A stretch of DNA of 20,000 nucleotides, taken from the IMG/VR virus record IMGVR_UViG_3300031420_000005; one strand, 5' to 3'. How positions within the stretch are numbered: position 1 is the first letter of the stretch; each line of letters begins with the position of its first letter. The DNA comes from an uncultured virus (IMG/VR IMGVR_UViG_3300031420_000005) (Duplodnaviria; Heunggongvirae; Uroviricota; Caudoviricetes). Below the pieces are notes generated by a model that was not told where the DNA came from, ran no database searches, and worked only from the letters and a program-made list of their open reading frames with translations. Shown piece by piece: positions 1 to 20,000 of the stretch. Made by a program: the position numbers and the translations under genes.

Positions 1-1
1 C

Positions 2-124
2 GATGAGGAGAACGGAGCTTCCTGGGGCACAGAGAAGTTTTGCCGGCAGTTCCTTGAGGATCTCCTCATGCACTCCGGTGTCGTTCGAGCCCACTTCCTT
101 GAGTTCGCGGGAAGCTTCGAGTGA
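2..124 (+). CDS. 3' end of a hypothetical protein running in from the left edge (…DEENGASWGTEKFCRQFLEDLLMHSGVVRAHFLEFAGSFE*)
   Basis: Frame 2 is open from the window edge to TGA at 122-124; same strand as the next gene. Confidence 0.5.
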   Translation, partial: DEENGASWGTEKFCRQFLEDLLMHSGVVRAHFLEFAGSFE

Positions 125-151
125 CCGTTCGCCATCAGCGATAGGAAGGCC

Positions 152-994
152 ATGACTACTTCAGCCTACGGCGCCCATCTCTCGGGCGGCAAGGATCTTC
201 GACCATCGGCCGTCACCGCAGCCCGCATGGGCTTCGAGGCCTTCCAGGTCTTCCTCCACGGTCCCACGAGCAGTAGGATGCCCACGGGCACAGAAGAGTT
301 CGACGGGCTCTTCAGGGATGCGGTGGAGCTCCTCAATGCCCGGGTCTTCGTCCACGGACCCTATCTCATGAACTTCGGCTCTGCCCGGGAAGAGGTGCGC
401 TCGAGCTCGGTGGAGATGCTTCGCCGCAACCTCGACCGGGCCGCCACCATCGGCGCCGAGGGCGTGGTGTTCCACGGAGGATCGAGCACGGGTGCCTCCC
501 GGCTCGAGGGCCTACGGAGGCTCCACAACAGCCTCATGCCCCTCCTCGACTCCCTTCCCGAAGATGGCCCTCAGGTCATCCTGGAGCCCACGGCCGGCCA
601 GGGCGACAGCCTGGCCTCATCTGTGGACAGCATCAGCGACTATCTCCTCTCGACGCTCAACGGCCATCCCAAGCTCTCCCTGTGCCTTGACACCTGCCAC
701 CTTCTGGCTGCCGGAGAGCCCCTGGACGAGGAAGACGGCGTGGATCAGCTCCTGGAGAAGTTGAAGTCCCACGGGCTCTGGGATAGGGTGCTCCTGTTCC
801 ATGCCAACGACTCAGCCTTCGAGCGCGGATCCCACCGGGATCGCCACGCCAACCTGGGCTACGGCCACGCCCACCCCGAGACCTGGAATCGGCTCATGGA
901 CACCGGTGTTCCACTGATCCTAGAGACTCCGGGAGAGCACTTCCAGTCTGACATCAGCATCCTGCAGGGGCTGCACGAGAGCAAGGAGAACTAA
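152..994 (+). CDS. nfo: Endonuclease IV (AP endonuclease family 2, TIM barrel)
   Basis: Metal-ligand motifs HGPYLMN, VFHGGS, ILEPTAGQG, CLDTCH, HANDS, DRHANLGYG, ILETP in the expected order; SD AGGAAGG upstream. Confidence 0.93.
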   Translation: MTTSAYGAHLSGGKDLRPSAVTAARMGFEAFQVFLHGPTSSRMPTGTEEFDGLFRDAVELLNARVFVHGPYLMNFGSAREEVRSSSVEMLRRNLDRAATIGAEGVVFHGGSSTGASRLEGLRRLHNSLMPLLDSLPEDGPQVILEPTAGQGDSLASSVDSISDYLLSTLNGHPKLSLCLDTCHLLAAGEPLDEEDGVDQLLEKLKSHGLWDRVLLFHANDSAFERGSHRDRHANLGYGHAHPETWNRLMDTGVPLILETPGEHFQSDISILQGLHESKEN

Positions 995-996
995 CC

Positions 997-1155
997 ATGG
1001 AGAATCCAGCAAGCTGGGGACCAGCAGAGCGCACCATCAAGCGAGCCATGGACCGCTACGAGGAAGATCGAGCCAAGGGCGTCATCGGTCTCTCCCCCTA
1101 CGCGGTGATCGCCAACGAGCTCCGGGCAGCCGGGCTCCTCGTGGCCCACGACTGA
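997..1155 (+). CDS. Small hypothetical protein, 52 aa (MENPASWGPAERTIKRAMDRYEEDRAKGVIGLSPYAVIANELRAAGLLVAHD); not in the ORF track
   Basis: SD AAGGAG at the end of nfo, ATG 997; stop overlaps the next ATG (TGATG). Confidence 0.75.
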   Translation: MENPASWGPAERTIKRAMDRYEEDRAKGVIGLSPYAVIANELRAAGLLVAHD

Positions 1156-1325
1156 TGGGCCTGAGACAGCGGCTCACACGCTCCACCGAGCGCCTCGAGG
1201 ACCGCATCGAGCGGCTCCGAGCCAAGGGTGGAAGCCGCCGGGAGCTCAAGGCGGCGAAGCTCGACCTCAAGGCTGAGCTCAACCGCACCGTCCTTCGGGA
1301 CTGGGACGACGAGCGCTGGGGCTGA
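1155..1325 (+). CDS. Small basic helical protein, 56 aa (MGLRQRLTRSTERLEDRIERLRAKGGSRRELKAAKLDLKAELNRTVLRDWDDERWG); not in the ORF track
   Basis: TGATG translational coupling; codon usage like neighbours. Confidence 0.7.
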   Translation: MGLRQRLTRSTERLEDRIERLRAKGGSRRELKAAKLDLKAELNRTVLRDWDDERWG

Positions 1326-1327
1326 TC

Positions 1328-1462
1328 GTGGGAAAGAGCATCGAGGAGCTCCTCCAGAGTCGCCCAGTAAACCGAACCAAGATCGACGCTGAGAAGGCTC
1401 GGCTACTCGCACTCGTCGAAGAGCACCAGCAAGCACAGACAGAATCTAAGGAGAACGACTGA
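1328..1462 (+). CDS. Small protein, 44 aa (MGKSIEELLQSRPVNRTKIDAEKARLLALVEEHQQAQTESKEND), resembling the N-terminus of actinobacterial HigA/XRE antitoxins; not in the ORF track
   Basis: GTG 2 nt after the previous stop; TGA overlaps ATG 1462; fills the operon gap exactly. Confidence 0.6.
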   Translation: MGKSIEELLQSRPVNRTKIDAEKARLLALVEEHQQAQTESKEND

Positions 1463-1686
1463 TGGGACGCATCGACCTCAAGCAACTTCGAGCTGCCGTC
1501 GGGCGCGGGTTCAAGAAGTACGGTGAGAGTGAGCAGCTCAAGCTCATCCGCATCAACATCAAGCACTTCGAGAAGCTCGCCACTCGAGCCTACCGGAGTA
1601 GAGACATCGTGGGCTTCAACGCCCTGAGGGCCAAGGCCGAGCTCTGGAGGCAGGCCGAGGCCAAGCACCTGGCGGGGGCCGCCTGA
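1462..1686 (+). CDS. Small basic hypothetical protein, 74 aa
   Basis: SD AAGGAG; TGATG overlaps at both ends. Confidence 0.75.
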   Translation: MGRIDLKQLRAAVGRGFKKYGESEQLKLIRINIKHFEKLATRAYRSRDIVGFNALRAKAELWRQAEAKHLAGAA

Positions 1687-1904
1687 TGGGGATCTGGGAC
1701 CGGCTCGGCTCCGCTCAGAATCGGCTGTTCAACAGGCGGGCCAATCGAGCAGCCAACAGGCGTGCAACGCTCATCGCCAAGGCTGAGCTCTACGAGAAGA
1801 TGGCCGAGCTCAGCGCCCTGGATGGCACCGCCCAGGGTGAGGGCACCAGTGAATGGGCCCGGGCCGAGGCGAAGAGGCTCCGCATCGAGGCAGAGCTCAT
1901 CTAG
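1686..1904 (+). CDS. Small helical hypothetical protein, 72 aa
   Basis: TGATG coupling; codon usage. Confidence 0.75.
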   Translation: MGIWDRLGSAQNRLFNRRANRAANRRATLIAKAELYEKMAELSALDGTAQGEGTSEWARAEAKRLRIEAELI

Positions 1905-1958
1905 GCTAACCGTTCGATAGGGTAACCACAGAACTCCAGCCCAGCGGAAAGGATCAGC

Positions 1959-2333
1959 ATGCTCGGCTTCAGCCTCACGATCAGTGAGCTCAAGGCACAG
2001 CCCACTCGAAGGCTCCATCGCATCATCGAGGACGCAGCTGACCACAGGGAGATTCCTGGGATCATCCGCTACGAGCTCCAGGGTCAGCAGGTCAGCTACA
2101 TCGAGAAGATCACGCCCTGGTGGTGCGCTGGCAAGCTCATAGAGCTCGTGGAGGACCACCGGATCAACGGAGCCATCATGCTCTACCGGGGAGGATACCC
2201 CTTCCTCTTCACAGTGCGAGGTCGAGACATCATCGACTCCATTGTCAATGTGGAGGGTAGCCGCCACACTGACCTGGTCCATGTGCTCCAGCCCGAGACC
2301 ATGTACCTTCTCGAAGCCTGGGATCAGAGCTGA
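1959..2333 (+). CDS. Hypothetical protein, 124 aa
   Basis: SD GAAAGGA; codon usage. Confidence 0.75.
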   Translation: MLGFSLTISELKAQPTRRLHRIIEDAADHREIPGIIRYELQGQQVSYIEKITPWWCAGKLIELVEDHRINGAIMLYRGGYPFLFTVRGRDIIDSIVNVEGSRHTDLVHVLQPETMYLLEAWDQS

Positions 2334-2391
2334 TCGCAGCCTTCCACCATTCATAGCCAACCAGCCTCCGAGGCTGAGAACGGAGCCTCCC

Positions 2392-3378
2392 ATGGCCTTC
2401 TCCATCGACCCAGCACTGCGCTTCTCCCCCGTGGTGGCCTTCGATGTGGACGGTGTGCTCCGAGTGCGAAAGATTCCGGAGCGCCGAGGATCCGCAATCA
2501 TCGAGCAGGGTGGGCTCATCGATCTGGAGATCACCCTGGAGCAGGAGGAGTATCCCTCCATCTACCACGGGCAGCCCAAGTGGGACGAGCGCGGCAAGAG
2601 CACCCGCATCGAGAGCTTCTCTCAGGCGGCAGTGGAGCTCATCCGCAGCCTGGCTGAAGATCCTCGCGCTGAGCCCGTCTACGCCACCACCTGGCAGCGC
2701 TGGGCCAACTACTACTTCAACTCGGCCCTGGATCTTCCGGAGCTCCCCGTGGCCGTCGAGACCCTGGATCCGCCGGAGCTCAACTACGCCCACTGCTCTC
2801 CCGCCTGGAAGACCGCCCAGCTCGCTCGACAGTTCGACGGTAGGCCTCTGCTCTGGATCGATGACAACATGCCGGACCGGGACAGCGAGGATCTCGCGAG
2901 CCTGAGAAGGCCCATCGACCGGGGAATCACCCGGAGCTTCCAGGTCAGCCCCTGGACTGGGATAACCCCAGAGGACATCGGGAAGATCATGGACTGGGTG
3001 GAGCTTGCGAGCACCCCAGAGGGCCAGAAGAAGCTCCGAGCACAGCGCCAGGCTCAGGTCAGCTACGAGCGCCAGCAGCTGGCCAAGTTCCTACGACAGC
3101 GAGATCGAGAGCGTCAGGCCTTTGAGACCGTTCGGGATCGCACCCTGGAGCTCTACCCGGAGTACGGCAAGCGCTTCGCCACGGCCATCGGGAGTATCGG
3201 CCAGAGCAAGCGTGGGCTCTCGGTGACCAATGTGACTCGGCTCCTTCAGCGCCATCCCTATGTGCCGATGGATCCAGCTGAGCTCGCCGCCAGCCTGCGG
3301 ATTCCTCGCTACCACCTCCGGGATCTCAACGAGGCGGAAGATCGGGATGCTGGCTTCGACGAGCGCTACGACTTCTAG
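2392..3378 (+). CDS. HAD-superfamily hydrolase (Swiss-Army-knife RNA-repair-like HAD domain) with a basic C-terminal extension
   Basis: Motif I AFDVDGVL, motif II ATTW, conserved K (AWKT), motif IV LLWIDD; start moved to ATG 2392 (GGAG upstream, avoids overlapping the previous gene). Confidence 0.75.
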   Translation: MAFSIDPALRFSPVVAFDVDGVLRVRKIPERRGSAIIEQGGLIDLEITLEQEEYPSIYHGQPKWDERGKSTRIESFSQAAVELIRSLAEDPRAEPVYATTWQRWANYYFNSALDLPELPVAVETLDPPELNYAHCSPAWKTAQLARQFDGRPLLWIDDNMPDRDSEDLASLRRPIDRGITRSFQVSPWTGITPEDIGKIMDWVELASTPEGQKKLRAQRQAQVSYERQQLAKFLRQRDRERQAFETVRDRTLELYPEYGKRFATAIGSIGQSKRGLSVTNVTRLLQRHPYVPMDPAELAASLRIPRYHLRDLNEAEDRDAGFDERYDF

Positions 3379-3380
3379 GC

Positions 3381-3411
3381 CCCTAGGAGCCTTCCTGAGC
3401 GACTTCTAGGG
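3381..3411 (+). terminator. Stem-loop after the HAD gene
   Basis: CCCTAGGAG…CTTCTAGGG imperfect inverted repeat right after the stop. Confidence 0.4.
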
Positions 3412-3561
3412 TTCCCGTGCGTCATCGCTCGCCGGAGATCACAGTGCGCCTTAGATGGGCAGCTACTGTCGACTGACTTCAGCTGACGATAGGTGGTGCC
3501 GACGGTCTTCCTGGATCGTCTCTGAACTGGCGAGAACCAGACCACTGAAAGGACGGCCACC

Positions 3562-4590
3562 ATGGCCAAGAAGCCAAAGCGCGGAAGCTACCTCAATCTC
3601 GAGGATGTGCGGGTCTTCTACGACGCGAAGTCGGACACAGTATCGCTCACTTCCGGCGGCAGGGATCTACCCGAAGCCGGTGGGCTGAAGATCGATCTCA
3701 GCCCCGGCACTCAGCCAGAGCGTCAGCTCCGAGAGCTCCTCAAGGTCAAGGGTGTGATTCGTGAGGATCTCTGGCCTCGAGTGACGCGAGGAGACACCTT
3801 CGAGAGCATCGTGAGCTCACAGGAAGATCAGCTCCATCTCGGCACCAACATCAACGGTGAGTCCGTGGAGTGGAACCTCAACTCTTACCGAAACCTCTGG
3901 GTCCACGGGGCAACCGGTGGCGGCGCTTCTCTTCTCTCTCGAGCGGCTATTCAGCACGGATTCGTCCATGGCTGGGAGATCTTCGGCATCGATCCCCGTC
4001 GAGTAGAGCTCGAAGAGATCAGCAAGTACCCCGTGGGCAGAACAGTAGCCAAAGACACCCAGGAAGCACTGAACCTCCTCGACAGCATCAGCAGGCTTGC
4101 CGAGGAGCGCATCAGCTTCCTGGAGGGTCAGAATGTGTTGAGCACTCGAGACCTTCCCGGAGACCTGCAGCCACGCAAAGTGCTCCTCATCATCGACTCA
4201 GTCGAGCTCCTCCTTGAGTCTGCCAGCCCCGATGATCAGGCAAAGCTTCTCGCGAGCCTCGAAAGGCTTAGCTGGCTAGGTAGGCCAGTGGGAGTTCATG
4301 TGCTCCTGAGCTCCAAGTCTCAGCCTCGAGACCTCCAGCGCACTGACGCTGACGAGCTCAAGAAGATTCAGGCCTCCTGTGCCCACATCGTCTGCGGTAA
4401 CTACTACCAGGATCGGCTTCCCGAAGGCCTGCGAGAGCGCTACAGGCCCAATCGAGGTCGAGGCATGGGTAGAGCTCAGTTCATTCTCGGTGGTCCATCG
4501 ATGGCTACGCTAGAGTTCCAGCTCGGTCTGGCTCTCGATGCGCCCAGAGAATTCATCGAGGCGCTGCGAGCCCACCGACGAGGCTACTGA
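3562..4590 (+). CDS. FtsK/SpoIIIE-like P-loop domain protein, probably catalytically degenerate, with an extra ~70-aa N-terminal domain
   Basis: LGTNINGESVEWNL…NLWVHGATGGGAS (Walker A lacking Lys), IDPRRVEL, LLIIDS (Walker B lacking Glu), LGRPVGVHVLL; SD GAAAGGA. Confidence 0.7.
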   Translation: MAKKPKRGSYLNLEDVRVFYDAKSDTVSLTSGGRDLPEAGGLKIDLSPGTQPERQLRELLKVKGVIREDLWPRVTRGDTFESIVSSQEDQLHLGTNINGESVEWNLNSYRNLWVHGATGGGASLLSRAAIQHGFVHGWEIFGIDPRRVELEEISKYPVGRTVAKDTQEALNLLDSISRLAEERISFLEGQNVLSTRDLPGDLQPRKVLLIIDSVELLLESASPDDQAKLLASLERLSWLGRPVGVHVLLSSKSQPRDLQRTDADELKKIQASCAHIVCGNYYQDRLPEGLRERYRPNRGRGMGRAQFILGGPSMATLEFQLGLALDAPREFIEALRAHRRGY

Positions 4591-4599
4591 CTCTTCCTA

Positions 4600-4647
4600 T
4601 TGACCTTCCTGGAGTCTTCGTGTATGGTCAACCGAAGACTCCAGGAA
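4600..4647 (+). promoter_or_regulatory. SigA-like promoter TTGACC-N17-TATGGT inside a perfect 15-bp inverted repeat
   Basis: -35 4600-4605; -10 4623-4628; arms TTCCTGGAGTCTTCG 4606-4620 / CGAAGACTCCAGGAA 4633-4647. Confidence 0.65.
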
Positions 4648-4662
4648 AGGGAGATCCACCTC

Positions 4663-5064
4663 GTGAAGAGAATCCTCGCGGCAACCGCTGTTGCCCTCGG
4701 CGCTCTGGCAGTGCTCGCAGGCTGCGCTCCGGCCATCACCGCCGGTACCATCGCCACCAAGCAGTACACCGCTGCCTACGACAAGATGGTCAACGAGTGC
4801 ACTGCCCACGGCTATGTGCAGGAGTACGGCTACCACCTCGATCCCGCTACTGGCCAGTACAAGAACGGCTACCGGTCAGTCTACAAGTGCGTTCGCTACG
4901 AGGATGTGAAGCACCACATCCCGGCGAGCTACAAGTTCGTGCTCACCGACACCGAGGGCGACAAGGAAGTGACCGCCACCTTTGAGGTTCCCAAGGACAT
5001 CTTCGAGAAGGCCCACGAGGGCTACTTCTACGACAGCGAGACCAAGGAGCTCTCGGCGCGCTGA
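4663..5064 (+). CDS. Putative lipoprotein
   Basis: GTG start after GAAAGGGAG; signal peptide MKRILAATAVALGALAVLAG-C with lipobox LAGC. Confidence 0.8.
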   Translation: MKRILAATAVALGALAVLAGCAPAITAGTIATKQYTAAYDKMVNECTAHGYVQEYGYHLDPATGQYKNGYRSVYKCVRYEDVKHHIPASYKFVLTDTEGDKEVTATFEVPKDIFEKAHEGYFYDSETKELSAR

Positions 5065-5103
5065 TCCTGCGGGCTCGGAGATGCTGAGAAGCTCTGGGAA
5101 GTG

Positions 5104-5153
5104 TGGTTGCGAGGCTGGCTCCGTCGTGCAATGATGGTTCCACACCACACCAC
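5104..5153 (+). promoter_or_regulatory. Promoter/leader motif TGGTTGCG…GTGCAATG…CACACCACACCAC (copy 1)
   Basis: Same blocks at identical spacing at 6242-6291. Confidence 0.6.
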
Positions 5154-5181
5154 CGAATCTTCTCCTCGAAGGAGCATTCCC

Positions 5182-5484
5182 ATGGACATCAGCGGCATCT
5201 ACAACGAGACCCCGATCATCGAGACCACCGACCCCGCCACCACGGCTCAGACCGGCTGGGGTCTCATGTGGGTCGAGGCGAAGCTCGAGGACCTCAAGCC
5301 CGGCATGACCGTGCGCTTCGAGGACGAGATGACCACCGGCGAGACCATCGTGAGCACCCTGCGGATCGAGAACTTCAGCAGCGTGGAGGAGGCACTGGTT
5401 GCCGATGCGATCTACCCCAACGCTCAGGTCGGCCATGTCTTCAACGACTTCCGGAAGGTGAGCTACCTGCGCCTCGCCTACTGA
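5182..5484 (+). CDS. Hypothetical acidic protein, 100 aa
   Basis: SD GAAGGAG before ATG 5182; codon usage. Confidence 0.8.
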   Translation: MDISGIYNETPIIETTDPATTAQTGWGLMWVEAKLEDLKPGMTVRFEDEMTTGETIVSTLRIENFSSVEEALVADAIYPNAQVGHVFNDFRKVSYLRLAY

Positions 5485-5517
5485 CCATCGAACAACTCTT
5501 GCTGAGCTCTCGGCACA

Positions 5518-5551
5518 ATGGCCCGGAGGGATTCCCTTCCTTCCGGGCCAT
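5518..5551 (+). terminator. Stem-loop, probable terminator
   Basis: ATGGCCCGGAGGGA…TCCTTCCGGGCCAT. Confidence 0.55.
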
Positions 5552-5571
5552 CGAAGTGTGAGGAGTAGTCC

Positions 5572-5790
5572 ATGGGTAAGCGTGGAAGCATGGAGATCGA
5601 GCTCTCTGAGGAGATAGTAGCAGTCCTCGGTGAGATGGCGATGAAATCGGGCTCAAAGAGCATCTTCGAGAAGCTCAAGCGCTCCGTCGAGCTCCGGCGG
5701 TTCCTTCTAGCCAAGATCGATGAGGGCAACGCCATCAAGCTCATCGATCCTGAGCGTCCGAGCGATGTGACTGTGGTCGTCTACTCCTGA
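5572..5790 (+). CDS. Small protein, possibly a ribbon-helix-helix (CopG-like) DNA-binding protein
   Basis: SD GAGGAG; alternating strand MEIEL followed by two predicted helices; fold is inferred. Confidence 0.55.
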   Translation: MGKRGSMEIELSEEIVAVLGEMAMKSGSKSIFEKLKRSVELRRFLLAKIDEGNAIKLIDPERPSDVTVVVYS

Positions 5791-5801
5791 ACCTTTGGCC
5801 A

Positions 5802-5853
5802 TTGCGCTGAGCTCGATGGCCGTGTACAGTGAGTCTCACCACATCCACTGTAC
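5802..5853 (+). promoter_or_regulatory. SigA-like promoter TTGCGC-N17-TACAGT with downstream complement of the -10 region
   Basis: -35 5802-5807; -10 5825-5830; GTACAGTG 5824-5831 / CACTGTAC 5846-5853. Confidence 0.55.
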
Positions 5854-5869
5854 TCACCTGGAGAACACC

Positions 5870-6136
5870 ATGGCAACCGCCGTCGCAGAGCTGAGCTTCG
5901 CCGAAGAGGTCCTCGCTCGAGCCAAAGAGTCGGACTTCACCAAGCGCGAGCTCACGAGCCTCAAGCGTGTGCTGGCCAAGAAGAGCAACGGTGACATCCT
6001 TGAGGCGGTTCGCCGGCTCAGCAACATCAGCAGTGGGGTGGATGCAGATGCCTTCGTGGGGCTTCTCTACAGCCTCACTGACACGCAGCTCTCAGATTTC
6101 GAGCGCACCCTGAAGGTCATCGACGGCTGGGACTGA
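5870..6136 (+). CDS. Hypothetical helical protein, 88 aa
   Basis: SD GGAGA before ATG 5870. Confidence 0.75.
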   Translation: MATAVAELSFAEEVLARAKESDFTKRELTSLKRVLAKKSNGDILEAVRRLSNISSGVDADAFVGLLYSLTDTQLSDFERTLKVIDGWD

Positions 6137-6169
6137 GTTCCTGCTATCAGCTGATACCCATCTGCTCGG

Positions 6170-6216
6170 AGGCGTCCCTCGTTCGACTCTAAGCGGCCTG
6201 CGAGGGGCGCCTTTCT
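6170..6216 (+). terminator. Intrinsic terminator
   Basis: AGGCGTCCCTCG…CGAGGGGCGCCT followed by TTCT. Confidence 0.55.
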
Positions 6217-6241
6217 CACGGCTGACAAGTCCTGAAACTGA

Positions 6242-6291
6242 TGGTTGCGGTCCTGGGCTAGAGGTGTAATGTGGTTTTCACACCACACCAC
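6242..6291 (+). promoter_or_regulatory. Promoter/leader motif TGGTTGCG…GTGTAATG…CACACCACACCAC (copy 2)
   Basis: Matches 5104-5153. Confidence 0.6.
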
Positions 6292-6314
6292 AGATCGAAA
6301 CGGGAAACCAGCTC

Positions 6315-6578
6315 ATGGACATCAACATCACCGACTCCGACCGCATGGAGATGCACCGCCTCGGCAAGGAGGCCATGGACCAGGAGGGCGTCATCGGCGG
6401 GAAGCCCGTCGCTGCAGCTGCGGAGCTCATGCTCACGGCTAACTACGCGGAGCAGAAGGAGCTCAAGGGTGAGTTCATGACTGGCCTGACCCTGGGCGCC
6501 TACTACACCGAGAACCGCGCCATGAAGACCCTCCTCGTCCTCGGCAACAACATCAGTCGCCGAAGCTCTGCCGCCTAG
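6315..6578 (+). CDS. Hypothetical protein, 87 aa
   Basis: Codon usage; follows the promoter motif. Confidence 0.75.
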   Translation: MDINITDSDRMEMHRLGKEAMDQEGVIGGKPVAAAAELMLTANYAEQKELKGEFMTGLTLGAYYTENRAMKTLLVLGNNISRRSSAA

Positions 6579-6618
6579 GACGCAGCTACTCCACTCTCAA
6601 CCACCGAAAGGATCACCC

Positions 6619-6930
6619 ATGGTTTCCAAGAAGCTCCTCATGCTCAGTGCTCTCGCACTCACTCTTTCCCTCGGCCTCGTGGGCTGCAGCGAGACCACCG
6701 GCGACCGGGATGGAGGCGCAGGCAACAAGGCGGACAGCTACGCCGACGCCACCAATGTGAAGGTCTTCAAGAACGCGGACAGCGTGCCCAATGTGGCCTT
6801 CTTCTGCCTCGGTGACACGGGTTGGGCATCCACGCTCTCAGGTTCCGATGCGGGCGAGAACAAGGCGGCTACTCTGGTCCGCAACCCGGACTACGACTCG
6901 ACCTGCACGGGCGTTTCAGAGCCCAAGTAA
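6619..6930 (+). CDS. Putative lipoprotein
   Basis: SD GAAAGGA; MVSKKLLMLSALALTLSLGLVG-C lipobox. Confidence 0.8.
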   Translation: MVSKKLLMLSALALTLSLGLVGCSETTGDRDGGAGNKADSYADATNVKVFKNADSVPNVAFFCLGDTGWASTLSGSDAGENKAATLVRNPDYDSTCTGVSEPK

Positions 6931-7111
6931 CCGCGGGAGCACTGCTGTAGCCTAGCTCAAAATCTTCGGGCAAAGTTGCAGTAGGCATCGTCATGAGTTT
7001 TTAGATACCATCGCCGAATACACCCGCTATCCTGACCGGGAAGGCGCGCTCAAGGGAGAGACGCTCGAAGGTCGCCTAGCCAACCGCGGGTGGGGGAAAC
7101 GGATCAGAACC

Positions 7112-7444
7112 ATGAGCAACGAGGTTGTAGCCTTCAGAGGGAAGCTCGCACCGGTAGATCTCCAGGGCAAGACAGTCGACAGCTGGATTCAGGAGAGGCT
7201 CGGCACGAGCTACCTCGACGGCTCCTACCGGAACTGGGCAGAGGCACTCGAGGATGAGTGCTACGGCCAGTACCTCTTCCACGAGGAGACCGGCAGACTC
7301 TACGAGGTGCAGCGAGAGAAGCTGCAGCCCGAGGGCTTCGTGCAGTCCACCACCAATCCCGACGGCACCATCGACTTCGTGATGAGCTACTACGGCGACA
7401 GTGCTCGGTTCCGGGACTTCGCTGGGGGTATCCTCGCCCACTGA
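7112..7444 (+). CDS. Hypothetical protein, paralog of 11320-11673
   Basis: Shared RGKLxPVxL, WIQxRxG, LYExQRExL, DGxxDFxxSYY. Confidence 0.8.
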   Translation: MSNEVVAFRGKLAPVDLQGKTVDSWIQERLGTSYLDGSYRNWAEALEDECYGQYLFHEETGRLYEVQREKLQPEGFVQSTTNPDGTIDFVMSYYGDSARFRDFAGGILAH

Positions 7445-7458
7445 GGCCAGAGGGATCA

Positions 7459-7497
7459 TTGCGGATTCCGTCGAATCCGTGTAGGATTGGCGACGGA
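7459..7497 (+). promoter_or_regulatory. SigA-like promoter TTGCGG-N17-TAGGAT within an inverted repeat
   Basis: -35 7459-7464; -10 7482-7487; arms TCCGTCG 7467-7473 / CGACGGA 7491-7497 plus AATCC/GGATT. Confidence 0.6.
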
Positions 7498-7545
7498 GTG
7501 TGATCAGATGCTCCATCGCCATTCTGCTACCCAGAGGAGTCTTTC

Positions 7546-8028
7546 TTGGCCGAATCAGCTGAAGTAGCCCAGCCCGTAGTCGGAATCTGGCAGTTCGTCG
7601 AGACCAACGAATGGGAGGGCGAGAGGTGGACGAGCTTCTTCGAGGTCACCGATCCCGAGGTTCAGGCAGCCCTTGAGGAGCTTCGACCGATGGTCAACTC
7701 CGAGGACATGAGCTCCTACAAGCTCCTCCCCATCGACAGGATGCCCGCAGAGGATGAGCTCGACGACGGCATGCCCACCGAGTGCGACTTCGACATGGAG
7801 GATGGCGAAAGCTGTGGAGACTGCGGCTACTGCTGTGGCTACGAGCCTTACTTCCCTCCTGAGTCGATCTACGGCCCTCCCAACCTCTACCGGGTTCGCA
7901 AGGCCGTCGACTTCTGGAGCGACCCCAAGGAGGCCGAGAGCAGGAGGCTCTCTGATCCGCTCTACAAGTTCGGTCTCTACGACGACGAGCCTAAGCCTCA
8001 GTTCGTCAACGGTCGCTACACCTACTGA
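7546..8028 (+). CDS. Acidic hypothetical protein with a Cys-rich insert; paralog of 8147-8608
   Basis: TTG start after AGAGGAG; WxFxExNEWEGExW and DPLYKxGLxD shared with the next gene. Confidence 0.8.
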   Translation: MAESAEVAQPVVGIWQFVETNEWEGERWTSFFEVTDPEVQAALEELRPMVNSEDMSSYKLLPIDRMPAEDELDDGMPTECDFDMEDGESCGDCGYCCGYEPYFPPESIYGPPNLYRVRKAVDFWSDPKEAESRRLSDPLYKFGLYDDEPKPQFVNGRYTY

Positions 8029-8146
8029 GTAGATCACAGCTCCGGGAACTGAATTCGGGGAGCTCCGCGTTGGAGCCTGAGCCGTCGGTACCGTGGCTCG
8101 GAGGCGGCAGGAGCCTTTCCACAGACTGAGCGCAGGAGGATTCACC

Positions 8147-8608
8147 ATGGCAACTCCAGAGAACACCGACAGCGACATCGAGCGCTGGGGCGACGAGGGC
8201 GGCTCGAGTGCAGTCGAGCTCGATGCTTCCAGCGACGGCACCTCCGGCTCGCCGAGCCGAGCTTGGACCTTCATCGAGGACAACGAGTGGGAGGGCGAGG
8301 AGTGGACCGTGTTCTTCTCCAGCAGCGATCCCGAGGTCAACGAGAAGATCGAGCAGCTCGAGGAGTACATGGAGGCAGACTCGGACGAGTCCCCCTACGA
8401 CCTCTACGAGATCGAGGATCTTCCCGATGAGGATGAGCTCGAGGATGACGAGGACGGATCTGGCTACTACGCCCCCGAGGCTATCCGAGAGCTCGTGGTG
8501 CGGAAGCTCGATGTGGCGCTGGAGTTCTTCGCCCAGGGCGGTCCTGAGAACACTGAGCTCACCGATCCTCTCTACAAGCTCGGACTCTTCGACGAGAACG
8601 ACCGTTAG
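8147..8608 (+). CDS. Very acidic hypothetical protein; paralog of 7546-8028
   Basis: SD AGGAGG before ATG 8147; shared motifs. Confidence 0.85.
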   Translation: MATPENTDSDIERWGDEGGSSAVELDASSDGTSGSPSRAWTFIEDNEWEGEEWTVFFSSSDPEVNEKIEQLEEYMEADSDESPYDLYEIEDLPDEDELEDDEDGSGYYAPEAIRELVVRKLDVALEFFAQGGPENTELTDPLYKLGLFDENDR

Positions 8609-8625
8609 GCTTCCCTAGGACGCCA

Positions 8626-8662
8626 CCCGAAGGCTGTAGCTTCGATGCTCACGGCCTTCGGG
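8626..8662 (+). terminator. Stem-loop, probable terminator
   Basis: CCCGAAGGCTGT…ACGGCCTTCGGG. Confidence 0.5.
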
Positions 8663-8763
8663 CGGCCTCTTGTATCGATGCACGGTTGAGCTCATTCGAG
8701 GGCTTAGAACAGACTCTAGCGCCGGATCGATAGTGGGCCCCACGGTTCGGCCGACAGTGTACG

Positions 8764-9162
8764 ATGAGCTCCGAACCCAATGAGGAGAACCCCTTGGCAG
8801 ATAGCCAGAACCCCGACGGCAAGGACCGGAAGGACAAGGACAGCGACCGGACCCTGGATGGAAAGCTCGTCCAGTACCGGAGTCCCCGCCAGTACCGAGC
8901 CTCCCACCGGATCGCTGTGCTCAACCTGCTGACCATCCTCCTGGCCTTCCTCTCGCTCTTCCAGGTGGGCAAGGCTCCTCAGTTCGTGCTCTTCTTCTCC
9001 ATGCTCTCCCTGGTGCTCTTCCTCATCCAGGCACTGATCCCCCGCACCATCGATGGGGAGAATCGCTGGCTCAAGTGGAGCCCCAAGAACATGATCCTCT
9101 CGGTGGGCGCGCCCGTGATCTTCTCAGCCTACGCTGTGATCGTGACGGTGCTCGCTCGCTAG
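8764..9162 (+). CDS. Small membrane protein (about 3 TM helices)
   Basis: Three hydrophobic stretches after a charged N-terminus. Confidence 0.75.
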   Translation: MSSEPNEENPLADSQNPDGKDRKDKDSDRTLDGKLVQYRSPRQYRASHRIAVLNLLTILLAFLSLFQVGKAPQFVLFFSMLSLVLFLIQALIPRTIDGENRWLKWSPKNMILSVGAPVIFSAYAVIVTVLAR

Positions 9163-9165
9163 CGG

Positions 9166-9200
9166 TTGCAGCCTGTATCCAGTCGGTGTACAGTTGATCC
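9166..9200 (+). promoter_or_regulatory. SigA-like promoter TTGCAG-N17-TACAGT, probably producing a leaderless mRNA
   Basis: -10 at 9189-9194; ATG 6 nt later with no SD. Confidence 0.6.
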
Positions 9201-9560
9201 ATGCTCACCATCAGCGATCTCATCTTCGACTACCGAGTCGGCTTCCACATCAAGGAGGCCTTCCTGGAGCTCATGGAGCGTGAGGGTGTCCACTCGGATC
9301 TTCCGGTGCTGAAGCCCACCGCCAGCAACGATGATGTGAATGGCTCACAGCATGTGTCCAACGGTGGCACCGACTTCGGCTACGATGACGCCACCGTGGA
9401 CGATGTGGTGGATGGCTCTACCCTGGGCTACTACGAGTACTTCGCGGAGAGCTACGGAAGCAGCGGGAGCTACACGGGCCACTCCTACGAGGGCTCCGGC
9501 TCGCGCTTCGCCGCAGTCGTGGTGGACCCGCCGGCCTACGCCGCCACCGTGAGCTACTGA
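9201..9560 (+). CDS. Acidic, Tyr/Gly-rich hypothetical protein, 119 aa
   Basis: ORF bounded by a promoter and a terminator; codon usage. Confidence 0.75.
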   Translation: MLTISDLIFDYRVGFHIKEAFLELMEREGVHSDLPVLKPTASNDDVNGSQHVSNGGTDFGYDDATVDDVVDGSTLGYYEYFAESYGSSGSYTGHSYEGSGSRFAAVVVDPPAYAATVSY

Positions 9561-9581
9561 GTAGCACCCCTACCCAGAGAC

Positions 9582-9628
9582 GGGGCTAGGAGCCGGAATC
9601 TTCAGCGTTCCGACTCCTAGCCCCTTTT
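9582..9628 (+). terminator. Intrinsic terminator between convergent genes
   Basis: GGGGCTAGGAGCCGGAA…TTCCGACTCCTAGCCCC-TTTT. Confidence 0.75.
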
Positions 9629-9639
9629 AGCAGCTGTGC

Positions 9640-11127
9640 TCAGCCTCCAGCGTGGATACCCCTGAAGAGCTGCTCTCCGTTCCAGCGATGCTCGTCCCGG
9701 GACTTCCAGCAGAGCTCCATGTCCTCGTTGGGATGAGCGGGGTTGAGATCCCTCCAGAACCAGTCGTCCCGGGCAGTGAAGCTGTTGCGGAGATCCTCGG
9801 GGAAGCTCTCAAAGCGCTCGGTGACTTCGGGTTCGACCTCCTCGATCCAGAGTGCGAGGGCCTTCAGGCCCAGGTCCCCGTCCGTGGTTCCCTCGATGAG
9901 CCAATTCTCTCCATCCTCGCCGAGGTCCCAGACCACGACCTCATCCAGGGTCTCGCGCTCCGGGAGGGTCACACCATCGGTCCAGCCCTTGAGCACGGCT
10001 GCAAGCTTCGGCTCCGTGGGCTCAGGAGCTCCAGTGCTGCTCCACCAGATGCGCCTGAAGATGCGCTCCAGCCGGTAGGCTTCCTGGGCAGCCTCAGCCA
10101 CGAGCTCGGGGGTGACCAGGTGATCGTAGGTCACGGTCTGCCAGTAGGTCGGGTAGAGCTCGAAGAGCTCGGAGAGCTGAAGCTGACCGGCCCTGATGGA
10201 GTTGGCCCAAATTCGGAGGATGGGATTACCCCAAGTGGGGTGCTCGACGAAGCGCATCCGAGAGAAACTCACGCCGATCTCATCCCTCTGGCCACTGGGA
10301 CCTCTCCGGTGCTTTGCGAGGTTCAGGGAGAGGATGTCCTCATCTGACCTCTCGGTGGAGCGCCGGTGGAGGAGAAGCACCTGGTCGGCGTCCTGCTCAA
10401 GGGCACCGGTCCACCGGATGTCGCTGAGCTTCGGCGGATACTCTTCGCCGATGAATCGATTGAGCTGAACAGTCACCAGAACGGCCACACCGAGCTCCAG
10501 GGCCAGGAGCTTGAGATCCCGGGAAACGGCGGCGAACTTCTCCTGTCTAGACGCACCTGTGGCTTCGAGGGATGGCATGATGAGCTCGAAGTAGTCCACG
10601 ACGATGAGATCGAGGCCTCTCTCGCTACCGATGAGCTCCAGGGCACGGGCTCGGATGTGCGCTACGGTCTGGCGAGGATCGTCGTCCAGGGTGAGCGCGA
10701 GCTGGCTCAACGCCCAGCGCGCATCTCGAATGAGCCGGCCTGTGTAGGGATTGGTCTCTCTGGCTTCTTGCTTGACCTCGGGAATCGTCAGGGAGGTCTT
10801 CGAGGCGATCATCCGCGCAAGGAGCTCATCCGCACTCATTTCAAGGCTGGAGAAGAGCACGGACTTGCCAGCCTGGAGGGCGCCGAGGGTGCTCTGGATA
10901 GCGAAGGCTGACTTGCCGTCTCCGGGGCGAGCGGCGATCAGGGACAGGCCACTGGGCGTCCACCCTCCGGTCCACTCGTCGAGCATGGAGAACCCGGTGG
11001 GGACACCGATGGGCTTTCGAACGAAGGCGGATCCCTCTGAGACCTCTCGGAGTGCGCGAGTGTAGCTTCCAGCTCCGGCTTCCTTGCGGCGCCGGGCTTC
11101 CAGCTTCTGTCGTCTGTTCTTGGTCAT
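9640..11127 (-). CDS. DnaB-like (SF4) helicase ATPase domain lacking the DnaB N-terminal domain, with a basic N-terminal peptide and an unknown ~190-aa C-terminal domain
   Basis: GVPTGFxxLD, AARPGDGKS, SLEMS, IVVDY, QLNR, PKLSDIRWTGALEQDAD, LAKHRRGP; start taken as ATG 11127 (MTKNRR). Confidence 0.88.
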   Translation of the reverse strand: MTKNRRQKLEARRRKEAGAGSYTRALREVSEGSAFVRKPIGVPTGFSMLDEWTGGWTPSGLSLIAARPGDGKSAFAIQSTLGALQAGKSVLFSSLEMSADELLARMIASKTSLTIPEVKQEARETNPYTGRLIRDARWALSQLALTLDDDPRQTVAHIRARALELIGSERGLDLIVVDYFELIMPSLEATGASRQEKFAAVSRDLKLLALELGVAVLVTVQLNRFIGEEYPPKLSDIRWTGALEQDADQVLLLHRRSTERSDEDILSLNLAKHRRGPSGQRDEIGVSFSRMRFVEHPTWGNPILRIWANSIRAGQLQLSELFELYPTYWQTVTYDHLVTPELVAEAAQEAYRLERIFRRIWWSSTGAPEPTEPKLAAVLKGWTDGVTLPERETLDEVVVWDLGEDGENWLIEGTTDGDLGLKALALWIEEVEPEVTERFESFPEDLRNSFTARDDWFWRDLNPAHPNEDMELCWKSRDEHRWNGEQLFRGIHAGG

Positions 11128-11275
11128 GGGACTACTCAACTCTCTACAGCTCTACCCACGCCTGGCTGCTTGAAGGAGCAGATACCAGAGACCCATAGGA
11201 TTCAGGGAACCTTGTTCTTGGGGGCTCACCGCGTGGGAGTGAAGCTGCGAAGACAGGCCGCTATGGGCAGCCAGG
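11128..11275 (-). ncRNA. Candidate structured cis-regulatory leader RNA (copy A)
   Basis: Homologous to 13484-13627 with compensatory changes in three helices. Confidence 0.7.
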
Positions 11276-11309
11276 TCCCATGCTAACACACTGGCTGCAG
11301 TCTGTGCAC
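11267..11309 (-). promoter_or_regulatory. Promoter GTGCAC-N18-TAGCAT with the -10 in the loop of an 8-bp inverted repeat
   Basis: GCAGCCAG 11267-11274 / CTGGCTGC 11291-11298; -10 at 11280-11285. Confidence 0.5.
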
Positions 11310-11319
11310 TCCTCGAAGC

Positions 11320-11673
11320 TCAGAGAGTAGGCAGATTCAGCTCTCCCTGGCCGACAACCTCGTCCATGACCTCGCCGAAGCTCGCGCCACCGTTGTAGTA
11401 GCTCACGAGGAAGTCGAAGCTCCCGTCGAGATTGCGCTTCGAGTGGACGAAGCCGTTGGGATCGAGTCGCTCTCGCTGGATCTCGTAGAGAGTCTCGCTG
11501 CTCCGGTCGTAGTAGTAGGAGCCGTAGAGATCCTCCTGGAGGGCTTCCAGCCAGCTGGACTCGTAGTCCTCGAGCTCGCTGCGGCCGATGCGCTTCTGAA
11601 TCCACTGGTCCAGGGTCTGCTCTCCGAGCTCCACCGGGATGAGCTTTCCTCGATAGGTGTCCACATCGCTCAT
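11320..11673 (-). CDS. Hypothetical protein, paralog of 7112-7444
   Basis: SD GGAAGGAG; alignable over nearly its full length to 7112-7444. Confidence 0.85.
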   Translation of the reverse strand: MSDVDTYRGKLIPVELGEQTLDQWIQKRIGRSELEDYESSWLEALQEDLYGSYYYDRSSETLYEIQRERLDPNGFVHSKRNLDGSFDFLVSYYNGGASFGEVMDEVVGQGELNLPTL

Positions 11674-11838
11674 GGGAGCGCTCCTTCCGTAGCTGCCAGC
11701 CTAAGGTCCGAACCATCCTACCATGCATCATCCAACGGAATCGACCTAGAGCTCGCTCAGGACGCAGCCTACGGCCAGTCCGAGGGCACAGGAGATCGTC
11801 GAGCATTAGAGACAGCACCAAGAGCTAGAGGGAGCACG

Positions 11839-12717
11839 ATGAGCACCATGAGATTCCATGTGAACGATGAGACCGGCGAAGTCGGTGTCTGCAAGGCCCG
11901 GACCGGCGAGGAAGCCACAGGTCGAGGCTGCCCCTTCGGCGGGGATGACAAGCACTACGCCACGGGCGCCGAGGCTCGAGCCGCCTACGAGAAGTCCATG
12001 GAGGAGGAGCTCACTCCCGTAGCCCTGGTGAAGCAGAAGGTCAAGGCCGCCTTCGGGATCAAGTCGACCCCCAGGGAGAAGCCCGAGTTCCACGCTGAGG
12101 ACGGCTTCACTAAGATGGTGCTCGCCGTGGAGGCCGCCCACGACGCCACCTCCACCGACCGGGAGTTGGAGCAGGCTGAGTACAACTTCTTCCTCTCCCA
12201 GTCCCTGGAGGGCGAGGACACCGCTCTGCCCGCAAGCTACCGGGAATTCTACGATGAGCCTGAGCTTCAGAACGAGGAGCTCTCCCTGAAGGACTGGAAG
12301 GCTGAGAACTCCACCCAGCAGTTCGTGGTCCAGAGGCTCCTAGAGTCGGCCCACGCCCACCACTACACGGCCATGGAGAACGCTGGGCTGCGGTCGAGCC
12401 GGTTCTTCGAGGCTCTCCAGAAGGAAAACGGCCAGGAGCTCACCGGAAATCCCGTGAGCGAGGCCGGTGAGCAGGGCAAGATCGAGCGCTACGACCAGGG
12501 TGCCATCTACAGCTACACGCAGGCTGCAAGGGAGGCCATGGGCCGATCCTTCCCCGAGACCTCCAGCCGGAAGGAGCAGCTCGCCGCACTCCGGGAGTTC
12601 GTCGAGGAGCGCACAGCCTTCCTTGAGGTGACCTACGACCCCGAGAGCTCCGACTTCGAGGAGGGCAAGGTGGGCTCTCAGGTTGAGTGGCTCAACGAGC
12701 CCTTCGACTGGGAGTGA
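11839..12717 (+). CDS. Hypothetical protein with an N-terminal His/Cys putative Zn-binding module and an acidic helical body
   Basis: SD GAGGGAG before ATG 11839; FHVNDETGEVGVC…CPFGGDDKHY; the longer ORF-track start overlaps the divergent gene. Confidence 0.75.
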   Translation: MSTMRFHVNDETGEVGVCKARTGEEATGRGCPFGGDDKHYATGAEARAAYEKSMEEELTPVALVKQKVKAAFGIKSTPREKPEFHAEDGFTKMVLAVEAAHDATSTDRELEQAEYNFFLSQSLEGEDTALPASYREFYDEPELQNEELSLKDWKAENSTQQFVVQRLLESAHAHHYTAMENAGLRSSRFFEALQKENGQELTGNPVSEAGEQGKIERYDQGAIYSYTQAAREAMGRSFPETSSRKEQLAALREFVEERTAFLEVTYDPESSDFEEGKVGSQVEWLNEPFDWE

Positions 12718-12941
12718 TCCTCGGCCTGCACTGAGGCTCTCTAGGAACCGCTCCGGCAGATTCGACGCCGGGGCGGTTCTTGCTGCGGCTGCCCTCCTAA
12801 GCCCCGAACTCTTCGGTCGCACATCATCGAACCGAAGTGCGAGAGAAGTCGCGTAGGCGGCAGCCTGTGGCCGGAGAGAGGCAACTCTAGGCCTATCTGG
12901 AATCGATACCATGGAAAGGACACTCGATAAGGAGAATCCCG

Positions 12942-13427
12942 ATGCCCCTCGTAGAAGAGAGTAGCTTCAAGACCCTGGCCAAGGCCCTGGAACCCATGGA
13001 GCTCGCTGGCCAGCTCCGCTACCTGCCGGCCTTCGAGTGCTGTGGGAGCTGTGCTGGAGCTCGACTCAACGGCTTCATGGACACTCCGGCAGAGGACTGG
13101 GGCGACTACGAGCTCTATGTGACCTTCGATGAGCAGGCCGTGGAGAACAACATCACACTGCAGCTCTGGCTCACCGCCTGGGCCTTTGGACTACCGTTCT
13201 CCGAGGAGGATGAAGCTCGCATCAACCGCATCGTCGCCGACGAGCTCATCGCCGGAGGCTTCAGGGAGATTCCAGCGCCCTCCGAGGAGCATCTGAGCGC
13301 AAAATCTGATCCGAACCTCGAGCTCAACACCTTCTTCATCTACGGAGGAGCCCTGGTGGTTCGCGGCCTCTTCGAGGGCAAGCCCAAGCCCACCAAGGCA
13401 GTGCGGAAGCTCGGCCTCCGCTACTGA
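12942..13427 (+). CDS. Hypothetical protein with a CCxxC motif (possibly DUF6891-like)
   Basis: SD AAGGAG; FECCGSCA…YVTFDEQ; family assignment is tentative. Confidence 0.7.
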   Translation: MPLVEESSFKTLAKALEPMELAGQLRYLPAFECCGSCAGARLNGFMDTPAEDWGDYELYVTFDEQAVENNITLQLWLTAWAFGLPFSEEDEARINRIVADELIAGGFREIPAPSEEHLSAKSDPNLELNTFFIYGGALVVRGLFEGKPKPTKAVRKLGLRY

Positions 13428-13457
13428 GGTCACTACTCAAGCATTCCTCTAGGAGCT

Positions 13458-13491
13458 TCGGCCAGGGCTTTGATAGTGTGGTTCTGGCCGA
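13458..13491 (+). promoter_or_regulatory. Putative -10 TAGTGT in the loop of an inverted repeat
   Basis: TCGGCCAG 13458-13465 / CTGGCCGA 13484-13491; -10 at 13474-13479; same position relative to the leader as in copy A. Confidence 0.5.
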
Positions 13492-13627
13492 CTACAGCGG
13501 CCCGTCTTTGGGTAGTGTCTCCACGCGACCGCCTCTAGAGCAAGGTTTCCGAATCCTGTAGGTTACTGACAGCACGCATTCCTGTGCAGTCGGGCGTGGA
13601 GCGACTGTGAACAGAGAGCAAACTGCC
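13484..13627 (+). ncRNA. Candidate structured cis-regulatory leader RNA (copy B)
   Basis: Homologous to 11128-11275 (-) with covarying stems. Confidence 0.7.
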
Positions 13628-14659
13628 ATGACCAGTAACCGCAAGAACAAGCGCATCATCCGGGACCACATGGAGAAGACCGGACTCAACTTCCTCGAGG
13701 CGAAGCTTCAGCTCGAGGCCTCGGGCGTGATCTCGAAGCCCGGAGAGCCGAAGGCCGTCGACCCCAACGGCCTCAACTGGCCGCTCCGCACGGGCAGGCC
13801 GAAGGTCCCGGCGGCACCGCTCGGCAGGGCCATCACCGTGACCTCCTCCAAGGGCGGTGGAGGCAAGACAAGCACAGCCCTAGCCCTGGGAGCCTACCTC
13901 GCCCTGTCCTCCAGGAGCGGCCCTTACAGGCCACTGAAGGTGCTCGTCCTCGACCTCGATGTGCGAGACGGACAGATCGGATTCTTCACCGGATTCTGGA
14001 AGCCCACGGTGATGCGGCTCCTTCGCTACGGGATCAGCGAGAGCGAGATCAAGGCCACCGTGATCCATGACGATGGACTCGATGTGGATGTGCTCCTCGC
14101 TCCCCGGCGACCGCGCTCGGCGGATGACCTCTCCCCGGAGTTCTATGCTGAGCTCATCGCGAAGCTCAGGGGAATCTACGACTACATCGTCCTCGACACT
14201 TCGGTGAGCTACTCAGATCCGATTCGCTCGCAGGTCGGTTACGGCTACGGCACCACCGACAGGATCCTGGTGCTCGCCGATGCCACCAACACCTCGCTCA
14301 TGGGACTGTCCCGCTGGATTCAGTCAGTTACCGCGCCACTTGACCAGGGTGGGCTGGGAGTAGCCAAGAGCCGGATCAGCGTCGTTCTCAACAGGGTGCT
14401 CCCCGGCACCGATCCGGAGAGCAATCAGAAGGTCATCAACAGCGCTCTGGAGATTCCCATCGTCGGCTCAATTCCCCTCAGGAGTGAGCTCTTCCACAGC
14501 GCCTCCGACGCGGGAGCTCTAGAGCGGGTTCTCGATGATCCGGAGATTCGAGCAGCCCTCAGGCGAGTGCTCCTCTCGGTGGTAGACCACGAGCTCGGAG
14601 AGCTCCCTGGGACAGAGGCTGAGCCGGAGCGACCTGAGGAGGACGGCCGCAGGGACTGA
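13628..14659 (+). CDS. ParA/MinD/CpaE-family ATPase with a basic N-terminal peptide
   Basis: Deviant Walker A SSKGGGGKTS, LDLDVRDGQ, YDYIVLDT, VVLNRV; start taken as ATG 13628 (MTSNRK). Confidence 0.88.
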   Translation: MTSNRKNKRIIRDHMEKTGLNFLEAKLQLEASGVISKPGEPKAVDPNGLNWPLRTGRPKVPAAPLGRAITVTSSKGGGGKTSTALALGAYLALSSRSGPYRPLKVLVLDLDVRDGQIGFFTGFWKPTVMRLLRYGISESEIKATVIHDDGLDVDVLLAPRRPRSADDLSPEFYAELIAKLRGIYDYIVLDTSVSYSDPIRSQVGYGYGTTDRILVLADATNTSLMGLSRWIQSVTAPLDQGGLGVAKSRISVVLNRVLPGTDPESNQKVINSALEIPIVGSIPLRSELFHSASDAGALERVLDDPEIRAALRRVLLSVVDHELGELPGTEAEPERPEEDGRRD

Positions 14660-14673
14660 CTTCAGCTGACAGC

Positions 14674-14710
14674 AGGGGCGCCCGCGGCTCTAGGAGCTGT
14701 GGGCGCCCCT
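14674..14710 (+). terminator. Strong stem-loop after the ParA-like gene
   Basis: AGGGGCGCCCGCGGCTC-TAG-GAGCTGTGGGCGCCCCT. Confidence 0.6.
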
Positions 14711-14811
14711 CGCCCTTGGGCCAAGGAACTCCATTCGGCTCGATCCGCGTGGCTCCGGCGTTTTTCGATAGGATAGGCGGAAGGAACACACCACTGAACT
14801 AGGGAAAGCAC

Positions 14812-16104
14812 ATGGCAATCAAGGTAGAGCTCAACGGCGGGCTAGACATCGGCAACGGCTACATCAAGGCGCTCGTCGAGAGCAAGAGCGAGGGTGGCAA
14901 GCGGGACACCGTGGACATGCCCTCGGCTGTGGCCATCCTCACTCGGCCCAACCAGATCCCCACCAGCGACGAGGACGCCGTCGAGGTACTCACGGGAGAG
15001 GGCGCTGACTTCTTCAATCAGCTCGATGCATCCTTCGACAGCCCGCTGATCCCAGACAGCTACCGGCGGGTCTTCGGCATGCGCTCCCTGTCCGCAGACG
15101 GTGCCTTCGAGGAGTTCGACACCGTGGGCCGGGCCTCCAAGGCCAAGCAGCCCCTCTCCAAGGCTCTGGTGCTCGGGATCTTCGCGGCCAAGGCCCTGAA
15201 GGACTATGTGGCCCGGGAGGGTGAGCTCCCCGACGAGGAGATCCTCGTGGACGCGAGCGTGGCCCTGGCGCTGCCGATCTCCGAGTTCATGCGCCACCGG
15301 GAGAGCTACGCTGCCGAGTTCATCAACGGCGGCAAGGCTCACATCGCCGTGGTGAAGAACTTCGAGACCAGTGTGGTCGTGAAGATCAGCTTCTCCAAGG
15401 TCGAGGTCCTCGCAGAGGGCGCTTCGGCTCACTACGCCATCGCCGAGCGTGGTGCCTCGATCATGGACAAGGTGCTCTCGGATCTCCTGGAGAACGCTCC
15501 CAGCCCCGAGCGCCGGGAGGAGCTCGCTGAGATCACTCCCGAGGATGTGCTCGCTGCCACCAACACCATCGGCATCGATGTGGGCGAGGGCACGGTGAAC
15601 TTCCCGGTTTTCACCAACGGCAAGTTCAACGCCGACGCCTCCCGGACCCTGGACAAGGGCTGGGGCTCAGTGCTCCTCTCGGCCATCACGGCCATGGAGG
15701 ACCAGGGCATCGAGGCTGGCTTCAGCTCCCGGAAGGACATCGCTGAGTTCCTCCAGAGGAAGCCCTCTGCGCTCAAGAAGACCTTCTACAACCGGGTCCA
15801 GCAGTTCGTGGATCAGGAGGCCGTGTTCTTCGCCGAGGAGGTCGCCGAGAAGCTCGGTACCATCCTCCGCAATGTGGGCGCCATGACCGAGGTCGGCTTC
15901 GTCTACGGCGGTGGAGCCGGTGCCATGAAGGATGTGCTCTACCCCCGGCTCCAGGAGAAGATCAGCGAGATGAACTCCATCAGCGCCTTCCCACTCCTCT
16001 ACCTCGACGGATCCTACTCCCGCCACCTCAACCGGGCTGGTCTCTTCCTCGCCTCCCAGGACAAGACCAAGGCTGAGGCCAAGAAGCCCAAGAAGAAGGA
16101 CTAG
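14812..16104 (+). CDS. ParM/StbA-family actin-like ATPase
   Basis: Phosphate-1 GLDIGNGYIK, connect-1 VLAEG, phosphate-2 GIDVGEGTVN, adenosine VYGGGA. Confidence 0.88.
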   Translation: MAIKVELNGGLDIGNGYIKALVESKSEGGKRDTVDMPSAVAILTRPNQIPTSDEDAVEVLTGEGADFFNQLDASFDSPLIPDSYRRVFGMRSLSADGAFEEFDTVGRASKAKQPLSKALVLGIFAAKALKDYVAREGELPDEEILVDASVALALPISEFMRHRESYAAEFINGGKAHIAVVKNFETSVVVKISFSKVEVLAEGASAHYAIAERGASIMDKVLSDLLENAPSPERREELAEITPEDVLAATNTIGIDVGEGTVNFPVFTNGKFNADASRTLDKGWGSVLLSAITAMEDQGIEAGFSSRKDIAEFLQRKPSALKKTFYNRVQQFVDQEAVFFAEEVAEKLGTILRNVGAMTEVGFVYGGGAGAMKDVLYPRLQEKISEMNSISAFPLLYLDGSYSRHLNRAGLFLASQDKTKAEAKKPKKKD

Positions 16105-16118
16105 GGCCTCTCCGAGCT

Positions 16119-16158
16119 GGCGGCCCGTACTCACCTCCAGAGTACGGGCCGCCTTTCT
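16119..16158 (+). terminator. Intrinsic terminator
   Basis: Perfect 14-bp stem GGCGGCCCGTACTC / GAGTACGGGCCGCC followed by TTTCT. Confidence 0.8.
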
Positions 16159-16229
16159 ATGGCCAGGCTGTGCTCTCAGGCTGCTGAAAGGCTCCGGCGG
16201 AGCTCTCCACTCACCGACGATCTCCGGTC

Positions 16230-16260
16230 GCTCTTGGTACCATGACGATGAACCAAGAGC
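16230..16260 (+). promoter_or_regulatory. Putative -10 TACCAT at the loop of a 9-bp inverted repeat
   Basis: GCTCTTGGT 16230-16238 / ACCAAGAGC 16252-16260. Confidence 0.45.
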
Positions 16261-16308
16261 ACCATCCTCGTCCCAGTGAGCTGATACTCAGCAAAAGGAA
16301 ATAGTCAC

Positions 16309-17367
16309 ATGGCCCAGAAGCAAATGTTCTCCCAGAGCATCGACGGAGCGATCTCCGCGATGGAGCGCCTCTTCCGCAACTTCGAGGCCGCCGAGAGCGG
16401 CGACGAGGACCGTTTCGTCTCTATCTTGATCTCCAAGCCCGGCGTCGGCAAGTCCGCCACAATCGCCAAGATGGCTAAGCGCATGGGCTACGAGCTCATC
16501 GACCTCAACCTCGCCTGCATTGAGCCCACTGACATCATCGGCCTCGGCGCCCGTGAGAAGATCAACGGCGTCTGGCAGACCATGCCCGCTCTCCCCCAGT
16601 GGGCTGAAAAGGCACTGGCTGGCAACACGATCATCTTCGTGGACGAGTTCAACAACACCACTCAGGATGTGCTCAGTGGCTTCCAGAAGATGTTCTCTGA
16701 CTTCGTCATCGATGGTCAGAAGCTCCCGAAGACCACCCACATCATCGGCGCCTGCAACCCTCCCGGCCGGGACGCCATCTACGCTGCTAAGCGCCTCTCC
16801 GGAGCCTTCCGTCGGCGCCTCTGCATGCTCCCCATCGTGGACGACTTCGAGTATGTGATGGCCAAGCACGACTTCATCATGCCTCGAGGCTTCGTGCAGG
16901 CTGACTACACGGACATCATCAACTACTGCGACTACGACGAGGTATCCTCGGCCGTCATCGACAACATCTTCAACATCATCCGCTACGAGGGGCTCAGCGA
17001 GATCGAGAAGCTCACGCTGATCTCAGGCTTCGGCCAGAAGGCCTTCGACTTCGCCCGGGAGATGGGGCTGTTCTCCGAGGACATCCTCACTGCCGGCAGC
17101 AGGCTCTCGGACGCGGACGAGGAATTCAGCCTCACCTACGGCCAGTGGAAGCGCAACCCTGACGACTCGATCCCCGAGTTCCAGCAGCTCCTCTGGGCTC
17201 AGGAGTCCCTGGGCAACTCCTACTCCTACACGCGCTCGAAGAAGTTCGTGTCCCGGATCAAGAACGCCAAGGTCTACGCGGCGGCAGTGGAGATCCTCAT
17301 GGACAAGTTCGAGGCCGACGCTGAGACCGATGAGAAGCCCCTGCCCCTGTCCCGGGTGCTCTCCTGA
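16309..17367 (+). CDS. MoxR-like AAA+ ATPase
   Basis: Walker A SKPGVGKS, EPTDIIG, Walker B IIFVDEFN, sensor-1 GACNP, arginine finger AFRRR; adjacent to a vWA gene. Confidence 0.88.
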   Translation: MAQKQMFSQSIDGAISAMERLFRNFEAAESGDEDRFVSILISKPGVGKSATIAKMAKRMGYELIDLNLACIEPTDIIGLGAREKINGVWQTMPALPQWAEKALAGNTIIFVDEFNNTTQDVLSGFQKMFSDFVIDGQKLPKTTHIIGACNPPGRDAIYAAKRLSGAFRRRLCMLPIVDDFEYVMAKHDFIMPRGFVQADYTDIINYCDYDEVSSAVIDNIFNIIRYEGLSEIEKLTLISGFGQKAFDFAREMGLFSEDILTAGSRLSDADEEFSLTYGQWKRNPDDSIPEFQQLLWAQESLGNSYSYTRSKKFVSRIKNAKVYAAAVEILMDKFEADAETDEKPLPLSRVLS

Positions 17368-17434
17368 GCGTCTCGCCAGGTCCACTTCCACAGCTCATCG
17401 CAGCCCTAGGCAGGCGAATCTCTAGGAGACCATC

Positions 17435-19291
17435 ATGGTAGCAGAGCAGAAGAACTTCAAGTACGGGGAGCTCTGGCCCGGCCAGCCGCCGAAGCCTCGT
17501 CAGCGTGGTGAGGGTCGAGTGCTTTCGGACCCCTCGCTCTTCGTCAACAATCGAGCCTTCCTGAGCTACATCGACAAGCACGGCTACGATCTCTTCCTCG
17601 ACTACGACATGGACAAGATCGCCTACACGACTCCCTCGAGCCGAGAGATCGTGGTCAACGCCAACTACCCCGATGAGATGATCGGCTCCATGATCCAGCA
17701 TGAGCTCGGCCACCTCATGCTCTTCAACGCAAGCCAGTTCGTCTCCGTCCACGATCAGACCATGCGCTCCATGGTCTCCAAGGTGCTCTACACTCCGGAC
17801 AACCTCCGTAGCTACGGGCTTCGGGAGCTCCTCTACGCTGAGAACATCATCGAGGACATCATCATCGAGACGGTAGCCGAGGGCAAGTGCATCTGCCACG
17901 GCTCCCTGGAGTTCAGCGGAGTGCGGGCAGGTGTGAAGCACCTCGACCGGCTCGAGGGCGCGGGACTCATCGCCAAGGAGGTCGCCAAGACCATCCTCAA
18001 GGATCCGATTCCTGAGGATCTCAAGATCCTGAGCTACATGGGCCTCGGCGGCCATCTGCGCTCCATGATCCAGGAGCTCCGCTACGACATTGAGGAGATC
18101 GACGCTAAGCTCCTCGAGATCCACCGGAATGCCGACTACCTCAACAGGAAGATCTACAAGAGGGTCCGGGAGATCTCGACGATCAACTCCCAGATCGTTC
18201 GGCTTGAGGCCAAGCTCAAGAAGCGCCATTCGGAGAAGGCCGAGAGGCTCAAGAACCGGCTGCAGGCTAAGCTCCGCATTCTCCAGTCCAAAGAGCGCGA
18301 GAACCACGACAAGGCGGAGGCTGAGGCCGAGCGCAGCAGGGCCCTGGAGCGCTTCCAGAAGAAGCGCAACTACTCGGCCGAGCTCCTGGAGCTCCTCGAG
18401 GCTGAGCTCGCCCTGGTCCCCGAGAGCATCCTGGATGAGGCCGGAGAGGATGACGGCAGGCTCCACGCCAACAAGACCGATCATCTCCTTCCGGACAGCG
18501 ACGAGGAGGTGGATCCCGACCAGCCCACGGGTCACTCCTTCGACTGTGGCTTCCCCCACCCGGTCACCATCGACCGCTCCGAGAGCCGAAAGCAGCAGGC
18601 AGAGCAGAAGAACCTGAAGCACATCAGTGGCTCCCTCAGCACCAAGAAGCTCAAGCTCCAGGAAGACGAGCTCGACAACATCGTGAGCAACCGCAGGAAG
18701 CTCCCGGAGAACGAGCTCAGCTACTTCCGCTCCTCGAAGAAGGAGTGGGATCAGACCGACATGCTCAAGGGTAAGAAGAAGAAGCGAGCATCTGGAGTCA
18801 ATGTGCTCATCGGCCTGGATATCTCCGGATCCATGAGCAACGAGTGGACCAACCAGTTCACCAAGCTCTCGGGGATGGTGGAGGAGTTCCAGGAGAAGCT
18901 CGACATCGAGAACATCGTCTACTTCACCTACAACCACGGTCTCGTCGAGAGCTCCCGGGACATCAAGGACCTGCGGCTCAAGGCCTCGGGCGGCAACGCC
19001 TTTGCCCATGTCTACCAGCAGATCATGCAGCAGCTCCCGATCATGCAGAAGAACGAGCTCATCCTGGTCACCGACTGTGGAGACAACCTGGGCTGGACCC
19101 TGAAGGACTGCGTGAGCGCTGAGCGCAACGGAGTCGAGGTCGAGAACCACATCTCCATCATCGACACTGAGGAAGCTGGCTTCTACGATTCGGGCGCCAT
19201 CGACGAGCGGGACTGGTCGCTCCATCGGGCCGGTGACAAGGACCTCTACGACGAGCTCCGCACCAACATCGAGTCGCTCATCGATAGGTAG
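17435..19291 (+). CDS. Metallopeptidase-like (HExxH) + coiled coil + vWA-domain protein (DUF2201-like architecture)
   Basis: HELGH followed by ENIIEDIIIE; long charged helical linker; MIDAS motif GLDISGSM, ASGGN, ILVTD. Confidence 0.85.
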   Translation: MVAEQKNFKYGELWPGQPPKPRQRGEGRVLSDPSLFVNNRAFLSYIDKHGYDLFLDYDMDKIAYTTPSSREIVVNANYPDEMIGSMIQHELGHLMLFNASQFVSVHDQTMRSMVSKVLYTPDNLRSYGLRELLYAENIIEDIIIETVAEGKCICHGSLEFSGVRAGVKHLDRLEGAGLIAKEVAKTILKDPIPEDLKILSYMGLGGHLRSMIQELRYDIEEIDAKLLEIHRNADYLNRKIYKRVREISTINSQIVRLEAKLKKRHSEKAERLKNRLQAKLRILQSKERENHDKAEAEAERSRALERFQKKRNYSAELLELLEAELALVPESILDEAGEDDGRLHANKTDHLLPDSDEEVDPDQPTGHSFDCGFPHPVTIDRSESRKQQAEQKNLKHISGSLSTKKLKLQEDELDNIVSNRRKLPENELSYFRSSKKEWDQTDMLKGKKKKRASGVNVLIGLDISGSMSNEWTNQFTKLSGMVEEFQEKLDIENIVYFTYNHGLVESSRDIKDLRLKASGGNAFAHVYQQIMQQLPIMQKNELILVTDCGDNLGWTLKDCVSAERNGVEVENHISIIDTEEAGFYDSGAIDERDWSLHRAGDKDLYDELRTNIESLIDR

Positions 19292-19388
19292 GAGCCCTCA
19301 GGTTGCAGCCTAAGGCCGCCCGGTGTCCGATATGGATTGGACCGCCGGGCGGCCTTCGTCGGCGGCTAGGAAGGCCAAGGAGAACCCC

Positions 19389-19685
19389 ATGGTAGACAGC
19401 AACCGTCAGCACCCTGATTACAGCCACCTCCCGGAGCCCGTTGACCCCTCCACGCTCTCCATCGAGGTTCCCGCCTTTGAGGATGACCGACCGCAGCCAG
19501 AGCCTCTCCCACCTGCGGGCTCTCCCGAACTCGTTGCCGCGACTCAGATCGCCCAGGGCAACGGAAGTGACGCTGTGCCTCAGACCATCCATCGGACACA
19601 GATTCCAGTAGGCTTGCTCATCGCTGGTGTGCCCCTGGGGATCCTCACGGTGCTCGCCATCCTGGACATCATCTTCACGCGCTGA
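19389..19685 (+). CDS. Pro-rich protein with a C-terminal membrane anchor
   Basis: SD AAGGAG before ATG 19389; hydrophobic C-terminus; upstream TTGCAG-N17-TCCGAT resembles the 9166 promoter. Confidence 0.7.
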   Translation: MVDSNRQHPDYSHLPEPVDPSTLSIEVPAFEDDRPQPEPLPPAGSPELVAATQIAQGNGSDAVPQTIHRTQIPVGLLIAGVPLGILTVLAILDIIFTR

Positions 19686-19716
19686 AAGTACTGATCCGAG
19701 AAAGTTTCCTACTCTC

Positions 19717-19757
19717 GGTGCGCTCTGAGCTACTCCATGATATAGTGGCTCTGTACC
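19717..19757 (+). promoter_or_regulatory. Promoter GTGCGC-N17-TATAGT with an imperfect inverted repeat around the -10
   Basis: -35 19718-19723; -10 19741-19746; GAGCTAC 19727-19733 / GTGGCTC 19745-19751. Confidence 0.5.
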
Positions 19758-19890
19758 AATTCCGTAGACCAGAAGGACCACTGATCCCATGACCTAAATC
19801 TCCTAATCGCCATCAGTTGAATACCCCGCGTTGTCGGCATCCCGCTGCTGCGTGCTTCCTGGGTATTCCTGTATGGAAAAGGAGACCACC

Positions 19891-20000
19891 ATGGTCGTAA
19901 TCTACGGACAGAACCGCACCGTTCGGGAGTTCGGAAAGAACTCCGACGGCGCCTGGGAGCTCGCCAGAGAGCTCATGGCCAAGGGTCACGAGGTCTGGGT
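19891..20000 (+). CDS. 5' part of a hypothetical protein (MVVIYGQNRTVREFGKNSDGAWELARELMAKGHEVW…), truncated by the window edge
   Basis: SD AAAGGAG; open to the edge. Confidence 0.65.
   Translation, partial: MVVIYGQNRTVREFGKNSDGAWELARELMAKGHEVW

Follow-up and report, generated by a model that had tools for sequence, protein, structure and literature searches.

A structured leader RNA and a basic N-terminal peptide travel together before unrelated genes: a candidate self-regulating cassette

Dozens of unrelated actinobacterial genes begin with a related basic peptide and carry the same kind of structured RNA in their 5′ leader, which suggests an undescribed portable control module. Two copies lie in the window analysed here, a stretch of 20,000 nucleotides from an uncultured virus (IMG/VR IMGVR_UViG_3300031420_000005), one before a DnaB-like helicase gene and the other before a ParA-like ATPase gene. 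We give a probability of roughly 0.45 to the reading that this is a self-regulating module, in which the peptide would bind its own leader, a binding that we infer, and control translation.

Results

Two window genes share a leader and a basic N-terminus

The initial annotation had described two genes with related basic N-termini, and translation from 11127 (minus strand) and from 13628 (plus strand) gives the peptides that it quoted. The first gene (9640-11127, minus strand; protein P0001) opens with about 36 codons for peptide A (11020..11127) and continues into cargo A (9640..11019), a helicase core of the DnaB_C type (PF03796, residues 41-280, E 7e-54) with a C-terminal extension of about 200 residues. 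The DnaB N-terminal domain, PF00772, which ordinary relatives have, is absent and the peptide stands in its place. The second gene (13628-14659, plus strand; P0002) opens with 33 codons for peptide B (13628..13726), followed by cargo B, a P-loop ATPase of the ParA/MinD type (13727..14659). This protein matches AAA_31, CbiA and ParA, the first two above cut-off, and has a deviant Walker A ATPase domain in which the lysine-glycine block of Walker A is invariant in the alignment. The two cargo domains are therefore unrelated, as had been claimed.

The upstream regions of the two genes align over about 200 nt, and the likeness does not stop at the leader but extends to the first codons (alignment A4). 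A covariance model of the leader, R1, has two matches in the window, both upstream of the peptide genes: leader A at 11147..11275 on the minus strand (97.3 bits) and leader B at 13483..13608 on the plus strand (146.3 bits). R2, a covariance model made from genomic leaders only, also recovered leader A, at 11147-11274 (19.7 bits, E 0.17). In leader A, the hairpin P1 (11256-11272) is separated by a pyrimidine-rich linker from the long-range helix P2 (11231-11237 pairing with 11155-11161); the remaining parts are a conserved box with the hairpin P3 (11199-11214) and a variable hairpin, P4 (11162-11188). Leader B has the same parts: P1 (13486-13502), linker (13503-13519), P2 (13520-13526 pairing with 13594-13600), box and P3 (13541-13555) and P4 (13566-13593). 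A spacer with a purine-rich ribosome-binding region leads to each start codon, at 11128..11146 on the minus strand (from the sequence and alignment A4) and at 13609..13627 on the plus strand (from the sequence). The initial annotation held that the window contains no further copy; indeed, two copies each were found by R1 and by a six-frame hmmsearch with the peptide profile (81 and 66 bits, the next match having 3.6 bits).

A likely extended -10 element, as read from the sequence and alignment A4, lies 5′ of leader A (11280..11288, minus strand) and of leader B (13471..13479, plus strand), identical and equally spaced in the two. The RNA of leader A would start a few bases 3′ of this element, right before P1. 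Hexamers resembling a -10 element lie 6-8 nt 5′ of P1 in nine genomic leaders; a scan for consensus sigma-70 promoters found none at either window leader. Thus, of the portable module of promoter, RNA and peptide that had been proposed, the joint presence of leader and peptide on varied cargo is borne out, and the promoter is a reading by eye.

The leader is a structure at the RNA level

Among 15 distinct leaders of the element family, 93.6% of the pair cells hold standard pairs, compared with 31-47% when the partners are slid by 1-3 columns, and both partners have changed in 9 of 27 pairs; these pair counts, like the helix shuffles, rest on related sequences and on an alignment (A6) fitted to the model. 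P2, which spans about 85 nt, is 100% paired and has three pairs changed on both sides. P3 co-varies across families and its invariant second pair is a G-U; P1 of leader A also retains its pairing through G-U. Since G-U pairs and covariation are not expected of a DNA palindrome, the leader acts as an RNA structure. Across 10 loci, the first 100 nt or so of leader B hardly vary, while the ParA proteins encoded there are only 48-100% identical.

These results bear on the improbable alternative of a DNA-level element, in which the peptide would be a small DNA-binding domain repressing its own promoter through an inverted repeat. P1 is an inverted repeat directly 3′ of the likely -10 element, and in type Ia ParA proteins an N-terminal DNA-binding domain represses the par promoter. 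The ParA-like protein here resembles these: it is an ATPase whose N-terminus has an extra module reminiscent of nucleic-acid binding, and the promoter of its gene carries a conserved element. However, the G-U pairs in P1 of leader A and in P3 would be mismatches in DNA, and the long-range P2 co-varies. Moreover, the type Ia domain has about 100 residues and a helix-turn-helix, whereas the peptide, a two-helix hairpin of 33 residues that precedes a disordered linker, matches no helix-turn-helix family and is also found, with its RNA-like element, on non-partition genes; identity with a type Ia N-terminus was accordingly rejected.

Pairing of the pyrimidine linker with a purine tract inside the leader holds for 20 of 20 type II sequences, and by eye the ribosome-binding region seems to resemble that tract. 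No terminator-like site was found in or after either leader when both strands of 11050-13700 were searched. Antitermination of the lambda N type is unlikely for this reason, and the RNA is a large multi-helix fold. A metabolite riboswitch was considered as well: the leader has a conserved core and a linker that pairs with the tract, and no terminator was found; the leader-linked genes form no coherent pathway or transport function.

The peptide is conserved and predicted to fold as a helical hairpin

Both window peptides are basic, of about 33 residues, and located at the gene start. BLASTP of the two whole proteins did not detect the N-terminal likeness, and only six columns are invariant across both peptide types. 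Profile-profile comparison (hhalign) of the first 40 residues, with 10 ParA-type and 5 helicase-type rows, placed columns 1-25 in register (P 2.2e-4, probability 45%). By these comparisons the two peptides are only weakly alike. Could two basic N-termini resemble each other by chance? The BLASTP result and the paucity of invariant columns would fit, but the register starts at residue 1, a single joint profile retrieves its 105 proteins (E <= 0.001) almost all at residue 1, and a homologous leader is common to both genes. We regard chance similarity as very improbable; the likeness of the two genes in peptide and leader is far beyond it.

The HMM built from both peptide types, which the initial annotation had called for, collected these 105 carriers, with many cargo domains, from among 1.8 billion proteins; 92 of the 105 matches are N-terminal, and most of the others begin at an internal methionine. 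Peptide B is retained in 13 of 13 short-form ParA orthologues found and peptide A in 6 of 6 helicase orthologues found, and across orthologues both peptides are more conserved than their cargo. Standalone forms of 41-88 residues also exist.

AlphaFold predicts a two-helix hairpin (pLDDT 82 alone, 70-88 within ParA) in which hydrophobic contacts and a conserved glycine at the turn are seen. In peptide B, helices at residues 3-18 and 22-32 flank the turn, and a disordered linker follows at residues 40-60. A basic helical peptide on a disordered tether is what would be expected of an RNA-binding arm. Foldseek matched the modelled hairpin, always at E > 1, to the N-terminal hairpin of HU and to UBA-like domains, the best rows having a TM of 0.6 over 28 aligned residues. 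These share with the peptide two antiparallel helices of similar length and a tight turn; unlike the peptide, which has no sequence relation to them, they are not tied to leader RNAs. They are dimerisation or protein-binding modules and not RNA binders, which may count weakly against RNA binding.

The folded appearance of the peptide also bears on a further possibility, namely that it arrests or pauses the ribosome as a nascent chain, the pause being read by the leader and the first 30 or so residues being kept for contacts in the tunnel. The conserved stretch does run for about 30 residues from residue 1 and is mostly N-terminal, and 23 of 54 leaders contain a box complementary to the first two codons (12.3 +/- 2.9 with shuffled words). 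Nevertheless, the confident hairpin prediction, together with the glycine at the turn and the hydrophobic contacts, speaks for a folded unit, and we know of no arrest peptide that is kept as the N-terminus of dozens of mature enzymes. We hold this explanation to be quite improbable, marginally more so than the DNA-level element.

Kinship with ribosomal protein L34, an idea that came from composition, was rejected: in five peptide-carrying genomes PF00468 finds the true L34 alone, and hhalign of the 105 peptide N-termini with five L34 sequences gave P 0.31.

Leader and peptide co-occur on unrelated cargo

The initial annotation anticipated that the RNA would be found upstream of other peptide carriers. 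A back-translated peptide pattern gave a sample of at least 120 loci in sequenced genomes. Among the matches listed for 120 loci, R2 placed 18 leaders directly upstream on the same strand at E <= 0.011 and, at E <= 1, three more in place and three off place; R3, a model of type II leaders, had 38 matches in place and one off place at E <= 0.1. Taken together, the two models found a leader upstream on the same strand in 54 of 120 loci and in 30 of 37 peptide clusters, again among the matches listed, as had been anticipated. Upstream regions were also compared for a simple leader signature: among the matches listed, 47 of 117 regions had it, compared with 3 of 117 when reverse-complemented and 1 of 117 coding controls, and it always lay 72-122 nt 5′ of the start. 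Seven of the 37 clusters are without a clear leader; one of these has only weak in-place matches and another has short upstream DNA. Conversely, R1 had no match in 62 loci of ParA relatives without the peptide.

Searches that began with the RNA gave seven new leaders overall, six before a clear peptide gene and one before a degenerate one. The whole-genome RNA searches scored 52-150 of thousands of candidates per genome, so that leaders without a peptide could escape. In five whole genomes, R2 returned its five seeds and two new leaders (seven matches); both new leaders precede peptide variants outside the reach of the peptide pattern. A 14-base core pattern matched eight times in 151 Streptomycetaceae genomes: five matches have leader context and a clear peptide gene, one has a degenerate peptide gene, and two have neither leader context nor peptide. 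R2 also revealed a third cassette in two loci (L005 and L010), before a P-loop protein with a variant peptide. The three cassettes of this one element differ in RNA core and in peptide, a divergence that would be compatible with cognate pairs.

In sequenced actinobacteria, leader and peptide together precede CN-hydrolase, PP2C, glyoxalase, Clp_N, DUF2087, SRPBCC, BtrH_N, DNA polymerase III alpha, DnaB_C and ParA genes; near-identical peptide subtypes with one leader type are found on the first three. At the protein level the peptide also heads FtsK, TIR, STAND and methyltransferase proteins. Carriers belong to several orders of Actinomycetota and to a few proteobacterial and myxobacterial genomes. 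Since the cargo is unrelated, the peptide is the sole feature common to the downstream genes.

In one large Streptomyces family of about 155 residues, 52 of 57 loci retain the peptide but only a truncated leader, among the matches listed, and these 52 belong to the loci in which neither model placed a leader; therefore, the peptide must have some role independent of the RNA in cis. This observation favours the main rival explanation, in which the leader senses another signal (temperature, a small molecule, a small RNA or an RNA-binding protein acting in trans) and the peptide works separately, as an N-terminal domain that binds DNA or the nucleoid, dimerises or contacts a shared partner protein. 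The two would be inherited together: leader-peptide association could stem from C-terminal domains added behind one ancestral gene start, a process by which a 5′ leader and an N-terminus stay together. The weak HU- and UBA-type fold neighbours, the standalone peptides and the linker/decoy layout, which is typical of switches and could be driven by any ligand, also speak for it. Against it, no common function unites the cargo genes, which sets them apart from any metabolite riboswitch regulon; leader and peptide are co-conserved in most clusters and across several actinobacterial orders; and the RNA cores of three cassettes in one element have diverged, which is unexpected with one common ligand. 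We consider this rival unlikely, though the most serious of those weighed here.

Neither part is in the databases

Rfam 15 gave no match to the window leaders, either at the gathering score or at E <= 10, and none to nine genomic type I loci at E <= 1; in 12 further loci there were two weak matches only, both away from the leader. For the peptide, four 40-residue N-termini searched in Pfam at E <= 10 gave one chance-level row, no NCBIfam entry covered it at E <= 1, and none of the best matches listed for peptide-bearing proteins covers it at an N-terminus. A PDB profile search had no match, and an Atlas search returned unnamed clusters only. No description of this leader-peptide unit was found in the literature. 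The cassette is thus undescribed, its leader and its peptide each being outside Rfam, Pfam, NCBIfam and PDB.

Discussion

The cassette consists of a likely promoter of its own, a structured 5′ leader of about 130-150 nt whose 5′ end lies close to or at the transcription start, and some 30-35 initial codons, which encode a basic, predicted two-helix hairpin and are followed by a flexible linker to the cargo. The initial annotation had proposed that the peptide may bind its own leader, for autoregulation, antitermination or the tethering of cargo ATPases. In the self-regulating reading that we prefer, the hairpin, in the finished or the nascent protein, may bind the leader core (P2, the conserved box and P3). 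Binding would then move the pyrimidine-rich linker from the internal purine-rich decoy onto the ribosome-binding site, so that output would drop as the protein accumulates. Any gene acquiring the cassette would inherit dosage control, which would be apt for a mobile element's replication helicase and partition ATPase. A little more tentatively, we propose that it is an undescribed portable ribonucleoprotein cassette with built-in translational feedback, which would move as a single block to the 5′ ends of unrelated genes and whose co-resident copies have diverged into orthogonal cognate pairs.

Lambda N is an arginine-rich peptide that binds nut/boxB RNA, and its own translation is repressed through nutL in its leader. 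The cassette resembles it in that one gene has an RNA element in its 5′ leader and encodes a helical, arginine-rich peptide at the very N-terminus, an arrangement that would allow feedback in cis. In contrast to the 15-nt boxB hairpin, however, the leader is a far larger multi-helix fold with no terminators after it, and the pair, whose binding is putative, occurs on dozens of unrelated cargo proteins. Two other systems pair structured RNAs with regulatory proteins. The ANTAR-target fold is a pair of hairpins, which is not seen in the leaders here, and these have no Rfam match. Ribosomal-protein leaders mimic rRNA sites and serve one fixed operon each, whereas the present unit is portable; the one sign of ribosomal mimicry looked for, likeness to L34, was not found. 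ANTAR-target RNAs of high-GC actinobacteria are, like our leaders, conserved structured RNAs near start sites; they are reported to recruit ANTAR proteins, a separate trans-acting regulator, for protein-mediated translational repression, and no link to an N-terminal peptide encoded by the regulated gene is described for them (bioRxiv 10.1101/660928). Ribosomal proteins such as S6:S18 exert autogenous translational control via their own mRNA leaders and offer the parallel of a structured 5′ leader beside the ribosome-binding site with a basic downstream protein as the presumed ligand (PMC3854524).

Usually, what the downstream genes do explains a cis-regulatory RNA. In the present case those genes share a 30-residue peptide alone, and RNA and peptide therefore define each other. 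Even without binding, there would be two large, conserved and undescribed families, an RNA with at least two subtypes and a peptide with more than 15 cargo types, and their strict linkage would still call for an explanation. If the peptide does bind the leader, the pair would represent two new families, one of RNAs and one of RNA-binding peptides, a ready stock of orthogonal parts with which to engineer Streptomyces and other high-GC bacteria, and a natural modular route to autoregulated expression for any protein; it would also explain how the element doses its replication helicase and its partition ATPase.

Two window genes with unrelated cargo begin with a basic peptide

Translation from positions 11127 (-) and 13628 (+) gave exactly the two basic N-termini of ~33 residues quoted in the initial annotation, and its statement that the parts that follow (the cargo) are unrelated held: P0001 (gene 9640-11127, -; 495 aa) carries a DnaB_C helicase core at residues 41-280 followed by a long C-terminal extension, and P0002 (gene 13628-14659, +; 343 aa) is a ParA/MinD-type ATPase. 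A domain search of P0001 did not find the usual DnaB N-terminal domain, and unlike type Ia ParA proteins the window ParA has no helix-turn-helix domain. The conserved extension of P0001 (9640-10240, -; ~200 residues) has no Pfam match and takes two clearly distinct forms in the 6 helicase orthologues; P0264, a peptide-bearing protein with no helicase core, appears to resemble the start of this extension, by eye only.

The two genes are divergent, with three small genes of unknown function in between. Their neighborhood looks like a mobile element, since an FtsK/SpoIIIE-like protein, an actin-like partition protein, an AAA ATPase and an HNH-like region lie nearby. The actin-like (ALP_N/ParM-like) gene follows that of the ParA-type ATPase directly, which places two different partition-type NTPases in tandem (13628-16104, +). 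The small gene just upstream of the helicase leader and on its strand (11320-11673, -) matches phrog_6035, a phage family of unknown function (E 3e-9). The window stretch is also present on a 178-kb metagenome contig, L001; no near DNA match was found in plasmid or phage collections, and no relatives of the window ParA were found in viral contigs.

BLASTP of P0001 against P0002 did not align the two N-termini, and the relatedness of the peptides was therefore judged through the orthologues of each protein. The first ~33 residues were almost unchanged in 13/13 short-form ParA orthologues (45-79% identical overall), whereas the three long-form ParA relatives aligned have a different N-terminal domain in their place; the first ~36 residues were kept in 6/6 helicase orthologues (54-77% identical). 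When the two N-termini were compared profile against profile, residues 1-25 aligned in register (P 2.2e-4, probability 45%); a chance likeness of the two peptides is one of the less likely readings. AlphaFold with the ParA alignment predicted a helix at 3-18, a turn and a helix at 22-32 (pLDDT 70-88), then a disordered linker before the ATPase, and a model of a 42-residue peptide (58-row alignment) gave the same hairpin (pLDDT 82). A six-frame search of the window revealed no third copy, in line with the earlier statement that no other gene there has the peptide. Among the orthologues, the peptide start of one helicase gene reads ATT (L005:1217-1219, -) in place of the ATG of the others, through either a true ATT start codon or a sequencing difference. 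P0003, a 389-aa orthologue of P0002, contains an extra ~45 residues (alignment columns 190-240) in which the Walker A region is repeated; an assembly artefact or a partial duplication within the gene would account for them.

Pfam, NCBIfam and PDB have no entry that covers the peptide: a PDB sequence search returned 0 matches, Foldseek gave no fold neighbor of the peptide model at E <= 1 (likenesses to the HU hairpin and UBA were not significant), and an Atlas look-up led to unnamed clusters only. Mimicry of L34 was considered and rejected, the peptide having no likeness to L34.

The peptide is found on many different proteins

A profile of 15 N-termini, run against 1.84 billion representative proteins (E <= 0.001), matched 105 proteins of 34 to 809 residues. 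The match lay at the N-terminus in 92/105, and in most of the other 13 the motif starts at an internal Met, so that the annotated start codons probably lie too far upstream; two repetitive proteins are probably false matches. The proposal that the peptide is grafted onto different cargo was borne out. Pfam annotation of 60 of these proteins found DnaB_C (6, one below cut-off), Clp_N (6, one below cut-off), and one each of ParA-type, TIR, FtsK/SpoIIIE and Methyltransf_19 domains, with weak below-cut-off matches to STAND-type (2) and AAA (1) NTPases; many of the 60 have no known cargo domain.

In sequenced genomes, a back-translated pattern of the invariant peptide positions returned at least 120 loci, a sample dominated by Streptomyces. 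Nearly all of the 120 matches listed are from Actinomycetota, with a few Ensifer/Agrobacterium, Sphingopyxis, Acetobacteraceae and myxobacterial records. Further cargo among them comprised CN-hydrolase, PP2C, glyoxalase, DUF2087, DUF4287 with AHSA1, BtrH_N with DUF4872 and DNA pol III alpha, along with standalone proteins of 41-88 residues.

The leader is a conserved structured RNA

About 200 nt 5' of the two start codons could be aligned to each other. Leaders from metagenome loci, ten of ParA type and five of helicase type, also align well, and their likeness runs from a likely extended -10 element into the first codons; promoter assignment of both leaders was by eye, and a consensus scan of the leader regions found neither promoter nor terminator. 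The ParA-type leader is conserved better than any other part of the locus: over 100 nt it shows ~95% identity even in elements whose ParA proteins share only 48-57%. All loci with enough flank (5/5) have the two leaders as well as the two peptide genes. In 62 loci whose ParA relatives do not carry the peptide, R1, a covariance model of the window-type leaders, gave 0 matches.

The leader model has four helices: P1, a hairpin followed by a pyrimidine-rich linker; P2, a long-range helix around a conserved box with hairpin P3; and P4, a variable hairpin. Standard pairs made up 93.6% under this model versus 31-47% with partners slid by 1-3 columns, both sides had changed in 9/27 pairs, and P2 was fully paired with 3 of its pairs changed on both sides, in alignments that contain related sequences and, in the case of A6, had been fitted to the model. 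The R1 counts for the 3-pair P3 helix are uninformative because its pairs never vary, and the P3 pairing drawn by hand in R1 was ruled out by genomic leaders, in which the hairpin is shifted. A DNA-operator mechanism, in which the conserved structure would act as DNA, is less likely: G-U pairs in P1 of the helicase leader and in P3 argue for RNA.

No Rfam family matches the leaders. The exact P1 and linker pattern of the window leader type was found in neither genome contigs nor viral contigs, and this subtype has thus so far been seen only in metagenome contigs.

The leader and the peptide occur together in other loci

R1 gave weak matches exactly upstream of 4 genomic peptide genes and, run with filters off on 9 chosen loci, one more leader; the same conserved core was seen. 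A second model, R2, was built from nine genomic (type I) leaders only, with no metagenome sequence. For 18 of the 120 matches listed (E <= 0.011), it placed a leader immediately before the peptide gene and on its strand; 3 more lay in place and 3 off place at E <= 1. R2 also found the window helicase leader again at its exact place (19.7 bits, E 0.17; 23-29 bits for its orthologues). Most of the remaining families have a second leader type (type II), for which a model (R3) at E <= 0.1 had 38 loci in place and 1 off place. Twenty type II leaders, from which R3 was built, fold into 33 consensus pairs, 18 with compensatory changes, and in 20/20 the pyrimidine linker forms a helix with an internal purine tract. 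Together, R2 and R3 support a leader at 54 of the 120 matches listed and in 30/37 peptide clusters; the claim that peptide and RNA travel together therefore extends to other loci. The signature of conserved box and P3 occurred in 47/117 upstream regions, always 72-122 nt before the start codon, versus 3/117 reverse complements and 1/117 coding controls.

Near-identical peptide subtypes with the same leader type were found on unrelated enzymes. Type II leader and peptide also occur in the Ensifer, Agrobacterium, Sphingopyxis, Acetobacteraceae and myxobacterial records (L075, L089, L118, L192, L150, L079, L082 and L130), where the cargo is mostly CN-hydrolase; this suggests that the whole cassette has been transferred outside Actinomycetota.

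In leaders from 54 non-redundant loci, 23 have, 20-130 nt ahead of the start codon, a box of 5 bases that is complementary to this codon and the beginning of codon 2, versus 12.3 +/- 2.9 for shuffled words (0/300 shuffles reached 23); a 6-base word starting at the start codon showed no excess in the same set. The box could pair with the start codon, and such pairing might be the reason why the second codon is always Thr.

We also proceeded from RNA to peptide. Over five whole genomes, R2 gave 7 matches, namely 5 seeds and 2 new leaders, both preceding genes whose peptide variants the peptide pattern could not match. A 14-base core pattern had 8 matches in 151 Streptomycetaceae genomes, versus 1 for a reversed control: five sat in a complete leader with a clear peptide gene behind it, in one the peptide gene was degenerate and probably decayed, and two lacked the rest of the leader and also the peptide. 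A class-wide R2 search of 61 genomes returned the seed only, and R3 in five genomes returned 5 known loci only; these searches carry little weight, since 52 (R2) and 150 (R3) candidates were scored per genome, out of thousands in the R2 search. In relatives of this element, R2 located a third cassette (L005:8229-8362, +; L010:11061-11201, +) whose cargo is a P-loop NTPase and whose N-terminus is a variant of the peptide: the second residue differs, and a short stretch is inserted. No copy of this cassette was found in the 20-kb window.

A possible portable feedback module

The peptide is basic and, by prediction, helical and on a flexible linker, and RNA and peptide both stay conserved together across many families and orders. 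Our preferred reading, to which we give a probability of about 45%, is a portable feedback module in which the peptide would bind the leader core of its own mRNA and shift the linker onto the ribosome-binding site. In our own reading of the sequences, the pyrimidine linker, paired with the internal purine tract, could instead pair with the similar ribosome-binding region. The closest known systems in this proposed working would be lambda N with nut RNA, or ribosomal proteins that repress their own mRNAs. Antitermination, which the initial annotation had offered as one role, looks unlikely: a scan found no terminators after the leaders, so there is nothing for it to act on. A nascent-chain mechanism, in which the peptide would act while being made, is also less likely than feedback by the peptide.

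In the main rival, the leader reads another signal, and its inheritance together with the N-terminal domain simply follows from the addition of new domains downstream. This rival draws on the Streptomyces family of ~155-residue proteins, which accounts for 52/66 of the loci without a model-supported leader among the 120 matches listed: the family kept the peptide and lost most of the leader, which also shows that the peptide has some role that needs no RNA in cis. The peptide is the one thing that the leader-linked genes have in common; this speaks against a metabolite riboswitch. We consider the rival as a whole less likely than the feedback module. In the family itself (L076, L081, L096 and 49 further loci) only the leader's two ends, promoter-proximal and 3', remain upstream, which looks like an internal deletion of the RNA; the full leader is still found in five relatives (L090, L106, L110, L189 and one of the L167 or L190 type).

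The cassette is not a member of any family tested in Rfam, Pfam, NCBIfam or PDB. A full-text literature search, with most subscription journals outside its scope, did not find the peptide or the leader described, and an earlier description elsewhere is possible; PMC7159879 concerns other domains. If feedback by the peptide is the right reading, the module would in this element control the dosage of a helicase and a partition ATPase, each through its own diverged leader-peptide pair, and the two pairs are possibly orthogonal.

Follow-up and report, generated by a model that had tools for sequence, protein, structure and literature searches.

Two genes of the window (the whole 20,000-nt stretch of DNA that was analysed) are each preceded by a leader of about 150 bases, which raises the question of whether both leaders represent one RNA element and, if so, what such an RNA would do in front of a replicative helicase and a partition ATPase. 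The gene behind leader A codes for a DnaB-like helicase, in which no DnaB_N domain was found by Pfam, and the gene behind leader B codes for a ParA/MinD-like ATPase that carries a conserved, helix-rich N-terminal segment of 38 aa (Table 1). More distant relatives of the ParA-like protein are 48-60% identical. The earlier note had considered these two ATPase genes unrelated, a description that needs qualification at the N-termini, as both proteins have the octapeptide MT[KS]NR[RK]xK in common and hhalign gives a weak alignment of their N-termini (44.6%, E 2.3e-4). Both leaders are located in short spacers, each behind a co-directional gene (ORF117 upstream of dnaB and ORF161 upstream of parA), and they are inverted with respect to each other, three small genes lying between them in a segment of 2.2 kb.

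Judged by their sequences, leaders A and B are diverged, homologous copies of one element, as the earlier note had proposed; the sequence blocks that it quoted and all its helix coordinates proved correct. Indeed, an A copy and a B copy were 72% identical over 134 nt (blastn, E 1.9e-8), the mean column identity of the A/B alignment was 76% (229 columns), and the motif AGCGGCCYGTCTT, followed after 10-30 nt by CCACGCG, occurred twice in the window versus 0.00 times expected (200 shuffles). A covariance model (R1), built from the leader A copy, matched leader A with 188.4 bits (E 1.1e-51) and leader B with 138.2 bits. The element is an uncultured, plasmid-like one; it lies on contigs of 178-298 kb and was encountered in 13 sequencing runs of 12 studies, none of the listed runs being recorded as RNA. 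A model search of the window and three related metagenome contigs (L030, L031, and L032) yielded nine strong matches, corresponding with seven distinct copies (four A and three B), the next-best score being 12.2 bits. The covariance model suggested earlier retrieved the same A/B pair in related contigs, and this divergent pair was present in all related contigs of sufficient length to contain both copies.

Table 1. Coordinates of the leaders, their predicted helices, and the adjoining genes (positions in the window, unless a contig is named).
Feature	Position	Strand	Remark
Leader A	11122-11280	-	Before DnaB-like gene; extent from match to covariance model R1
Leader B	13478-13633	+	Before ParA-like gene; paralogous to leader A
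-10-like box with TG extension, TGTTAGCAT	11280-11288	-	Directly 5' of leader A; kept in 4/4 A copies
-10-like box with TG extension, TGATAGTGT	13471-13479	+	Directly 5' of leader B; kept in 3/3 B copies
DnaB-like helicase gene	9640-11127	-	Pfam DnaB_C 7.4e-54; PHROG 19; behind leader A
ParA/MinD-like ATPase gene	13628-14659	+	Pfam AAA_31, CbiA; PHROG 164; behind leader B
H0 in A, GGCUG/CGGCC	11256-11272	-	RNAalifold consensus; 7-nt loop is P1 5' strand
H0 in B, GGCCG/CGGCC	13486-13502	+	RNAalifold consensus; loop ACUACAG
P1 5' strand in A, CCCAUAG	11261-11267	-	Partner 11192-11198
P1 3' strand in A, CUAUGGG	11192-11198	-	Partner 11261-11267
P1 5' strand in B, CUACAG	13492-13497	+	Partner 13556-13561
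P1 3' strand in B, CUGUAG	13556-13561	+	Partner 13492-13497
P2 hairpin in A, CCCACGCG in loop	11225-11243	-	UUCAC/GUGAG here; UCUGU/ACGGA in L030, L031
Long-range helix 5' strand in A, CCCACGC	11231-11237	-	In P2 loop; partner 11155-11161
Long-range helix 3' strand in A, GCGUGGG	11155-11161	-	Ends 27 nt before ATG
Long-range helix 5' strand in B, UCCACGC	13520-13526	+	Partner 13594-13600
Long-range helix 3' strand in B, GCGUGGA	13594-13600	+	Partner 13520-13526
P3 hairpin in A, CUGGU...GCCAG	11162-11188	-	Pyrimidine-rich loop CUCCUUC
P3 hairpin in B, CUGAC-A-GCAC...GUGC-A-GUCGG	13566-13593	+	
Two most conserved blocks in A, GGCCUGUCUU and AAGAACAAGGUU	11207-11259	-	Mutually complementary (helix Pa, two bulged A)
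Leader A orthologues	L030 437-597; L031 5845-6006; L032 3668-3827		
Leader B orthologues	L031 3480-3635; L032 1302-1457	-	

Comparison of the window with L031 indicates that both leaders are conserved well above the local neutral level. Leader B was 0.960 and leader A 0.902 identical, versus 0.61-0.76 for codon third positions (five well-aligned coding stretches of four neighbouring genes), 0.64-0.82 for other spacers, and 56% for the DnaB proteins; identity fell steeply on either side of leader B, the spacer directly upstream being 64% identical. The A leaders from four further runs represented mostly the same alleles, among the variants listed. Alternatively, the copies could be inverted repeats that serve a DNA rearrangement (inversion of the 2.2-kb segment), or functionless copies kept alike by gene conversion. 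Their inverted placement around three small genes would fit the former, and B-like patches in A alleles suggest conversion between the copies, but order and orientation of A and B were identical in the window, L031, and L032, identical blocks were at most 13 nt long, no strand-changing joints were present among those listed for the contigs of four runs, and conversion within one element cannot account for conservation between elements. This explanation is considered highly improbable.

The borders of the leaders agree with those put forward before: a TGnTAGnnT box adjoins the start of both, and ATGACC is found 27 nt 3' of the end of the long-range helix described below. Transcription presumably proceeds from these TGnTAGnnT boxes, neither of which was called by a strict sigma-70 scan of the sequence (0 sites). 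The short frames upstream, of 6 codons in A and 20 codons in B, are not homologous, indicating that the leaders are not coding; no leader peptide conserved between A and B was found.

P1, the long-range helix, and the 3' hairpin (P3) keep their pairing by means of compensatory or wobble changes, as read from the aligned copies, so that the compensatory differences between A and B claimed in the earlier note are real. In the case of P1, both bases differ in two pairs (C-G to U-A and U-A to C-G), and its first pair is C-G in all four A copies and an unpaired A.G in all three B copies. The long-range helix keeps 7/7 pairs in 7/7 copies, with one compensatory change, namely its end pair (C-G in A and U-A in B). 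Similarly, the outer five pairs of P3 are kept in all seven copies, with two pairs changed on both sides and five G.U cells; its inner part occurs in A as two different alleles, and in the B copies CU is replaced by UC opposite GG and C by U opposite G, the pairing always being kept. These named helices of the earlier fold model were retained, and P2, H0, and the Pa complementarity, which it omitted, can be added. H0 keeps 5/5 pairs in 7/7 copies, one of them being either C-G or U.G. The two P2 alleles of A, both of which are also found in run contigs among the variants listed, differ at every stem position, yet form five pairs each, three pairs being changed on both sides; P2 in B is weak (two to three pairs). 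As the 'b' allele of A resembles B at 14/16 positions, one gene-conversion patch could have altered both P2 arms.

Taken over all helices, eight pairs changed on both sides, a count that derives from one A/B split and two allele pairs, a diversity so low that an R-scape-type test would have no power. The model consisting of H0, P1, P2, the long-range helix, and P3 has 97.3% of its 222 cells paired, and a rod model (see below) 94.8% of 232, versus 27.7-46.0% when partners were slid as a control. Among the three B copies, 13 columns vary, of which eight are within proposed helices, and all eight remain paired, as read off the alignment. The seven-copy alignment contained 10 conserved stems with a minimum length of 5 bp (together 54 bp) versus a mean of 2.55 (13.35 bp) upon column shuffling, whereby the stem count was matched in 2/1000 and the base-pair total in 0/1000 shuffles.

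These 10 stems apply to the sense strand; the antisense strand had four (23 bp). Furthermore, H0 and P3 require G.U pairs, which favours the mRNA-sense strand, and 16 G.U cells (H0, P2, P3, and a small inner hairpin) pair on that strand only. P1 and the long-range helix are purely Watson-Crick and would thus form equally well in DNA or on the antisense strand. Shared operators often bring about joint repression of the replication and partition operons of plasmids, and the leaders could accordingly be conceived as duplicated promoter-operator modules for an element-encoded regulator, for instance the N-terminal domain of the ParA-like protein, with the inverted blocks acting as protein half-sites instead of RNA stems. 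In favour of this are the -10-like box at which the blocks begin, the perfect symmetry of P1 and the long-range helix at the DNA level, and the conserved N-terminal segment of the ParA-like protein, a candidate for such a regulator. The putative half-sites, however, are 63-73 bp apart and downstream of the start, should not diverge between two copies within one element if read by one protein, and would leave the sense-only G.U pairing unexplained; moreover, neither iterons nor short repeat arrays were seen. Control at the DNA level is hence regarded as unlikely.

Both stretches most likely fold into a knotted RNA. P1 crosses the long-range helix, which implies a pseudoknot if both form simultaneously. 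This crossing order is compatible with the pseudoknot that had been proposed; the nearest-neighbour minimum-energy fold is a nested alternative lacking P1 or P2 (-52 to -64 kcal/mol), versus about -37 to -49 kcal/mol for folds constrained to have P1 or P2, in which the energy of the crossing helix is left out. Single-sequence z-scores were modest (-1.94 for A and -0.79 for B). The P1 duplex was more stable than 494-500 of 500 shuffles in the A copies and 479-486 in the B copies, and the long-range duplex was equalled by 6-39 of 500 shuffles across both types. The long-range strand in the P2 loop is flanked on both sides by 1-nt linkers, which fits the linker rule for a classical H-type pseudoknot. 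It is presumed from this model that the crossing helices coexist rather than alternate. The domain closed by P1 folded, on its own, into a P1-Pa-P2 rod in six of the seven copies, the interior of the copy B_L032 folding otherwise. Pa itself keeps 8-10 of its 10 pairs per copy by alignment columns, displays no covariation across the seven copies, and contains a C.A mismatch in B; it may, tentatively, form in competition with H0. A further candidate helix, P0, between the extreme 5' end and the region before the AUG, is broken by a G to A change in 2/4 A copies.

That the leaders fall outside known families, as presumed before, is in agreement with Rfam 15, none of whose models reached its gathering threshold. 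The whole window gave no matches; the 3-kb stretch gave five weak ones at E <=10, none of which hit the leaders; and leader A alone gave one 12-bit match to a miRNA model over the dnaB ATG only, whereas leader B alone gave none. A scan called no terminator-like sites, nor was a conserved helix found that masks the Shine-Dalgarno (SD) region. A helix masking the AGAGA(G) tract, formed with UCUU and its neighbours, was equalled by 6-51 of 500 shuffles in A and by 125-357 in B, so that AGAGAG masking exceeds shuffles in the A copies only.

With a probability of roughly one half, the leaders may represent a structured 5' leader RNA of a new kind, whose hairpin loop forms a pseudoknot with its tail and by which the genes for replication and partition are co-regulated post-transcriptionally. 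The sense-strand leader RNA of each gene would form a compact domain of about 120 nt, closed by P1 (7 bp) and carrying the P2 hairpin at its tip. The P2 loop (CCCACGCG) would pair with GCGUGGG, which lies 3' of P3 at 27 nt from the start codon, resulting in the loop-to-tail pseudoknot; H0 could likewise offer the P1 strand in its loop. As a cis-acting, post-transcriptional control element present in two paralogous copies, the leader would bring synthesis of both the replicative helicase and the partition ATPase under one signal, most likely a trans-acting factor that reads the invariant blocks (an element-encoded protein, though an RNA or a small ligand is conceivable) and alters translation initiation or mRNA stability. 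Neither a conserved terminator nor an SD-masking helix was found, and this mechanism is presumptive, as are the regulatory role of the leaders and its mode. Through the leaders, the element probably exerts joint control over both genes. The P1 sequences differ between A and B, and the long-range helix is shared. A bolder version, in which the leaders are switches of a new class that sense a ligand or a protein, or else a novel self-cleaving ribozyme, with two interleaved loop-to-tail pseudoknots (H0/P1 and P2/long-range) in two orthogonal copies, one signal gating both helicase and ParA, is possible yet rather doubtful.

A simpler function would be that of a 5'-terminal stabiliser or exoribonuclease block, whereby the knotted fold shields both mRNAs from 5'-end-dependent decay without sensing any signal. 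A transcription start 7-8 nt past the -10-like box would place H0 within 1-2 nt of the 5' end, the predicted fold is compact and pseudoknotted, and no expression platform was found, all of which would suit such a role. Simple protection, however, would not need about 35 invariant unpaired positions in paralogues with diverged stems and would leave the 96% identity across diverged elements unexplained, making a mere stabiliser improbable.

An RNA-processing element was also considered, which could be a site of the RNase III or RNase P type or a novel self-cleaving ribozyme; numerous invariant unpaired nucleotides, as present here, are typical of catalytic cores. The leader would then be cut from read-through transcripts (ORF117 into dnaB and ORF161 into parA), fixing the 5' end of the downstream mRNA, in line with the position of both copies in short spacers behind a co-directional gene; in addition, the nested alternative fold is a long interrupted duplex, of the kind cut by RNase III. 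HDV-like ribozymes possess a nested double pseudoknot, in which P1 crosses P2, with an inner P3 (3 bp, with a 7-8-nt loop) and a peripheral P4, a G.U pair at the base of P1 (the cleavage site), and a catalytic C in J4/2. The leaders resemble them in the order of the predicted strands (P1 5', long-range 5', inner hairpin, P1 3', P3 hairpin, and long-range 3'), in size (about 120 nt), and in the variable peripheral hairpin before the last strand. In contrast, the P1 base of the leaders is C-G (A) or A.G (B) instead of G.U, their P3 hairpin (ending at alignment column 123) abuts the long-range strand (column 124) with 0 nt in between, leaving no room for a catalytic C, and their inner region is far longer. 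Also, no Rfam ribozyme family, HDV-type models included, matched the leaders even at E <=10, and the position of the -10-like boxes points to a separate start immediately at the element. Processing is thus not a likely function.

A target of antisense-RNA copy-number control was weighed as well. Work on the activator pseudoknot of IncI1 and IncB plasmids is reportedly that of Asano and Mizobuchi and of Praszkier and Pittard. Leaders of this type combine a loop-paired tract adjoining the ribosome-binding site with a translated leader peptide coupled to the rep gene and an overlapping antisense RNA gene. According to PMC8053102, the activator pseudoknot in the leaders of repZ/repA from IncI1 (ColIb-P9) and IncB (pMU720) arises by base pairing between a hairpin loop and a distal tract upstream of the start codon, a pairing that matters for translation. 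Applied to the present leaders, translation would require the loop to pair with the tail, which a small antisense RNA bound to the loop would prevent, throttling helicase and ParA together. The architecture is alike, with a predicted loop pairing to a distal tract before the start codon of a plasmid replication gene; constraint on both strands would fit the very high conservation; and P1 and the long-range helix are strand-neutral. However, no antisense -10-like box common to A and B was seen upon reading the sequence, the model search encountered no third, partial, or antisense leader copy in the 20-kb window, a conserved leader peptide and an antisense RNA gene were not found, and the distal strand, 27 nt from the AUG, does not adjoin the ribosome-binding site. 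Unlike the IncI1/IncB leaders, with which there is no sequence similarity and whose host lineage is unrelated, the present ones are larger, having P1 and P3 too, and are duplicated before a partition gene. Antisense control as the main function therefore has little probability.

The majority of the structured leader RNAs catalogued so far act on genes for metabolism, transport, or ribosomal proteins, and RNA control of plasmid replication is known mainly from antisense systems of small enterobacterial and Gram-positive plasmids. Here, one RNA design occurs twice in a large, uncultured, plasmid-like element and is kept more strictly than the proteins themselves. If its fold and regulatory role hold, it would constitute a new RNA family and a natural case of a replicon that has one regulatory RNA in two orthogonal versions, and would offer a handle on the coupling of copy number and segregation in giant extrachromosomal elements. 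The paralogous pair moreover provides built-in compensatory mutants for experiments.

Other known systems show partial likeness to the leaders. The P1-closed domain has the size (72-77 nt) and the 7-bp closing stem of a tRNA, and the invariant GGUUC...GAAUCC resembles a T-arm (GGUUCGAAUCC). Unlike in a tRNA, the 'T-loop' has two to three extra variable nucleotides, its stem would be only 2-3 bp long and would compete with P1, and the domain, folded freely, forms a rod instead of a cloverleaf in 6/7 copies; ARAGORN found no tRNA or tmRNA, and the Rfam tRNA model did not match the leaders. Pseudoknotted riboswitch aptamers of the hairpin-loop-to-outside type, such as preQ1-III, SAM-II/V, and ZTP, are located in 5' leaders and combine a loop-to-tail pseudoknot with junction nucleotides that are conserved. 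Conserved junction nucleotides, a predicted loop-to-tail pseudoknot, and the leader location are found here too, but there is no Rfam match and no conserved terminator or SD-masking helix, and the replication and partition gene context suggests no metabolite. Lastly, the mRNAs of T4 gene 32, Escherichia coli rpsO (S15), and rpmI-rplT (L20) contain pseudoknots near their start that are read by proteins and set translation. No homology with these operators was detected, and the genes served here code for a helicase and a partition ATPase, not for nucleic-acid-binding autoregulators of a known type; what the leaders have in common with them is a predicted pseudoknot upstream of the start.

The alignment of leader A, located ahead of the DnaB-like gene, with leader B, located ahead of the ParA-like gene, ran from a TGnTAGnnT box to ATGACC, with a mean column identity of 76% over 229 columns. 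By blastn, an A copy was 72% identical to a B copy over 134 nt (E 1.9e-8), and the ordered blocks occurred twice in the window versus 0.00 times expected. The presence of two diverged leader copies, as proposed in the earlier note, was thus confirmed by alignment, blastn, and block count, and the coordinates assigned there to P1, the long-range helix, and the 3' hairpin all proved correct against the sequence. Its interpretation as a structured regulatory RNA held in part: the helices are conserved and partly covarying and no Rfam match exists, but the structure model needed additions, and expression and function are both predicted. Similarly, its failure to recognise a known family was borne out, as neither leader matched an Rfam 15 family at the gathering score or at E ≤10. 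The N-termini of the DnaB-like and ParA-like proteins share an octapeptide pattern (MTKNRRQK, 11104-11127, minus strand; MTSNRKNK, 13628-13651, plus strand) and, as far as the Walker A region, can be weakly aligned (hhalign 44.6%, E 2.3e-4); therefore, the duplicated unit may include the first codons besides the leader. A second P2 allele of leader A (11225-11247, minus strand), found in the related metagenome contigs L030 and L031 and in the sequencing runs X4 and X10, matches leader B (13514-13533, plus strand) at 14 of 16 positions around CCACGCG, and a UCUCCG variant of the inner loop likewise resembles B. To judge from these sequences, this allele may have arisen by gene conversion between the paralogous leaders, with the B copy as donor. 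A role of the leaders as recombination repeats is very improbable.

Features of the two leaders and their genes (window coordinates for leaders and genes; columns of the seven-copy alignment for helices)
Feature	Position	Strand	Observation
Leader A	11122-11280	minus	block-for-block alignment with leader B
Leader B	13478-13633	plus	block-for-block alignment with leader A
DnaB-like helicase gene	9640-11127	minus	Pfam DnaB_C 7.4e-54, DnaB_N absent
ParA/MinD-like ATPase gene	13628-14659	plus	
H0	columns 9-13 / 21-25		5' hairpin with the 5' strand of P1 as its 7-nt loop
P1	columns 14-20 / 84-90		two pairs changed on both sides, A versus B
P2	columns 38-42 / 52-56		hairpin with CCCACGCG in the loop
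Long-range helix	columns 44-50 / 124-130		invariant except for the end pair: C-G in A, U-A in B
Outer P3	columns 96-100 / 119-123		two pairs changed on both sides, plus wobble changes

Both leaders are constrained at the nucleotide level. Between the window and contig L031, of which the helicase proteins are 56% identical, identity reached 0.960 for leader B (150 nt) and 0.902 for leader A (153 nt), versus 0.61-0.76 for codon third positions (five well-aligned coding stretches in four neighbouring genes) and 0.64-0.82 for other spacers. Leader B plus the initial 100 nt of parA make up a block on either side of which identity fell to 0.2-0.6. Synonymous changes are present within the coding start of parA, indicating that what is constrained in the leader is the nucleotide sequence itself. 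At its N-terminus, the ParA-like protein has a conserved, helix-rich segment of 38 residues (13628-13741, plus strand) and then a hypervariable linker; this segment, which may be a nucleic-acid-binding or adaptor domain, persists in ParA relatives (P0128-P0135) of as little as 48% identity, whose contigs reach 674 kb.

The model comprising H0, P1, P2, the long-range helix, and P3 paired 97.3% of 222 cells, versus 31.6-45.2% when the partners were slid by one to three columns, and contained eight pairs changed on both sides. The compensatory differences between A and B that had been claimed for P1, the end pair of the long-range helix, and outer P3 were all recovered. Furthermore, the two P2 alleles of A (UUCAC/GUGAG versus UCUGU/ACGGA) differ at every stem position and both pair. 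Among the three B copies, 13 columns were variable; eight of these belong to proposed helices, where each of the eight retains pairing, standard or wobble. Upon column shuffling of the seven-copy alignment, the ten conserved stems (54 bp) compared with a mean of 2.55 (13.35 bp), the observed number of stems being reached in two of 1000 shuffles and that of base pairs in none; the reverse complement gave only four stems (23 bp). In duplex energy, P1 as well as the long-range helix outdid the majority of shuffled controls, in A and in B alike. These two helices are strand-neutral; H0 and P3 need G.U pairs, so that the sense strand is the better candidate. That the leaders would be a DNA operator module is improbable, and so is a role as the target of an antisense control RNA. 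The P3 loop (11162-11188, minus strand) keeps CUCCUUC in both A alleles despite a differing flanking stem and reads UUCCU in B; the loop sequence resembles the 3'-terminal pyrimidine tract of 16S rRNA, and no convincing partner for CUCCUUC was found.

P1 crosses the long-range helix. The data are compatible with two global folds, of which the first, Model I, is a rod with a pseudoknot. When its P1 domain (72-77 nt) was folded alone, P1 formed in all seven copies and, in six of them, the blocks of highest conservation (GGCCYGUCUU and AAGARCAAGGUU) also paired into a helix, with P2 at the tip. In this model, GCGUGGG, which follows P3, is the partner of the P2 loop; the linkers measure 1 nt, in keeping with a classical H-type pseudoknot. 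Model I paired 94.8% of 232 cells; covariation was absent from its extra helix, in which B has a C.A mismatch. Model II, which is nested, is both the minimum-energy and the RNAalifold fold, and contains H0, a closing helix with part of the AGAGAG tract (the candidate SD region), the long-range helix, and P3. Nearest-neighbour rules give Model II an advantage of 15-20 kcal/mol over Model I when the latter's crossing helix is left uncounted; the closing helix of Model II was no better than chance in B. The models may represent a single pseudoknotted fold, in which the crossing helices would coexist, or two alternating states; the data fit either. Four other candidates were rejected, namely a GUCUU/AAGGU pairing (register 27-31/69-73), which yielded 0.0 kcal/mol, SD masking as a conserved feature, which fails in B, a helix between the 5' end and the region preceding the AUG (P0), which gave mixed results, and a cloverleaf reading, which was not supported. 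In HDV-like ribozymes, P1 has a G.U pair at its base, and the catalytic C is carried by a joining strand. The topology of the leaders fits such a ribozyme but both hallmarks are missing. Self-cleavage, or a function as an RNase processing site, is improbable.

A profile built from the helicase and six close metagenomic relatives retrieved four JGI contigs, one of them the window itself. A covariance model built from five leader copies found A before every dnaB and B before every parA wherever the contig was long enough. Its nine hits at E ≤1e-34 represent seven distinct copies (four A, three B), the next-best score across 52.9 kb was 12.2 bits, and no third copy was found in the window. All copies belong to one family of elements, with two paralog types and two allele pairs, and therefore provide few independent compensatory events. 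At least part of a 2.75-kb stretch (11000-13750) was contained in 13 sequencing runs from 12 studies, none with a recorded RNA source; ten of these (X4-X13) held only 5-8% of its sampled words. Contigs from four such runs, which show no starts or ends, cover leader A, among the differences listed mostly with the same variants as the JGI copies, and relatives less than 90% alike still span the leader and gene starts. What X4-X13 have in common may be short conserved parts, for example the leaders.

Outside this family, blastn of 6 kb against plasmids and phages gave no match, tblastn of the DnaB-like protein gave nothing beyond matches of less than 40% identity, and the regions preceding four dnaB genes, among the best on actinomycete plasmids, gave no match to the covariance model (≤8.1 bits). 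Viral contigs contained no DnaB-like or ParA-like relative. A profile of 12 ParA relatives led to 42 distant ParA loci, none of which matched the covariance model at E ≤1, and a relative of the ParA profile at E ≤1e-40 occurred in none of the 401 genomes sampled from the phylum of G001. More distant ParA relatives, 48-60% identical, share the N-terminal motif. The one exact-pattern match in a viral contig (L001) and one of those in genome contigs (L008) lie within coding sequence and show no further similarity; all 28 genome-contig matches were judged to be due to chance, because the covariance model scored ≤14.4 bits on 29 loci and no tRNA was found in the ten loci scanned. A non-exhaustive literature search, including passages of PMC2864571, yielded no paper on the leader motif.

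The DnaB-like and ParA-like genes form a divergent pair, with three small genes of unknown function in between; the sole matches of their products were a weak one to DUF6891 and one to PHROG 6035 (unknown function), without an informative family or Atlas neighbour. Nearby lie genes for an AAA ATPase, an FtsK-like protein, and a partition protein of the actin-like type, indicating a plasmid or phage-plasmid-like element. The metagenome contigs on which proteins of the window were found measure 178-298 kb. The ParA/MinD-like gene adjoins the actin-like (ALP_N) gene (13628-16104, plus strand), so that a single operon-like row contains two segregation ATPases of different kinds. At its C-terminus the DnaB-like protein is extended by about 200 residues without a family match (9640-10230, minus strand), which is the part least conserved between elements (0.35-0.55 nucleotide identity). 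ORF117 (11320-11673, minus strand; PHROG 6035), directly upstream of leader A, has an opposite-orientation paralog about 4 kb away (7112-7444, plus strand; blastn about 69% over 260 nt). Located 3' of ORF292 is an inverted repeat rich in GC, AACCGCTCCGGC...GCCGGGGCGGTT (12741-12780, plus strand), with few T after it. This repeat, a candidate terminator-like hairpin, was not called by the strict scan.

Neither tRNA nor tmRNA was detected by ARAGORN, scans returned no terminator-like or strict sigma-70 sites, and neither iterons nor a conserved upstream reading frame were found. With a transcription start that is itself predicted, the best-supported reading, with a probability of about 0.5, is that each leader would be a sense-strand structured RNA acting after transcription, that a common trans-acting factor would read both leaders, and that this shared factor would couple helicase and ParA synthesis. 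A passive 5' stabiliser, which would involve no such regulation, is improbable. It is credible that the element represents a new structured RNA family with a narrow known distribution, its main interest being a duplicated, covarying design ahead of replication and partition genes. The closest functional analogue is the activator pseudoknot of the IncI1/IncB rep leader (PMC8053102).
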